From NCBI GenBank assembly GCA_963702845.1, contig OY969763.1, positions 1,440,001-1,504,000 on the forward strand: a DNA stretch of 64,000 bases. Reading direction: 5' to 3'. The position numbers and the translations under genes are program-made. Of the stretch, positions 1 through 64,000 are shown piece by piece. The first letter of the stretch is position 1. Every line of letters starts with the position of its first letter. The notes under the pieces were generated by a model that was not told where the DNA came from, searched no databases, and worked only from the letters and a program-made list of their open reading frames with translations. Origin of the DNA: an uncultured Verrucomicrobiae bacterium. Its GTDB lineage: Bacteria > Verrucomicrobiota > Verrucomicrobiia > Limisphaerales > Palsa-1400.

Positions 1-59
1 CGGTAGCACAGCAGACTCTGAATCTGCTTGTCATGGTTCAAATCCATGTCGGGCAGCCA
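1..59 (+). tRNA. tRNA-Gln(CTG), 5' end cut off by the window edge
   Basis: Anticodon arm GCAGA-CT[CTG]AA-TCTGC (11-27), T-arm CATGG-TTCAAAT-CCATG, acceptor strand TCGGGCA-G and encoded CCA at 57-59. Confidence 0.93.
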
Positions 60-61
60 CT

Positions 62-547
62 TCATTTGCACCTCCCCAGCATTTCATCAGCGTTTTTCAT
101 CGTGACCGCTTCGTGAAATTCATCATTCAGCATCATCACCGGTGCTGTGCCGCAACCTGCCAGGCACTCCACAAATTCGACCGTGAACTTTCCGTCCTTC
201 GTGGTCTGCGCGCCGTGCTCGCTGGCATTAAGTCCCAGCTTCTTGCAAAAATGTTCGCGTAATTCAGCGCTTCCGCCGAGCGCACAACTCAACGTGCGAC
301 AAACCTTAATATGATATTTCCCGAGCGGCACCTGCCGGAACATCGGATAGAAAGTGACCAACTCGTAAACATTGATCGGCTGCAAATCCAGTTTCTTCGC
401 CGTCCACTCAATCGCTTCCTGCGAAATATGTCCAAAGCGTTCCTGGATGGCGTGCAGGAACATCAGCGACGCGCTCCGTTTCTGCGGGTAATGAGTGGTC
501 AACTCATCCAGTTCTTTTTCCATATCTGGCGGAACGGCAAAGCTCAT
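62..547 (-). CDS. nuoE: NADH-quinone oxidoreductase subunit E
   Basis: [2Fe-2S] motifs CRTLSC and ECLAGC; TFYPMF motif; follows nuoD. Confidence 0.95.
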   Translation of the reverse strand: MSFAVPPDMEKELDELTTHYPQKRSASLMFLHAIQERFGHISQEAIEWTAKKLDLQPINVYELVTFYPMFRQVPLGKYHIKVCRTLSCALGGSAELREHFCKKLGLNASEHGAQTTKDGKFTVEFVECLAGCGTAPVMMLNDEFHEAVTMKNADEMLGRCK

Positions 548-1834
548 CGGTCACATTCCCCCATAACGAAATCGAGCGAGCCAAAAATCGCCACTGTATC
601 GCTGATCATATGTCCGGGCATCACGTGCGGCAAAATGCTCAAGTTCACAAACGATGGCGCGCGAATCTTCAAACGATTCGGTGTGCCGCCGCCTTTGCTG
701 TTAATGTAAAAACCAAGTTCGCCCTTCGGATTTTCCGCGCCGAAATAAACTTCGCCAACCGGCGCGTTCACGCCTTGCGTCACGAGAATAAATTGATGAA
801 TCAATTCCTCCATGCTCGTCAGGACTTTGTCCTTCTTCGGCAAAACAACTTTTCCATCCGGCACGTTGACCGGCTCTTTGGCGATATTGTCAGCGCCGCC
901 GGGCAACTTATCCAGGCACTGCTGCAAAATACGAACGCTCTGGCGCATTTCTTCGATGCGCACCAGATACCGATCATAACTATCGCCAACCGACCCAATC
1001 GGAATCTCAAAATCCAGTTCGCTATAAACGAGATACGGATGAGCCTTGCGAATATCGTGATTCATACCGCTGCCGCGCAGATTCGGTCCAGTCAGTCCGT
1101 AATCGATCGCGTCTTCTTTGCTGATCACGCCAACATTCCTCGTCCGATCAATGAAAATCTTATTTCGCGAGAGCAGCTTCTCTGTCTCGTCGATATTTAC
1201 AACGACTTCATTCAGAAATTTCTGGCACATCGCGACCCAGCCTGGAGGCAAATCACGCGACACACCGCCAATCCGCGTGTAACTCGTCGTAAAACGCGCA
1301 CCCGTCAGCGCCTCGCACAAATTATAAATCTTTTCCCGTTCCGTGAACGTGTGCAGGAACACCGTCATCGCGCCGACATCCATCGCGTAAGCACCCAATC
1401 CCAAGCAGGTGCGCCGAAATGCGCGCCAGCTCGCAGCAAATCACACGTATATATTGGCAACGCAGCGGCAACTGCTTATCGATGCCCAGCAACTTTTCCA
1501 CCGAGAGCGCATAGGCGACGTTGTTCGCCAGAGGCGCGAGATAATCCAGACGATCCGTATACGGAATAAATTGCGTATACGTCATGTTCTCCGCGATTTT
1601 TTCGTCGCCGCGATGCAGATAGCCGATGTCGGGAATCGCCTTCGTGATGATCTCGCCATCGAGTTCCAAAATAACGCGCAACACACCGTGCGTCGCAGGA
1701 TGCGACGGCCCCATATTCAGGACCATCTTCTCGCCTTGGATATCTTCCAACTGATCCGCCGGACCAGGGGAGGGCGCGCTCGTCTCTACGCGGGCGGCGG
1801 GATCACGAAATTCAATTGTTTGCGTCTGCGCCAT
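544..1834 (-). CDS. nuoD: NADH-quinone oxidoreductase subunit D, split by a +1 indel near 1400-1402
   Basis: NMGPSHPATHGVLR, GYLHRGDEK and C-terminal SLDFVMGECDR; ORFs 1322-1834 and 544-1404 join as HLLGLGAYAMD if one G is removed from a G run. Confidence 0.93.
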
Positions 1835-1835
1835 G

Positions 1836-2522
1836 CTATTTCTTCTCTATTGGGCCGGGCCCAACCGGCCCCGGTCCATGCGATTGCCCGTGCAAATGTT
1901 TATCATCATCGCGCCGCTCAACGCGCGCATTCAGTGCCAAATCGGCAGTATCGGGAATACGCACCCGCGGTTCACGCGCTTCTGCATCCGATCCACCGGC
2001 AACCGTCACAAACGGTCCACCTTCCAGCGGCGCGGGTTTCGTAAATGCAATCTCCGGCAAATTCGTCGGCTTACCTGCAAGCGGAAAATCTTTGCGCAAA
2101 GGAAAATACGGATAACCCTCCCACATCAAAATACGGCGCAGATCAGGGTGGCCGCGGAACCGAATCCCCATCATGTCGTAAATTTCGCGCTCGTGCCAAT
2201 CCGCCGTGCGCCACACCGAAGTCACCGTAGGCAACTCCGACTTCTCTTCACTAACATCCGTTTTAATGCGCAGCGTGCAATGATGTCCGTAACCGTAAAT
2301 GTGATAAACCAGCGTCCAGCGCGGATCATCCCCGTAATTATCGATGCTTGAGACGTCCACCAGAAAATCAAACCCGAGATTCTTTTTCGCAAACGCGCAA
2401 ACATCCGCAATGCGTTCCGCGTCCTTTAATTTGAGCGTAATATCACCGCGAAACTCCACCGGTTCGGAGAGGACGTCACCGAATTGTGCTTTGAGTTGGT
2501 TAGCGAGTTCGCCGGGGGACAT
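1836..2522 (-). CDS. nuoC: NADH-quinone oxidoreductase subunit C
   Basis: ADWHEREIYDMMGIRFRGHPDLRRIL and PLRKDFP signature. Confidence 0.95.
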   Translation of the reverse strand: MSPGELANQLKAQFGDVLSEPVEFRGDITLKLKDAERIADVCAFAKKNLGFDFLVDVSSIDNYGDDPRWTLVYHIYGYGHHCTLRIKTDVSEEKSELPTVTSVWRTADWHEREIYDMMGIRFRGHPDLRRILMWEGYPYFPLRKDFPLAGKPTNLPEIAFTKPAPLEGGPFVTVAGGSDAEAREPRVRIPDTADLALNARVERRDDDKHLHGQSHGPGPVGPGPIEKK

Positions 2523-2572
2523 TTGTAATTTCTAATCTTTAATTTGTAATTCTTTTGCGCTCTTTGCGGTTA
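2521..2572. repeat. short 7-bp and 9-bp periodic intergenic repeats
   Basis: ATTTGTA/ATTTCTA/ATCTTTA/ATTTGTA followed by TTTTGCGCTCTTTGCGG. Confidence 0.55.
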
Positions 2573-2577
2573 GATCG

Positions 2578-3090
2578 TCAAACAACTCTCCTCTGCATCG
2601 CAATCGCCGGTTCCCGCTGCACCTTGGCTTGCAACCTCATAAATCCATCGAGCAACGCTTCCGGCCGAGGCGGACACCCCGCCACATAAACATCCACCGG
2701 AATAATACTATCCACGCCTTGCAGCACCGCGTAACTGCGATACATCCCACCCGTGGAAGCGCACGCCCCCATCGCAATCACCCATTTCGGTTCGCACATC
2801 TGTTCATAAATGCGCCGAACGGCGATCGCCATTTTATAAGTCACAGTGCCGGCAACAATCATCACATCCGATTGCCGCGGAGAAAATCTCATCACCTCTG
2901 CGCCGAACCGCGCAATATCATAACGGCTCGCGCCCGCCGCCATCAGTTCGATAGCGCAACAAGCCAGCCCCATCGGCATCGGCCAAAGAGAATTTTTGCG
3001 AAACCAATTGATCGCAGTATCGAGGCGTGTGTGAATCACATCGCCTTCCACCTTCGAGTTATACCCCACTTCTGTTGTCTTAATTTGCAT
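2578..3090 (-). CDS. nuoB: NADH-quinone oxidoreductase subunit B
   Basis: [20 protein letters not shown] and GCPPRPE motifs. Confidence 0.96.
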
Positions 3091-3151
3091 CGCGAAATTG
3101 CGCTAACAATTAGATTTACTAAACATCCTACAAGTGGGTCAGGCAAGCACT

Positions 3152-3169
3152 TTGTGATTTTTTTCACAA
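3152..3169. promoter_or_regulatory. Rex-type (or CRP/FNR-family) operator upstream of nuoB
   Basis: TTGTGA-TTTTTT-TCACAA palindrome, next to a TTGCCT -35-like hexamer on the minus strand (3141-3146). Confidence 0.7.
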
Positions 3170-3207
3170 GCTCTTGACTGTTGTCAGAACCGTCTGAGCA
3201 GCAGGGC

Positions 3208-4338
3208 TCAGGACGTCAATTGCGGAACAGGCGGAGTGTTGAGGGATGTCTGCAGTATCAACCGTGCAAGGCGCAACGCCGAATCCGGGCGGCTTGCAGC
3301 CTCAAGGCTCGCGCGCCAGTCGCCCCAGACTTCGGCGTTATTCGCAAAAGTCCGTTGCACCCAGTTCGGCACCTCGTAAGGTTCGGACACCGTGCCGCCG
3401 TCCAACGATTGGAGCAAATACGCGTTGCCTTCCTCCTGCCCTGGGATGACCTGATTAATAATCATTGGGCAATTCGCGGCTATCGCTTCTTGCACGATCG
3501 CGCCGCCCGCTTTCGCAATCAGCACGTGATGCGACATGAGCAATTGCGGCATCTGGTCAGTCCAACCGATGACCTTAATTCGTGAACCAAACGAACTGAG
3601 ACGCTGCGTCAGTCGCTGTTGCAGCGCGATATCCCGGCCAGTGGTGATCGTGAGTTCGCAGGTCTGATTGAGCTCAAGCAACCGCTCAAGCGTATTGTCA
3701 ACGACTGCTTTGCCAGTGTTAATGACGTAAAGAACGCGAGGTGCGGTCTTGCCGATCGGCGGATCAAATTTCGGTGGTTCAGTGAACTTGGGATTAACCG
3801 GGAAACCCAGATCCTGGATTCGATCCGCTGCCACGCCGTTTTTCCGTAAGACCTCAGCCGTCTCTTGATTAGGAACAACAAACACATCGCTATACGCGAG
3901 ATACCACGCGGAACAAACGCTGATGGAATCGGTCACGACGGTGAAGAGTTGAAACGGGCGTCGCGATACGTCAGGAAATAGCGTTGCGAGCACGTGCGAG
4001 TAAACCGGATACGTCGACACAATCGCGTCCGGCGAATGTTCGCGAATCAATTTGTCCATCGCTCGATGCAACCTTCGCGCGCCCTTCACCTGTCGCCGGA
4101 ACGTCGGCGGGTCATCAAACATTCGAAACATACGCGCCCACACCTTCGGCGCGTGTTTCACAACCAACCGATAGCCCGCTTTCATCAACGTGTTCAGCGG
4201 CCCGTACGCGACCTCAAACAAATCGATCACACGAACGTCGGCCTGTGCGTCAGTTAGACGAATCGCATCGTGGACACTGCGCGCTGCGGCGTTGTGTCCG
4301 TCACCAAAACTTGCCGTTAGAATCAGGATTTTCTTCAT
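3208..4338 (-). CDS. MGDG synthase/UgtP-like diacylglycerol glycosyltransferase (GT28)
   Basis: LILTASFGDGHNAAA, STYP, TVVTD, KAGG and PGQEEGNA motifs. Confidence 0.88.
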   Translation of the reverse strand: MKKILILTASFGDGHNAAARSVHDAIRLTDAQADVRVIDLFEVAYGPLNTLMKAGYRLVVKHAPKVWARMFRMFDDPPTFRRQVKGARRLHRAMDKLIREHSPDAIVSTYPVYSHVLATLFPDVSRRPFQLFTVVTDSISVCSAWYLAYSDVFVVPNQETAEVLRKNGVAADRIQDLGFPVNPKFTEPPKFDPPIGKTAPRVLYVINTGKAVVDNTLERLLELNQTCELTITTGRDIALQQRLTQRLSSFGSRIKVIGWTDQMPQLLMSHHVLIAKAGGAIVQEAIAANCPMIINQVIPGQEEGNAYLLQSLDGGTVSEPYEVPNWVQRTFANNAEVWGDWRASLEAASRPDSALRLARLILQTSLNTPPVPQLTS

Positions 4339-5123
4339 GCGAGACGAATCTCAGACGTTGCCAGTGGATTATCCTCATCAACGTATGACTTGGTGTGAGT
4401 TGCCATATTCAGCAGCGTCATATTGCCCTCGAAATCTTCCGCCAGCGCCGTGCAGTTCTCCACCCAATCGCCGCAATTCAAATACATGATATCGCCGACC
4501 TGCCGAATTTCCGGCCGGTGAATGTGTCCGCAAATCACGCCATCAACGCCGCTCTTGCGCGCAAATTGGATCAGCGACTCTTCGTAATCGTTGACGTATT
4601 TCATGGAAGCTTTCGCTTTCATCTTGATGTAGGAAGCGAACGACCAATACCCAAACCCGAGCAACCGGCGAACGCGATTGATCCAGACATTGAGGTCGAG
4701 AATCTTGTCGTAAAGCGCCGAACCAACGCGGTCGAGCAACCGATTAAAATGCGTCAATCCATCGAACTGATGGCCGTGGAGGACGAGATAACGTTTGCCG
4801 TTCGCGCTTTCGTGAATCGTCCGTTCTAGCAAACGCACCGCGCCAAAACTGAAACCAAGAAAGTGCTGCAAAAATTCGTCGTGATTACCCGTAATCAACG
4901 TAACCCGCGTGTGCTTTCGGTTTTTGCGCAGCAACTTTTGGATGAGAACGTTGTATTCATCGCTCCAGTACCACTTCCGTCGCAATTGCCAGCCATCGAT
5001 GAAATCGCCGACGATATATAGGTCCTGGCAATCAACCTCACGCAGGAACTCGATCAGGGGAGCGACACGGGCGTGCTTTGTGCCAAGATGCACGTCTGAT
5101 ATCCAGATAGCGCGATATTTCAT
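4335..5123 (-). CDS. metallophosphoesterase of the LpxH/PlcP-like family
   Basis: ISDVHLG, GDFIDGW, GNHD, HGH, CGHIH and NCGDWVE motifs; start chosen at MKYRAIW. Confidence 0.88.
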   Translation of the reverse strand: MKYRAIWISDVHLGTKHARVAPLIEFLREVDCQDLYIVGDFIDGWQLRRKWYWSDEYNVLIQKLLRKNRKHTRVTLITGNHDEFLQHFLGFSFGAVRLLERTIHESANGKRYLVLHGHQFDGLTHFNRLLDRVGSALYDKILDLNVWINRVRRLLGFGYWSFASYIKMKAKASMKYVNDYEESLIQFARKSGVDGVICGHIHRPEIRQVGDIMYLNCGDWVENCTALAEDFEGNMTLLNMATHTKSYVDEDNPLATSEIRLA

Positions 5124-5513
5124 GGTCAAACCTCGTTTCCCCGCGAAACTCGCGTTTCTGCCTTTGAGTTGCAACTACAGAATAACCCGCAGAAGAGATT
5201 TTACACCGCTGCCTCGTAACCGTTGCACAATTGTAACATTGCGCCCGCTGGAATGACGTCCATTGCAGCCACAGGATGCGGGGAACCCGCATCTCCTCAG
5301 CAGTAGTGATCAACGGTTTTAACCGTTTTTGCCCACGATCCCGCGCGCCGGTTTAACGGGCCAGTCGGTCCGTTCGTCTCGCCCGTTTGCATAACTCGAG
5401 CGTCTGGTATATGTATTTGATTGCGGGCCTCTCACTAGCGGTGGACGCAGCCAAACCAAAAGAGAAGCGACCGCATCTTGAATTCTTTAAAAGAATTCAG
5501 TTCAACAATTTAA

Positions 5514-7706
<2,193 letters not shown>

Positions 7707-7910
7707 ATGCGGTAAGGACGACTTCCTCGTCGTCCTCTTGCTCTTCCCCCTTACCTCCGCAAGGCAGGTGAGGGGGTCTCGATACTTCCTCGTTGACGGG
7801 GTAGCAGCTTCATAGCAAAATCGCTCGAAGCGCTTATGCGCTTTGGGCGCTGCTACTGTTCAGTGCCGCTGATTGCTCTTTGAAATCCGAAATCGCTGCA
7901 CTATAGCAAC

Positions 7911-7979
7911 TTGGACTTGCTGGGAGTTGCTACAAGTTGCGACTTGTAGCTGATTGTAGCAACTAGTAGCAACATTCCC
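7911..7979. repeat. 10-bp-period, self-complementary repeat array
   Basis: ttggacTTGC tgggaGTTGC tacaaGTTGC gacttGTAGC tgattGTAGC aactaGTAGC; internal palindrome GCTACAAGT-tgcg-ACTTGTAGC. Confidence 0.75.
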
Positions 7980-8069
7980 GCGAAAGTTTTTGGCCGTCAT
8001 TGACCCCACTGCGCTTGCTTGTTTAACCTAAGCCCACACGCCGGTCCTGTGTCCGCCCGGTTGAACCAA

Positions 8070-9336
8070 ATGAACAACAAGCAAATTGAGGCCTCCTACA
8101 AGATCGCTCGCGACCAATATGCCGAGTTTGGTGTCAATACAGACGCCGCCCTGAAGCGTCTGGCCAAAATCCCGATCTCACTTCACTGCTGGCAAGGCGA
8201 CGATGTGGGCGGCTTCGAAAACACCGGCACCGGCCTGACTGGCGGTATTCAAGCCACCGGCAATTACCTCGGCAAAGCACGCACCGCCGACGAATTACGT
8301 GCTGACCTGGACAAAGCGCTCACGTTAATCCCCGGCAAACATCGCTTAAATCTCCACGCGTTGTATGCCGAGACCGGCGGAGTTCGGGTCGAACGAAACG
8401 AACTCGAACCAAAACATTTCAAGACCTGGATCGCATGGGCAAAGTCGAATGGGATGGGTCTCGATTTCAACCCGAGCTTTTTCTCGCATTCAAAATCAGC
8501 CGACGGTTTTACCTTGGCGCACCAGGACAAAAGCATCCGCCAATTCTGGATCGAACACGGCATCGCTTGTCGGAAAATCGGTGCCGCCATGGGTCAGGCC
8601 CTTGGTACGCCATGCGTCACGAATGTGTGGATTCCGGATGGCTACAAAGACACGCCAGTCGATCGCAAAGCGCCACGCGAGCGTTTAGCCGAATCGCTCG
8701 ATGCAATTTTCGCGAAGCCGACCAATTCGAAACCACAACCTCGATGCTGTCGAACCGAAATTGTTTGGCATCGGCTCCGAAAGTTACGTCGTCGGCTCGC
8801 ACGAATTTTATTTCGGGTACGCCGTCCGCAATCGCAAGCTCCTCTGCCTCGACGCTGGCCACTTTCACCCGACCGAAGGCATCGCTGACAAAATCTCCTC
8901 CGTGTTGACGTCGCTCGACGAAATCCTGTTACACGTCAGCCGCGGCGTCCGTTGGGACAGCGATCACGTCGTCATTTTGGACGACGCGTTACTCGCCATC
9001 GCGCAAGAGATCGTGCGCGGCAGTTATCTGGACCGAGTCCATATCGGACTCGATTATTTCGACGCCAGCATCAACCGCATCGCCGCCTGGATCATCGGCA
9101 CCCGCTGCATGATCAAAGCGTTGCTCATCGCGCTCATCGAACCGACTGCCAAACTCCGCGCCCTCGAAATCGATGGGGACTACACGAGCCGCATGGCGCT
9201 TCTGGAGCAATGCAAGATACTCCCGTTCGGCGCAGTCTATGATTACTACTGCCTCAAAGCCGACATGCCGACCGGCGCTGGATTCATGAGTGAAGTGAAG
9301 GCGTACGAAAAAAACGTCTTGAGCAAACGCGGTTAG
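8070..9336 (+). CDS. rhaA: L-rhamnose isomerase, split by a +1 indel near 8733
   Basis: [45 protein letters not shown] and [11 protein letters not shown]. Confidence 0.93.
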
Positions 9337-9342
9337 CAAATC

Positions 9343-10859
9343 GTGAGCGCTCCTCTCCTTCAACTCAGCGCGATCACGAAATCGTTCGACGCCGTCCGAG
9401 CGTTGAAAGGAGTTTCCTTTTCGCTGAACGCTGGAGAAGTCCACGCCTTGCTCGGTGAAAATGGCGCGGGCAAATCAACGCTCATCAAAGTCATCACCGG
9501 CGCACACCAACCGAATACCGGCACGATTGCGATTAACGGCAACACAGTCGAAAAACTCTCACCCGCTTCCGCGCACAAACTCGGCATCGCGGCGATTTAC
9601 CAACAGCCGGCGTTGTTCCCTGATTTGTCCGCTGCTGAGAATATTGCACTCGGCCTCGAACCTGCCTCCGCGTTGCGCCGCGTTAATTGGTCTCAACGTC
9701 GCGCACAAGCACGTGAGCTTTTAAAGCGCGTTGGTGCTGAAATTGATCCTGACACCGAAGTGCGCGAGCTTTCGATGCCGCAGCAACAGCTCGTCGAGAT
9801 TGCGCGTTCCCTCGGAAAAGGCGCGCGCATTCTGATCATGGATGAGCCCACCGCGTCGTTGACTCAAAAAGAAGTTGAGTTGCTGTTCGGCGTGATTCGC
9901 GAATTACGCAAAGACGGTGTTGGCATCATCTACATTTCACATCGTCTCGAAGAAATCTTCGCCGTTGCCGACCGCGTCACGGTTTTGCGCGATGGCGAAA
10001 GTGTCGGCAACTCATGCTGTCAATGAAATCGATAAGACCAAGTTCATCCGGCTGATGGTCGGTCGCGAAGTCGCCGCGATTTATCCGCCGTCCCAATCCG
10101 CTCCGGGCGCTGCCGTGCTATCGCTCTCAAAAATCGGCTGCGCACAATCGCAGATTCACGACGTCAGCTTCGACGTGCGCGCTGGCGAGGTCTTCGGTCT
10201 TTCCGGCTTAGTTGGAGCAGGGCGTACCGAACTCGCTCGAATTCTTTTCGGCATCACTCCAGCCGACACCGGCACGATTCGAACTCAACGGCCAAACAAT
10301 CCAAATCCATTCACCGCAACAAGCGATCGATCACGGCATCGGCTACGTCCCGGAAGATCGCCGTCGTCACGGCGTCATTTTGGAAATGTCCGTCGCGGCG
10401 AATTCCACGATGAGCATTCATCGCCGGATTTTTCCCGGCACATGGTTGCGCAATAAAGCCGAACGCGATCTTGCGCAAAAATATATCCGCGATCTCGCCA
10501 TAAAAACCTTCTCGCCGGACTCAAACGTCAACACGTTGTCCGGCGGCAACCAACAAAAAGTCGCGCTTGCACGCTGGCTCGCGTCCGGTCCGAAGGTGTT
10601 GATTCTGGATGAACCCACTCAAGGCGTGGATGTCGGCGCGAAATCCGAAATCCACAAACTCATCCGCTACCTCGCCGCTCAGGGTCTCGCGGTCATCATG
10701 ATTTCGTCCGACCTTCCGGAGATTCTGGGAATGAGCGATCGCATCGGCGTGATGCGTGGCGGCACCGTCACGGCAATTCTCGACGGTAAAACAGCCGACG
10801 CCGATACCGTCATGGCCGCTGCGTTGGGCCAAACCCATCAACCCGCACCGGCCCAGTGA
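9343..10859 (+). CDS. sugar (probably rhamnose) ABC transporter ATP-binding protein, with +1 indels near 10009 and 10278
   Basis: GENGAGKST, MDEPT, LSGGNQQKV and DEPTQGVDVGAK spread over three overlapping ORFs. Confidence 0.88.
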
Positions 10860-11782
10860 AATATTTCCGCGAAATCTCGGTCGCTTTCGCGCTGCTTGCG
10901 TTGCTCGTCGCGCTCGCGATTGTCGCGCCGGCGTTTTACCAGCCGCAGCCACTTCTCTCGCTTGCCACGCGCGAAGCGCCCACTCTCATCGTCGTGTGCG
11001 GAATGGCGCTCGTCATCATCTGCCGACAAATCGATATTTCGGTCGCTTCACAGTTCGCCATCTGTAGCGTCTGCGCCGGCTTGCTCGCGGCGACGAAGAT
11101 TCCGCTCATTATTGTTTTGCCTGCCTCGGTTTGCATTGGTGCGATTTTGGGTTCGATAAACGGCGCACTCATCGCTGGACTCGGACTGCCCTCGATCGTT
11201 GTCACTCTTGCCACGATGGTGACGTGGCGGGAAGCGCTCCGTTGGCAACGACAAGGCGTGTTTGTGAACCTGCCGGACAACGTGCAATGGTTTGGGTTGA
11301 GCCAATCCTCCGGCCAATGGACGGTTATCGCGATCGCACTTGCTCTGTTCTTCGTCCTCGCGATTTGCATGAAGCGCATCGCGGCCGGCCGATTTGTTTA
11401 CGCCGTCGGTTCCGACGCCGAGGCGGCACGCCTCGCCGGTATCCCGCCGCAACGCGTCACGTTTCTTACGTTCGCCTTTATGGGTGCGCTGGTTGGTTTA
11501 GCCGCGATGATGAACGTCGTTCAATCTCCGCAGGTCGATCCCAAGTCGGGTACCGGCATCGAACTAAAAACGATTGCAGCAGTCGTTGTGGGTGGTGTTG
11601 CCATTTCGGGTGGTCGCGGAAATCTCTGGGGAGCGTTCGCCGGTCTGTTACTGCTCGCATGCGTCAGTCCCGCGTTAACGCATCTGCACGTCGAGTCTTA
11701 TTGGGAAAAAGCGATTCAAGGCATGATCATTCTGCTCGCCGTCGTTGCAGATGGAATCCGAACCAAGCGAGGTAAAGCGTGA
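10856..11782 (+). CDS. sugar ABC transporter permease
   Basis: IDISV, SIVVTLA, AVGSDAEAARLAGI and AAVVVGG motifs; hydrophobic. Confidence 0.9.
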   Translation: MKYFREISVAFALLALLVALAIVAPAFYQPQPLLSLATREAPTLIVVCGMALVIICRQIDISVASQFAICSVCAGLLAATKIPLIIVLPASVCIGAILGSINGALIAGLGLPSIVVTLATMVTWREALRWQRQGVFVNLPDNVQWFGLSQSSGQWTVIAIALALFFVLAICMKRIAAGRFVYAVGSDAEAARLAGIPPQRVTFLTFAFMGALVGLAAMMNVVQSPQVDPKSGTGIELKTIAAVVVGGVAISGGRGNLWGAFAGLLLLACVSPALTHLHVESYWEKAIQGMIILLAVVADGIRTKRGKA

Positions 11783-12795
11783 CAAAGTTCCTGCGTTCCA
11801 ATCTCGCCAAGCACGAAGCCATCCTGCTGGCCGTGGTCATCGCCGAATGGTTCTACTTCAATTCCGTCGGAGCGCACTTCGGCTCACTCGACAACACGTT
11901 CGACATCATTCGTCACTCCGTCGAAATCGGCCTGCTCGCTTTGGTGATGACACCAATCATTTTAACGGGCGGCATTGATTTGTCCGTCGGTTCGCTACTC
12001 GGTTTGTGCGCGATTCTTTTTGGAAAACTTTGGCGCGATGCCGGCTTGTCGCCGGTAACTGCTGGAATCTGCACACTGGGTATCGGCGCATTAGCTGGTG
12101 GGTTAAACGCGACGTTAATCACGTGGCTGCGCCTGCCGCCGTTAATCGTGACACTCGGAACCTATTCACTTTTTCGTGGCGTCGCGGAAGCCATCACGCA
12201 CGGTGTCGATACGTTCACCGGATTTCCGGCATCATTCCTCTTCCTCGGACAGGAACGTTTTCTCGGCATGCCTGCGCAAGCGCCGATATTCATTGTCGTC
12301 ACGATTGCCGTTTGGTTGCTCGTTCATCGCACGACTTTTGGCCGTTCGTTTCGTGCGATTGGTTTTTCTCCTGAAGGCGCGCGTTACGCCGGGCTTCCAG
12401 TGGAGCGGCGCATCGCGATGGTTTACGTGCTGGCCGGCATCGTCAGCGCGCTCGCGGCGATTATCTATACCGCGCGACTTGGGCAGGCGAAAGCCGATGC
12501 GGGCACGGGTTACGAACTTTTCGCCATCACGGCCGTCGTCCTCGGCGGAACAAGCATATTCGGTGGCATCGGGACTGTGCATGGAACGTTGCTTGGCGTC
12601 GCTGCTATTGCGGTGCTCAGCAATGGTCTGGTTCACGCGCGGCAACCGCGCGAGGTCGCGGGAATGCTTACAGGGCTGCTGTTGATCCTGGCGCTTGCCA
12701 GTTCGGTTGTTCCAAAACTATTTGCAAGGTTGCGGGCGCGTCGGCAGAACTGCGGATTTCAATCCGAAAAACATATGAAACTCAAACTTCAATAA
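11779..12795 (+). CDS. sugar ABC transporter permease (3' end uncertain)
   Basis: GGIDLSVGS, PPLIVTLGT and ELFAITAVVLGGTS motifs. Confidence 0.88.
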   Translation: MTKFLRSNLAKHEAILLAVVIAEWFYFNSVGAHFGSLDNTFDIIRHSVEIGLLALVMTPIILTGGIDLSVGSLLGLCAILFGKLWRDAGLSPVTAGICTLGIGALAGGLNATLITWLRLPPLIVTLGTYSLFRGVAEAITHGVDTFTGFPASFLFLGQERFLGMPAQAPIFIVVTIAVWLLVHRTTFGRSFRAIGFSPEGARYAGLPVERRIAMVYVLAGIVSALAAIIYTARLGQAKADAGTGYELFAITAVVLGGTSIFGGIGTVHGTLLGVAAIAVLSNGLVHARQPREVAGMLTGLLLILALASSVVPKLFARLRARRQNCGFQSEKHMKLKLQ

Positions 12796-12804
12796 TAAAC
12801 TTCA

Positions 12805-13841
12805 ATGAAAATTCAAATTTCGCACTTACTGCAGAAGTTTGGCGCTGGAGACTGCTTGGAGTTCATTTACCGGCGGTTGCAACAAAGTCTTCGGATTCCG
12901 CGGCGTCCGGCTAGCAGCGCGCAAGGGCAAAAAAGTCACGATCGCGCTGATGCCCAAGAGCAAAGGCAACGCCTACTTTATCTCCTGTAAAAACGGCGCG
13001 GACAAAGCCGCCAAGGAACTTGGGGTTGATCTGGTGTTTGATGGGCCGACCGATCCCGATCCCGCCAAGCAAAACGAAATCATCGAAAACTGGATCACAC
13101 TTGGCGTCGATGGCATTGCTGCCGCGTGCGAAAATAAAGAAGGCATTTCCACCGCGCTGCCGCAAAGCAAAGACAAAAGGGCATCAAAGTTATCACCTAT
13201 GATGCGGACGCGCTTCCCGATGCTCGCGACTTCTTCGTGAATCAGGCCACTCCTGAAGGCATCGGTTTCACACTGATGGACGAAGCCGGCGCGCCTGTGC
13301 AATGACCAGGGCGAATTCGCCATCATCACCGCGAGCCTGACTGCCGCGAACATGATCGAGTGGCAAAAATACATTGAGCAACGCCGCAGTGGAAAAGTAT
13401 CCGAACATGAAAATGGTCGCGCTTCGTCCCTGCGATGATTTGAAAGACAAGGCGCAAAGCGAAGCCACCTCACTGATGAGCGCGAATCCGAATCTCAAAC
13501 TCATCATGGCCATCTGCTCGCCGGCCGTTCCTGGCGCTGCGGAAGCCGTGAAGCAGGCTGGCAAAGCAGGGCAGGTGAAGGTCATCGGTCTCGGCCTGCC
13601 TTCCGAAAATCGTCGCTACGTCAAAGAAGGCGTGACCGACAGCGTCATTCTTTGGAAGACCGAAGACCTCGGTTACCTTACTATCCGCGCGGCCAAAGCT
13701 CTCGTCGACGGCGATTTGAAACCCGGCGCTACTAGTTTCAATGCTGGTCCACTCGGCACGATCGAGATCAAAGGCGACAACATCCTTCTCGGCAAGCCTT
13801 TCATATTCAATAAAGACAACATCGACCAGTTTAATTTCTGA
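12805..13841 (+). CDS. sugar ABC transporter substrate-binding protein (RhaS/LsrB-like), several indels
   Basis: IALMPKSKGNAYF, GPTDPDPAKQNEII, VITYDAD and ILWKTEDLGYL fragments in different frames; start uncertain. Confidence 0.8.
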
Positions 13842-13876
13842 ACTAACTGTTATTTGCGCGTTCGTTTGCGCACGGG

Positions 13877-14969
13877 CTACTTCAATGCATTTAAAAGATG
13901 ATGCAGAAAGGCTGCGTTGTCGCATTGCAAATAGTGCATCGCTCCGCCCATGCGCGAATAACTTTTGCAGAAACGCAGGTAATACGCTGGATTGGTCTTG
14001 GGCGGTTCGCCCTTGGTCCAATCCCAATTGCCGCCGTCCTGAAGGTCGACGACGTAAATGTTGTGGTCACGCACGATTGAGCGTTTCGCCTGCAATCGCA
14101 GATTGTTCACGCAACTCAGGCTCTTTTCGAATACTTGCGGGCCCATGATCGCCGAACCGACCGACAGACACGACTCCGCCATCGAGTTTTTCCACAGCGT
14201 CGCCGAAAATCCGAAAATCAATTCCGGCAGCTCGCCCGAGCGCAGCGCCGTTGAACATCGGGTGATTGGAAATGATGTCGTAACCAATTCCCGGATGCAC
14301 GGTCAGCGGTATTCGCAATTTGAAACTCTGCGCGAGGATGCTGGTCGATTTGTGCGGATGCTTTACTTCGTAGCGCCCGGGTACCAATTGATGCGTCACC
14401 ATGGCCTGCAACAGTTCAGCGCGAGCGGGCGCGAGCGGATGGCGTGGATCGGCTTTGAGCAATTGTTCCAAGGCGTCTGCCTGGGGAAGAACGGTGCCGT
14501 CTTCGGAAACAAACTTGCCCAGACTGCTGCCGAACCCAAGCGCCTCGAGCGCGCCGGTTAAAACCGCCAGTTGGATATTACGGCCCGTTTCGTCCCAGGT
14601 GCCGAAGGTGCCGGTTGCGACATTTTTCTGAACGCTCTCGGTCGAAACACCGGCAAACGCAAATTCCCAATCGTGGATGATGCCCGCGCCATTCGTGGCG
14701 AGATGTGTGATCCAACCATGTTCCATCAAGCGAATCACGATGTTGGCCGCGCCGTTCTTAACTAAATGCGCGCCGTAAATCAGCATTACCGACGCTTTCT
14801 TGTCGCGCGCGGCTTTGATGTTCTTTGCGCACTCTGCGATCCGGGAAACGTTCGACGGCTCAATCGCTCCGGCTTTCGAGTCAGGATCAATGAGAATGTC
14901 GCTCAGTCGCGCATCGGAGACGCGTTGCGACAAGGGATAAACTTTCAGCTTTGTGAGGTCCAGTGGCAT
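13877..14969 (-). CDS. conserved hypothetical protein, possibly deoxyhypusine-synthase-like fold; +1 indel near 14168
   Basis: MLIYGAHLVKNG, HLATNGAGIIHDWE and TVHPGIGYDI, continuing as LSVGSAIMGPQVFEK in the next frame. Confidence 0.7.
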
Positions 14970-15116
14970 TGATTTCGGCCAAACATTTTCTGGCCAGTTA
15001 ACGGTGTTTGCAGTAAATGTCAATCGCTGCCATTTCTTTGGCTGCGAGAGGCGAAGGCCTCAGGAGGAACAAGCGAAGCTTGAATACCAACATCCGCGAA
15101 GAGGCACACACGTAAC

Positions 15117-16001
15117 ATGCCAGACATTGTAACAAAAACGAACGCCGTGATTGTGGTCAGCTCGGAAACCGCCGAGAAGGCGAAACCGTTCATTCAAAGG
15201 GTTTTCGAGTATCTACAGCACAATTCCGACAAGCTGCTGGCGGGACTTTTCATCGTCATCATTGGAGTGATCATTTCGCGGTCCATCGCGAAAGTGATGA
15301 ATCGTGCCCTCGAACGGCGTTTGCTCGATCCGCCGTTGCGCATGTTGCTCGTGCGTCTGGCCCGTTACGGCACGTTGGCGATTGCGCTCGTTATTGCTCT
15401 CGAAACGTGCGGTTTCAACATGACCGCGCTCATCGCCGGTATTTCTGTCGCTGGTGTCGGTGTCGGCATCGCGATGCAGGGGTTGCTGAGCAATATCATC
15501 GCGGGATTCACGATTATTTTCACCAAGCCTTTTCGTGTTGGTGAATACGTCGCCATTCTGAATTGCAATGGCGTGGTCGGCAGCATCGAGTTGACGACGA
15601 CGACTCTGCTTAAGCCGGATACGTCCGTCATCGTGATTCCGAATCACAAAATCATCGGCGAAATTCTGCAAAATTACGGTGTCATCCGGCAGTTGGATTT
15701 AAGCGTAGGTGTCTCTTACTCCACCGATTTGAATCGTGCCCAGGCGTTGATTCAGGAAATTCTACGATGCAATTCGCGTGTGTTGCGCGAGCCCGGGCCC
15801 GCAGTGTTGGTGACGGGGATGGGGGATTCGGCCATTACGATTGCGATCAAGCCTTTCGTTAAATTGCAAGACTGTGGCGCGGCCATGACCGAGCTGAATC
15901 AGACGATCGTTGAAAAATTCCGCGCCGGTAATATTGAAATTCCATTTCCACAGCGGGAAATTCGTGTTTTGAATTCCGACGGGAATACGATAAAGAACTG
16001 A
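15117..16001 (+). CDS. mscS: small-conductance mechanosensitive channel (MscS family)
   Basis: GIAMQGLLSNIIAG, KPFRVGE, IPN and IEIPFPQRE motifs. Confidence 0.9.
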   Translation: MPDIVTKTNAVIVVSSETAEKAKPFIQRVFEYLQHNSDKLLAGLFIVIIGVIISRSIAKVMNRALERRLLDPPLRMLLVRLARYGTLAIALVIALETCGFNMTALIAGISVAGVGVGIAMQGLLSNIIAGFTIIFTKPFRVGEYVAILNCNGVVGSIELTTTTLLKPDTSVIVIPNHKIIGEILQNYGVIRQLDLSVGVSYSTDLNRAQALIQEILRCNSRVLREPGPAVLVTGMGDSAITIAIKPFVKLQDCGAAMTELNQTIVEKFRAGNIEIPFPQREIRVLNSDGNTIKN

Positions 16002-16010
16002 GGACGAATT

Positions 16011-16078
16011 ACCGCAGAAGGACGGACTCAGAGTAAAAAAGCCCGGCTACCCTCTGTGTTCTCTGAGCCTCTGTGGTT
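16011..16078. repeat. imperfect palindromic intergenic element
   Basis: ACCGCAGA...CTCAGAG / CTCTGAG...TCTGTGGT; similar to the element at 55022-55089. Confidence 0.5.
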
Positions 16079-16090
16079 TCGTCACTGACC

Positions 16091-17164
16091 ATGAACGCCA
16101 CAGACCATCAAACCAGCCGTCGCACCTTTTTAAAATCCGCCGCTCTCGCCACGGGCGCGCTCGCTCTTGCTCCTGCGGGGTTCGCGGACGCTCCAAAGAA
16201 GCTTAATGTCAAACTCGGCCTCGATAACTTCTCCGTGCGCGCGATGAAGTGGAATGCTTCGCAATTAATAGACTACGCCGCGAAGCTGAAGACCGATTCT
16301 CTGTTCCTGACGGACCTCGATTGTTACGAAAACTTCAACGACGACTACTTGCGCGATTTGAAGAAAAAGGCGGATGACCTCGGTCTGCAGATCCACGTTG
16401 GTTCCTGGAGCATTTGTCCGACGGCGAAAGTATTTAAGAAAAAGTGGGGCACCGCCGAGGAACACGTCGCTCTCGGGATCCGTTTGGCAAAAGCGCTCGG
16501 TTCGCCTGTTTTTCGCTGCGTGCTTGGGACCGGCGAGGATCGCTTTAGCCAGGGCGGCATCGAAGCGCGCATTGCCGATACCGTGCAGGTTTGTCGCGCC
16601 AGTCGCAGCCGTGCGATGGATGCCGGCGTGAAGATCGCGATCGAAAACCACGCTGGCGATATGCAATCGTGGGAACTCGTCCAATTGATCGAAGAGGCCG
16701 GCAAAGATTACGTGGGTGCCAATATCGATTCCGGTAACGCCTGTTGGACGATGGAAGACCCGCTGCAAAATCTGGAAGTGCTTGCTCCTTATGTTGCGAC
16801 GACCAGCCTGCGCGATTCGATGGTGTGGGAATCGGCCAATGGCGCAACCGTTCAGTGGACGGCGATGGGTGAGGGGAACGTGGATGTGAAAACCTACTTC
16901 AACCGCTTCGCCGAACTGTGTCCCGGCATCCCTGTTCACATTGAAACCATCTCCGGCTTCTCGCGCGAAACGCCTTACCTGAAGCAGGATTTCTGGAAGG
17001 TTTGGCCCAAGGTGCCGGCCAAGAACTTCGCCCGTTTCCTGGCGTTGGCTAAAACCGGTAAGCCGTTGCCGGGCGCAAACGCCAATGATCCTGCGTATCA
17101 ACGGGATCAGATTGAACGAAGTCTCAAGTACTGCAAAGAAGGCCTGGGGCTCGGGCTCAAATAA
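16091..17164 (+). CDS. Tat-exported sugar phosphate isomerase/epimerase (AP endonuclease 2 TIM-barrel family)
   Basis: SRRTFLKS Tat motif; AIENHAGD, NIDSGN and GEGNVD motifs. Confidence 0.85.
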   Translation: MNATDHQTSRRTFLKSAALATGALALAPAGFADAPKKLNVKLGLDNFSVRAMKWNASQLIDYAAKLKTDSLFLTDLDCYENFNDDYLRDLKKKADDLGLQIHVGSWSICPTAKVFKKKWGTAEEHVALGIRLAKALGSPVFRCVLGTGEDRFSQGGIEARIADTVQVCRASRSRAMDAGVKIAIENHAGDMQSWELVQLIEEAGKDYVGANIDSGNACWTMEDPLQNLEVLAPYVATTSLRDSMVWESANGATVQWTAMGEGNVDVKTYFNRFAELCPGIPVHIETISGFSRETPYLKQDFWKVWPKVPAKNFARFLALAKTGKPLPGANANDPAYQRDQIERSLKYCKEGLGLGLK

Positions 17165-17182
17165 TCAGCGGTAAAACTGGGT

Positions 17183-17413
17183 TTAGTAGAGCGGTCTGAC
17201 GGTACGGCTTCGTTTTCCTCGAGTTGTGGCGCGGCAAACGGCCAGCGTCAATACCATCAAACCAGCCACGCCAAACAAGACAAGCACCAGCGGACCCATT
17301 AAGGTCCGGAGTTCTTCGATTGCGGGGAAAGCAAACACGCACAGCAAGGCCGCCGCACCCCATGCCATCCCGATTGAAATCCGTTCGGGTTCGGTTCGTC
17401 GTGAAGGATTCAT
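17183..17413 (-). CDS. small two-helix membrane protein (hypothetical)
   Basis: 76 aa with two hydrophobic stretches and a basic tail; ATG start. Confidence 0.5.
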   Translation of the reverse strand: MNPSRRTEPERISIGMAWGAAALLCVFAFPAIEELRTLMGPLVLVLFGVAGLMVLTLAVCRATTRGKRSRTVRPLY

Positions 17414-17619
17414 AACTTACTAGATCGTTTAGGGGTCATTACTTATCAAGACAGAGATAACCATGAATTGTGCCAAGCTATTTAGGAGAATCGCCAGTCG
17501 TGCTATCCTGTATCTTACAGCAGTAATTTCATTCCTTTCTTTCAGTAATCCTCCCGATTGTTGACTGTGGCCGAACAAGTCACAATCGGTTTACAAAGGA
17601 GTCCGGGACCGAGGAAGAC

Positions 17620-19542
17620 ATGAGAAGGGTATACGGTTTGCTGTTATTGGTGATCGGTTTGTGGGTGCGATTGGGGTATGCCGATACGCGCAGCCACGCC
17701 GTTGAATTGTGGGCATCCGTTCAGGAATCCCCGCCGCAGATTACTTTACAGTGGCGCAATAATTGGGAAGGGCTGTCCTATTATGTACAGCGAAAGTCCA
17801 AGACCGATACACAATGGACTGACGTCGCGGTGCTGAATTCCGGCACCACGACTTTTACTGACAGCAATGTCAGCATCGGAAGCGCCTACGAATATGCAGT
17901 AATAGAATATCCACCCGATGATTTTCCACATACCGGGTATATCTATGCTGGCATTAGGGCGTCATTGCAGGATCAGCGTGGGAAAATCATTCTTCTGGTC
18001 GACAACACCTACACTTCTCCCCTTGCAACTGAACTCGAACGTTTGCAACAGGACCTGACCGGCGACGGCTGGATCGTGCTCCGGCACGACGTCTCGCGGA
18101 CGGACACGGCACCGCACATAAAATCGCTTGTCCAGGCTGACTACACCGCCGACCCACAAAACGTCCAGGCGCTCTTCCTGCTGGGCCATGTGCCTGTGCC
18201 GTATTCAGGTGATTACAATGCGGACGACCATCCGGATCATACGGGTGCCTGGGTCGCAGATCCGTATTACGGGGATATGGATGGCAGTTGGACGGACAGC
18301 ACGGTCAGATATACAACTTCGACACGCGTTGCAAACCGTAATATCCCGGGGGACGGGAAGTTTGACCAGACGTTAATCCCTGGAACTGTGCGGCTTGAGA
18401 TTGGTCGCGTTGATTTGTCCAACCTGCCCGCGTTTGCTCCGCTGACGGATATCGACTTAACCCGAGCGTATCTAAACAAAGATCACTCGTTCCGGACGGG
18501 GGGGCTGGTGCTACAAAAGCGTTCGCTGCTCTTCGACGATTTCGGGGAAGCTGACGGCGAAGCCTACGCGGCCAGCGGTTGGCGCAATTTTGCGCCGCTG
18601 CTTGGACCGTCCAGCACCACCGAAATCGGCGAAAACCAATTCTTTAACTACGTGGGAAATCAGGATTACCTCTGGAGTTACGTCTGTGGGGGAGGAGATC
18701 CCGATTACACCGACTGTTATAACTTCGGCGAAACAGGCGATTTTGTTTCGAACCAATGCAAAACAATTTTCCTGATGTTTTTTGGAAGCTACTTTGGCGA
18801 TTGGGATGCGACGAACGATATCTTTCGTTCTGCCCTTGGTTCCGGTGACATTCTTACCGTAGCATGGGCTGGCCGGCCGCATTGGTTTTTTCACCACATG
18901 GGATTGGGAGAGGCGATTGGCTATAGCGCGCGGCTGGTTCAAAACAATACCGGCCTATACCAACCGACGAACTTCTGCCGTGAAGTTCATGTTTCGCTTT
19001 TGGGCGACCCGACCTTGCGCATGCAAATCGTGCAACCACCCAGCGGACTTACTGCGACAACGAATGGCGCCTACGTGAACTTGAAATGGAATGCGTCGTC
19101 TGATTCGAGTTTGCTTGGCTATCACGTTTACCGCGCGAGCAACGCCAATGGGCCTTTTACCCGTCTCACAACGTCGCCGGGTTCAGCGCTGTCATTTCAG
19201 GATTCGCCGGGAACCGGCACCTACACCTACATGGTGCGCGCAATTAAGTTGGAAAGCGGGTATAGCGGGAGTTTCACGAATGCGAGCGAAGGAATCTTCA
19301 CGAGTGCCAGTGCGATTGTCCCGGCTACGCCTGTGTCCATTTCGCAACCAAAGTGGAGTGCAAATGAGGTCTCGTTTTTGTGCAGTGGTCAGCCCGGCGA
19401 GAAATTCGTAGTCGAGCGTAGCCCGGATTTGAAACAATGGAGCGCTATCGCGACGAATGTGCTGACCAGTTCGAACCTGCAATTTACCGATACGCGCCCG
19501 GTTTCCGCCGAATCTTCCTATCGCACGCGACTGACCCAGTAA
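17620..19542 (+). CDS. secreted fibronectin-III-domain protein with a possible C25/gingipain-like core
   Basis: Signal peptide; N- and C-terminal FN3-like segments; FLLGHVPVPYSG, EIGRVD and LGDPTL; C-terminal VERSPDLKQW...FTD...YR domain. Confidence 0.75.
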   Translation: MRRVYGLLLLVIGLWVRLGYADTRSHAVELWASVQESPPQITLQWRNNWEGLSYYVQRKSKTDTQWTDVAVLNSGTTTFTDSNVSIGSAYEYAVIEYPPDDFPHTGYIYAGIRASLQDQRGKIILLVDNTYTSPLATELERLQQDLTGDGWIVLRHDVSRTDTAPHIKSLVQADYTADPQNVQALFLLGHVPVPYSGDYNADDHPDHTGAWVADPYYGDMDGSWTDSTVRYTTSTRVANRNIPGDGKFDQTLIPGTVRLEIGRVDLSNLPAFAPLTDIDLTRAYLNKDHSFRTGGLVLQKRSLLFDDFGEADGEAYAASGWRNFAPLLGPSSTTEIGENQFFNYVGNQDYLWSYVCGGGDPDYTDCYNFGETGDFVSNQCKTIFLMFFGSYFGDWDATNDIFRSALGSGDILTVAWAGRPHWFFHHMGLGEAIGYSARLVQNNTGLYQPTNFCREVHVSLLGDPTLRMQIVQPPSGLTATTNGAYVNLKWNASSDSSLLGYHVYRASNANGPFTRLTTSPGSALSFQDSPGTGTYTYMVRAIKLESGYSGSFTNASEGIFTSASAIVPATPVSISQPKWSANEVSFLCSGQPGEKFVVERSPDLKQWSAIATNVLTSSNLQFTDTRPVSAESSYRTRLTQ

Positions 19543-19544
19543 CC

Positions 19545-20639
19545 TTAGATCAACTGTTTAACCGCACGCAGCAGCGCGGTCGCTTCAGCATCGGTGCCGA
19601 TGGTGATACGCAGGAAATCTTTCGTCTCAGGATAACGAAACCAACGAACGAGGACTTTTTTCTCACGCAATTTGCCCAGCCATTGTTCCGCGGGGAATTT
19701 CGGCGGACGCGCGAAAATGAAATTCGTTTCGCTCGGCAACACTGTGAACCCGAACTTCGTTAATTCAGACGTAAGTCGGTTCCGTGTCGCGATGACCTTT
19801 TTGAAATTGGCGCGGTAGTAGGGAAGATCGGACAACGTTTCCAGCGCGGCAACCTGCCCAAGTCCATTGACGTTGTAACTGTCCCGTATCTTGTGCAATG
19901 CCGCGATCAATTCTGGATGGCCAACGAAATATCCCACGCGCTGGAAGCACAAGGAATACGCTTTGGAGAACGTGCGCGAGACGATTACATGCGGGTGCTT
20001 CAGAGCCAGTTCCATCGCGTTCTCTTTGGCGAAATCGACGTAAGCTTCGTCGAGGACGACAACGCCGCGCATCGAGCGGCACAGCTTGTCCAACTCCGCC
20101 GTGCTGTATCCGCGTCCGCTGGGGGCATTTGGTGTCGTCACTAATGTCAGAGCCGCGTCAGCTTTCCACGATGCCGGTTTCTTGACCGGAATCTCAAAGT
20201 CCGCTCCAAGCGGGACCGGATTGGTCTGCGCGCCGTGAATGTCCGCGAGCACCGGATAAAGCGAATAACTGGGGGTGAAATACTGCACCACTTCAGCAAG
20301 TTGCGGTCGACGCGACGCGCTAGAAGGCTCGACAAAACATTTAATAGCAAGCGCGAGCAATTCGTCAGAACCATTGCCGATGATGATATTCTCCGTTTTG
20401 CATCGGTGCAATTTCGCCAAACGCTCACGCACCTTCTCAGCCGTGGGATTGGGATAAAGCCGCAAGCGTCCGTCCACCGCCGCTTTCACCGCGCGCAAAA
20501 CTTTTGGGGAAGGCGGATATGGATTCTCGTTCGTATTGAGTTTAATCAGGCCTTTAATCTTCGGCTGCTCGCCGGGGACATAGGCGTGCAGTCGCTCGAC
20601 GAGGGGTCGAATAGGGCTTTTCGAATTGGGAGAGCGCAT
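19545..20639 (-). CDS. hisC: histidinol-phosphate aminotransferase
   Basis: KLNTNENPY, GNGSDE, DEAY and RTFSKAYSL; adjacent to hisD. Confidence 0.93.
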   Translation of the reverse strand: MRSPNSKSPIRPLVERLHAYVPGEQPKIKGLIKLNTNENPYPPSPKVLRAVKAAVDGRLRLYPNPTAEKVRERLAKLHRCKTENIIIGNGSDELLALAIKCFVEPSSASRRPQLAEVVQYFTPSYSLYPVLADIHGAQTNPVPLGADFEIPVKKPASWKADAALTLVTTPNAPSGRGYSTAELDKLCRSMRGVVVLDEAYVDFAKENAMELALKHPHVIVSRTFSKAYSLCFQRVGYFVGHPELIAALHKIRDSYNVNGLGQVAALETLSDLPYYRANFKKVIATRNRLTSELTKFGFTVLPSETNFIFARPPKFPAEQWLGKLREKKVLVRWFRYPETKDFLRITIGTDAEATALLRAVKQLI

Positions 20640-20641
20640 GA

Positions 20642-21940
20642 TCAGCGTTTTGCGATTCGGATTTGGGCCGATTTCCCGTGGGCGTAGAGGCCTTCCATCT
20701 CCGCGAATTTGCTTAGCGCGGGCATTGCTTTATTGAGTGAAGCGCGGTTGTATTCGACGAGGCTGGTGCGGCGTTGGAATTGATCCACGGTTAGACCGCT
20801 GAACGATGCGCCTGCGCCGCCAGTGGGCAACACGTGGCTCGGGCCGGCGATGTAGTCTCCCAGCACTGTCGGCGTAAAATTGCCGACGAAAATGGCGCCA
20901 GCGGTAACGATCTTCGCAACGGTTTTATCGGCGCTGCGCACGACGACCTCGCAATGCTCAGGTGCGATGCGATTCGTCAATTGGACACCCGCATCTACAT
21001 CCTTCACCTGGATAAGCCAACCATTGCTGTCGAGCACGCGCTTGATCGCCTCGCCGCGTTCAGCTTTACTGGCTTGCCGCTCGATCTCCTTTTCAACGGC
21101 GCGAATCAGTTTGGCCGACGGGCTCACCAGCCAAACACGCTCATGGCCGGTGCCGTGTTCAGCCTGGGCCAACATGTCCGCCGCAATGTAGGCGGGGTTA
21201 GCAGTGTCGTCCGCCAGTACCAGCAGCTCGCTCGGGCCCGGCAACAAAGCGATCGAAACGTAGCCGAACAGCAATCGCTTCGCGGCGACCACGTAGGCGT
21301 TACCCGGTCCAAAAATTTTCTGAACCGGACGAATAGTCTCAGTCCCGAGCGCCATCGCTGCAACGGCGTGCGCGCCGCCCACGCGATAAACCTCCGTCGC
21401 GCCCGCAACGCGTGCGGCATAAAGCAGGGCCGGGTTCACTTCACCTTTTGCATTGCAAGGCGTGCAAACCACAATTTCGCGACATCCCGCGACCCGGGCC
21501 AAAGGAATGGTCATCAATGCGGTGGATACCAGAGGTGCATGTCCCGCCGGGATGTAAACACCGACGCGCGTCAAAGGATCAAATTTCTCTCCCACTTTCG
21601 CGCCGTGCGAATTTCTCGCCGACCAGTTCTTGCGCAGCGATTTCTTTGCAAACGCTTCCACGTTCTTCTGCGCTTCGGCGACGGCTTTGCGCAGGCCTTC
21701 GTCCGCCTGCACTGCCGCCGTCATGAACTCGGCCTGCGTCAGCGGAATTTGATCGGGAAAAAGTTTCGCGCGGTCAAAGCGCTCAGTGAATTCCAACAAC
21801 GCCGCATCGCGCCGCTCGCGAACAGCTTCAATGATCGCGCGAGTTTGCTGTTCAATGTTGGGATCAAATAAACTGGACGCCCCAACCAGCGCATCGATTT
21901 GCGCGGCGTAGTTGCGATCCGTATAGCGGGCAGTTTTCAC
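20642..21940 (-). CDS. hisD: histidinol dehydrogenase
   Basis: GPGNAYV, PGPSE, AQAEH, APEH, GDYIAGPSHVLPT and EGLYAH motifs. Confidence 0.95.
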   Translation of the reverse strand: MKTARYTDRNYAAQIDALVGASSLFDPNIEQQTRAIIEAVRERRDAALLEFTERFDRAKLFPDQIPLTQAEFMTAAVQADEGLRKAVAEAQKNVEAFAKKSLRKNWSARNSHGAKVGEKFDPLTRVGVYIPAGHAPLVSTALMTIPLARVAGCREIVVCTPCNAKGEVNPALLYAARVAGATEVYRVGGAHAVAAMALGTETIRPVQKIFGPGNAYVVAAKRLLFGYVSIALLPGPSELLVLADDTANPAYIAADMLAQAEHGTGHERVWLVSPSAKLIRAVEKEIERQASKAERGEAIKRVLDSNGWLIQVKDVDAGVQLTNRIAPEHCEVVVRSADKTVAKIVTAGAIFVGNFTPTVLGDYIAGPSHVLPTGGAGASFSGLTVDQFQRRTSLVEYNRASLNKAMPALSKFAEMEGLYAHGKSAQIRIAKR

Positions 21941-21973
21941 CGGCGAGCAAGCTATGGGAACGCAAACCGATTG

Positions 21974-23269
21974 TCAAAACTGCGCGGTGTCGCGGGCAGG
22001 GGAGGTGGCGGGCGTTTTCCTGAATACACCGAGGAATGATTCGGGCAGCAATCGGATGATATAAATCGTGCCCAGCAGAGTCATCACCCCGCAACAGATG
22101 AACACGCCACCGGGCGTGAGATGTGCGATTGACGTCATGACGTAGTATACACCGGACGCGATGAACACTCCGACAAACGACAACAGGTTCGCAGCCGCTA
22201 ACACTCCGCCTTTTTTATCTTTCTCTGGCCGATGCTGTAACAAAGCCCCAATCGGCACGATGAAAAATCCGGCGAAAAATCCGACGACGATCAATCCTGC
22301 ATCAAACATCCAAAACGTCAGTCCGGGTATTCCGAGCAGAACGGCCAGCACTGTCATGCCGATTGAACCCAGCGGAATCAGCCGTGTTTCAATTTTTCCA
22401 CGCGACAAATAACCTGCGGCCACGCTGCCTATGCCGATACCGATTGCGGCCGATGCCTGCGAATAGCCGTTTTGCGTATCGGCGAGCCTGAGCACGTCTT
22501 TCCCGTAGAGGATGATGTTGAATTGCAGAATGGTGCCGAAAAATGAGAAGTAAGTGTTGCCCAACATTGCCAGCCAAAGCGGCCGGTCTTTATGCATCAG
22601 TTGAATCTGCGTCCAAAGATCGGCCAGAAAATTCGCTCGAAACGGCTTATGCGGCGCGGCTGCGGGAACATGTGAGATTTTGAAACTCAAGGTCAGGCCG
22701 ATGAAGGCGAGTACAATCAAAATCCCACCTGAGTAGCCCTGGCGGCCACGAAACACGTCAGACAAAATCGCGCCCAACGCTGTGCCGAGAATAATTGCGG
22801 TGAATGTTCCGAATTCGATGATCCCGTTGCCCCACGACAGTTTGTTATCCGGCAAGATTTCCGGCAATAAACCATATTTTGACGGGCCAAACAGCGCGCT
22901 ATGCACGCCCATCAGAAACACGCCAGCCAGTTCGATTGGCAGGTTCTTCAACACTAGGCCTAGCGTTGCAAAGCCCATCACGCAAATTTCGAAAACCTTG
23001 ATGCCGATCGTGACCGAGCGCTTGCTGTAGTGATCGGCGAAGTAACCGCCGGTCATGGAAAACACAATGAACGGTAACGCGAACAGCGCCCCGACGATGG
23101 GCACGAGTTTGTCACGCTGACCTTCCGGCAGGCCCATGCCGAGGATGATGAAGATGACAAGATTCTTGAGCGTGCAATCGCTAAACGCACCTTGAAATTG
23201 CGTCGCAATCAAACTCCAAAATCCGCGCTTCCAATGTTTCGGTGGCGTTTCCATTCTCCGCTCTGACAT
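21974..23269 (-). CDS. MFS transporter, LplT/Aas-like
   Basis: TQFQGAFSD, LFALPFIVFS and SALFGPSKYGLLPE motifs; about 12 hydrophobic segments. Confidence 0.82.
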   Translation of the reverse strand: MSERRMETPPKHWKRGFWSLIATQFQGAFSDCTLKNLVIFIILGMGLPEGQRDKLVPIVGALFALPFIVFSMTGGYFADHYSKRSVTIGIKVFEICVMGFATLGLVLKNLPIELAGVFLMGVHSALFGPSKYGLLPEILPDNKLSWGNGIIEFGTFTAIILGTALGAILSDVFRGRQGYSGGILIVLAFIGLTLSFKISHVPAAAPHKPFRANFLADLWTQIQLMHKDRPLWLAMLGNTYFSFFGTILQFNIILYGKDVLRLADTQNGYSQASAAIGIGIGSVAAGYLSRGKIETRLIPLGSIGMTVLAVLLGIPGLTFWMFDAGLIVVGFFAGFFIVPIGALLQHRPEKDKKGGVLAAANLLSFVGVFIASGVYYVMTSIAHLTPGGVFICCGVMTLLGTIYIIRLLPESFLGVFRKTPATSPARDTAQF

Positions 23270-23420
23270 AGCAATACGTCACCGCAGCGCGAAACGGAAA
23301 TTGAAAAGAGAGGAGGTATTATCGAGGAATACGATATGGTGTTCGAAATGCCAAAAAAAGAGCAGGACAGCCTTCCCGGTGGTTGGACCCGTTACATCGT
23401 TACAACCCTGTAAACATTGG

Positions 23421-24794
23421 TTATGGCGCTTCGTCCTGAATAAAGGTTTGAACTTTAAAACGGCTTGCGACGAAAACAAAAACGACGGCTGCCACAACCA
23501 TTAGACATCCAAAGAACAGGTAGTATTCTGCTCCCTCTAAAATAAGTTTGCCATTTACCTTGTTGAACTTATTCACCAACGCCGTGAAGAGATTTCCCAT
23601 TGTTACCGCGCTCAACCAAACGGCTAGCATCAGTGACTTCAGTTTCTTGGGCGCTTGCGTGTAATAAAATTCCAAACCGGTAATTGAGATTAGAATTTCC
23701 GCCGCGGTAATAAAGAAATAGGCCAGCACGTGCCACCAGGCGCTTGGGGCGAAGCCTTGAGTAATCCGATGTTCAACCCAAGCCGTAATAAAAAAGGAAG
23801 GGATCGCCACGATAAATCCCAAAGTCATCTTTCTTAATGGTGTGACTGTAAAAAATCTATTGAGGTACGGATAAACAAAGTAAGAGAAAACGGGAATGAA
23901 CAGCACAACGAAAATGGGATTAATCGCTTGTAGTTGCGACGCCAGCCAAACGTGGCCGAAGATTTGGCGATCCATTTTTTCTGCCTGAAGTACCCAAGCC
24001 GATGAGCTTTGGTCAAACAATGACCAGAAAATCGCGACAAAAATATTCAGCAACAGAAGCCGGCCGATGACGCGTAATCCAACCGGACCGACTGCTTCTT
24101 TCAAGAACGATGTTCCAGCGGGAGGGATGTGGACGAATTTGTTGCGGCCAATCCAAAAAACGCCCGTCGCCAGTAACATTAGCACCCCCGGGATCGCAAA
24201 CGCGAGATGCGGGCCTTTGTCATTTAGCACTACGGGAATCCAAATTGTGGAAATCGTGGAGCCCAAATTGATGGCAAAATAGAACCAACTGTATACTCGT
24301 GGAAGAAGGCTTTGGTTCGACGCGCCAAACTGATCTCCAACGTGTGCGGACACGCATGGCTTGATCCCGCCCGCGCCGAACGCAATTAAAGACAGCCCAA
24401 CAAAAAGCCCAGTACGGGTTGCGTCCAGAGCCAAGGCGAGATGTCCCAAACAGTAAACCAAAGAGAGGATTAAGATGGTTCGATACTTGCCGAGAAAGGC
24501 ATCGGCTAGAATTGCTCCAAGAAACGGCAGAAAGTAAACGCTTGAGACAAACAGGTGATACCAATACTTGGCATCTGATTCATCCATTACTTCCAGTGCA
24601 CCGTTTCGCCCCAACAAATAATGCGTCATGAAAACGACGAGAATCGCTCTCATGCCGTAATAGCTAAACCGCTCCGCTCCTTCGTTCCCGACGATGTAGG
24701 GAATGCCGGTCGGCATCCGATCTGATTTGACGGGAGCCGTCAGGTAGCCGTGTTTGGCGGCGTAGCGGCGGAATGCTTCGACGGGGTTGAACAC
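23421..24794 (-). CDS. POT/PTR family proton-dependent oligopeptide transporter
   Basis: NEGAERFSYYG, GGIKPCVS, FYFAINLGS and GLEFYYTQAP motifs. Confidence 0.93.
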   Translation of the reverse strand: MFNPVEAFRRYAAKHGYLTAPVKSDRMPTGIPYIVGNEGAERFSYYGMRAILVVFMTHYLLGRNGALEVMDESDAKYWYHLFVSSVYFLPFLGAILADAFLGKYRTILILSLVYCLGHLALALDATRTGLFVGLSLIAFGAGGIKPCVSAHVGDQFGASNQSLLPRVYSWFYFAINLGSTISTIWIPVVLNDKGPHLAFAIPGVLMLLATGVFWIGRNKFVHIPPAGTSFLKEAVGPVGLRVIGRLLLLNIFVAIFWSLFDQSSSAWVLQAEKMDRQIFGHVWLASQLQAINPIFVVLFIPVFSYFVYPYLNRFFTVTPLRKMTLGFIVAIPSFFITAWVEHRITQGFAPSAWWHVLAYFFITAAEILISITGLEFYYTQAPKKLKSLMLAVWLSAVTMGNLFTALVNKFNKVNGKLILEGAEYYLFFGCLMVVAAVVFVFVASRFKVQTFIQDEAP

Positions 24795-24800
24795 GGGACA

Positions 24801-24894
24801 AATTAAGAATTAACAGTTGCATTAAAAAGGCAAAAGTTCCGCGCAACCTGTGTCGCGCGGAACTTGTTAAATTTTGCCTTCTTAGTTCTTAATT
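24801..24894 (-). terminator. intrinsic terminator of the ylbF-like gene inside a longer nested inverted repeat
   Basis: AAGTTCCGCGC/GCGCGGAACTT core; outer arms AAGGCAAAA/TTTTGCCTT and AATTAAGAA/TTCTTAATT. Confidence 0.7.
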
Positions 24895-24897
24895 GAA

Positions 24898-25305
24898 TTA
24901 GTGGCAGCCGCAGCCAGAGCCGCAGGAGCCGCCTTCAAAATCTTTTTCTTCCGGCAAACGGCCGAGTTCGAAAGTCTTGGTGAGATATTTATTTACGGAA
25001 TCCTGCATCTCGTGCATTTGCTGTTGGGCTTCCACGAAATTTTTCGCGACAGGATTACTGAAGAACTTCTCGCGTTGCTTCTCGAACGCTTCGACTTCCG
25101 TGTTTTCAAGCTGCACGCCTTGTTGTTGCTTATGCTGCAGGTATTGACCTTTTTCGCTGAGGTCCTGGTACATCTGCTGCGCTTCGGTGTTGATCATGAA
25201 TTTGTCCATGTTCGCGCGGATGGTCTGAAACTCGGGCTGTTTCAAAATCGTTTCGCAAAGTTCGCGCGTCTTCTGGATCAACGTTTCATTGGTCTGTGTA
25301 TGCAT
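24898..25305 (-). CDS. YlbF/YmcA (Com_YlbF) family regulator
   Basis: Helical Q/E-rich protein with ELCETILKQPEF and NPVAKNFVEAQ; C-terminal GGSCGSGCGCH. Confidence 0.8.
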   Translation of the reverse strand: MHTQTNETLIQKTRELCETILKQPEFQTIRANMDKFMINTEAQQMYQDLSEKGQYLQHKQQQGVQLENTEVEAFEKQREKFFSNPVAKNFVEAQQQMHEMQDSVNKYLTKTFELGRLPEEKDFEGGSCGSGCGCH

Positions 25306-25446
25306 AAAGGTATATCAGTATCGGCGAGTGGCCGCTTTTTGGCAATCTGCCAGCAAGCCATGGCGGGAGCCAGTCGAATTATATAACGGAGCGGTATTCA
25401 GTGACTTGAAACCGTAAGGGGTCGCAACTCGCTCTCCTTACAAATG

Positions 25447-25516
25447 TGTAGGGCATTCCCCCTCAGGTAAAACCATGATTCACCTTGCAGACGCTTTTAC
25501 GACGCTGGTCTATTCT
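25447..25516 (+). promoter_or_regulatory. promoter of candidate sRNA copy 1
   Basis: TGTAGGGC...AAACC...TTGCAGACG-N17-TATTCT; same spacing as copy 2. Confidence 0.55.
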
Positions 25517-25522
25517 GGCGTC

Positions 25523-25571
25523 GCAGTAGAGTTAGTTTTCATAGGCGCCCCGGGTGGGGCGCCATTTTTTT
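25523..25571 (+). ncRNA. candidate ~50-nt small RNA, copy 1
   Basis: GCAGTAGAGTTAGTTTTCATA, then hairpin GGCGCCCC-GGGT-GGGGCGCC, then T7. Confidence 0.6.
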
Positions 25572-25719
25572 GCCCGCGAAGAGTTTGCTTTGGCCTGTTC
25601 ATGTTCTGGTTTGCATTCCGACTTCTGTTTGTCAGTTTCGAACATCAGAACATCTCGGGCTTGCTTCTACAGTTCGGTCAGGAGCCTCCATTAACAGGTC
25701 GTAAGGCCTGACCCGAGGT

Positions 25720-25789
25720 TGTAGGGCCAAACCTTCCAACACAAACCTCAGTTCCCCTTGCAGACACAATTTCCGCTCTTACCTATGCT
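25720..25789 (+). promoter_or_regulatory. promoter of candidate sRNA copy 2
   Basis: TGTAGGGC...AAACC...TTGCAGACA-N17-TATGCT, exactly 273 bp downstream of the copy-1 motifs. Confidence 0.55.
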
Positions 25790-25796
25790 AGGCAGC

Positions 25797-25843
25797 GCAG
25801 TAGAGTTAGTATTCACAGGCGCCCCGGGTGGGGCGCTTTTTTT
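25797..25843 (+). ncRNA. candidate ~47-nt small RNA, copy 2
   Basis: GCAGTAGAGTTAGTATTCACA, the same hairpin and T7; 39/41 nt identical to copy 1. Confidence 0.6.
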
Positions 25844-25963
25844 GTGTACGCAGCAGTCCGCGTGATTGCGCTCTCAGTGGCGGGGCGAAGATCAAAATAC
25901 ATTTGTGCAATAGCGCGGCGGGTCTACAATCGCCATCACACCAGAAGAATCGAACAAAAAAAC

Positions 25964-26923
25964 ATGAATCGTATTGCCTATTCCCTGCTTTGCGCGCTCG
26001 CATTCGCATCCACCGCATGTTTGGGCGGAGAACTGAATTTTTCACTCGCACCAAATTTCTTTGAACATGATCCCGATCACCAGCCGCTTGGCCCGTGCCA
26101 TGGTGGGGTGGTAATTGATAAGGCCGGGAACATGTATGTGACGACCGACACCGCGCGCGGCATCGTGGTGTTTACGCCGAAAGGTAAATTCCTGCGCGCC
26201 TTTGGTCCAAAAGGGCTTCACGGCCTGGAACTTCGGAAAGAAGGTGGCAAGGAATATATCTACGGGGCGCGCCCGGGGGACCATGAAGTCGTAAAGATCA
26301 ATCTAGCCGGCGAAACTCAATGGACGATCACTTGCCCGATGGAGTCAGGCATTTTTAAAGAAGCGAAAGATTTCCATCCGTGCGCGGTCACGGTCGGACC
26401 CGATGGCGCCATCTTCGTCGCCGATGGCTATGGATCGAACTACGTTCTGAAATTTGATAAAAACCGCAAATTCGTAAAGGCCTTCGGCGGTCCCGGAGAA
26501 GCGGAAGGAAAATTCAAAACGTGCCATGGAATTGCGCTGGACACGCGACTGAAAAAACCGCTCTTGCTCATTTGCAACCGCAACAACAATCGGGTCGAGT
26601 ATTGGGACCTTGACGGTAACTTCGTCAAAGTGATCCAAAAAGATCTCCGGATGCCAGCCGCCGTAAATATCCGTGGCAAGTACGCCGTGTTTCCCGAATT
26701 ACAGGGACGGGTCACCGTCCTCGACGAAAAAGGCAACATCGCCGCGCAAGTGGGAGACAATCCCAACGACAAACAGCGCGCCAATTTTGGGTTGCCGCCC
26801 GATCAATGGAAAGATGGGATCTGCAACTCGCCGCACGGAGCCTCGATCGACAAGGACGGAAATCTGATTGTTACGGAATGGAGCAAATTTGGCCGAGTGC
26901 AAAAATTCGTCCGGACAAAATAG
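25964..26923 (+). CDS. secreted NHL-repeat beta-propeller protein
   Basis: Signal peptide; repeated HG motifs, FVADGYGSNYV, FKTCHGIALD and SPHGASIDKDGNL. Confidence 0.82.
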   Translation: MNRIAYSLLCALAFASTACLGGELNFSLAPNFFEHDPDHQPLGPCHGGVVIDKAGNMYVTTDTARGIVVFTPKGKFLRAFGPKGLHGLELRKEGGKEYIYGARPGDHEVVKINLAGETQWTITCPMESGIFKEAKDFHPCAVTVGPDGAIFVADGYGSNYVLKFDKNRKFVKAFGGPGEAEGKFKTCHGIALDTRLKKPLLLICNRNNNRVEYWDLDGNFVKVIQKDLRMPAAVNIRGKYAVFPELQGRVTVLDEKGNIAAQVGDNPNDKQRANFGLPPDQWKDGICNSPHGASIDKDGNLIVTEWSKFGRVQKFVRTK

Positions 26924-27096
26924 GGCATTGCAGTCGAGGGCTAGACTGGAAACCGGAGCGGTGGGAACCTCGGTAACACTTATGGCACCCACCGGATAGG
27001 CGCGGTACCCGGTTTCGTTCTTGTTCTCTGCTTTGCGATGGAACGATGCGACCTTGCCATATTGACCTTCCGGCCAGATTTAATACGCTTCGCTGG

Positions 27097-27786
27097 ATGA
27101 TTATTGCGCCATCATTGCTCGCCGCAGATTTCACCGAGTTTGGCAAGGAAGCCGCACGTGTGGAAAAGGCCGGCGCCGATTGGTTGCACCTCGACATCAT
27201 GGACGGCCATTTCGTGCCGAACATTTCCTTCGGCCCGGCCGTGGTCAAAGCCATTCGTCCTTGCTGCAAAATGGTGTTCGACGTCCACCTGATGTGCACA
27301 CGTCCGGAAATCCTGCTCGAACCGTTTGCCAAAGCCGGCGCCGACCGCATCACCGTCCACGTCGAACTCGGCGAACAGGTTCCGTCTTTATTCTGGAAAA
27401 TCCGCAATCTCGGCAAAGAAGTTGGACTGTCGATCAACCCTCCGACCGCGATGGCCGCCGTTGAGCCATATTTAAAAGACGTCGATTCTTTGTTGATCAT
27501 GACCGTGAACCCTGGCTTCGGTGGCCAGGAATTCATCACCGAAACTTTGACGAAGGTTCAGCAGGCCTACGCCTGGCGACAGGAACGCGGGCTTAAATAC
27601 AAAATTGCTGTCGATGGCGGCATTCAATTCGAAACCGCCGCCGAATGCGCCCGCGCCGGAGCAGATACTTTTATTAGCGGGACGGGGTTGTTTGGGCAAC
27701 ACAGCTTGGCCGCTGCCATCAAAAAAATGCGCAAAATTGTCGAACGATCGGCTCCGATACAGGGCGAAATTCAGTTCAATCCCTGA
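27097..27786 (+). CDS. rpe: ribulose-phosphate 3-epimerase
   Basis: IAPSLLAADF, HLDIMDGHFVPN, DVHLM, MTVNPGFGGQ and VDGGI motifs. Confidence 0.96.
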   Translation: MIIAPSLLAADFTEFGKEAARVEKAGADWLHLDIMDGHFVPNISFGPAVVKAIRPCCKMVFDVHLMCTRPEILLEPFAKAGADRITVHVELGEQVPSLFWKIRNLGKEVGLSINPPTAMAAVEPYLKDVDSLLIMTVNPGFGGQEFITETLTKVQQAYAWRQERGLKYKIAVDGGIQFETAAECARAGADTFISGTGLFGQHSLAAAIKKMRKIVERSAPIQGEIQFNP

Positions 27787-27811
27787 TACCAATATCGCCC
27801 GAGGATTGTTA

Positions 27812-27847
27812 CTCACCACTGACGACAGACAACTGACCACTGATACT
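27812..27847. repeat. 7-bp periodic intergenic repeat
   Basis: CTCACCA CTGACGA CAGACAA CTGACCA CTGATAC. Confidence 0.6.
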
Positions 27848-29263
27848 ATGGCAGACATCAAATTTGGCACCGACGGCTGGCGCGCAGTAATCGCCGAAGA
27901 TTTCACTTTCGCCAATCTCGATCGTGTTACGCAGGCGACCGCTGATTATTGGAATGCGAACGTTAACGGATTCGGGCGCAAAGCGATCGTCGGCTACGAC
28001 CGCCGTTTTCTTTCGGACAAATTCGCGCTGCGCGTGGCCGAAGTGTTGGCCGGTAATAATTTTGAGGTTCACCTGACCGATCGTCCGACGCCGACGCCAT
28101 CCGTCTCCTACGGCGCGAAGGACCAAAAAGCCGTCGGCGGCGTGATGATCACTGCCAGCCACAATCCGCCAATGTTCAACGGGTTTAAGTTGAAGGCGTA
28201 TTATGGCGGTTCTGCCGACCCAACGATTTGCCAAGCAGTTGAAAAGGAATTGGACAAAACGCCAGCGAAGGAAGCGAAAGCCGAAGACGCCATCGCATCT
28301 GGCAAAATCAAAATCCGCGACATTCGCCCCGCGCATTACAACGCGATCAAAAAACTCGTCGACTTCAAACTCATCGCCAAAAGCAAACTGCGCTTTGCGC
28401 ATGAAGCTTTGTTCGGTGTCGGCGCCGGTTGCTTCGACGAAATGCTCAAGGGCACAACGTGTCGCGTCACTACGCTCAATGGTCGTCATGATGTTAATTT
28501 CGGCGGCATCAATCCCGAGCCGATTGCGAAGAATTACGTCACCAGTTCCGCATACCTCAAGAAGCACCCGCACGACATCTGTCTCGTCACCGATGGGGAC
28601 GCCGATCGCGTCGGCGGAATGGATGGTCGCGGTAATCCGCTGACCACGCACCAGATCATCTGCCTGTTGCTACATCATTTCATCGTCAATCGCAAAGGCC
28701 AAGGCCGCGTCATTAAAGCGCTGACCACCACGTCGATGGTCGACAAAATTTGCGCTGCCTACAACCTGCCGCTAACCGAAACCGGCGTTGGCTTCAAATT
28801 CATCTGTACGGAAATCCTGAAAGGCGACGCATTGCTTGGTTTCGAAGAAAGCGGTGGCATCGGCTACCCCGCGCTCATGCCCGAACGCGATGGCATTGCT
28901 TCCGGGATGATGCTCCTCGAGATGCTCGCGACGGAAAAAACTTCCGTTAACAAACTCCTGGCGCGTTTGGAAAAGCAATTCGGTCCGCATCGCTATGGCC
29001 GAATCGACACCGCCTTCCCGCTGGAGAAGCGCGGCGCGTTGATGGAATTCTGCAAAACCAAACCACCGGCAAAACTGCTGCGTTCACCCCTTGCCGATGT
29101 GAAAACGTTCGACGGCGTCAAATTCGTTGCGCAAGACGGAAGTTGGCTGATGCTGCGCGGTTCCGGCACGGAGCCGATCCTGCGCATTTACGCCGAAGCT
29201 AAATCCGACGCTGACGTAAAAAAACTTCTGCAGGACGGCGTGCGCATTACCAAGCAGGTTTAG
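27848..29263 (+). CDS. phosphoglucomutase/phosphomannomutase family protein
   Basis: FGTDGWR, TASHNP, DGDADR, FEESGG and RGSGTEP motifs. Confidence 0.93.
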   Translation: MADIKFGTDGWRAVIAEDFTFANLDRVTQATADYWNANVNGFGRKAIVGYDRRFLSDKFALRVAEVLAGNNFEVHLTDRPTPTPSVSYGAKDQKAVGGVMITASHNPPMFNGFKLKAYYGGSADPTICQAVEKELDKTPAKEAKAEDAIASGKIKIRDIRPAHYNAIKKLVDFKLIAKSKLRFAHEALFGVGAGCFDEMLKGTTCRVTTLNGRHDVNFGGINPEPIAKNYVTSSAYLKKHPHDICLVTDGDADRVGGMDGRGNPLTTHQIICLLLHHFIVNRKGQGRVIKALTTTSMVDKICAAYNLPLTETGVGFKFICTEILKGDALLGFEESGGIGYPALMPERDGIASGMMLLEMLATEKTSVNKLLARLEKQFGPHRYGRIDTAFPLEKRGALMEFCKTKPPAKLLRSPLADVKTFDGVKFVAQDGSWLMLRGSGTEPILRIYAEAKSDADVKKLLQDGVRITKQV

Positions 29264-29307
29264 CCTTCATTTCCAGCCCCCCTTGGGGAACGGTCAGGCC
29301 GGCGCGA

Positions 29308-29332
29308 TTTTGACGAATTTTTTACGTCAAAA
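29308..29332 (+). promoter_or_regulatory. probable KdpE-binding site
   Basis: T-rich 11-bp-period direct repeat TTTTGACG/TTTTTACG, which is also the inverted repeat TTTTGACG-N9-CGTCAAAA, upstream of the kdp operon. Confidence 0.55.
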
Positions 29333-29419
29333 GGCCCCATATTGATTACCCGTCAAAGCGCCTTCACACCACAGTGTCGTTGTAAGAGAAATCGATCGGC
29401 TTGTCCGGTCGCGAGACTT

Positions 29420-29503
29420 ATGACTGATCTTATTTTTATAGGCATTGCCGTCGCGTTCTTCGCCGTGAGCGGGCTTTACACGTGGCTTTGCGAAAAACTC
29501 TAA
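29420..29503 (+). CDS. 27-aa single-pass membrane peptide upstream of kdpF (absent from the ORF track)
   Basis: MTDLIFIGIAVAFFAVSGLYTWLCEKL; stop 5 bp before kdpF. Confidence 0.75.
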   Translation: MTDLIFIGIAVAFFAVSGLYTWLCEKL

Positions 29504-29508
29504 CATTT

Positions 29509-29592
29509 ATGGAAAACCTCATTGTCGGCGGTGTCGCCCTCGCGCTGTTCATTTATTTGTTCGTGGCAATGGTGCGGCCGGAAAAATTCTAA
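29509..29592 (+). CDS. kdpF: K+-transporting ATPase subunit F (absent from the ORF track)
   Basis: MENLIVGGVALALFIYLFVAMVRPEKF with the YL..A..RPEKF signature. Confidence 0.9.
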   Translation: MENLIVGGVALALFIYLFVAMVRPEKF

Positions 29593-29599
29593 GGACCTT

Positions 29600-31516
29600 A
29601 TGCAATCTTCAGGCTGGATTCAATTTGTCATCTTCATCGTTGCTCTGACGGCGATCACGAAACCGATGGGGCTTTATTTAATGCAGGTGCTCGATGCGAA
29701 GGGGCGGACGTGGTTCGACCCGGTGCTGCGGCCGTTGGAACGGTTGACGTATCGCGTCATGGGTGTGGATCCGAACAAGGAGCACGATTGGAAGCATTAC
29801 ACATGGGCAATGCTACTGTTTAGTCTGGTCGGCTGTTTGTTCACCTACGCGATTTTGCGACTGCAGCACCTGCTGCCATTGAACCCGCAGGGGTTTGGTG
29901 CGCTTTCGCCGGATTTGGCGTTTAACACGGCGGTCAGTTTTACGACGAACACGAATTGGCAGTCGTACTCCGGCGAATCCACCATGTCTTATTTGTCTCA
30001 GATGGTTGGGCTGGTATTCCACAATTTTACGTCTGCGGCGGTGGGCATCGCGATTGCGGCGGCGTTGGTGCGGGGGATTGCGCGGCATTCGATTAAGACG
30101 ATCGGGAATTTCTGGGTAGACCTGGTGCGCGTGACCTATTACCTGCTGCTGCCGATTTGCGTGGTGTTTGCGGTGGTGTTGGTGTCGCAAGGGATGATTC
30201 AGAATTTCAAGCCTTACACAAAAGCGAAGTTAACGGAGTCATTCACAATTCAAGTTCCGAAGACGGACGATAAAGGGCAGCCGGTGACGACGAATGTGGT
30301 GGTGATGGTGCAGACGCCCAAGTTGGACGCGCAGGGCAAGCCGGTTGTGGAAAATGGCGCGACGCTGATGGTGAATGTTCCGCAATTGGATGCGAAGGGA
30401 CAGCCGGTGATGACGAATATGCCGGTGATGGTGGACCAGAAGGTGGAGGAGCAAGTTATTCCGCAAGGGCCAATGGCGTCGCAGGTGGCGATCAAGATGT
30501 TGGGGACGAACGGCGGCGGTTATGCCAATGCGAATGCGGCGCATCCATTTGAAAATCCGACACCGCTTTCGAATTTTTTACAGATGTTGTCAATTTTTTC
30601 GATTGGCAGCGGGTTGACTTATTACCTGGGTCGAATGGTGAAGAATCAGCGGCACGGATGGACGGTTTGGGGCGTGATGATGGCGCTATTTATTGCGGGC
30701 GTGTTGTTGTGCTGGTGGGCTGAATCAGCGGGCAATCCGATTCACCAGCATCTAGGTGTGGCTGTGGCGGATGGGAATATGGAAGGTAAGGAAGTCCGCT
30801 TTGGAATCTTCAACTCTGCGCTGTTTGCCACAGTGACGACCGATGCTTCGTGCGGGGCAGTCAATTCGATGCACGATTCCTTCACTGCGCTCGGTGGGTT
30901 TGTGCCGCTATTCAATATCCAGCTCGGTGAAATTATTTTCGGCGGCGTTGGCGCGGGACTTTACGGCATGTTGGTGTTCGTCATTCTTGCCGTGTTCATT
31001 GCGGGGCTAATGGTTGGACGCACGCCGGAATATATCGGTAAAAAAATCGAATCGTATGAAGTTAAAATGGCGATGTTAGCTTTGCTGATTCTCGCCATCG
31101 ACATCCTTGTGTTCTCAGCCTGGGCATCGGTCAGTCAATCGGGTTTGGCTGGCCTGAACAACAATGGACCGCATGGGCTGAGCGAAATGCTTTATGCATT
31201 CAGCTCCGCCACTGGAAACAACGGCAGCGCGTTCGCCGGACTGACAGCCAACACACCGTGGTACAACACAACCCTGGGCATCGCCATGCTGATTGGCCGA
31301 TTCCTGATGATTGTTCCGATCATGGCGATTGCCGGGTCCCTGGCACGGAAGAAAGTCGCGCCCGCGAGCGCGGGGACATTTCCGGTTTCGGGTGGAACGT
31401 TTTTCATTTTGCTGACCGGCACGGTCATTCTGATTGGGGCCTTAAACTTTCTACCCGTGCTGACACTTGGCCCGGTCGTCGAACATTTCCTGACATTGCA
31501 GGGAAAACTCTTTTAA
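29600..31516 (+). CDS. kdpA: K+-transporting ATPase subunit A
   Basis: FNTAVSFTTNTNWQSY, KMLGTNGGG, SCGAVN and NNGSAFAGL; carries a repeat-rich insertion. Confidence 0.96.
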   Translation: MQSSGWIQFVIFIVALTAITKPMGLYLMQVLDAKGRTWFDPVLRPLERLTYRVMGVDPNKEHDWKHYTWAMLLFSLVGCLFTYAILRLQHLLPLNPQGFGALSPDLAFNTAVSFTTNTNWQSYSGESTMSYLSQMVGLVFHNFTSAAVGIAIAAALVRGIARHSIKTIGNFWVDLVRVTYYLLLPICVVFAVVLVSQGMIQNFKPYTKAKLTESFTIQVPKTDDKGQPVTTNVVVMVQTPKLDAQGKPVVENGATLMVNVPQLDAKGQPVMTNMPVMVDQKVEEQVIPQGPMASQVAIKMLGTNGGGYANANAAHPFENPTPLSNFLQMLSIFSIGSGLTYYLGRMVKNQRHGWTVWGVMMALFIAGVLLCWWAESAGNPIHQHLGVAVADGNMEGKEVRFGIFNSALFATVTTDASCGAVNSMHDSFTALGGFVPLFNIQLGEIIFGGVGAGLYGMLVFVILAVFIAGLMVGRTPEYIGKKIESYEVKMAMLALLILAIDILVFSAWASVSQSGLAGLNNNGPHGLSEMLYAFSSATGNNGSAFAGLTANTPWYNTTLGIAMLIGRFLMIVPIMAIAGSLARKKVAPASAGTFPVSGGTFFILLTGTVILIGALNFLPVLTLGPVVEHFLTLQGKLF

Positions 31517-31522
31517 TCGCGT

Positions 31523-33565
31523 ATGACACAAAAATCTGCATCACTTTTCGACTGGAAAATCGTCGGGCCGGCCATTGGCGATTCGTTTAAGAAGCTGAAT
31601 CCGAGGTTGATGATCAAGAACCCGGTGATGTTCGTGACCATGGTGGGCGCGGCACTGACAACGGCTGGCATTTTCACGACAGAAAAATCGCTGCGCGGGT
31701 TTGTCGTGCAATTGGCGATTTGGCTGTGGTTCACGGTGTTGTTTGCCAATTTCGCGGAAGCCGTCGCGGAAGGACGCGGGAAAGCCCAAGCGGCGAGTTT
31801 GAGAAAAGCCCGCAAGGAAACAATCGCGCGGCGGCTCCGCAACGGTCGTGAGGAACTGGTGCCCGCGCCTGATTTGCTGAAGGGCGATCAAGTAGTATGC
31901 GAAGCTGGCGACGTGATTCCGGCGGATGGCGACGTCGTGGAAGGCATCGCGAGCGTGGATGAAGCGGCGATTACAGGCGAGTCCGCGCCCGTGATTCGCG
32001 AGAGCGGCGGGGATCGTAGCGCGGTCACGGGCGGGACCCGGGTGTTGAGCGATCGGATTGTCATTCGCGTGACGACGGAGAAAGGGACGGGATTCCTGGA
32101 TCGCATGATTGCCTTGGTAGAAGGCGCGCAACGGCAGAAGACCCCGAATGAAATCGCCCTGACGATTTTGTTGTCCGCATTGACCCTGATTTTCCTGCTG
32201 GTCTGCATCACGCTGAAACCGTTCGGGATTTATTCCGGCGTGGCGTTCTCGATTCCTGTGTTGGTTGCGCTACTCGTGTGTCTGATTCCGACAACTATCG
32301 GCGGGCTTCTGAGCGCCATCGGCATCGCAGGCATGGATCGTGTGTTGCAACGCAACGTCCTCGCAATGAGCGGGCGTGCCGTTGAAGCCGCTGGTGATGT
32401 CGACGTGCTGCTTCTCGACAAAACTGGAACGATCACGCTTGGCAACCGCATGGCGACAGAATTTTTGCCGGCGCCAAACGTAAAACCCGAACGCCTGGCC
32501 GATGCTGCGCAGTTGGCATCTTTGGCAGATGAAACACCTGAAGGCCGCAGTATTGTGGTGCTGGCGAAAGAGAAATTTAATTTGCGGGCGCGCGAAGTTG
32601 CCGAGCCCCACGCGAACTTTGTGCCTTTCACCGCGCAGACGCGGATGAGTGGAGTGGATTTCCCAGCCCGTGACGGCCAACCGGCGCGTCGGATTCGCAA
32701 GGGAGCGGCCGATGCGATTCGCGCGTATGTGGATTTGGAAGGCGGAATTTTTCCAAAAGAAATCGGCCACGGAGTTGACGAAATTGCGCGCAGTGGCGGG
32801 ACACCGTTGGTAGTGGTCGAAGGCAACATGGTGCTGGGAGTGGTGCAGTTGAAAGACGTCGTGAAAGGCGGCATCAAGGAGCGCTTTGCGCATTTGCGGA
32901 AGATGGGAATTCGAACGGTGATGATTACAGGCGACAATGCGCTGACGGCAGCGGCGATTGCGGCGGAAGCCGGCGTGGATGACTTCATGGCGCAAGCGAC
33001 GCCGGAACAAAAGCTCAAGCGCATTCGCGAGGAGCAGGCCAATGGTCACCTCGTGGCGATGACAGGCGACGGCACCAATGACGCGCCTGCGCTCGCGCAA
33101 GCCGATGTCGGCGTTGCTATGAACACCGGCACGCAAGCAGCGCGCGAAGCGGGCAACATGGTCGACCTCGACAGCAATCCAACCAAGCTTCTCGACATCG
33201 TGGAGATCGGAAAACAGATGCTGATTACACGCGGATCGCTGACCACGTTCAGCATCGCGAACGACGTCGCCAAATACTTCGCAATCATTCCCGCGATGTT
33301 GATGGGGACGTTCCCGGCGATTGCCCCGATGAACATCATGCATCTGCACAGCCCCACCAGCGCGATCCTGAGCGCCATTATTTTTAATGCACTGGTCATC
33401 ATCGCACTCATCCCGCTTGCATTGCGTGGCGTTGCCTACAAACCAATGGGCGCCGTTGCGATTTTGCAGCGCAATTTGCTCATTTACGGACTCGGCGGAG
33501 TGGTCGTGCCGTTCATCGGCATCAAACTGATTGATGTGATTATCACCGCTCTCAACCTGGTTTAA
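31523..33565 (+). CDS. kdpB: K+-transporting ATPase subunit B
   Basis: DKTGT, TGES, KGA and [10 protein letters not shown] motifs. Confidence 0.97.
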
Positions 33566-33567
33566 TT

Positions 33568-34170
33568 ATGAAAACATTTTTTTCTGAAATTCGCGGTGCA
33601 GTGATGTCCACTGTGGTTCTGGCGATTGTTTGTTGTGGCATTTATCCGCTGGTTGTGTTTGGTATCTCGCAACTGGCGTTTCGCGACAAAGCCAATGCCA
33701 GTTTGATTGTGGACAAGGATGGAACCGTGCGCGGTTCGCGATTGATTGGGCAGGGGTTCACCGCTGAAAGATATTTTCACCCGCGCCCATCTGCCGCCGG
33801 AAACGGCTACGACGGCTTAAGTTCCAGTGGCAGCAATTTGGGGCCGACGTCGCAAAAATTAAGCGAGGCAATCAAGGATCGAATCAACGCTTATCGAAAA
33901 GAGAATGGTCTCAAGGAGAATGAACTGGTTCCCGCCGATGCAGTCACCGCCTCGGCGAGCGGACTCGATCCTCATATCACCCTGGGTAACGCGCAATTGC
34001 AGGTCGCTCGCGTGGCCAAGGCTCGCGGAGTGAGCCCCGATAAGATTCAGGAATTAATCGTAAAAAATGTCGATGAGCGTGATGTGGGGATATTGGGTGA
34101 GCCCGGAGTGAATGTGCTGATGCTGAACATGGACCTGGACAGGTCGCCCTCGCAACCCATCGCGCCATGA
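33568..34170 (+). CDS. kdpC: K+-transporting ATPase subunit C
   Basis: GSRLIGQ, YFHPRPSA, SASGLDPHI and VNVLMLN motifs. Confidence 0.96.
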   Translation: MKTFFSEIRGAVMSTVVLAIVCCGIYPLVVFGISQLAFRDKANASLIVDKDGTVRGSRLIGQGFTAERYFHPRPSAAGNGYDGLSSSGSNLGPTSQKLSEAIKDRINAYRKENGLKENELVPADAVTASASGLDPHITLGNAQLQVARVAKARGVSPDKIQELIVKNVDERDVGILGEPGVNVLMLNMDLDRSPSQPIAP

Positions 34171-34206
34171 TTGTATTTCCGGTCAACTGGCGATTAAATT
34201 GACAGC

Positions 34207-36897
34207 GTGGATCAGACCGACCGCCCAAATCCAGATGCGTTGCTGGCGGCAATCCAGTACGATGAGACGCTCGGTAAACGCGGGCGGCTGAAGGTTTTTG
34301 TCGGGATGTCTCCCGGTGTCGGCAAAACCTATGCCATGCTCGAAGCAGCCCAGCGCGAGTCAAAGGCCGGGCGTGACGTCGTCGTTGGATTGATCGAAAC
34401 GCACGCACGCAAAGAAACCGAGGCGCTGACAACCGGACTTTCGGTCATTCCCCGCAAGCACATCGATTATCGCGGCGTAACGCTGACGGAAATGGACATC
34501 GATGCGGTCATCGCGCGTAAGCCGCAGCTCGCCATCGTAGATGAATACGCGCACACGAATGCCCCGGGTTCGCGCCATCCCAAGCGCTATCAGGACGTGA
34601 TGGAACTTCTCGATGCCGGCATCGATGTCTTCACAACATTGAACATCCAGCACGTGGAGAGCCGCGCTGATTCGGTGCGCCAAATCACTGGAATTACAAT
34701 TCACGAAACGATCCCGGACACCGCGTTGGAAAAAGCAGAGTTCGAAGTCGTCGACCTGCCTCCCGATGAATTGCGCGCGCGGCTTGCTGCGGGAAAAGTT
34801 TATTTACCTGACCGGGTCGCGGCGGCTCGCGATAATTTCTTTCGGGCGGGAAATCTTGCGGCGTTGCGTGAATTGGTTTTGCGTTTTGCGGCTGAGCACG
34901 TTGGCCAGGACGTGCTGGCCTATCGCCGAACCCTCGGCGTTGCTGACCCGTGGAAATCCGGCCAGCGCCTGCTCGTTGCGCTCAGTTCGAGCCCGAGCTC
35001 AGCGGCGCTGGTCCGTTGGACAACCCGCCTCGCAGGGGAACTGCATTCACCATGGGTTGCAGTTTATGTTGAGCAACCGCGCCAGCTAAATGATGAAGAC
35101 CAGACGCGCTTAACGAAGCACCTGAACCTCGCTCGCGAACTTGGCGGCCAAATCATCACGACGACGGATGCGGACGTTGTTCGCGGCATCGTTCGTGTCG
35201 CGCAAGAACAGAATGTGACGCAGCTTGTCGTCGGCAAACCCGCTGGTTGGCGTGCGATCGAACTGTTTCGCGGCGGCTCATTTCTGAATCGACTCATTCA
35301 AGAGAGCGGTAACATCGACGTGCATGTTGTGCGAGCCACCGCTGAGGCGCCGCCGATGCGAAGGCCGCAGTTGCCCTCGTTTAGGGGTTCGAATCCTCGC
35401 GCTTATGGTATTGCCGCCGCAGTCGTTGCTGTCGCGACGTTGTTGAATCTGATTTTGAATCGCTGGATTCATTATGAGGCGATTTCCCTGGTGTACTTAT
35501 TTGTGGTTATTGTCCTTGGGCTCTTTGTCGGTGGTGGGCCGACGCTTGCAGCAGCGGGACTTACTGCTGTGCTATGGGACCTGCTTTTCGTGCCGCCCCG
35601 TTACACATTTGCGATTACGTCGGTGGCGGACTCGATGATGTTGCTCACCTACTTCGCGATCGCGCTGGCAATGGGCCAACTCACAAGCCGCTTGCGCGCG
35701 CAACAGGAAGCGGAGCGCCGTCGTGAGCAAAGGGCCACCGCACTTTACCTGCTGACTCGCGAACTTGGAAAGGCCACCGATTTTGCCGACTTGCTCGCAA
35801 TCATCATCCGTGAGGTGGGTAAAAATTTTGATTGCGATGTTGCTTTATCCCTACCGGATGAAAGTGATCCCGCGCCCACGCCATATTTCGCCAGCACGTG
35901 GACGTTCGATGAAAAGGAGCAAAGCGTCGCGACATGGGCGTTGCGCCACCGGCAATCGACGGGGCGCGGCACCGACACGTTGCCCTCGGCCGGAGGCCTG
36001 CACCTGCCGCTCATCAGCGATGAGCGGGGGATCGGCGTTCTCAGTTTGCGCTTTCACCAGAATACGCCTCTCTCGCCGCCGCAACGTGATTTGCTCGATG
36101 CTTACGTCCGGCACATTGCTCTCGTTCTCGACCGCCAAAGGCTTCGTGATGAGGAGCGCGAGGCGAAACTTGCCGAAAGATCCGAGCGCCTGAGCAAAAC
36201 CTTGCTCGATTCGCTATCGCACGAAATGCGCACTCCTGTCGCGGCAATTTCCAGCGCAGTTACTGCTTTGGCCGATGCCAAACAGAATGTCTCGCCCAAT
36301 TTTCAGAAGGAGATGGTGAACGAAATTCGCGAGGGCGCGGCGCGTTTGAATCGCCTGATTGGCAACGTGCTTGATATGACCCGGCTCGAAGCCGGCCATC
36401 TCAAACCGAAGCTGGATTGGTGCGATTTACGCGACCTCGTTCAAGTCGTGGTTCGTGACACCCGCAAAGAACTCGCCAGCCACAAAGTTACCGTCAATAT
36501 CGGCCCGAACATACCCCTGGCGCGAATTGATTTCGTGCTGATGCAGCAGGCGCTCACCAATTTACTATTGAACGCGGCTATACATACGCCAGTGAACAGC
36601 TCGGTGCAAATTATGGCGGCGCGGGAAGACGGTGTTGTCGCCTTGTCGATCATGGATGACGGTCCGGGAATCACTTCGGATGTTTTGCCGCACATTTTCG
36701 AAAAATTCTACCGTGCGCCGTCTGCGCGTACAGGCGGCATTGGGCTCGGGTTGTCTATTGTGAAAGGCCTTGTCGAAGCGCAAGGTGGAACCGTGCAGGC
36801 CGAGAATCGCACAAGTGGTGGCGCAAAATTCACGATCAATCTGCCCGCGGGTGAGCCGCCACCAATGGAACAAAATCATGAGCAGCACGACAAATAA
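34207..36897 (+). CDS. kdpD: sensor histidine kinase KdpD
   Basis: GMSPGVGKTYAML, USP domain, four TM segments, GAF, SHEMRTP and GLGL. Confidence 0.95.
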   Translation: MDQTDRPNPDALLAAIQYDETLGKRGRLKVFVGMSPGVGKTYAMLEAAQRESKAGRDVVVGLIETHARKETEALTTGLSVIPRKHIDYRGVTLTEMDIDAVIARKPQLAIVDEYAHTNAPGSRHPKRYQDVMELLDAGIDVFTTLNIQHVESRADSVRQITGITIHETIPDTALEKAEFEVVDLPPDELRARLAAGKVYLPDRVAAARDNFFRAGNLAALRELVLRFAAEHVGQDVLAYRRTLGVADPWKSGQRLLVALSSSPSSAALVRWTTRLAGELHSPWVAVYVEQPRQLNDEDQTRLTKHLNLARELGGQIITTTDADVVRGIVRVAQEQNVTQLVVGKPAGWRAIELFRGGSFLNRLIQESGNIDVHVVRATAEAPPMRRPQLPSFRGSNPRAYGIAAAVVAVATLLNLILNRWIHYEAISLVYLFVVIVLGLFVGGGPTLAAAGLTAVLWDLLFVPPRYTFAITSVADSMMLLTYFAIALAMGQLTSRLRAQQEAERRREQRATALYLLTRELGKATDFADLLAIIIREVGKNFDCDVALSLPDESDPAPTPYFASTWTFDEKEQSVATWALRHRQSTGRGTDTLPSAGGLHLPLISDERGIGVLSLRFHQNTPLSPPQRDLLDAYVRHIALVLDRQRLRDEEREAKLAERSERLSKTLLDSLSHEMRTPVAAISSAVTALADAKQNVSPNFQKEMVNEIREGAARLNRLIGNVLDMTRLEAGHLKPKLDWCDLRDLVQVVVRDTRKELASHKVTVNIGPNIPLARIDFVLMQQALTNLLLNAAIHTPVNSSVQIMAAREDGVVALSIMDDGPGITSDVLPHIFEKFYRAPSARTGGIGLGLSIVKGLVEAQGGTVQAENRTSGGAKFTINLPAGEPPPMEQNHEQHDK

Positions 36898-37576
36898 ACA
36901 GATCGTCCTGATCGTTGACGACGAAGTGCAGATTCGCCGTTTGCTGCGCGTCACGCTGGAAGGCCATGATTTCCGCGTGTACGAAGCGGCGACCGGTCGG
37001 GACGGTTTGATCGAAGCGGCGCAATGTCGTCCCGATGTTGTGTTGCTGGATCTCGGTTTGCCAGACATGGACGGTGTAACGGTTATTAAGCGCTTACGCG
37101 AATGGAGCAAAGTGCCTGTGGTTGTTCTTTCAGTGCGCGATCGCGATGAGGATAAAATTACCGCGCTTGATCATGGGGCGGACGATTATGTGACGAAACC
37201 GTTCAGCACTGGCGAATTGCTGGCGCGTGTCCGCGTTGCCTTGCGCCATGCTCAACCGACGGAGAACCTCGCGGTCTTCCACACCGGCGATCTACAAGTT
37301 GATTTGAGTTCGCGCGTCGTGACTCGGAAGGGGAAAGAAGTGAAACTCACGGCGACCGAGTATTCGCTCCTGCGCCTTTTTGTGCAGCATGCCGGCAAGG
37401 TCCTGACCCACCAACAAATCCTCCGCGACGTCTGGGGCCCGAACTACGTCGATCAAACGCATTACCTCCGCGTTTACATGGGACACCTGCGCGAAAAGCT
37501 TGAATCTGATCCTGCGCAGCCCGAAATGTTCATCACTGAACCGGGAGTTGGCTACCGCCTTGTCACGTCGGAATAG
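36878..37576 (+). CDS. kdpE: response regulator KdpE
   Basis: LIVDDE, LDLGLPD, YLRVYM and TEPGVGYR; follows kdpD. Confidence 0.93.
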   Translation: MSSTTNKQIVLIVDDEVQIRRLLRVTLEGHDFRVYEAATGRDGLIEAAQCRPDVVLLDLGLPDMDGVTVIKRLREWSKVPVVVLSVRDRDEDKITALDHGADDYVTKPFSTGELLARVRVALRHAQPTENLAVFHTGDLQVDLSSRVVTRKGKEVKLTATEYSLLRLFVQHAGKVLTHQQILRDVWGPNYVDQTHYLRVYMGHLREKLESDPAQPEMFITEPGVGYRLVTSE

Positions 37577-37612
37577 ATTGTCGCCCGTTTCTATTCGCAC
37601 TAATTTGCAAAT

Positions 37613-38167
37613 GTGAAGGTTAGCGACAATTTAAATTTTCGGGCGCTTCTGCAAACCAACGAGCTTCCCTCGCTCGGGCCGCAAAAACGCCTCAGCCGAA
37701 AGTCCATTCTCGACCTCGAAAAAGCCTTCAATGTTTTCTTTCGCTCAACCAAATTGTCGACGGAAAACCAGCAACTCGTTCGCGCTCTCGTTCTATTGTG
37801 GAACGATCATTTTCGCGAGGCGCACGATATCGCGCAGGAAATTGAAACGCCGGATGGCGCGTTTGTTCATGGCATCATGCACCGACGCGAACCCGATTAT
37901 GGAAACGCGAAATATTGGTTCCATCAAGTTGGTGAGCACCCGACATTTCCGACCATTGCCGAACGTGCTGTGGAGCTTCCAACAACCGATGCTGAGAAAA
38001 AGGTGCTGACTAAAATTGTTGGTGACCTCGACAATCCCGAGTGGGACCCGTGCGCTTTCGTTGACGCCTGCGAACGTGTCCGCAGCACGACTCACCTCGA
38101 ACAACCTTTCCTGCAACGGCTCCAGGAAATTGAAGCGCAGGAATTGCTTCTCCACTTCTGCAGCTAA
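37613..38167 (+). CDS. conserved hypothetical helical protein
   Basis: AHDIAQ...HGIMHRREPDYGNAKYWF motif; fits operon spacing. Confidence 0.75.
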   Translation: MKVSDNLNFRALLQTNELPSLGPQKRLSRKSILDLEKAFNVFFRSTKLSTENQQLVRALVLLWNDHFREAHDIAQEIETPDGAFVHGIMHRREPDYGNAKYWFHQVGEHPTFPTIAERAVELPTTDAEKKVLTKIVGDLDNPEWDPCAFVDACERVRSTTHLEQPFLQRLQEIEAQELLLHFCS

Positions 38168-38168
38168 C

Positions 38169-39116
38169 GTGCACGACCTCGGCCCAGTTTTAAACGCCGT
38201 CATCCCGGTCTTCTGCATTGCCATCGCCGGCATGCTGCTGCGCCAACGAAAATGGCTGACCGAAGACGCTGACCGCAGTCTTTTCAAAGTCACCGTCAAC
38301 GTCCTGATGCCCTCGCTGATTGTCGATTCAGTCTTGCACAACCAGGCGCTCAAACAAGTCGGGACCGTTGTGCTCGCGCCCATAGTCGGTTTCATCAGCA
38401 TCGCCGTCGGCATGTTGATCGCGCTGGTTTTCGCGCGCACCGCCGCACTCAAGGACAGAAAAGCCGTAGCTACGTTCGTCCTGTGTGCGGGCATTTACAA
38501 TTACGGCTACGTCCCCGTGCCACTGGTTAAAGTCCTGTTCCCACCAGACACACTCGGTGTTCTCTTCGCGCACAATCTCGGCGTCGAAATCGCGTTCTGG
38601 ACACTCGGCCTGATGGCGCTTGGTGCAGTCGGTTCCGGCAACGTCTGGCGCAACATGCTCAACGCTCCCGTGCTCGCAATCTTCGTCTCGCTCGCGCTGA
38701 ACTTCCTGGGCGCCGACAAAATCATTCCCGATTTCATTTTGCTCACCGCAAAATTACTTGGCCAATGCGCCGTGCCGATGGGCCTCATTCTCATCGGCGC
38801 CACCATGGCGGATCACCTGCACGAATTCAGGGCAGGGTGGGGATGGCGAGTCATCCTCAGTTCCTGTTTTGTCCGCCTCGGCATTGCACCGATTTTGTTC
38901 TTAGTCGTTGCCCGATACCTGCCGTGTTCCGTCGAATTAAAGCGGGTCATTATCGTGCAAGCGGCCATGCCCGCCGCGACCTTTCCGATACTTTTAGCCC
39001 GTCATTACGGGGGAGAACCCTCCACTGCCTTGCGCGTCGTCATTGGCACATCCGTCGCAAGCCTGGTCACCACACCGCTCTGGATTCGCTTTGGGTTGAA
39101 GTTCGTCGGAGTTTAA
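38169..39116 (+). CDS. AEC (auxin efflux carrier) family transporter
   Basis: NYGYVPVP, VPMGLILIG and QAAMPAA motifs; multi-pass membrane protein. Confidence 0.88.
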   Translation: MHDLGPVLNAVIPVFCIAIAGMLLRQRKWLTEDADRSLFKVTVNVLMPSLIVDSVLHNQALKQVGTVVLAPIVGFISIAVGMLIALVFARTAALKDRKAVATFVLCAGIYNYGYVPVPLVKVLFPPDTLGVLFAHNLGVEIAFWTLGLMALGAVGSGNVWRNMLNAPVLAIFVSLALNFLGADKIIPDFILLTAKLLGQCAVPMGLILIGATMADHLHEFRAGWGWRVILSSCFVRLGIAPILFLVVARYLPCSVELKRVIIVQAAMPAATFPILLARHYGGEPSTALRVVIGTSVASLVTTPLWIRFGLKFVGV

Positions 39117-39166
39117 GCCCCTTGCAATTGAGGTGCCGAGGCATAGCGTACTTCAGGGAGGTAATT

Positions 39167-39538
39167 ATGACAGGAGTCATTGAAAAACAGGAAAAGAAGA
39201 GTTTTGCTAAACCAGACGACAAGCGCTCGTTCGATAAAGGACAGGTAGAGGTGGTGACGGTTGGCGAGATGACGATTGGCCGCCAAAAACTTCAACCCGG
39301 TTGGAGTTGGTCATCGTGCGTCAAACCGATCGCGAAAACCGAATTCTGTCAGGCGTCGCATCTCATCTGCCAGGTTTCCGGCCGCATGCATGTGAAGATG
39401 GAAGATGGAAGCGAATTCGAAATAGGACCCGGCGAGGTTGCGACAATTCCGCCCGGACATGATGCGTGGGTTGTCGGGAGCGAACCGGTCGTTGGGTTCG
39501 ACATCACAGGCGCAGATGACTATGCGAAGCCGACCTAA
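39167..39538 (+). CDS. cupin domain protein
   Basis: LQPGWSWS, CQASH and IPPGHDAWVVG; GGAGG RBS upstream. Confidence 0.85.
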   Translation: MTGVIEKQEKKSFAKPDDKRSFDKGQVEVVTVGEMTIGRQKLQPGWSWSSCVKPIAKTEFCQASHLICQVSGRMHVKMEDGSEFEIGPGEVATIPPGHDAWVVGSEPVVGFDITGADDYAKPT

Positions 39539-39548
39539 ACGCGAGTTG

Positions 39549-41075
39549 CTACTTTTTTGATGCGATCTCAATGGCCCTAACCAACCCGCCAATCGTGTGC
39601 TCTTTGGCTTCAACCGTGGGTTTAAGTCCAAGAGCACCGATTGCTTTGCTCGTTTCGGGGCCGATTGACGCAAGTTTCGCGTGCGGATATTTCTTCAACA
39701 ATTCCGGCAAGTTGAAGCGCGCGTGAAAATTCTCGACCGTTGAACCGCTCGTGAACGTGATCCAATCCGCGCCGCTCTCATTCAGTCGCTCGGCGGCGCC
39801 GGTGATGTCTTCCGTTTCCGGCACGGTCTTGTAACACGCGACGTCGTCGACGATCGCGCCCATCTCTTCCAACTGCTTCGGCAACTCGACATTAGCCACT
39901 TCCGCGCGCAGGATCAGAATGCGCAGGTTTTCGATGCTTTCAAATTTCTCGAATGCCTTCGCGATCTCCGACGCCACGTATTCGTCTGGCATCAAATCCA
40001 CTCTCAAATGCAGCTCCTTCAACTTCGCCGCCGTCGCCGGACCAACCGCCGCAATGCGAACGCCGCCGATATCCCGCATGTCATCGAACGCTTTAAAGAA
40101 ATATTCGAAGAACGTTTTCACGCCGTTCGGGCTCGTGAAAATAATCCAGTCGTAAGCGTTCAGTTCCAGCATTGCGTCCGCCAAATCCTGGGCGTCGGTC
40201 GGTGGAACAATCTTGATCGTCGGAATTTCTAAAACCTCTGCGCCACATTCGAGCAATTCATGCGAAAGTTTGCTTGCCTGATCGCGTGTGCGCGTTACGA
40301 CAATGCGTTGACCGAACAGCGGCCGTTTCTCGAACCAGTTCAGTTTGCCGCGAAGTTTCACGACGTCGCCGATCACCGTCAGTGCAGGTGGTTTGAAACC
40401 GGTCTTCTCCACGACCGAGGCAATTGTTTCCAACGTGCCTTCGATCGATTCCTGTCGCCCGGTCGTTCCCCAGCGCACCATTGCGACCGGTGTTTTTGCA
40501 TCCATGCCGTTGGCGATCAACTTGTCGGCGATCTCTTTTGTGCGCGTCACGCCCATCAGCACCACTTTCGTGCCCGGCGCTTTGGCGACTTCTTCCCAAT
40601 CCACCGCCGGTTCATCTTTGTCCGGGTCTTCGTGGCCGGTGATGACAGTGAAACTCGAGCCATGATCGCGATGCGTGATCGGCACACCCGCATAGGTCAA
40701 GGCTGCGATACTCGACGAAATTCCCGGGACAACTTCAAATGGCACTTTAGCCGCAAACAATTGCTCCGCTTCTTCGCCGCCGCGCCCGAACACATAAGGA
40801 TCACCGCCTTTGAGGCGAACGACGAATTTACCTTCCTTGGCTTTGCTGACTAAAAGTTCATTCAACTTGTCCTGTGGAATGACGTGTTCGCTCGAACGTT
40901 TGCCGGCGTAAATTAATTCCGTCCCCGGCTTCGTCAGCCGCAGCAGCTCTTTATTGACGAGGGCGTCGTAAACGACGACGTCAGCGCGCGCGAGCAACTC
41001 AGCTCCGCGCACGGTCAATAGACCAGCGTCACCGGGACCGGCGCCAACGAGATATACGATGCCTTTATGTTTCAC
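39549..41075 (-). CDS. cobA: fused uroporphyrinogen-III C-methyltransferase / uroporphyrinogen-III synthase (CobA-HemD)
   Basis: LVGAGPGD and RLKGGDP in the N-terminal half; VVTR, FTSPNGV, AVGPAT and FTSGST in the C-terminal half. Confidence 0.93.
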   Translation of the reverse strand: MKHKGIVYLVGAGPGDAGLLTVRGAELLARADVVVYDALVNKELLRLTKPGTELIYAGKRSSEHVIPQDKLNELLVSKAKEGKFVVRLKGGDPYVFGRGGEEAEQLFAAKVPFEVVPGISSSIAALTYAGVPITHRDHGSSFTVITGHEDPDKDEPAVDWEEVAKAPGTKVVLMGVTRTKEIADKLIANGMDAKTPVAMVRWGTTGRQESIEGTLETIASVVEKTGFKPPALTVIGDVVKLRGKLNWFEKRPLFGQRIVVTRTRDQASKLSHELLECGAEVLEIPTIKIVPPTDAQDLADAMLELNAYDWIIFTSPNGVKTFFEYFFKAFDDMRDIGGVRIAAVGPATAAKLKELHLRVDLMPDEYVASEIAKAFEKFESIENLRILILRAEVANVELPKQLEEMGAIVDDVACYKTVPETEDITGAAERLNESGADWITFTSGSTVENFHARFNLPELLKKYPHAKLASIGPETSKAIGALGLKPTVEAKEHTIGGLVRAIEIASKK

Positions 41076-41085
41076 GTTCTTTAAA

Positions 41086-41190
41086 TGTAGGAGACGAGGT
41101 GACGAGTCTCAAATTTTTCCTCGCCCCTTAGCCGCTGGCGTAGGGAGGTGGGCGTCGTGCCAAATCCGCCTCCTCACGTCGGCGGCTACA
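41086..41190. repeat. inverted pair of GTAG-type REP-like elements
   Basis: TGTAG-GAGAC(...)GTCTC hairpin on the left; reverse-strand TGTAG-CCGCC(...)GGCGG hairpin on the right. Confidence 0.7.
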
Positions 41191-41194
41191 GTTG

Positions 41195-42085
41195 TCAAAG
41201 TGGCTTTGGACGGCGCTTCACGTTTTTGGCTTCCACTTTTTGATTCGCCAGCGGCTGTCCCTTAACTCCGACCTTCGCCCGCGTCACATGCCAGCGCGCC
41301 AGATTCGCGACATAAAGTTCGTCCATATTCTCACCGCCAAACGCCATGTTCGTCGGACTCCCCAGATGAATCGCCCAAGGGTCCCACGCGAACAAAGTTT
41401 TTTCGCCGTTCGGCGCAATGCGCCAAATTTCATCCGACGCGTAGCAACTGGCGTAAAGATTCCCATCGGCATCAAGTGTTAGCCCGTCTGGAAAGCGCCC
41501 AACATTTTCCGCGTAAACTTTGCCTTCAGACAATTTGCCATCGCCACCGATCTCGTAGCGGAACACGCGATTCGTGTTGCTCTCGATCATGAACAACGTC
41601 TTTTCATCCGCGCTGAGCGCGAGTCCGTTCGTGTAACCCATCGGCCCCGCGAGAATTTCGCCTTTACCATCCGGGGTGAAACGCAACAAATAACCAGTGT
41701 TCTTCTTCCAAAGCCCGGAATCCGTGACGTAATAATTCCCCTTCGAATCGAACAACCCGTAATTCGCACAAACAATTTTCTGCTCGCCGACGTGCGAAGC
41801 GAACACCGATGTTTCTCCATTCGCATCCACCCGCACGATGCCCGTCGCCGGATGACAAACATGCAACACATCACTCGGCGAAAACGCGACTCCTGCGCAG
41901 TAACTCCCCAGATTCGCTACCGCATGCGGTTTGCGATCCGAACCAATGCGCCAAATGATTCCGGCTTCGCTCCCCGTCCAAAGATCGCCCTGTTGATCAA
42001 AGGCGAGGCATTCGGGATGATCGAGCCCGGTGGCATAAACTTCAAAAGATTCGATCGGAATTTCAGTCTTCACATTCGCGGACAT
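41195..42085 (-). CDS. SMP-30/gluconolactonase family protein
   Basis: LDHPE, YTNGLALS, FPDGLTLD and PTNMAFGG motifs. Confidence 0.88.
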   Translation of the reverse strand: MSANVKTEIPIESFEVYATGLDHPECLAFDQQGDLWTGSEAGIIWRIGSDRKPHAVANLGSYCAGVAFSPSDVLHVCHPATGIVRVDANGETSVFASHVGEQKIVCANYGLFDSKGNYYVTDSGLWKKNTGYLLRFTPDGKGEILAGPMGYTNGLALSADEKTLFMIESNTNRVFRYEIGGDGKLSEGKVYAENVGRFPDGLTLDADGNLYASCYASDEIWRIAPNGEKTLFAWDPWAIHLGSPTNMAFGGENMDELYVANLARWHVTRAKVGVKGQPLANQKVEAKNVKRRPKPL

Positions 42086-42205
42086 TGCCGCAGTAGAACA
42101 CACCGCAGCCAACCAATTCAAGACCGGTTGCAATAACCCTTCACCCCCGCAACATTCTGCGCGCTTGTCTCGCTGTCGGAAACGTTGCTATAAACAACGA
42201 TTCAA

Positions 42206-43414
42206 ATGTTCAGGTGCGCATTGCTTATCGCTGCGGTTTCCCTGGCTGCCATTTTTGCATTCGCGGCAGCACCGGAACCCGATCGCAATTGCACCGTTTG
42301 CGGGAAGGCCCTTAAGGTTGGCATCGACCAAACGTGGATGTTGGACGCTGGTTCTGAGCGCCTTCAGGAATCCATTAAATCCGGTCTCTTTCTTCCATCA
42401 CAGGTCTACACGAACACCGATACCGCCCTCACAAACCTTCACGTTGGCACCTACATCTGCTTGTGTGAAGACTGCCACAAGATTGTGAATCGTTGTTCGT
42501 TATGTAACTTGCCGATCAAAGACAAATCCGTGCGCACCAGCGACGGTCGTTGGATTTGTCCGCGTGATCTGCCCCTCGTCGTGATGGACGAAGATGCGGC
42601 GCGCGAACTGTTCGAATCGGCCCGGGAAACGGCGGTCGATGTCGTGGGCAATTTCTTTGCGTTGAAGAATCCAAACGTGAACGTCCACGTCGCTGACGTC
42701 TTCGAACGTTCAGTGTCCCGCGACGGCATGCATACCATGGCCATTTCCAAGACAACCGATTCCGGCACCGAACTCGTGCATTACGTCAGCGTCTATACCG
42801 GCCGGCCAAAAGACGAAGCCTTCTATTCCTGCGTGCATGAATACACGCACCTTTGGATCAATGAAAACATCGACGAGCACGAAATTGAACCAAACACGCG
42901 GGAAGGATTTTGCGAACTGATTGCCTACAAAGTCGCCGAGTCGCGCGGAGACGCAGCCGCCCAAAAACGAATCCTTAGCAACACCTATACAAAAGGCCGC
43001 ATCAAGGACCTCGTTCAGTACGCAAGTGAGGAAGACCTCAGCGCGATTTTGAACTGGATCCCACACGGCACAACGCGACGGTTGGCGGAAGGTCTTGCCA
43101 CCGCGACCGCAGCGAAATTAAAACCGTCGGAAATTCCTTTGGACATCCGCATTTCCGAGGCTCAGGCCCAGGCTCGCCGCGCGCAGCAGAATCTGCAAAA
43201 CGAGACCGTGGCCATCAACGGCATTATTCACACCCCTAGAGGCACCCTCGTCCTTCTCACCGGCGGCCTTATTCTGGGCAAGGGCGATTCCGGTTCTCTC
43301 AAACTCAACGGCCAATTCACCCATATTAAATGTATCGATATCCAGGCCGATTCCGCCGTGCTCCAGTTGGAAGATTCGACCAATGCACTCACGCTGAAAC
43401 TTTCGCACAAATAG
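42206..43414 (+). CDS. secreted DA1-like zinc metallopeptidase with a Cys-rich LIM-like region
   Basis: Signal peptide; CTVC, CLCEDC, CSLC and DGRWIC; HEYTH and EGFCE. Confidence 0.75.
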   Translation: MFRCALLIAAVSLAAIFAFAAAPEPDRNCTVCGKALKVGIDQTWMLDAGSERLQESIKSGLFLPSQVYTNTDTALTNLHVGTYICLCEDCHKIVNRCSLCNLPIKDKSVRTSDGRWICPRDLPLVVMDEDAARELFESARETAVDVVGNFFALKNPNVNVHVADVFERSVSRDGMHTMAISKTTDSGTELVHYVSVYTGRPKDEAFYSCVHEYTHLWINENIDEHEIEPNTREGFCELIAYKVAESRGDAAAQKRILSNTYTKGRIKDLVQYASEEDLSAILNWIPHGTTRRLAEGLATATAAKLKPSEIPLDIRISEAQAQARRAQQNLQNETVAINGIIHTPRGTLVLLTGGLILGKGDSGSLKLNGQFTHIKCIDIQADSAVLQLEDSTNALTLKLSHK

Positions 43415-43680
43415 GTCCTGTGCGCGTTTTGCGTCTTTGCGTTGACTTAACTTCCATGCCAACCCTTCGAAACTCCCGCCTTTTTTCAGAAAAAACCATC
43501 ATTTCTTTCCCTGGTTTCCCTCCTTTCCCTACAGTTTTTGACGCGTAGCTACTTTATGGCATCATCGGTCGCGTTATGCGATACATGCAACATAAAGACA
43601 ACGCGGCGATTCTGAATCCCGCACCGAACCAGGCGAGCCACGACAATGATTTGTCGGTGGTGAGTCCGGCTTGCTGGCTA

Positions 43681-43793
43681 CCCACGCCTGCCCACTTTCG
43701 TCCAATTTCGACCAAAGGGGGTGCCCGCTTTCGTCCATTAACATCCACTTTCGCCCAACAACGACCACCTGCATCCACTAAAACCCAAAAAAA
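43681..43793. repeat. 10-bp-period degenerate repeat array, consensus about YCCACTTTCG
   Basis: CCCACGCCTG CCCACTTTCG TCCAATTTCG ACCAAAGGGG gtg CCCGCTTTCG TCCATTAACA TCCACTTTCG CCCAACAACG ACCACCTGCA TCCACTAAAA CCCAAAAAAT. Confidence 0.8.
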
Positions 43794-43894
43794 TATTATT
43801 TACCAAATGCTATGAATACACCGGAACAACTTGAAAACACCGATGTTGCTAGTGTCGACGCTATCCCTCGCCAACCCGGCGCAAAACGCGCGCC

Positions 43895-44410
43895 CTACCT
43901 GGACACATCGAGGAAGTCGACCATCGCTTTTGCGAACGGCGCGAGGTCACGCGGCGTGCGGCTGGAGATTAAATTGCCATCGACCACAACCGGTTCGTCG
44001 GCCCAGACGCCGCCGGCGTTTTCGAGGTCGTCCTTGATGCCGAGCGAGCCAGTAACGCGTTTGCCTTTGAGAATTTTTGCGGAGATCGGAATCCATCCGC
44101 CATGACAAATGAACGCGACGAGTTTCCCCTGATCGAAAAATTCGCGCGTCAAAGAAAGAACCTTGGCGTCCCGACGAAGTTTGTCCGGCATAAAACCGCC
44201 GGGAATGAGCAGGCCGGCGAAGTCCTGGCTGCGAGCATCTTTCAATAAGAGATCGCTGGTTGCTGGATAACCATGTTTACCGGTGTAGGTGCAGATTTCG
44301 TGGGCGGCGATGCGGGTGGTATAGCCGGCTTCCTGGAGACGGAGCAGGGGATACCAGAGTTCGAGGTCCTCGTAAACATCATCGACGAACGTGAGCAAAT
44401 TCTTTGGCAT
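43895..44410 (-). CDS. DJ-1/PfpI family protease/deglycase
   Basis: YEDLELWYP, IPGG, AFICHG and VVVDGNLISSRTP motifs. Confidence 0.92.
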   Translation of the reverse strand: MPKNLLTFVDDVYEDLELWYPLLRLQEAGYTTRIAAHEICTYTGKHGYPATSDLLLKDARSQDFAGLLIPGGFMPDKLRRDAKVLSLTREFFDQGKLVAFICHGGWIPISAKILKGKRVTGSLGIKDDLENAGGVWADEPVVVDGNLISSRTPRDLAPFAKAMVDFLDVSR

Positions 44411-44742
44411 GGATGAGTTTATTGTCCGGTTTGTTGAAACGGCAAGACTAGTGCTACGACAACTTTTTCAAACAGGACAGAGGTTCGGTCGCTGAAACAA
44501 CGGCGAGCAATACCTTGGGTCAGGTCCAGGTGCAGGCCGGCAAGCGCGATGCGATTCTTCAAGAGATCGAATCAAAAGTTGTTCCCGCAGCCGCTGCCGA
44601 CACGACTGCGAGCAAATAATTCGGTCTGCGTCGCCACAAAGCGTCTCAGCCATCGATTGATCAATTAACGGTATTGACGCCGTCCCGTGAGACCTCCTAC
44701 CTCCAGGACGGCGGCAGTATTTGAGAGCTGGAATTTTAAAAT

Positions 44743-44774
44743 AAAAAAACGCCCTCGATGTTCTCGAGGGCGTT
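44743..44774 (-). terminator. intrinsic terminator of the Ig-domain gene
   Basis: AACGCCCTCGA/TCGAGGGCGTT stem with an A-tract on the + strand. Confidence 0.85.
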
Positions 44775-44794
44775 GTGGTGTAGAAAATGACTCG

Positions 44795-47700
44795 TTATGG
44801 GGTAAAGTTCGCGTTGATTACCATGCCGTTGGTTGCCGTAAACAATAACGGACTCGTGCTGGAGATCGTATTGTTGTTTGGATCCGTAAAGCCGTTGAAG
44901 TGTTTGCCTGTGCCCACAGGCGTCGCGGTGATTTTATAACCAATATTGTTGAACAACGTGGTGTTTACGCCCTGGACTGGTTTGCCAAATGACGAGGCCG
45001 TGCCTGTGACTTTACCGCTGCCAATAACGTTGATGGTGACGGTGCAATTAGTCAGGAAGTAATACGTGCGGACGGTGTTGTTGACGTTATTGTTCGTTCC
45101 AGAATCACTCGCGATGGCGATGAAGGTGTTGGTGCCAGGGAGGAGGGTCACGTGATTGGTCCAGAGGACGCTGCCGGGCAAAGTCGCGCCTGCGGCGGTT
45201 TTGCGATACGTGAGTGCGACGTTATTGCTCAAGCTGTTCGGCGGAACGATGCGCACGAGGGCGACGTTTGTGATCAGGCCGTTGTCAGTCGCTCTGCCGT
45301 CAATGTCCAATTCGGGCGCGATATTGGTTTGTGTGATGCCGCCGCCAACGTAAGCCAAGATGCCATTGGTAAATCGCAAGTTTGGCGAAGGGTGCAGGAT
45401 ATTGGCCACAGGTACGTTCGCGTCGGCGTTCACGATCAGGATGCCATGGGTGTTGGTGGTGGTGAGCAATCTGGCCACGTTGCTGACGATGCATTGGTAG
45501 GTGGCTGCGTCAGGATTTTGAACATCCGTGATCGTCAGCACCGACGTGTTGATTGTATCAACAATGCTGATGTTGCCACCGGCAGAAATGGGAGATCCAT
45601 TCTTGAGCCATTGGTAGGTGGCGTGGCTGCCAGGAGTTTGAGAAGGATCAACAGCTTTGGGCGGGCTGACCGTAGTTTTGAATACGGCTGTATTGCCGGC
45701 GGTCTTTTTCGAGGTCGCCGGAGTGCAGGCGGCATTGAAAGTGGGGAAAATTGTAAGACCGGCGTGCGTGCTTTCGGCGATACTCAGGGTATTGGACACA
45801 ATGCAGTAGTAAGTGCCGCCGCTGCTCAGAGCGATGGGTGCGAAGGTCAGCACAGAATTGGTTTTGCCCTTAATGACGCCAGTGCCTTCTTTGTACCATT
45901 GATAGCGCAAGGTGGCCGTTCCGGATGCGACCACGCTCAGCGATACGTTCTTCTGGCCCACGACAACGACCTGTGCGAGAGGTTGAGTATTAATGGCGGG
46001 ATCACTCGTCACGCAATTTTGAACGTTCACGATACGATTGGCTATCCCGGTGTTCCCATGTGAATCGGTCGCCGTATATGTAATTGTGTAGGCTCCAAGA
46101 ATGTTGGGGTTGACGGTTCCAGAGGGCGTCACAGCGACGGTGCCGTCGCAAGCGTCGGTCGCAGTCGCTCCTTGTTCTGAATATGACGAACCCTGGCAAA
46201 TGTTAACCGGGCTGGTGCCGACGAGCGAAACATTCGGAGCAGTGGTGTCAAAGACCGTGACGGTGGCGACTGCGCTGGTAATGGAGTTGCCGAAGCCGTT
46301 GCTGACGACGACAGAGTAGCTGCCAGCGGATGCGAAGGAGTTGTCGTTAAAGCAGAGCGTGGCGTTGGTCGCGTTGGGGATGGCGGTTCCGCTTGGGCCA
46401 GGAGTATACCATTGGTAGGTCAGGTTAGTGCTGCCGATAGCAGTGACACTCAGGCATGGCCACGGGTCGCCGCACCCAGCGGTAAAGCTGTCGGGCTGAA
46501 CGGTGATGATGGGATCGTTGACGTTGATGGTGGTGCTATGACTTAAGGAATCGTTGACGGAATTGTGAGCGTTACAGGTATAGACGCCGGCATCGCTCGC
46601 TAATAGACCACTCAAAGTCAGGCTGCCGGTGGTGGCGCCAGAGAGCGTCGCGCCGTTTGCGTATGCGCCGTCAGACAAATTGCTGGCGCCTTTTTTCCAT
46701 TGATAAGTGATCGGGTTTGAGCCCGTTGCTGCCGCGTTTAAGACTACGGTAGCGCCGGCGTTTTGGGTCGTTGTCGAATCAACTGTGGGCGTTGAGAATA
46801 CTGGAGCGACGTCGGTGACGGTGAGTGCTGCGGGTGAACTGGTGATCGATCCGCCTGTGCCGGTGACGACGACGGTGTAATTGGCTGCATCCGATTGTTG
46901 CACTCCCGAGATGGTCACGGCTGAGGTAGTCGCGCCGGACACGATCGAGCCGCTGCCTTGTGTGCCGTTGCTGAGATTTGAACCGGCCTTTTTCCATTGA
47001 TACGTCAACGACCCAGTGCCGTTGGCGGTGACGCTAAAGTTCGCGGTGCCGGTCGCGTTGACAGTGGTGCTTGTCGGTTGGCTGCTGATGGAGGGATCGA
47101 TGACGGTCAAGGTCGCGCTGGAGCTGGTCGCGGCGGCAGAGGAATTGGTGATGACTACTGAGTAACTCGCCACGTCGGACGCGGAGACGCTGGAGAGAGT
47201 TAGGTTGGCAGTGGCTGCACCGGTAATGTTCACGCCATCAGTCAAATTAACACCGTTCTTGCGCCATTGATATGTGAGGCTTGCGCCGGAGGCGTCGATG
47301 GAGAAGTTGGCTGTGCCGCCGAGGTTTTGAGTGTTGTTGGCGGGTTGAGAATTGATGACGATGGGCGTGGGAGTGACCTGGTTGGCAATGCCGGCTGACG
47401 GTGGATTTGAACCCGCAAAGTCGAAGCCTGTATTTGCGTCCGTCGTTAAAAATCGAAGGGTTATCGTCGCCGACGGGGAGTCGCCGAACCAATTGGTGCT
47501 GCCGTCGATTCCCACCGGGTCTGTGTAGGTTCCGTAGGGCGTGTTTTGGCCAGGGGCGGTGGAGTTAAAGTTGAGGGTCGGGTACCAATAAAGTTTCAGC
47601 GGGTTGGATGAATTAACAGGAACGATCGTGTTGATGAATGCGCTCAACACGCCAGGAGTGTCGAAACCGCCGCTATTGGCCGAGGTTAGATCCCACTTGG

Positions 47701-47917
47701 CAATAATGACATCGTCACCAGTGACGAAGTTAAGAGGGGTTGGCGCGTTGAAAGTAGAATCGTTGGTGCTCGCCACCAACATTACGAGACCGGTGGTCGG
47801 CATCGCATTACCGTTTGCATCTTTCAGCAAGTTGGCATCGAGAGAGATGCTCAACGCATGGGCGTTCCATGTAAGTGTCAGGGTGAGGGCAGTGAGCAGC
47901 AGGCGAAGTCGGCGCAT
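44795..47917 (-). CDS. large secreted Ig-like repeat protein
   Basis: Signal peptide; about six I..QP...YQW.K...Y..VV Ig repeats; DTTAP...ATATDACDG (DUF5011-like) domain; C-terminal B-repeat-like domain. Confidence 0.85.
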   Translation of the reverse strand: MRRLRLLLTALTLTLTWNAHALSISLDANLLKDANGNAMPTTGLVMLVASTNDSTFNAPTPLNFVTGDDVIIAKWDLTSANSGGFDTPGVLSAFINTIVPVNSSNPLKLYWYPTLNFNSTAPGQNTPYGTYTDPVGIDGSTNWFGDSPSATITLRFLTTDANTGFDFAGSNPPSAGIANQVTPTPIVINSQPANNTQNLGGTANFSIDASGASLTYQWRKNGVNLTDGVNITGAATANLTLSSVSASDVASYSVVITNSSAAATSSSATLTVIDPSISSQPTSTTVNATGTANFSVTANGTGSLTYQWKKAGSNLSNGTQGSGSIVSGATTSAVTISGVQQSDAANYTVVVTGTGGSITSSPAALTVTDVAPVFSTPTVDSTTTQNAGATVVLNAAATGSNPITYQWKKGASNLSDGAYANGATLSGATTGSLTLSGLLASDAGVYTCNAHNSVNDSLSHSTTINVNDPIITVQPDSFTAGCGDPWPCLSVTAIGSTNLTYQWYTPGPSGTAIPNATNATLCFNDNSFASAGSYSVVVSNGFGNSITSAVATVTVFDTTAPNVSLVGTSPVNICQGSSYSEQGATATDACDGTVAVTPSGTVNPNILGAYTITYTATDSHGNTGIANRIVNVQNCVTSDPAINTQPLAQVVVVGQKNVSLSVVASGTATLRYQWYKEGTGVIKGKTNSVLTFAPIALSSGGTYYCIVSNTLSIAESTHAGLTIFPTFNAACTPATSKKTAGNTAVFKTTVSPPKAVDPSQTPGSHATYQWLKNGSPISAGGNISIVDTINTSVLTITDVQNPDAATYQCIVSNVARLLTTTNTHGILIVNADANVPVANILHPSPNLRFTNGILAYVGGGITQTNIAPELDIDGRATDNGLITNVALVRIVPPNSLSNNVALTYRKTAAGATLPGSVLWTNHVTLLPGTNTFIAIASDSGTNNNVNNTVRTYYFLTNCTVTINVIGSGKVTGTASSFGKPVQGVNTTLFNNIGYKITATPVGTGKHFNGFTDPNNNTISSTSPLLFTATNGMVINANFTP

Positions 47918-48202
47918 AAGCGTGTCGGGTGGGGCAGAGTGATACATTAATGTTATCTCAACCGATTGCCTGCCAAACTTCGGCTTACCCGATTGCCTTT
48001 TTCGCAGAAGCTAGACTTGGATTAACTGGGCACGATTGAGATTAGTTGTTTATAGAGAAAAACTGTCATACAGTCAATCAGTAATTACACCGATTCGCTT
48101 GACGAAGGGCAAACCGTTGTTGTTGAAATTGCGTCACTTACAACGGTGATAAGAACCGCCAGGGACAGATGATGAGCGGTGCGCCCGATCACAGCGGAGT
48201 AC

Positions 48203-48235
48203 AAAAAAAATCCGGCAAGATTTCTCCAGCCGGAT
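48203..48235 (-). terminator. intrinsic terminator of the yciF-like gene
   Basis: ATCCGGC/GCCGGAT stem with A8 on the + strand. Confidence 0.65.
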
Positions 48236-48289
48236 CGTAGTCGTAAAGGAGTGCCTCACGAACGTGAGGTGGACTCCATTGCAAAATGG

Positions 48290-48781
48290 TTATTTCTCTT
48301 TGTCAGCCGCTTCGTATTCTTCAACGTTAATGGCGGTTTCCGCTATGTCGTTGAGTTTTTCGTCAGCGGCTTTTTCTTCTCCGAGAGTTTCGTCGAGCAA
48401 GTCGACGATTTCATCTTCACCCATCAGCTTGGCCCAGGCCTTGAGCGAACCGTAAGAAGCGATTTCGTAGTGTTCGACTTTTTGCGCGGCGCAAATGAGG
48501 GCGGCGTCGCCTTCTTCTTCATCGATAATGTCGGCGCCTTCTTCAACCAGGCCAGCCATCGCTTTGCATTTTTTGCCTTTGACGGTTTCGTCGAGGAGCT
48601 TGAAGACTTCTTCCAACCGGTTGATGTGTTCTTCGGTTTGGTCGAGATGTTCTTCGAAAGCGGCTTTCAGCTCTTCGTGCTTAGCGGCCTTGGCAATTTT
48701 TGGCAGCGCTTTGGTGAGCTGCTTCTCGGCGTCGTAGAGGTCTTTTAGTTCTTCAATAAATGTTTCGCGTAGATTGCTCAT
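48290..48781 (-). CDS. yciF: ferritin-like DUF892 stress protein
   Basis: ELKDLYDAEKQL, CKAMAGLVEEG, AQKVEHYEIASYG and TLGEEKAAD motifs. Confidence 0.9.
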   Translation of the reverse strand: MSNLRETFIEELKDLYDAEKQLTKALPKIAKAAKHEELKAAFEEHLDQTEEHINRLEEVFKLLDETVKGKKCKAMAGLVEEGADIIDEEEGDAALICAAQKVEHYEIASYGSLKAWAKLMGEDEIVDLLDETLGEEKAADEKLNDIAETAINVEEYEAADKEK

Positions 48782-48994
48782 AAATGTCCTTCAGTTGATC
48801 GTTCATCTGTTGCCTGCGAAAAGTAACATTGTGAGGTTTGCCCTCAATTGGGCAAAACCCCGAAAGAAGTCATGCTGTTCGCCCGAGTCGCTGTAATCAC
48901 TCGCGCATGGCCGCAGATTCATCGTCGAGCAGAAACGCCCTTGAAAAGTTGTGTCGGATTTCATTTTGAGCGGGTGCTATGATCGAAAACCGGT

Positions 48995-50368
48995 ATGACC
49001 GAAGACCAGACCGACCTGAACCAGTTTGTTCAAAATAGCGATGAAGATGCTTTTCAAAAGCTGGTCGCGAGACATATCGGTCTCGTTTATGGGACGGCTC
49101 TGCGCATCACAAATCGCGACGCAAGTCTGGCCGAAGACGTCACGCAAACCGTATTTACGGATCTGGCGCGTAAAGCAGCAACGTTGCCAAACGGTTTGAT
49201 CCTGCCCGGCTGGCTTTATCAAGCCACGCGTTTTGCCGCAGCGAAGGCTGTCCGGTCGGAACAGCGTCGGAGAATGCGCGAACAGGAGGCTTCGGTTATG
49301 CAACAAATCACCACTGAAGCTGAGGTTGAATGGAAGCGGCTGCGTCCGTCGTTGGATGCGGCTATGGGAGAATTGATCGATAAAGATCGAAACGCTGTGT
49401 TGCTCCATTATTTTGAGCAGCAGGATTTTCGTGCAGTTGGGGCTGCGTTGGGGGTGAGCGATGATACGGCGCAGAAACGGGTGAGTCGCGCGTTGGATAG
49501 GTTGCGCGGTATTCTCGTGCGCAAGGGGATTGCCACGTCGGATTCGGCTTTCTCAGCTTTCCTGACAACAGGAACAATGGCCTCGGTGCCGGCACATATC
49601 ACCGCCAAGGTGGTGAGCTGTTCCCTGGCGGGTGCTGCTTCCGCGCCTCCGCCGGGGTTGAGTTACTTGATTGCGCAAAAAATGGTGACGAAGAGATGGC
49701 AAATCCAAACCGTTATCACTTTGCTGTGGGTAAGTGGATTGGTGTATTTCTTTCACGGAGTGGGGCGCACAAACGCGCGTTCTTTCACGACTATCAATTT
49801 GATCGCGCATTGCAATGGTGGTTTGGATAAGAGTTGGACGCCGGCTATCGGGAATAATCATCTCGGCGCTCTGGGGACGGGGCGGCAAACGTTGAATGGG
49901 GTTCCATTTGATGTTCAAGGGGTCATTCAACTGCAGGGCAATGAATGGAAGCAGCGCGGATATAATTTCCCACAAAGCGTCCAGGGCATTCGTGTGGGAG
50001 CAGTCGGGCGCAAGATTCATCTACTGCATGCGAACTCGGCTTTTGCGGATCCGAATGGGACGACGGTCGCGAATTTCATCGTGCATTATTCAGATGGTGA
50101 TGAGGCTAATTTTATGATTCGCCAGGGTGTCGAAGTGCTCGACTGGTGGGATTGGCCGGAGGCGCCGGTTAAGCTGCCGAGCAGCGCTTATACTACAGTC
50201 GCGTGGACTGGGAGTAATCCGGCCTCAGAACATCAAGGGGCGCGTGTCCGACTTTTTGACACGAGCTTTTCGAATCCTCATCCGGAAAAGCAAATTGAGT
50301 CGGTGGACTACAACTCAGCGATGGCGGGCGCGGCTCCTTTTATGGTTGCGCTTACGGTCGAGCAATGA
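48995..50368 (+). CDS. ECF sigma-70 factor with a TM segment and C-terminal extension
   Basis: [22 protein letters not shown] and [13 protein letters not shown]; hydrophobic segment near aa 240-255; about 190-aa beta-rich tail. Confidence 0.88.
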
Positions 50369-50413
50369 TCCCCGGTGTCAAATATTTGCTCGCCTCATTT
50401 TTAACAAAATTGA

Positions 50414-51217
50414 ATGCGGACCTGGCACAAAATTGTGATCGCGATGCTTTTCACATTGGCAGCCGTGATCAGTTGGCGAGTTGTTTCGCTTAACGAGCCT
50501 TCGTATCGAGGGAAGCCGCTGAGCTTCTGGCTAACGGCGTATCAGACACAAGACGGGTATGAGCGCATTCCTCCGGAAAGACTCGCCATGCAGCGCGAAG
50601 CGGACATCGCATTGGGGCAGGCGGGAACCAACGCGATGCCACTTTTGCTACGGTTGATCAGGGCAAAAGATTCGGCTTTGAAGACTAAACTGATGAGGCT
50701 GTGGGAGCGGCAGAACATTATCAAAATCAAATTCACGCCGGCAGCAGAATCGAATTATCAGGGATGGGTGGGATTTCACAGATTAGGTCTTGGTGCGAAG
50801 GAGATGCTGCCGGTGTTGGTTGAGATCGCGGATCAAACGCCTTCACCGTCGCGGTTTGCTGTCGCGGAGATCGGTTGCATCGGGCAGTCTGACAAAACGG
50901 CGATGCCGGTGCTTGAACGATGGGCGACCAATGCCGATAAGTATGTGCGTTATGAGGCTATTCTGTCGCTTGGCCGGATGCGTGATGAACCAAAGCGCGT
51001 TGTGCCGATACTGACCAATGCGCTTTCAGATTGGTCGTAAATTGTCCGAAATGGCGCGAGAGAATACCTCGCTGTTTTCGGGACGAATGCGACGTCGGCC
51101 GTGCCGGCAATCCTTGAGTTCCTGAAAACTCCACAAGACTCATCGAACCTGTCCAACGCCTCCAATGCGCTTAAAGAAATCGATCCTAAGTTAGCTGCGC
51201 GAATGGGCATGGAGTAA
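50414..51217 (+). pseudogene. HEAT-repeat protein with an in-frame TAA at 51038-51040
   Basis: EPSYRGKPLSFWL and GTNAMPLL; the same frame continues after the stop as IVRNGAREYLAVFGTNATSAVPAI...ALKEIDPKLAARMG. Confidence 0.7.
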
Positions 51218-51299
51218 TGACGCCAGAATTTCATGTCGGAATACTTCGGTTGCGGGTGCTATAAACTGTATGCGCGATGACGCGGTCAAACTGTGCGTA

Positions 51300-52109
51300 A
51301 TGGATCAAACTGAAAAACGTGGTTTCACACTGGTTGAGCTGCTGGTGGTGATTGGAATCATCGGGATTCTCGCTGCGTTGCTGTTGCCGGTGTTAGCCTC
51401 GGCGAAACGGAAAGCCAACGAAACAATTTGCCTGAGCAATACGCGGCAATTGGCGCTGACCGGTTTCATGTATGCCAACGACAACGGCAGGCCGATTCTT
51501 TATAATAATCCGCGTTATCCCGATGGCACTTGGATGGGGAGCCTCGTTGATTTGATCAAGAACAAGAATGTTTTCCTGTGCCCGACCGCGCCTTTGCATT
51601 ATCCGACGCCGGACAGCGGGAATCGCGCGGGCACGGCTGACGCGGCGTGGGTGAGGTGGACTTCCGATGCGAAGCAGATGTTTACGGGAAGTTATGGTTA
51701 CAACGGCTGGTTGTATTCCGATCTCACTAATTATTACCCGCAAACGGCTGATTTTGTTTTTACGAAAACGGACAGCATCGAATGGGTTTCGCAAACGCCG
51801 GTTTTTGTTGATGCGAATTGGGTGGATTTGTCACCCAAGGAAACGGATGGGCCGTGGCATGATCTTTACGAAGGTGCGCCATACGGAACGAGCAACCCTG
51901 ACGCGATGGGGCGTTGCACGATTGCGCGGCATAGCGTCAGCAGGCCGGCTGGTGCGCCGCGGGCGTTGGGTATTGGGCAAAAAATGTCGGGGGCGATTTT
52001 GATTGGTTTTGCGGATGGGCACTCACGTCTGACGAGGTTGGAAGACTTGTGGGGACTGTATTGGCATCGTGGTTGGAAAGTGCCAACACAGCGTCCGGAT
52101 GCTCGTTAA
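51300..52109 (+). CDS. prepilin-type N-terminal methylation / H-X9-DG domain protein (DUF1559-like)
   Basis: GFTLVELLVVIGII, CLSNTRQL, SYGYN and ARH...FADGH. Confidence 0.9.
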   Translation: MDQTEKRGFTLVELLVVIGIIGILAALLLPVLASAKRKANETICLSNTRQLALTGFMYANDNGRPILYNNPRYPDGTWMGSLVDLIKNKNVFLCPTAPLHYPTPDSGNRAGTADAAWVRWTSDAKQMFTGSYGYNGWLYSDLTNYYPQTADFVFTKTDSIEWVSQTPVFVDANWVDLSPKETDGPWHDLYEGAPYGTSNPDAMGRCTIARHSVSRPAGAPRALGIGQKMSGAILIGFADGHSRLTRLEDLWGLYWHRGWKVPTQRPDAR

Positions 52110-52120
52110 GGATCGAGGGC

Positions 52121-52349
52121 ATGACGCTGATTTTCACTTTGGGGATGGCAGGGGGTGCTTGCATGGGCGGTGCAGACGAAGAATTACGTGGAAGCGTTTC
52201 TTGCGATTGCTGCGCTTAGTGGCGTGGCGTCGTTCGCGATTGGGATTTGGGCCATCCAGCAAAACAAAACCTGGCTGGCCATTGTTTTGATCGTTATCGG
52301 TTTTGTTCAGTGCGTCACCGTTGCTTGTTTCGCGAGACAGAGAGGTTGA
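52121..52349 (+). CDS. small membrane protein with a probable +1 G in a G run near 52150-52155
   Basis: MTLIFTLGMAG joins VLAWAVQTKNY...; about three hydrophobic segments; GAGG upstream. Confidence 0.5.
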
Positions 52350-52351
52350 TG

Positions 52352-53389
52352 TCAGAACCGCCCATCGCGCGATTCGAAATGGGTGGGTTTGTTTAAGGTT
52401 TCGCCGCCGAGCACGATCCAGTCGCCGACCCACTCGATTAATTCTTGCGTGCTGACGATGGGCTGACCGAAGAGTTCGCAGGCACGAGTGGCGTTGCTGA
52501 CGAGGGCGGTTTCGGATTCTGTGCCGGTGAATGACGGCTTTTTGCCAACGCGAACGCCGAGTGTTTCGGCGACTTCGCGCACGTGCAACAGCTCCGGACC
52601 AGTGACGTTGATGATAAAGGGAGTGCCGACTGATGTTGAATCTAATTGCTCGAATGAACACAACGCCATGGCATTGGCGTCGCCTTGCCAGATGGTATTG
52701 AACCACGCCATGCCGAGGTCGATCGGCTGGCCTGCGAAAAGTTTTTGGGCGAGATCGACGAGGACGCCGTAACGCAAGTCGCAGGCGTAGTTGAGGCGAA
52801 TTATTGCGACTGGTGTTTGATTTTTTTTGCAGTGGTATTTGAAGACGCGTTCGCGGCCTAAACAACTCATCGCATATTCGCCGGCGGGATTTGGAGTGTC
52901 GGTTTCGATGGATGGCTTGGTTGGCGGCACGAGGCCGTAAATGTTGCCGGTGGAAAATGCCACGATTTTGCTGGTGGAGAATTTGCAACAGACGGACGCC
53001 GGCAAAACGGTGTTCATCATCCACGTGGCTGATTCGTTGCCGGTCGAGCCGAATTTCATGCCGGCCATGTACACGATGTTGGGAATTTCCGGCAGGTTTT
53101 CGAGAGCGGCGGTGTTGAGCAGATCGCAAGCGATTGTTTCGATGCCGTAGTTGTTTAATTTTTCCTGCTGCTCGGCGGTTGTGAAACGTGAGACGCCGAT
53201 GACGCGCCGTTTCACGCCCGCTGCATCTGACGCGCGCTTTGCCATGCGGGCGAGTGACGGGCCCATTTTACCGCCGACGCCGAGGACCATGATGTCGCCT
53301 TTGAGCCGAGCCATTGCTTCGGCGACGGGTAGCGATGGTTCGCTTAAGGCGTCTTCCAATTCCTGAACGTTGATAACGGGCAATCTCAT
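52352..53389 (-). CDS. NAD-dependent epimerase/dehydratase
   Basis: VLGVGGKMG, YMAGMKFG, FSTGNIY and RLNYA motifs. Confidence 0.88.
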   Translation of the reverse strand: MRLPVINVQELEDALSEPSLPVAEAMARLKGDIMVLGVGGKMGPSLARMAKRASDAAGVKRRVIGVSRFTTAEQQEKLNNYGIETIACDLLNTAALENLPEIPNIVYMAGMKFGSTGNESATWMMNTVLPASVCCKFSTSKIVAFSTGNIYGLVPPTKPSIETDTPNPAGEYAMSCLGRERVFKYHCKKNQTPVAIIRLNYACDLRYGVLVDLAQKLFAGQPIDLGMAWFNTIWQGDANAMALCSFEQLDSTSVGTPFIINVTGPELLHVREVAETLGVRVGKKPSFTGTESETALVSNATRACELFGQPIVSTQELIEWVGDWIVLGGETLNKPTHFESRDGRF

Positions 53390-54189
53390 TGGTGGCTGGT
53401 TGAGTGTTGGAGTTTCCACATGATGTCGGCGTAACGGTGGCCGAAATCGCGTTGAGATGGGGAATCGAAATGCAATTCGTCGCCTTTATCCTTTAATCCT
53501 TTTGCGGAAACGCAGGCGGTGTGTGGCACTTTGGAAGGGATCGCGTTTAGTTGTTCGTTGATCGATGCCGCGAGAGGCACCGGTTCGCGTTTTTTGCGAT
53601 TGATGAGGAATTCGCCCAGCTCACCGACGACGAACGGCAAGTCTGGCGAACCAAGGTCGGCGCGCAAATCAGAAATCATTTTGGCAAGGCGTTCTGCATA
53701 TTTATCAGCGGAATCTTTTGGGCCTGTATTCGATTCGCCTTGATGCCAGAGGACACCGGCCAAAATGCCGTCTTTCATTGCGAGTTTGGCGCGCTGGACT
53801 GAGTTCTCATACAAGTCTGCGCCTTTTTCCCAACGCTTCAGCGGAGTTCCGCCAACGGCAGTCGGCACCAAACCAATCGTCACCGACCTATCCTTTTCAG
53901 CCATTGCTTTGCCGAAGGCGAGCGCCGGTCCAACACCATGCTTAATATGTCCATCTTCGGTCACCGGTTCGACGGCGACTTGCCAGGTGTCATTCGTTTT
54001 GAACACGAGCACGTGCGGGTTCGGCGTCTTATCTTCTTTTTCAATAACGCCGCGACCGGCCATGTTCGATTGGCCCATCAATATATATATATGCATTTTT
54101 TCCTTGGGTGGGAGCTTTGCTGGTTCGGCGGCGTTTACGAAACAACTTAGGAACACGACAAACAGGACACAGGCGGTAGTGAGGTTCAT
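53386..54189 (-). CDS. SASA/CE6-type carbohydrate O-acetylesterase
   Basis: Signal peptide; GQSNMAG, WHQGES and DELHF motifs. Confidence 0.88.
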   Translation of the reverse strand: MNLTTACVLFVVFLSCFVNAAEPAKLPPKEKMHIYILMGQSNMAGRGVIEKEDKTPNPHVLVFKTNDTWQVAVEPVTEDGHIKHGVGPALAFGKAMAEKDRSVTIGLVPTAVGGTPLKRWEKGADLYENSVQRAKLAMKDGILAGVLWHQGESNTGPKDSADKYAERLAKMISDLRADLGSPDLPFVVGELGEFLINRKKREPVPLAASINEQLNAIPSKVPHTACVSAKGLKDKGDELHFDSPSQRDFGHRYADIMWKLQHSTSHQ

Positions 54190-54234
54190 AGTATTTTGAA
54201 TGGTTAGTTTGTTGCGACGAGGCACGTGTGATTG

Positions 54235-55011
54235 CTACAGGCGACGATGGACCTTGTGCATTGCGGCCTGGTCGGTTGCTTTGATCAGCATTTCATCAAC
54301 GCACATGTATGGCGGACGGCTCGCGACCCAGACCATTGCTTCGGCAATGTCTTCGGCGTGTAAGGGTTCTGTGCCGACGTAGGGCCTTTTGGCTTTCTCT
54401 GGATCACCTTTGAAACGGACTAGGGAGAATTCAGTTTCGGCGAGGCCGGGATCAATGGAGCAGACGCGAATGCCGGTGCCCCCCAGTTCCAGCCGCAAGG
54501 TGCGCGAAATCATGCGTTCGGCGGATTTTGCGCCGGAGTAAGCGCCGCCGCCTTCGTATACTTCATAGGCCGCGTATGATCCGACATTCAAAATCGCGCT
54601 GCCCGGCGCTTTTGGAATCATCGGCAGGACGGCGCGTGTGACGCGAAGGAGGCCCATGACATTGGTCTGATACATCGTTTCCATGTCCTCATCTTTTAGG
54701 TCGGCGATTTTGTCGAGGCCATGTGCGCCGCCGGCGTTGTTGATGAGCACATCGATTGTCGGTGTCTTTGTTTTAGCGAAGGCAATGAATTGTTCGACGC
54801 TGGCGGTTCTCGAAACATCGAGAGCATGTGCGTGCGCTTGCGTTGCACCTGCTTTTTTGCAATCGGCCGCAACTTGCTCAAGACGATCGACGCGACGGGC
54901 ACCAATTAGAATGTTTGCACCTTGTGCAGCAAAAGCGCGCGCGGCAGCCGCCCCGAAGCCGCTAGATGCGCCCGTGATCAAGACCCACTTGTTCTTCAAC
55001 GATGTTGCCAT
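54235..55011 (-). CDS. SDR oxidoreductase, YdfG-like
   Basis: ITGASSGFG, NNAG, YSGAK and PGLAETEFSLVRF motifs. Confidence 0.9.
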   Translation of the reverse strand: MATSLKNKWVLITGASSGFGAAAARAFAAQGANILIGARRVDRLEQVAADCKKAGATQAHAHALDVSRTASVEQFIAFAKTKTPTIDVLINNAGGAHGLDKIADLKDEDMETMYQTNVMGLLRVTRAVLPMIPKAPGSAILNVGSYAAYEVYEGGGAYSGAKSAERMISRTLRLELGGTGIRVCSIDPGLAETEFSLVRFKGDPEKAKRPYVGTEPLHAEDIAEAMVWVASRPPYMCVDEMLIKATDQAAMHKVHRRL

Positions 55012-55021
55012 AGTTCGAATT

Positions 55022-55089
55022 AACCATAGAGGCACGGAGACACAGAGAACAATTTTTCTTCATCTCTGTGCCTGTGTGTCTCAGTGGTT
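55022..55089. repeat. palindromic intergenic element built from 9-bp CACAGAG-like units
   Basis: AACCATAGAGGCACGGAGACACAGAG / CTCTGTGCCTGTGTGTCTCAGTGGTT. Confidence 0.7.
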
Positions 55090-55952
55090 CACTTTACCTT
55101 TCGATTTTTCACGCGCATGTAGTGAAACAAATATTGTTGGGCGTAGCCGGCATGTGGGCCGAAATGCGTTTCGGTGAATCGACGCAATCGTTTGATCGAG
55201 GCTTTTCGTTTTGGAAAGTAAAGCTGTTGGACGGCTTTCATGATCCAAACATCCACTGGAAACGCCTGGTCGAAACCGTAGCCAAATAATAAAACGCAAT
55301 CGGCAATTTTCACGCCGACGCCGGGGAATTTGAGCAGTTCTTCGCGTGCTTGCGCGAGTTCCATTTTGCGGAGCGATTCTAAATCCACCTCGCCACTCAC
55401 AATGGCGCGCGCGGTTCCCAGAACGTACGGGGCGCGGAAGCCCATTTTGCAGGCGCGAAGGTCTGCTTCCGTTACGTTGGCTAAACATTGTGCGGACGGG
55501 AAAGAGTAAGCAGGTGAATGTCCGTCCGGCACGGGAAGTGGAGTGCCAAATGTTTTGCAAAGGGTGGCCATGATTTGCTGGATTTGGACGATTTGTTTGG
55601 TCGAAGAACAGATGAAGGAGGCCAGGCATTCCCATGGCTCCTGTCGCAATAAGCGCAGTCCGTGACAGGATTGTAGCGATGCTTGCATCGGTACGTCTTC
55701 GGGAAATGTCTCGATGATCGCGCGGAGATTTACATCCAATTGCAAATAATGACGGAGCCAATTCCAATCGGTCACCGGAGCGGCAGTTTCGGCGAGCAGA
55801 GTGCTGCCGTCGGTGCGCAATCGAACCCAATGGTTGCTGATCACACCTTCCCACCAGCCATTGATGTGCTTCCAACGAAATGCCTGGCCTGAACTGAGCG
55901 TGGCGTTGAGGTCATATTCCTCAATAGTGATAGACGTTCGGTGCAGGTTCAT
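55089..55952 (-). CDS. 8-oxoguanine DNA glycosylase (OGG1-like, HhH-GPD)
   Basis: TLSSGQAFRW, LRQEPWECLASFICS, PGVGVKIADC, FPVDVW and GYAQQYLF. Confidence 0.92.
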   Translation of the reverse strand: MNLHRTSITIEEYDLNATLSSGQAFRWKHINGWWEGVISNHWVRLRTDGSTLLAETAAPVTDWNWLRHYLQLDVNLRAIIETFPEDVPMQASLQSCHGLRLLRQEPWECLASFICSSTKQIVQIQQIMATLCKTFGTPLPVPDGHSPAYSFPSAQCLANVTEADLRACKMGFRAPYVLGTARAIVSGEVDLESLRKMELAQAREELLKFPGVGVKIADCVLLFGYGFDQAFPVDVWIMKAVQQLYFPKRKASIKRLRRFTETHFGPHAGYAQQYLFHYMRVKNRKVK

Positions 55953-56059
55953 CTGATGAAGCAAAAGTGGCTGGCGAAGGCAAATCAACTTAAAAAGTTT
56001 TCAAAAAGCACTTTTACAACTGGCCGGTTTTGCGTGGTTGTAGCAGGGTATCATGAAAC

Positions 56060-56737
56060 ATGAGTCCCGACAAAAAAGACGTTTTGGAGGTTGCCACAGA
56101 GACGATGTCTCAGCGGCGCTTTCAGAATTTGCTCGGCGACCTGACGGGGTTGTTGGAGCAAGTCGGACGTCCTCCCGCACTGATTGCTTTGGCGCCCGCG
56201 CTGAATCCCACGCTGGTTCGGGACACGGCAAGCTTGCAGAAATTTCTCGAAGCTTACATCGAACGATTGTTGGTCCCGATCGAATTGCCGGCGATAGCGC
56301 GTGCGTGGAGTCATGCCTCGCGTGGGGAGACGCGTGAACTGATCGCGTTGGATCGGGAGTTGACGTGCGAACCTTTGCTGACGTTCTTCGCGAGCGCGAG
56401 CAAGGAAATTGGACAGGTCGAATTGGCGGCGTTGCGCCCGATGCGCGATCAACGCGTAGTGCAACGTTACTGGACTGCGATCGAGTCCGGCCAGGCACAA
56501 GGCTGGCACACGCTCGTTTACGGTCTGACTTTGTTTATCTACTCTGTGCCGCTGCGACAGGGACTCTGTCATTACGCGGAGCAGACGATATTCTCGCTGG
56601 CAGATATTGCCGCGCGTCGCGTTGGACTTCCGACAAATGAGTGCCGCGAAATTGCGGTGAAGGTCTTGGCCGAATTGCCCGCTTCGATTGAGAAGACGCT
56701 GGCGCCCCAGGAATCGCCTTTCGTTGCCGTGCGTTAA
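56060..56737 (+). CDS. UreF-like urease accessory family protein
   Basis: ELIALD...ASKEIGQ...H..VYG pattern resembling UreF; divergent. Confidence 0.55.
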   Translation: MSPDKKDVLEVATETMSQRRFQNLLGDLTGLLEQVGRPPALIALAPALNPTLVRDTASLQKFLEAYIERLLVPIELPAIARAWSHASRGETRELIALDRELTCEPLLTFFASASKEIGQVELAALRPMRDQRVVQRYWTAIESGQAQGWHTLVYGLTLFIYSVPLRQGLCHYAEQTIFSLADIAARRVGLPTNECREIAVKVLAELPASIEKTLAPQESPFVAVR

Positions 56738-56788
56738 GCGCGAATTTTTCTCGCGACTGGGGCAGGCGTTTCGCACAATACGCCGCCA

Positions 56789-58357
56789 ATGGCAAAAGCT
56801 TTTCTGAACGCAGGCGACTGGATCATCATTGTCGCTTATCTCCTCGGAATTATTGTGCTCGGCAGTTGGTTCGGCAAAGACCAACGCAACACACGCGATT
56901 ATTTCCTCGGTAGCAAAGACATTCCGTGGTGGGGAATCGGGTTGTCGATTGTCGCCGCTGAAACCAGCGCGCTGACGATCATTGGTGTCCCGGGTTTGGC
57001 ATACGGCGGAAATATTGGGATGATGCAGCTCATCATCGGCTACGTGATTGCGCGCGTCATCCTGGCGGTCGTGCTCGTGCCGCATTATTTCAAGGGCGAG
57101 ATTTATTCGCCTTACCAGATTCTGTCGAACACGTTCGGACAACCGGCGCGACAAACGGCTGCTGGTTTTTTTCTTTTAAGTGAAACGCTCGCGGCGGGTG
57201 TGCGTGTTTTCGTTGCCTGTATTCCGTTGCAGTTGATTCTCGGAATTGGGGAAGGGTGGTCGATTGTTTTGTTCGTCCTCCTGTCGCTCATCTATACTTA
57301 CTTCGGCGGAGTGAAGGCGGTAATTTGGACAGATGCGGCGCAGTTCGGGTTGTTTGTCCTGGGTGGATTGTTTACGATCTTTTACATCCCGCACCTGTTC
57401 CCCGGCGGTTGGAGCGAGGTGTGGAATTTCGCGAGTGCACACGGGAAACTCGCATGGTTCAATTCGAACTTCGATCCGCAAACACATCAGTGGCTCGGGT
57501 GGAAGCAACTGTTTCAGGACCCGTTCAATATTTGGATGGGCGTGATTGGCGGAACGGTGATGGTGATGTCGAGTCACGGAGCGGAGCAGTTGATCGTGCA
57601 ACGCGTGCTCGCTTGCAAAAGTGTGAAGGACGGACGCAAGGCGCTTACGTTAAGTGCGGTGGTTGTGTTTCCGCTGTTTTTCGTTTTCCTGCTCACCGGC
57701 GCGATGCTGTGGACTTACTACCAATATAATCCGATGCCGATTGCGCTGCCGGAGGCACGGCCGGGCATCGGGAAAAACGATTTTGTATATCCGATTTTCA
57801 TGCTCAGTGGCGTGCCGCACATTTTGAAAGGATTTTTGATTGTGGCGATTCTTTCGGCAGCGATGTCGTCGGTGAGTTCGGCGTTAACGTCGCTTTCATC
57901 GGTGTCGACGATGGATTTTTGCAAAAAGGTTTTGCCGCATAAGTCGGACGAGTTTTTCCTGAAACTTAGTAAAGGTTCGACCGCAATTTGGGCGGTATTG
58001 CTGATATTCGTGGCGTATTTGAGTCGTGAAGTGACGTCGGTGTTGGATATCGCATTCAAACTGCGCGGACTGACCAGCGGGGCGCTGCTGGGCGGGTTGT
58101 TATTAGCGATTTTTTGGAAAAAAGGACGGTCGACTCCAATTGTAATCGGAATGGTGACGTCGCTTATCGTGATGACGTATGTCAGCCCATTGGTGCAAGG
58201 TTTACCGAATTTGCCCGAGGCTATGAAGTTTCCAGTTAAGTTAGCGTTTGCCTGGTACACAACTTTCGGAACGGCCATCATGTTTTTCACGGCGTTGATT
58301 GCACGCGCCGTGCTGGAACCGAAATCGGCCGTGGCTGCTCAGCCGGCGCTGGACTGA
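56789..58357 (+). CDS. sodium:solute symporter
   Basis: YFLG, SIVAAETS, GGVKAVIWTD, QLIVQR and AAMSS motifs. Confidence 0.92.
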   Translation: MAKAFLNAGDWIIIVAYLLGIIVLGSWFGKDQRNTRDYFLGSKDIPWWGIGLSIVAAETSALTIIGVPGLAYGGNIGMMQLIIGYVIARVILAVVLVPHYFKGEIYSPYQILSNTFGQPARQTAAGFFLLSETLAAGVRVFVACIPLQLILGIGEGWSIVLFVLLSLIYTYFGGVKAVIWTDAAQFGLFVLGGLFTIFYIPHLFPGGWSEVWNFASAHGKLAWFNSNFDPQTHQWLGWKQLFQDPFNIWMGVIGGTVMVMSSHGAEQLIVQRVLACKSVKDGRKALTLSAVVVFPLFFVFLLTGAMLWTYYQYNPMPIALPEARPGIGKNDFVYPIFMLSGVPHILKGFLIVAILSAAMSSVSSALTSLSSVSTMDFCKKVLPHKSDEFFLKLSKGSTAIWAVLLIFVAYLSREVTSVLDIAFKLRGLTSGALLGGLLLAIFWKKGRSTPIVIGMVTSLIVMTYVSPLVQGLPNLPEAMKFPVKLAFAWYTTFGTAIMFFTALIARAVLEPKSAVAAQPALD

Positions 58358-58360
58358 TTT

Positions 58361-58963
58361 ATGGGGATTACTCCGCAACAGTTTGAGCAATTGAAAACGC
58401 GCGTTGGAGCAAAGCGCTCGCCAGCTCCAGCGATTGCACCGCTGGCAGCGTCGAGTTCTGCGCACAAGGTAATTCTTGGGCTCGATCCGTCTTTGCGCGG
58501 AACTGGTTATGGGATTATTCGAATGGCGAAACCGCACCCGGTTGCTTTGGTCTATGGCACGATCAAGTGTCCGCCGACGTGGGAACGCTCGCGTTGTCTG
58601 GTCGCGATTTCGCAGCAGTTGCGGGAAACGTTGACCAAAGCCCAGCCGACGGTATGCGCGGTGGAAGCTCTTTTTTATGCGCAGAATTTGCAGACAACCT
58701 TGATCATGGGTGAAGCGCGTGGAGCGGCGTTGGCCAGTGTTGCGGAAGCCGGGTTGGAGATTTACGAAATCGCGCCGCGCAAAGTGAAACAGGCGATTGT
58801 TGGGTACGGTGCCGCGCAGAAAATCGCCGTTGCCAAAATGGTGCAACGGATTTTGCATTTGCCCGAACTCCCAGGGCCTGATGCGGCAGATGCGTTGGCA
58901 TTGGCGCTGGCCTACGCGCAACAGTCGTCGGGATTTTCCGTTAGTCCGCCAAAACGAATTTAG
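58361..58963 (+). CDS. ruvC: Holliday junction resolvase with a ~35-aa N-terminal extension
   Basis: ILGLDP, VEALF, GEARG, VKQAIVGYGAAQK and DAADALA motifs. Confidence 0.93.
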   Translation: MGITPQQFEQLKTRVGAKRSPAPAIAPLAASSSAHKVILGLDPSLRGTGYGIIRMAKPHPVALVYGTIKCPPTWERSRCLVAISQQLRETLTKAQPTVCAVEALFYAQNLQTTLIMGEARGAALASVAEAGLEIYEIAPRKVKQAIVGYGAAQKIAVAKMVQRILHLPELPGPDAADALALALAYAQQSSGFSVSPPKRI

Positions 58964-61256
58964 TGCTGCAGATGTTTCTGCAGGAATTCGAATGTGCCGA
59001 CCCCATGTATCGTATGCGGGCCGTTGAAGAATTCGATTTCGGTGTCATTGCCGATTCCTAGTTTGTCGTAGAACCTGCGGACCTTTGCGTATTCTTCGGC
59101 GACCCATTCGTCAGGTGCGACGCCGTCGTTGTGACCGCGTTCGACCATGAACGGGCGGGGCGCAATCAAGGCTGCCATTTCGGCGTAGCTGAAAGTATTG
59201 CCGAGGTTCCATTCCAACATTTCGTATTCCTGCGTGAACATGTAGCTGTAGGGGCTATCCACCGTGCACACTTTTCTGATCCATTCGTTGAAGTCGCCAG
59301 AGCAAATGGAAAGGCAGTAACGGTCGAGGATGGGCGGAACTCGCATGGCGGTTTTGCCACCGTATGAAAGGCCGTAGAAGCCAATGCGTTTCGAATCGAC
59401 GAACGGCTGCTCGCTCAGCCAATCGAGAATGCGACCGTGTTGCGCGATGATGAATGAGAAAAGCGAGACACCGAGCGGATTGGCTTTGCGTTGTAACTGG
59501 CGAAAACTGTCGAAGCCGCGATAAGGATTTTGCGGAGCGAATACGACGTAGCCGCGATCGGCGAGTTGAGCGGAGAATCCTTTGTAAAAATGGTAGTCGG
59601 GATGATTCGGGTCGCGTGAGACGGTGCTTTCGGGATTTCCCTCGAGACCGTGCTGGCACACGACGACCGAGCGCCGTTCGCTGGGCTTGATATCGCGCGG
59701 GACGAGTAGGTAACCCCAGGCGAAGACGTCGGGATAAACGTCGAGCACGACTTCATATTCGATCCATTTCGGACTCTGGCCAATTTGGCGCGTGCGCGGG
59801 TTGAGCGGCATGGTGGGCGAGGGGAGCCGGCCCAAAACGTTCCAGAGTTGATTGCGCAGTTCAGGCGTTTGCTTTTCCCAGTCTGCGGCGTTGGTCGTGC
59901 TTGCTTTGCTCCAGAATGATACGTCGCGCACGTGAGCGGAGTCCCGCATGAGCGTTTGGGTGTATGCCGTCAGTTCTTCGATTTGACGTTGCTGCCGCTC
60001 TGCGGGGCTGAAGGCTGTTCGTAAATCGGTCGGGGCAGGTTTGTTCGACGGCGGCAGTTCTTCTTCCTTTCTGCCTAAAGCGTGCAAAAACTTCGCGAGC
60101 GCTTTTTCGCCGAGCGGGCTAGTCGTCATGCCTTCGTTACCGGAGACTAGCGCGATGTCGTCGGCAAATTTTCCATTCAGCAAAGTGCGCGCGCGTTCGA
60201 GTTCGTTTTCGACGGACTCGTATTCAATGGGCGCGATCTTTCCAGGTGCGGCACCATGACGGTTGTCGCGTGGGGCAGGCGGGCCCTGCACGTTTGGTGG
60301 AATACTATGTTCAATGATGAGCGCTCGCGGAGCGATCAACGTCGCAATTTCGGCATCCCCAAATTCCTTAAGCAGACCAAACACGTTTCGGTAAATGGGT
60401 TCCTGCAAAAGTTTTTGGCGCGATTCGAAGTAGCCGCTGACGAGTGTCGCATCGATTCGCGTGTCGAGAGCTGCGGAGTAGAAAGCAATCAAACCGGCCT
60501 CGCCATAACCGGCAATGCCGATTGGCTTGTTGGACGATTTCGCGAACCAATCGACTGCGGCGAGGACTTTCTCAACTTCATAGCCGATAATGTGGCGCCC
60601 CAGTTCGAAGGATTGGCGGTAGATCCATTCCCGATGCGGTTGGTTTGTAAAGCGGCCTACCTTGGTGCTGCCGGAAAACGTATCTTCGCGATTGATCAGC
60701 GTTGGAATGAGAATTTCACAGCCGAGGTCGGCCAGACTACCGGCTGGATTGGAAGCTGATCCCAGGCCGCAGAGCGTTTCGGGAGTTTGGTCGGCGTCGG
60801 GAACTAACACGACCTTTGCAATGATTGTATCCGAGGTTTTACCCAAAGGCCTTCAGCGTGAACACCGTCGAGGACAGGCCAGCGGACTGCAAAAATTTCG
60901 TAACTATCCGTTTCGGCGATCTTGGCGGAATTAGTCGTATTGGACACGTAATCCAAGCTGGAGAATGTGACGCGTTTATCGACGGCTCCGATGATTTTGC
61001 GCAATGACTCGCGATTGGGCGCGATGGATTTTTCGTATGCTTCGCGTGACGAAAAGTCACGGTGCCAAAGGGCAACGCGGCTGGCGATGGAGTCGTCGGT
61101 GGCGCGCGTGAGATAACGGTCAATTCCAGCGACCATGCTGGCGGAGCGATCGGCGTCGGGATCGAGAGGTTGAGTGTTCGGCAGTGATTGCGCCGAGGCG
61201 AATTCAATCCAGGAACAAATTGCGAGTGCAAAAAAAACGTGCCGAATGGAACTCAT
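58960..61256 (-). CDS. secreted double alpha/beta-hydrolase (dienelactone hydrolase/esterase-like), frameshift near 60830-60845
   Basis: Signal peptide; CQHGLEG, GFYGLSYGG, APRPFMVERG and GPH; two ORFs join at EGLW/IIAKVV. Confidence 0.8.
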
Positions 61257-61307
61257 TCGGCACGACTGTAAATTAATTGGAGCTAAAGTCGAGACGGTCT
61301 GGAATTA

Positions 61308-62201
61308 CTATTGGGTCCGTCCATTGTTCCCATTCGAATCGTCTTCGGACATAAGGTAGGTTTCTGTCCACGCGTGATAAGAAACGAATGAAGCATGTCC
61401 ATCGGTGAAAACCACATTAGCTCCCACAAGGCCGTGACCGTCCATCGGATTGGGAGCGTTTTCGTGATACGGAGCATGTGGTTCGAGACGGTCCATGATC
61501 GTGAAAACGCGCGAAGGACCCGGCTTGACCCCGTTGAGCTTTGTCCACAAGGGATCGGTCTGCCCGGCCATTTGATAACTCTGCACGGTAGAGAGCGTTT
61601 TTCGCGGAAAGTTGCCATCACCCAAATCGTAACGGTGCCAGAAACCGAACACTTCATAGCTGTGACCAGTTGTGGAGGTCTTGTTGGCGCCCTTAGTCGC
61701 TAAGTCTTTAAGCTCAAAATAAATGTCCGAGGAATTGACAGGCCAATTCACTGCGTTGTAATTACCGGGTGTGATGCTGTTGTAAGTCGTTGGGCAGACA
61801 AAACTCTTCACATTTGGGACATAGATGCCCTTATTGCCTTTGGCATTCGGTACAACTCCGTATAACCAATTCAGATCGTCGTCTGCCATTTGACTTGAGG
61901 CGCCATCGTAATCATGGGTATTCTTTTGTCCAGGAGTGACAGAGATCATGGTTCCAGTCAGCGAACCGCGCGGAGCAACATTCCCCGTAAAGACATTGTT
62001 GCCAGTATACGAATCTTCAGCAAACAATTGCTGGCCAATCCCCATTTGCTTCAAGTTATTTAAGCAGCTGATTTGGCGTGCTTTTTCTTTGGCGCGGGCT
62101 AACGCCGGTAAAAGCATCGATGCCAAAATGGCTATGATGGCAATAACTACGAGTAACTCGATCAGGGTGAATCCAGTGGGCTTCTGGGATGGACATTTCA
62201 T
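61308..62201 (-). CDS. prepilin-type N-terminal methylation / H-X9-DG domain protein (DUF1559-like)
   Basis: [24 protein letters not shown] and H...[10 protein letters not shown]. Confidence 0.9.
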
Positions 62202-62342
62202 AAGCTAAAGCTATGCGTAACCGGGCAACGGAGTGACGCTGTGCTTTGTAGTAAAATGTCACGACGGGTTGAACGCGTCAATGGATTTGTGTCCTGTGCG
62301 TTGCAATGCACACTCACTTTCGGACTTTGTCCGGTGCGTTAA

Positions 62343-63947
62343 CTAACTTTGACGGGGTGACGACACGGCGTGGCGATGCTCGATCTTTGCCGATTTGAAC
62401 CGCAACACCTGGCCGTTGCGAACGCCGGTGTGTTTGTCGTCTTGGACCGTTACCGCGCCGTTGACCAGCACCAACTTGAAACCTGTCGAATAATGGTGCG
62501 GGTCGTTGAACGTGGCGTTGTCTTTGACGGTCGCAGGGTCAAACACGGCGATATCCGCACATGCCCCGGGTTTGAGAATGCCCCTGTCGGTTAATTGAAA
62601 CGTTGTTGCGGGAAGGCTGGTCATTTTTCGGACAGCGTCTTCGAGCGCGATTACTTTTAAGTCCCGCACATAACGACCGAGGACGCGGGCATTGTTTCCG
62701 TAGCCGCGTGGATGCGGAACGCTTTCGCCAAATTTTCTGACGCCGCTGTCGGCGGCAATCATCGTGTTGGTGTGGCGCATGAAGGTTTGCAGGTCCACTT
62801 CGTCCATGCCGTGGAAAACAGCGCTGGCGCCGCCGCGCTTTTCAACGTCCAGGATCAATTCGATCTGGTTGTCGAGCGAGTCGCTGCCGAGTTTGGCTTT
62901 CGCGGCCTCGGGAACGCTCTTGCCGTTGAGCGAACGATCCGCCCGGAATGAAGCGATCACGGCGTACGTGTAATCTTTTGCACCGCGTGCTTTCAGCATG
63001 GCGTGCATTTTTTTGACGATTTCGGCTTTTTGTTTTGGATCGGCGATACGTTGTTTGAACTTGCCCCCTTCACGTGCGCCTTCGGGGATGAGTTGGCTGA
63101 GCGAAGTGCTGGAGGCGGTGTAGGCGTATTCGTCTTGAGTGATTTGCAGGCCTTCTGCGCGAGCTGACTCGATTTCTTTGAGAACTTCTTGTGCGCGATG
63201 CCAATTGGCAGGACCGGAAAGTTTAATGTGAGAAACCTCGGCGCGCATGTGCCCTTCACGTGCGATGCGAAACACTTCGGAAAGTGAATCGTCGATGTGT
63301 GAGCCTTCGTCGCGCATGTGACTCGCGTAAATTCCATCGCGTGCGCCGACCACTTTGGCGACTTCGACAATTTCATCTGTTTTAGCAAACGTGCCCGGCA
63401 AATAGATAAGGCCAGTGGACATTCCAACAGCGCCGTCGTCCATCGCTTTGGCGACGTAAGATTTCATTTTCTCAAGTTCGGCGGCAGACGGCGGTCGGTC
63501 GTACGAACCGCCCATCGCTTTGCTGCGCACTGTGCCATGGCCGACGAGACTGGCGATATTAGGTGAGAACGTTTTTCGTTCCATGTCGCTGAAGAATTTG
63601 CCGAGGTTTAACTTCGACGAACCACAGTTGCCGAGCACGAGAGAGGTGACGCCCATGCGCAGGAAATTTTCGCCGAGCGGGAGGTTCTCGATGTCTTCCG
63701 CGTGCGTGTGAACGTCGATGAAGCCGGGGGCGATGACGTTGCCAGCAACGTCGATTTCGCGTTTAGCTGTGCCGTCGACGTTGCCGACAGCGGCAATGCG
63801 ACCGTTCTTAATCGCGACGTCTCCGTGATAGGCGGGTGCGCCGGTGCCGTCGATGATTTGGCCGTTGCGAAGAATCAAATCGTAGGTTTGGCCCTGAGCG
63901 ACCAGACCGAGAGCGAACGCGAACGGAATGCAGAGAAGCTTTTTCAC
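62343..63947 (-). CDS. N-acyl-D-amino-acid deacylase (amidohydrolase) with signal peptide
   Basis: APGFIDVHTH, GNCG, STGLIY, SHMRDE, PHPRGYG and ADIAVFD motifs. Confidence 0.9.
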   Translation of the reverse strand: MKKLLCIPFAFALGLVAQGQTYDLILRNGQIIDGTGAPAYHGDVAIKNGRIAAVGNVDGTAKREIDVAGNVIAPGFIDVHTHAEDIENLPLGENFLRMGVTSLVLGNCGSSKLNLGKFFSDMERKTFSPNIASLVGHGTVRSKAMGGSYDRPPSAAELEKMKSYVAKAMDDGAVGMSTGLIYLPGTFAKTDEIVEVAKVVGARDGIYASHMRDEGSHIDDSLSEVFRIAREGHMRAEVSHIKLSGPANWHRAQEVLKEIESARAEGLQITQDEYAYTASSTSLSQLIPEGAREGGKFKQRIADPKQKAEIVKKMHAMLKARGAKDYTYAVIASFRADRSLNGKSVPEAAKAKLGSDSLDNQIELILDVEKRGGASAVFHGMDEVDLQTFMRHTNTMIAADSGVRKFGESVPHPRGYGNNARVLGRYVRDLKVIALEDAVRKMTSLPATTFQLTDRGILKPGACADIAVFDPATVKDNATFNDPHHYSTGFKLVLVNGAVTVQDDKHTGVRNGQVLRFKSAKIEHRHAVSSPRQS

Positions 63948-64000
63948 GCGTTGTAAGTAGCCTATACCGCTCGCGCTGGGAAGGATGTTTACCGGCAGCA

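Follow-up and report, generated by a model that had tools for sequence, protein, structure and literature searches.

The window, a 64,000-nt stretch from the 6.03-Mb genome (G000) of an uncultured Verrucomicrobiae bacterium of the order Limisphaerales, contains a candidate sRNA region at 25306-25963 that is flanked by a minus-strand ylbF-family gene and a plus-strand NHL-repeat gene (Table 1). Two similar units lie in this region, and each presents the same order of elements: a 19-bp palindrome, weak −35 and −10 elements at a distance of 17 bp, a near-invariant single strand of ~20 nt, a GC hairpin and a U run. The protein encoded by the ylbF-family gene has a Gly/Cys/His-rich C-terminal tail, which could bind a metal or an Fe-S cluster. 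Farther along the window, at 29522-33565 (plus strand) and from 33568 onward, are genes that we take to be kdpA- and kdpB-like, and the gene after them opens with ATGAAAAC.

Table 1 Features of the two probable sRNA units and their neighbours (window positions), and the membrane protein genes found behind the same promoter in relatives
Feature	Position	Strand	Remarks
ylbF/ymcA-family gene	24898..25305	−	Pfam PF06133, E 3e-15; divergent from the sRNA promoters; neighbour only, outside the RNA
Copy 1 operator, 19-bp palindrome	25447..25465	strandless	Conserved in homologues; 17.1 bits
Copy 1 A-tract (AAAACC)	25469..25474	+	Two near-invariant A columns in 33 homologues
Copy 1 CCTTGCA half-site-like motif	25483..25493	+	Overlaps −35-like CAGACG (25488-25493); 17-nt spacer to −10
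Copy 1 −10-like hexamer TATTCT	25511..25516	+	TAnnnT conserved in homologues
Copy 1 predicted 5′ end (25522 or 25523) and single-stranded seed	25522..25542	+	Near-invariant in 31 aligned copies
Copy 1 intrinsic terminator	25544..25571	+	8-bp GC stem, 4-nt loop, U7
Copy 2 operator, 19-bp palindrome	25720..25738	strandless	19.6 bits; 12/19 identical to copy 1
Copy 2 CCTTGCA motif	25756..25766	+	Includes −35-like CAGACA (25761-25766)
Copy 2 −10-like hexamer TATGCT	25784..25789	+	In register with TATTCT of copy 1 at 273 bp
Copy 2 seed with two changes (GUAUUCAC)	25796..25816	+	Complementary to GUG AAU AC
Copy 2 intrinsic terminator and U7	25818..25843	+	Hairpin fold and terminator call
NHL-repeat beta-propeller gene, downstream	25964..26923	+	Pfam PF01436; adjoins the RNA in 1/31 loci, so not conserved
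Two-helix membrane protein genes in relatives	L064:1611-1814, L210, L212, L216, L217, L218, L221, L224, L227		Behind the same promoter

An earlier, sequence-only reading of this DNA had described two units 273-274 bp apart, and both were found where it had placed them. The RNA blocks at 25522-25562 and 25796-25836 are 39/41 identical, as it had stated, and this match has an E value of ~1e-11 against the whole genome. The shared motifs TGTAGGGC, AAACC, TTGCAGAC and TAT(T/G)CT recur at a common offset of 273 bp, and for the RNA block the offset is 274 bp. The bases between the motifs have diverged as described, each of the two intervening 17-nt stretches being only 8/17 identical between the copies; the operators are 12/19 and the motif around the −35 element 10/11 identical. 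In two respects the promoter looks different from that description. The motif TGTAGGGC turned out to be the left arm of a 19-bp palindrome, TGTAAGG-N5-CCTTACA, and the hexamer placed 17 bp from the −10 element in both units is CAGAC(A/G) rather than TTGCAG, which sits 20 bp away. The earlier reading mentioned neither this palindromic operator nor the complementarity to start codons described below. No third copy turned up in the genome, whether by blastn or when the 21-nt segment was searched with up to 4 mismatches.

Each unit is probably an sRNA gene of ~48 nt that is transcribed on its own, with predicted starts at ~25523 and ~25797. In the homologues, conservation resumes sharply 5-7 nt past TAnnnT at (C)GCAGUAGAGUUAGUUUUCAU, the predicted +1, and continues through the hairpin to the U-run. 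The hairpin folds with −19.9 kcal/mol (z −3.3) in copy 1 and −19.6 kcal/mol (z −2.1) in copy 2. Both terminators were called by the σ70/terminator scan, and both promoters scored under its 9/12 σ70 threshold. The segment of ~21 nt that had been proposed to be single-stranded is unpaired in the centroid fold of copy 1 and partly paired in copy 2. Among 31 aligned copies, pairing in the stem is kept in 248/248 cells, and all eight stem changes are G-U wobbles on the plus strand that would be mismatches on the other strand. Covariation measures are equal to those of their shuffles because double-sided stem changes are absent. In the right arm of the hairpin, the sequence itself and not just the pairing is constant across these copies. 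With its own promoter, an intrinsic terminator and no conserved ORF, the module has, at the sequence level, the makeup of a trans-acting sRNA. The most diverged copy, a paralogue in G012 (L209), keeps the seed with a 2-base deletion and has a wholly different hairpin. This paralogue is located immediately upstream of the gene for a small Ala/Lys/Arg-rich protein (L209:1198-1551, minus strand), for which no Pfam family was found.

A covariance model of promoter plus RNA, which was built from 31 copies, gave 35 hits of at least 67 bits in 26 of the 31 family genomes; no hit at this score was obtained in G007, G015, G019, G021 and G023, which are 78-95% complete. By blastn, the core matched in 25/30 other genomes of the family and in 1/30 other families, and this last match (G038) was rejected as a homologue, being only a terminator. 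When 185,579 species genomes were scanned for an exact seed plus stem, 30 loci were recovered, whose contig positions coincide with those of the family hits; of these loci, 27 carry labels of Verrucomicrobiota groups (Limisphaerales where an order is given) and three carry other submitter labels. Most family genomes have one copy. Two dispersed copies occur in G003, G004 and G027, and the maximum of four is reached in G012; G030 gave two hits, both at contig ends, that may be one locus. The tandem pair is found in the host genome and in its sister genome G002, which also shares the two seed changes of copy 2, and G001, from the same genus, carries just copy 1. The tandem duplication on which the earlier reading was built is therefore present here without being the conserved feature, as it occurs in two of the three genus genomes and relatives are mostly single-copy. 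This distribution indicates that what is conserved is a family-wide single gene and that the tandem pair is a genus-level duplication.

Beyond the family, none of 148 genomes from other families of the order yielded a full module. Fourteen of these genomes had weak model hits, and those inspected were discarded as promoter-only (four times in G161, and in G123 and G041) or as ordinary mRNA terminators. In 150 genomes of the wider phylum we found no full module and one weak terminator hit, and viral contigs gave 0 matches. Metagenomes were scanned with the 19-nt seed alone, which yielded 88 matches, 78 of them distinct. A promoter pattern is present in 63 of the 71 distinct matches with full upstream DNA and a terminator pattern in 68/78, while six distinct matches with neither look like chance; four further matches differ by one base in the stem, and in one of these a pair is broken. 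Since matches selected by the seed alone carry promoter and terminator, a real ~48-nt sRNA family is very likely. These promoters, together with the presence of two copies in the genome, also argue against the REP or MITE that the sequence-only reading had named as its alternative. Against Rfam, the element had no hit either in the window (E up to 10) or at 8 homologous loci (E up to 1), and no covariance model of Rfam 15 matched at its gathering score. The proposal of sibling sRNAs under selection gains support, in that homologues with upstream DNA keep promoter, seed and terminator while the spacers diverge. We conclude that the units very probably belong to a real, conserved and uncatalogued sRNA gene family.

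The surroundings of the RNA are variable. The first downstream gene is convergent in 11/25 loci and its identity is not conserved. Upstream, the RNA is divergent from larB-larC in 10/31 loci and from ylbF in 5/31; larB-larC, the other usual neighbours of the RNA, are nickel-pincer genes. In the search for distant homologues, with filters off, nothing turned up near larC in 25 loci.

In 33 copies, the upstream region shows the order palindrome, A-tract, CCTTGCAGACA, a free spacer of ~17 nt (counted from CAGACA) and TAnnnT. The promoter consensus is CAGACA-N17-TAnnnT with the palindrome upstream, its centre ~67 bp before the predicted start, and this promoter does not fit the σE consensus. We infer that the palindrome is an activator site and that its regulator is a NarL/FixJ-type activator. 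An operator matrix was trained on homologues, with the window's own copies and four other loci left out. In the host genome it found 15 sites of at least 16 bits, all intergenic (the genome is 20% intergenic by our own gene calls), and 25 sites of at least 14 bits, of which 21 are intergenic; as a control, thirty column-permuted matrices gave a mean of 5.6 intergenic sites (maximum 16). The palindrome thus appears to mark a putative regulon of about 15-25 intergenic sites in this genome, examples being C1:790262, 478138, 464166, 1576533 and 3602516. The genes facing the sites encode five large Ig-domain surface proteins, GH20 and GH25 hydrolases, a sulfotransferase, a glycosyltransferase locus, ribosomal L28 and proteins without a family, according to a Pfam scan of 36 proteins, 7 of which are at candidate seed-target loci.

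In relatives, where 20 of the 36 weak family hits were inspected, the whole promoter precedes a two-helix membrane protein of 65-68 residues in 9 genomes, secreted phosphoesterases (4), a histidine kinase and HU. The membrane protein is unannotated and carries an Arg-rich W-x-x-L-D-x-x-W-x-P-x-G-G motif; it has no Pfam family above the cut-off and only hypothetical Atlas neighbours, and tblastn did not find it in the host genome. The promoter also occurs without the RNA in three genomes of two other families (L186, L203, L206 and L208 in G161, L189 in G123 and L192 in G041), the four copies in G161 being near-identical. The occurrence of RNA-less promoters in other families points to an activator that predates the sRNA.

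The reverse complement of the seed opens with ATG AAA ACT AAC, and the 3′ part of the seed, GUUUUCAU, is complementary to AUG AAA AC. In the host genome, ATGAAAAC is the commonest 8-base gene start (81/5061) and MKT is the commonest tripeptide start. Gene starts (5061 genes) and signal peptides (by hydrophobicity) were called with our own heuristics, and the start-codon match was noticed after the fact. Complementarity to a start this frequent is seen in 0.06% of 92,206 intergenic 20-mers, 0.08% of base shuffles and 1.5% of 20,000 dinucleotide shuffles; it is also seen in 1/103 terminator-proximal 22-mers, presumably the sRNA itself. A signal peptide is predicted for 62% of the 76 longer genes that open with ATGAAAAC, compared with 24% of 3280 genes. 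A Shine-Dalgarno-like word precedes only 12% of ATG genes, versus 5% in a control window, which makes ribosome occlusion plausible, with the start codon as the shared handle.

Natural variants of the seed end in CAC (twice, in different genera), CAA, CAG or CGU instead of CAU, and these ends match GUG, UUG, CUG, or AUG by wobble. At one locus (L033), GGU replaces AGU and could pair with ACC as well as ACU. The variable base lies at the boundary of seed and stem and may simply be free. Only 2 genes start with the 8-mer of copy 2, and allowing an A-C mismatch raises this number to 15. Hfq (PF17209), ProQ and CsrA were not found in the host genome, which is 90% complete and contains five RRM genes.

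When 3280 genes were ranked by accessibility-corrected pairing, 50% of the top 100 predicted targets were signal-peptide genes, 47% were paired over the AUG and 29% were both. The same ranking of 33 shuffles gave 33%, 24% and 6.6 ± 3.2% (maxima 47, 47 and 13%). Without accessibility (1500 genes), 49% of the best 5% of partners were signal-peptide genes, against 27 ± 6% for 76 shuffles (maximum 45%). The best-scoring of these shuffles are those keeping GUUUUCAU, with nearly equal scores, and the signal rests on this one AU-rich 8-mer. By prediction against shuffles, then, an accessible conserved seed is complementary to the translation-start regions of mRNAs in trans. All of the top five targets are paired from +1 and have a predicted signal peptide, and in the best three the 3′ half of the seed lies on AUG AAA ACU and the 5′ half on Leu-Leu codons; one of these targets is a sulfatase by Pfam. 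Genes of the host genome that start at 1877605, 3692888 and 4915023, all on the minus strand, rank among the top predicted targets. A few mRNAs stand clearly apart at −19 kcal/mol. The top predicted target, a gene for a secreted DUF6923 protein (G000:C1:1877605-1877621, minus strand, L086), has a 13-nt perfect seed complement just upstream of the AUG in addition to a second site at the AUG. Signal-peptide genes make up 39% of the top 100 targets of copy 2, a figure that stands without a shuffle control. A 13-nt perfect complement of the copy 2 seed lies in the likely signal-peptide codons of a gene for a VPDSG-CTERM protein (G000:C1:3154815-3154827, L088).

No conserved individual target was found. 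The 35 other matches of at least 13 of 14 bases to the 3′ seed in the family are unrelated genes or non-starts; many are signal-peptide starts and many others are not starts. The syntenic neighbour larC has a pairing start and ranks 19 among the targets in the host genome. It was rejected as a conserved target, as among the 29 of 30 loci that could be parsed the duplex energies of 19 family orthologues (−8.3 to −16.4) and 10 non-family orthologues (−8.3 to −14.8) overlap and the Thr and Leu codons vary freely. There was also no sign of codon co-adaptation, as ACT accounts for 8.2% of the ATGAAAACNAA sites within the family (50/610) and for 6.6% of those in other families (30/454; p=0.35). Within the genome, an ACT excess of 25/81 (p=0.013) falls to 32/121 with looser start calls, and Met-Lys-Thr starts are common across the order. 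For the 5′ half of the seed, complement words occur in at most 0.5% of signal-peptide starts, and the 20 non-self perfect matches, versus 59 for the reversed control, are not orthologous. For neither half was a recurring near-perfect partner found across 31 genomes. We also discarded rRNA, tRNA, tmRNA and SRP RNA as partners, the pairing of −18.8 being no better than that of shuffles with rRNA (−17.2 ± 1.7). The element was likewise rejected as a displaced SRP RNA, which sits elsewhere.

The complementarity of the single strand to the first codons of many signal-peptide genes, start codon included, leads to the prediction of a translational block. We propose that a regulator would bind the palindrome and activate the sRNA, the same palindrome also preceding genes for secreted and surface proteins. 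The seed would pair over AUG AAA AC (Met-Lys-Thr) of many exported-protein mRNAs and occlude the ribosome, and the translation of many exported proteins would be blocked at once. Copy 2 might be a sibling with shifted specificity or an added dosage, and RRM proteins might take part in the action of the sRNA. Its role would be the remodelling of the exported and surface proteome when the activator fires. We give a probability of roughly 55% to this reading, in which the sRNA covers AUG-AAA-AC starts and thereby keeps exported-protein mRNAs from being translated; the predicted RNA is best described as a FopS/RybB-like repressor of such mRNAs in an Hfq-less, Shine-Dalgarno-poor host. A more far-reaching version is less probable but should be reckoned with. 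In it the sRNA would read a class label instead of single genes: by pairing with the signal-peptide start signature (AUG, Lys, Thr, Leu-Leu) it would throttle the whole class of exported proteins with no need of Hfq or Shine-Dalgarno sites, and its paralogues would be retuned by one base to GUG or UUG.

The pairing might instead serve one or a few specific partners, through gapped pairing with an mRNA or as an sRNA sponge, and the start match would then be partly incidental. All ~20 bases of the seed are near-invariant and the start-codon match accounts for the last 8-9 only, which fits such a partner, as do the few mRNAs at −19 kcal/mol with the second 13-nt site of the DUF6923 mRNA upstream of its AUG. 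Considering that no recurring near-perfect partner was found for either seed half in the 31 genomes, that larC failed and that rRNA, tRNA, tmRNA and SRP RNA paired at shuffle level, we see in this a minor possibility, though one to be taken seriously. It is improbable that the RNA acts by binding a protein, as an activator-induced decoy that titrates an RNA-binding protein, for example one with an RRM, in the manner of UvrY-activated CsrB/C. The operator does resemble the UvrY box TGTAAG-N6-CTTACA (PMC4682653), the right arm of the hairpin is invariant and five RRM genes are at hand. Such a decoy would not predict the bias toward start codons and signal peptides, the RNA has no repeated protein-binding motif, CsrA was not found, and the operator measures 19 bp rather than 18. 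The stem sequence is also generic, because ordinary mRNAs of other families have comparable GC hairpins at their ends, and this too counts against a decoy.

That the promoter also drives ordinary protein genes and that the neighbours differ between genera would suit a cis element, which might be a leader or attenuator acting on the gene downstream, or else a repeat in the DNA (REP, MITE or mobile promoter) with no functional RNA. We consider this very improbable, given the unconserved and often convergent (11/25 loci) downstream gene, the low copy number (mostly 1-2 per genome, at most 4, none in viral contigs), the tolerance of G-U stem changes on the plus strand only and the sharp onset of conservation at the predicted +1. 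Least credible is a tiny gene on the minus strand (MKTNSTA...) that would begin with the conserved segment, although ATG AAA ACT AAC TCT ACT GC can be read in most copies. The frames in the window continue for 10 and 22 unrelated residues after MKTNSTA and VNTNSTA, conservation ends after 7 codons with synonymous positions invariant, the L209 paralogue has its 2-base deletion within the segment, and promoter and U-run face the opposite way.

The locus thus offers a sharply defined regulatory RNA with its operator and putative regulon in a lineage for which the searches for Hfq, ProQ and CsrA were negative. Neither an earlier description of this sRNA family nor any described sRNA family for the lineage was found in the literature consulted, which consists mostly of non-subscription journals and in part of excerpts. 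If the start-codon reading is true, one seed would regulate many mRNAs in mostly Shine-Dalgarno-less bacteria by way of the AUG-Lys-Thr bias of signal peptides, and a scaffold of 48 nt that is independent of Hfq would have uses in engineering. Should the weaker reading alone be true, the RNA would still be a new family-wide sRNA for Rfam.

RybB pairs in the first codons of its targets. Together with MicA, MicV and VrrA, it belongs to the σE-dependent and Hfq-dependent envelope sRNAs, in which a short conserved seed acts against many envelope mRNAs and siblings share targets (PMC6694218), a likeness to the family described here. Unlike for RybB, MicA and MicV, Hfq was not found here, the promoter is σ70-like with a palindrome, and a sequence match is absent. 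The upstream region recalls the UvrY/GacA-CsrB/C system, in which the sRNA promoter likewise has an upstream palindrome with arms containing TGTAAG and CTTACA; the UvrY box is given as 18 bp at about 140-220 bp upstream (PMC4682653), whereas the palindrome here is 19 bp at about −67 and its spacing is off by one base. In contrast to CsrB and RsmZ, moreover, the RNA is only ~48 nt long, GGA repeats are absent and CsrA was not found.

FopS of Bacteroides thetaiotaomicron is described as a group of paralogous sRNAs with 12-15 copies per genome and σABfr promoters in Bacteroidaceae, which bind near the start codons of outer-membrane and envelope protein mRNAs and whose predicted targets are enriched in outer-membrane proteins (PMC11697453). 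FopS also has a 5′ single-stranded seed directly before a Rho-independent terminator, occurs in multiple copies and resides in an RRM-1 host, as does the present RNA (PMC11697453). The differences are the 1-4 copies, the palindromic operator and the restriction to one Verrucomicrobiota family, as well as the Verrucomicrobiota seed being predicted to lie over the AUG and codons 2-3 themselves. The comparison is one between the descriptions of the two families, and the Rfam search gave no match. If the start-codon reading is true, the family would be a Verrucomicrobiota parallel to FopS in Bacteroides.
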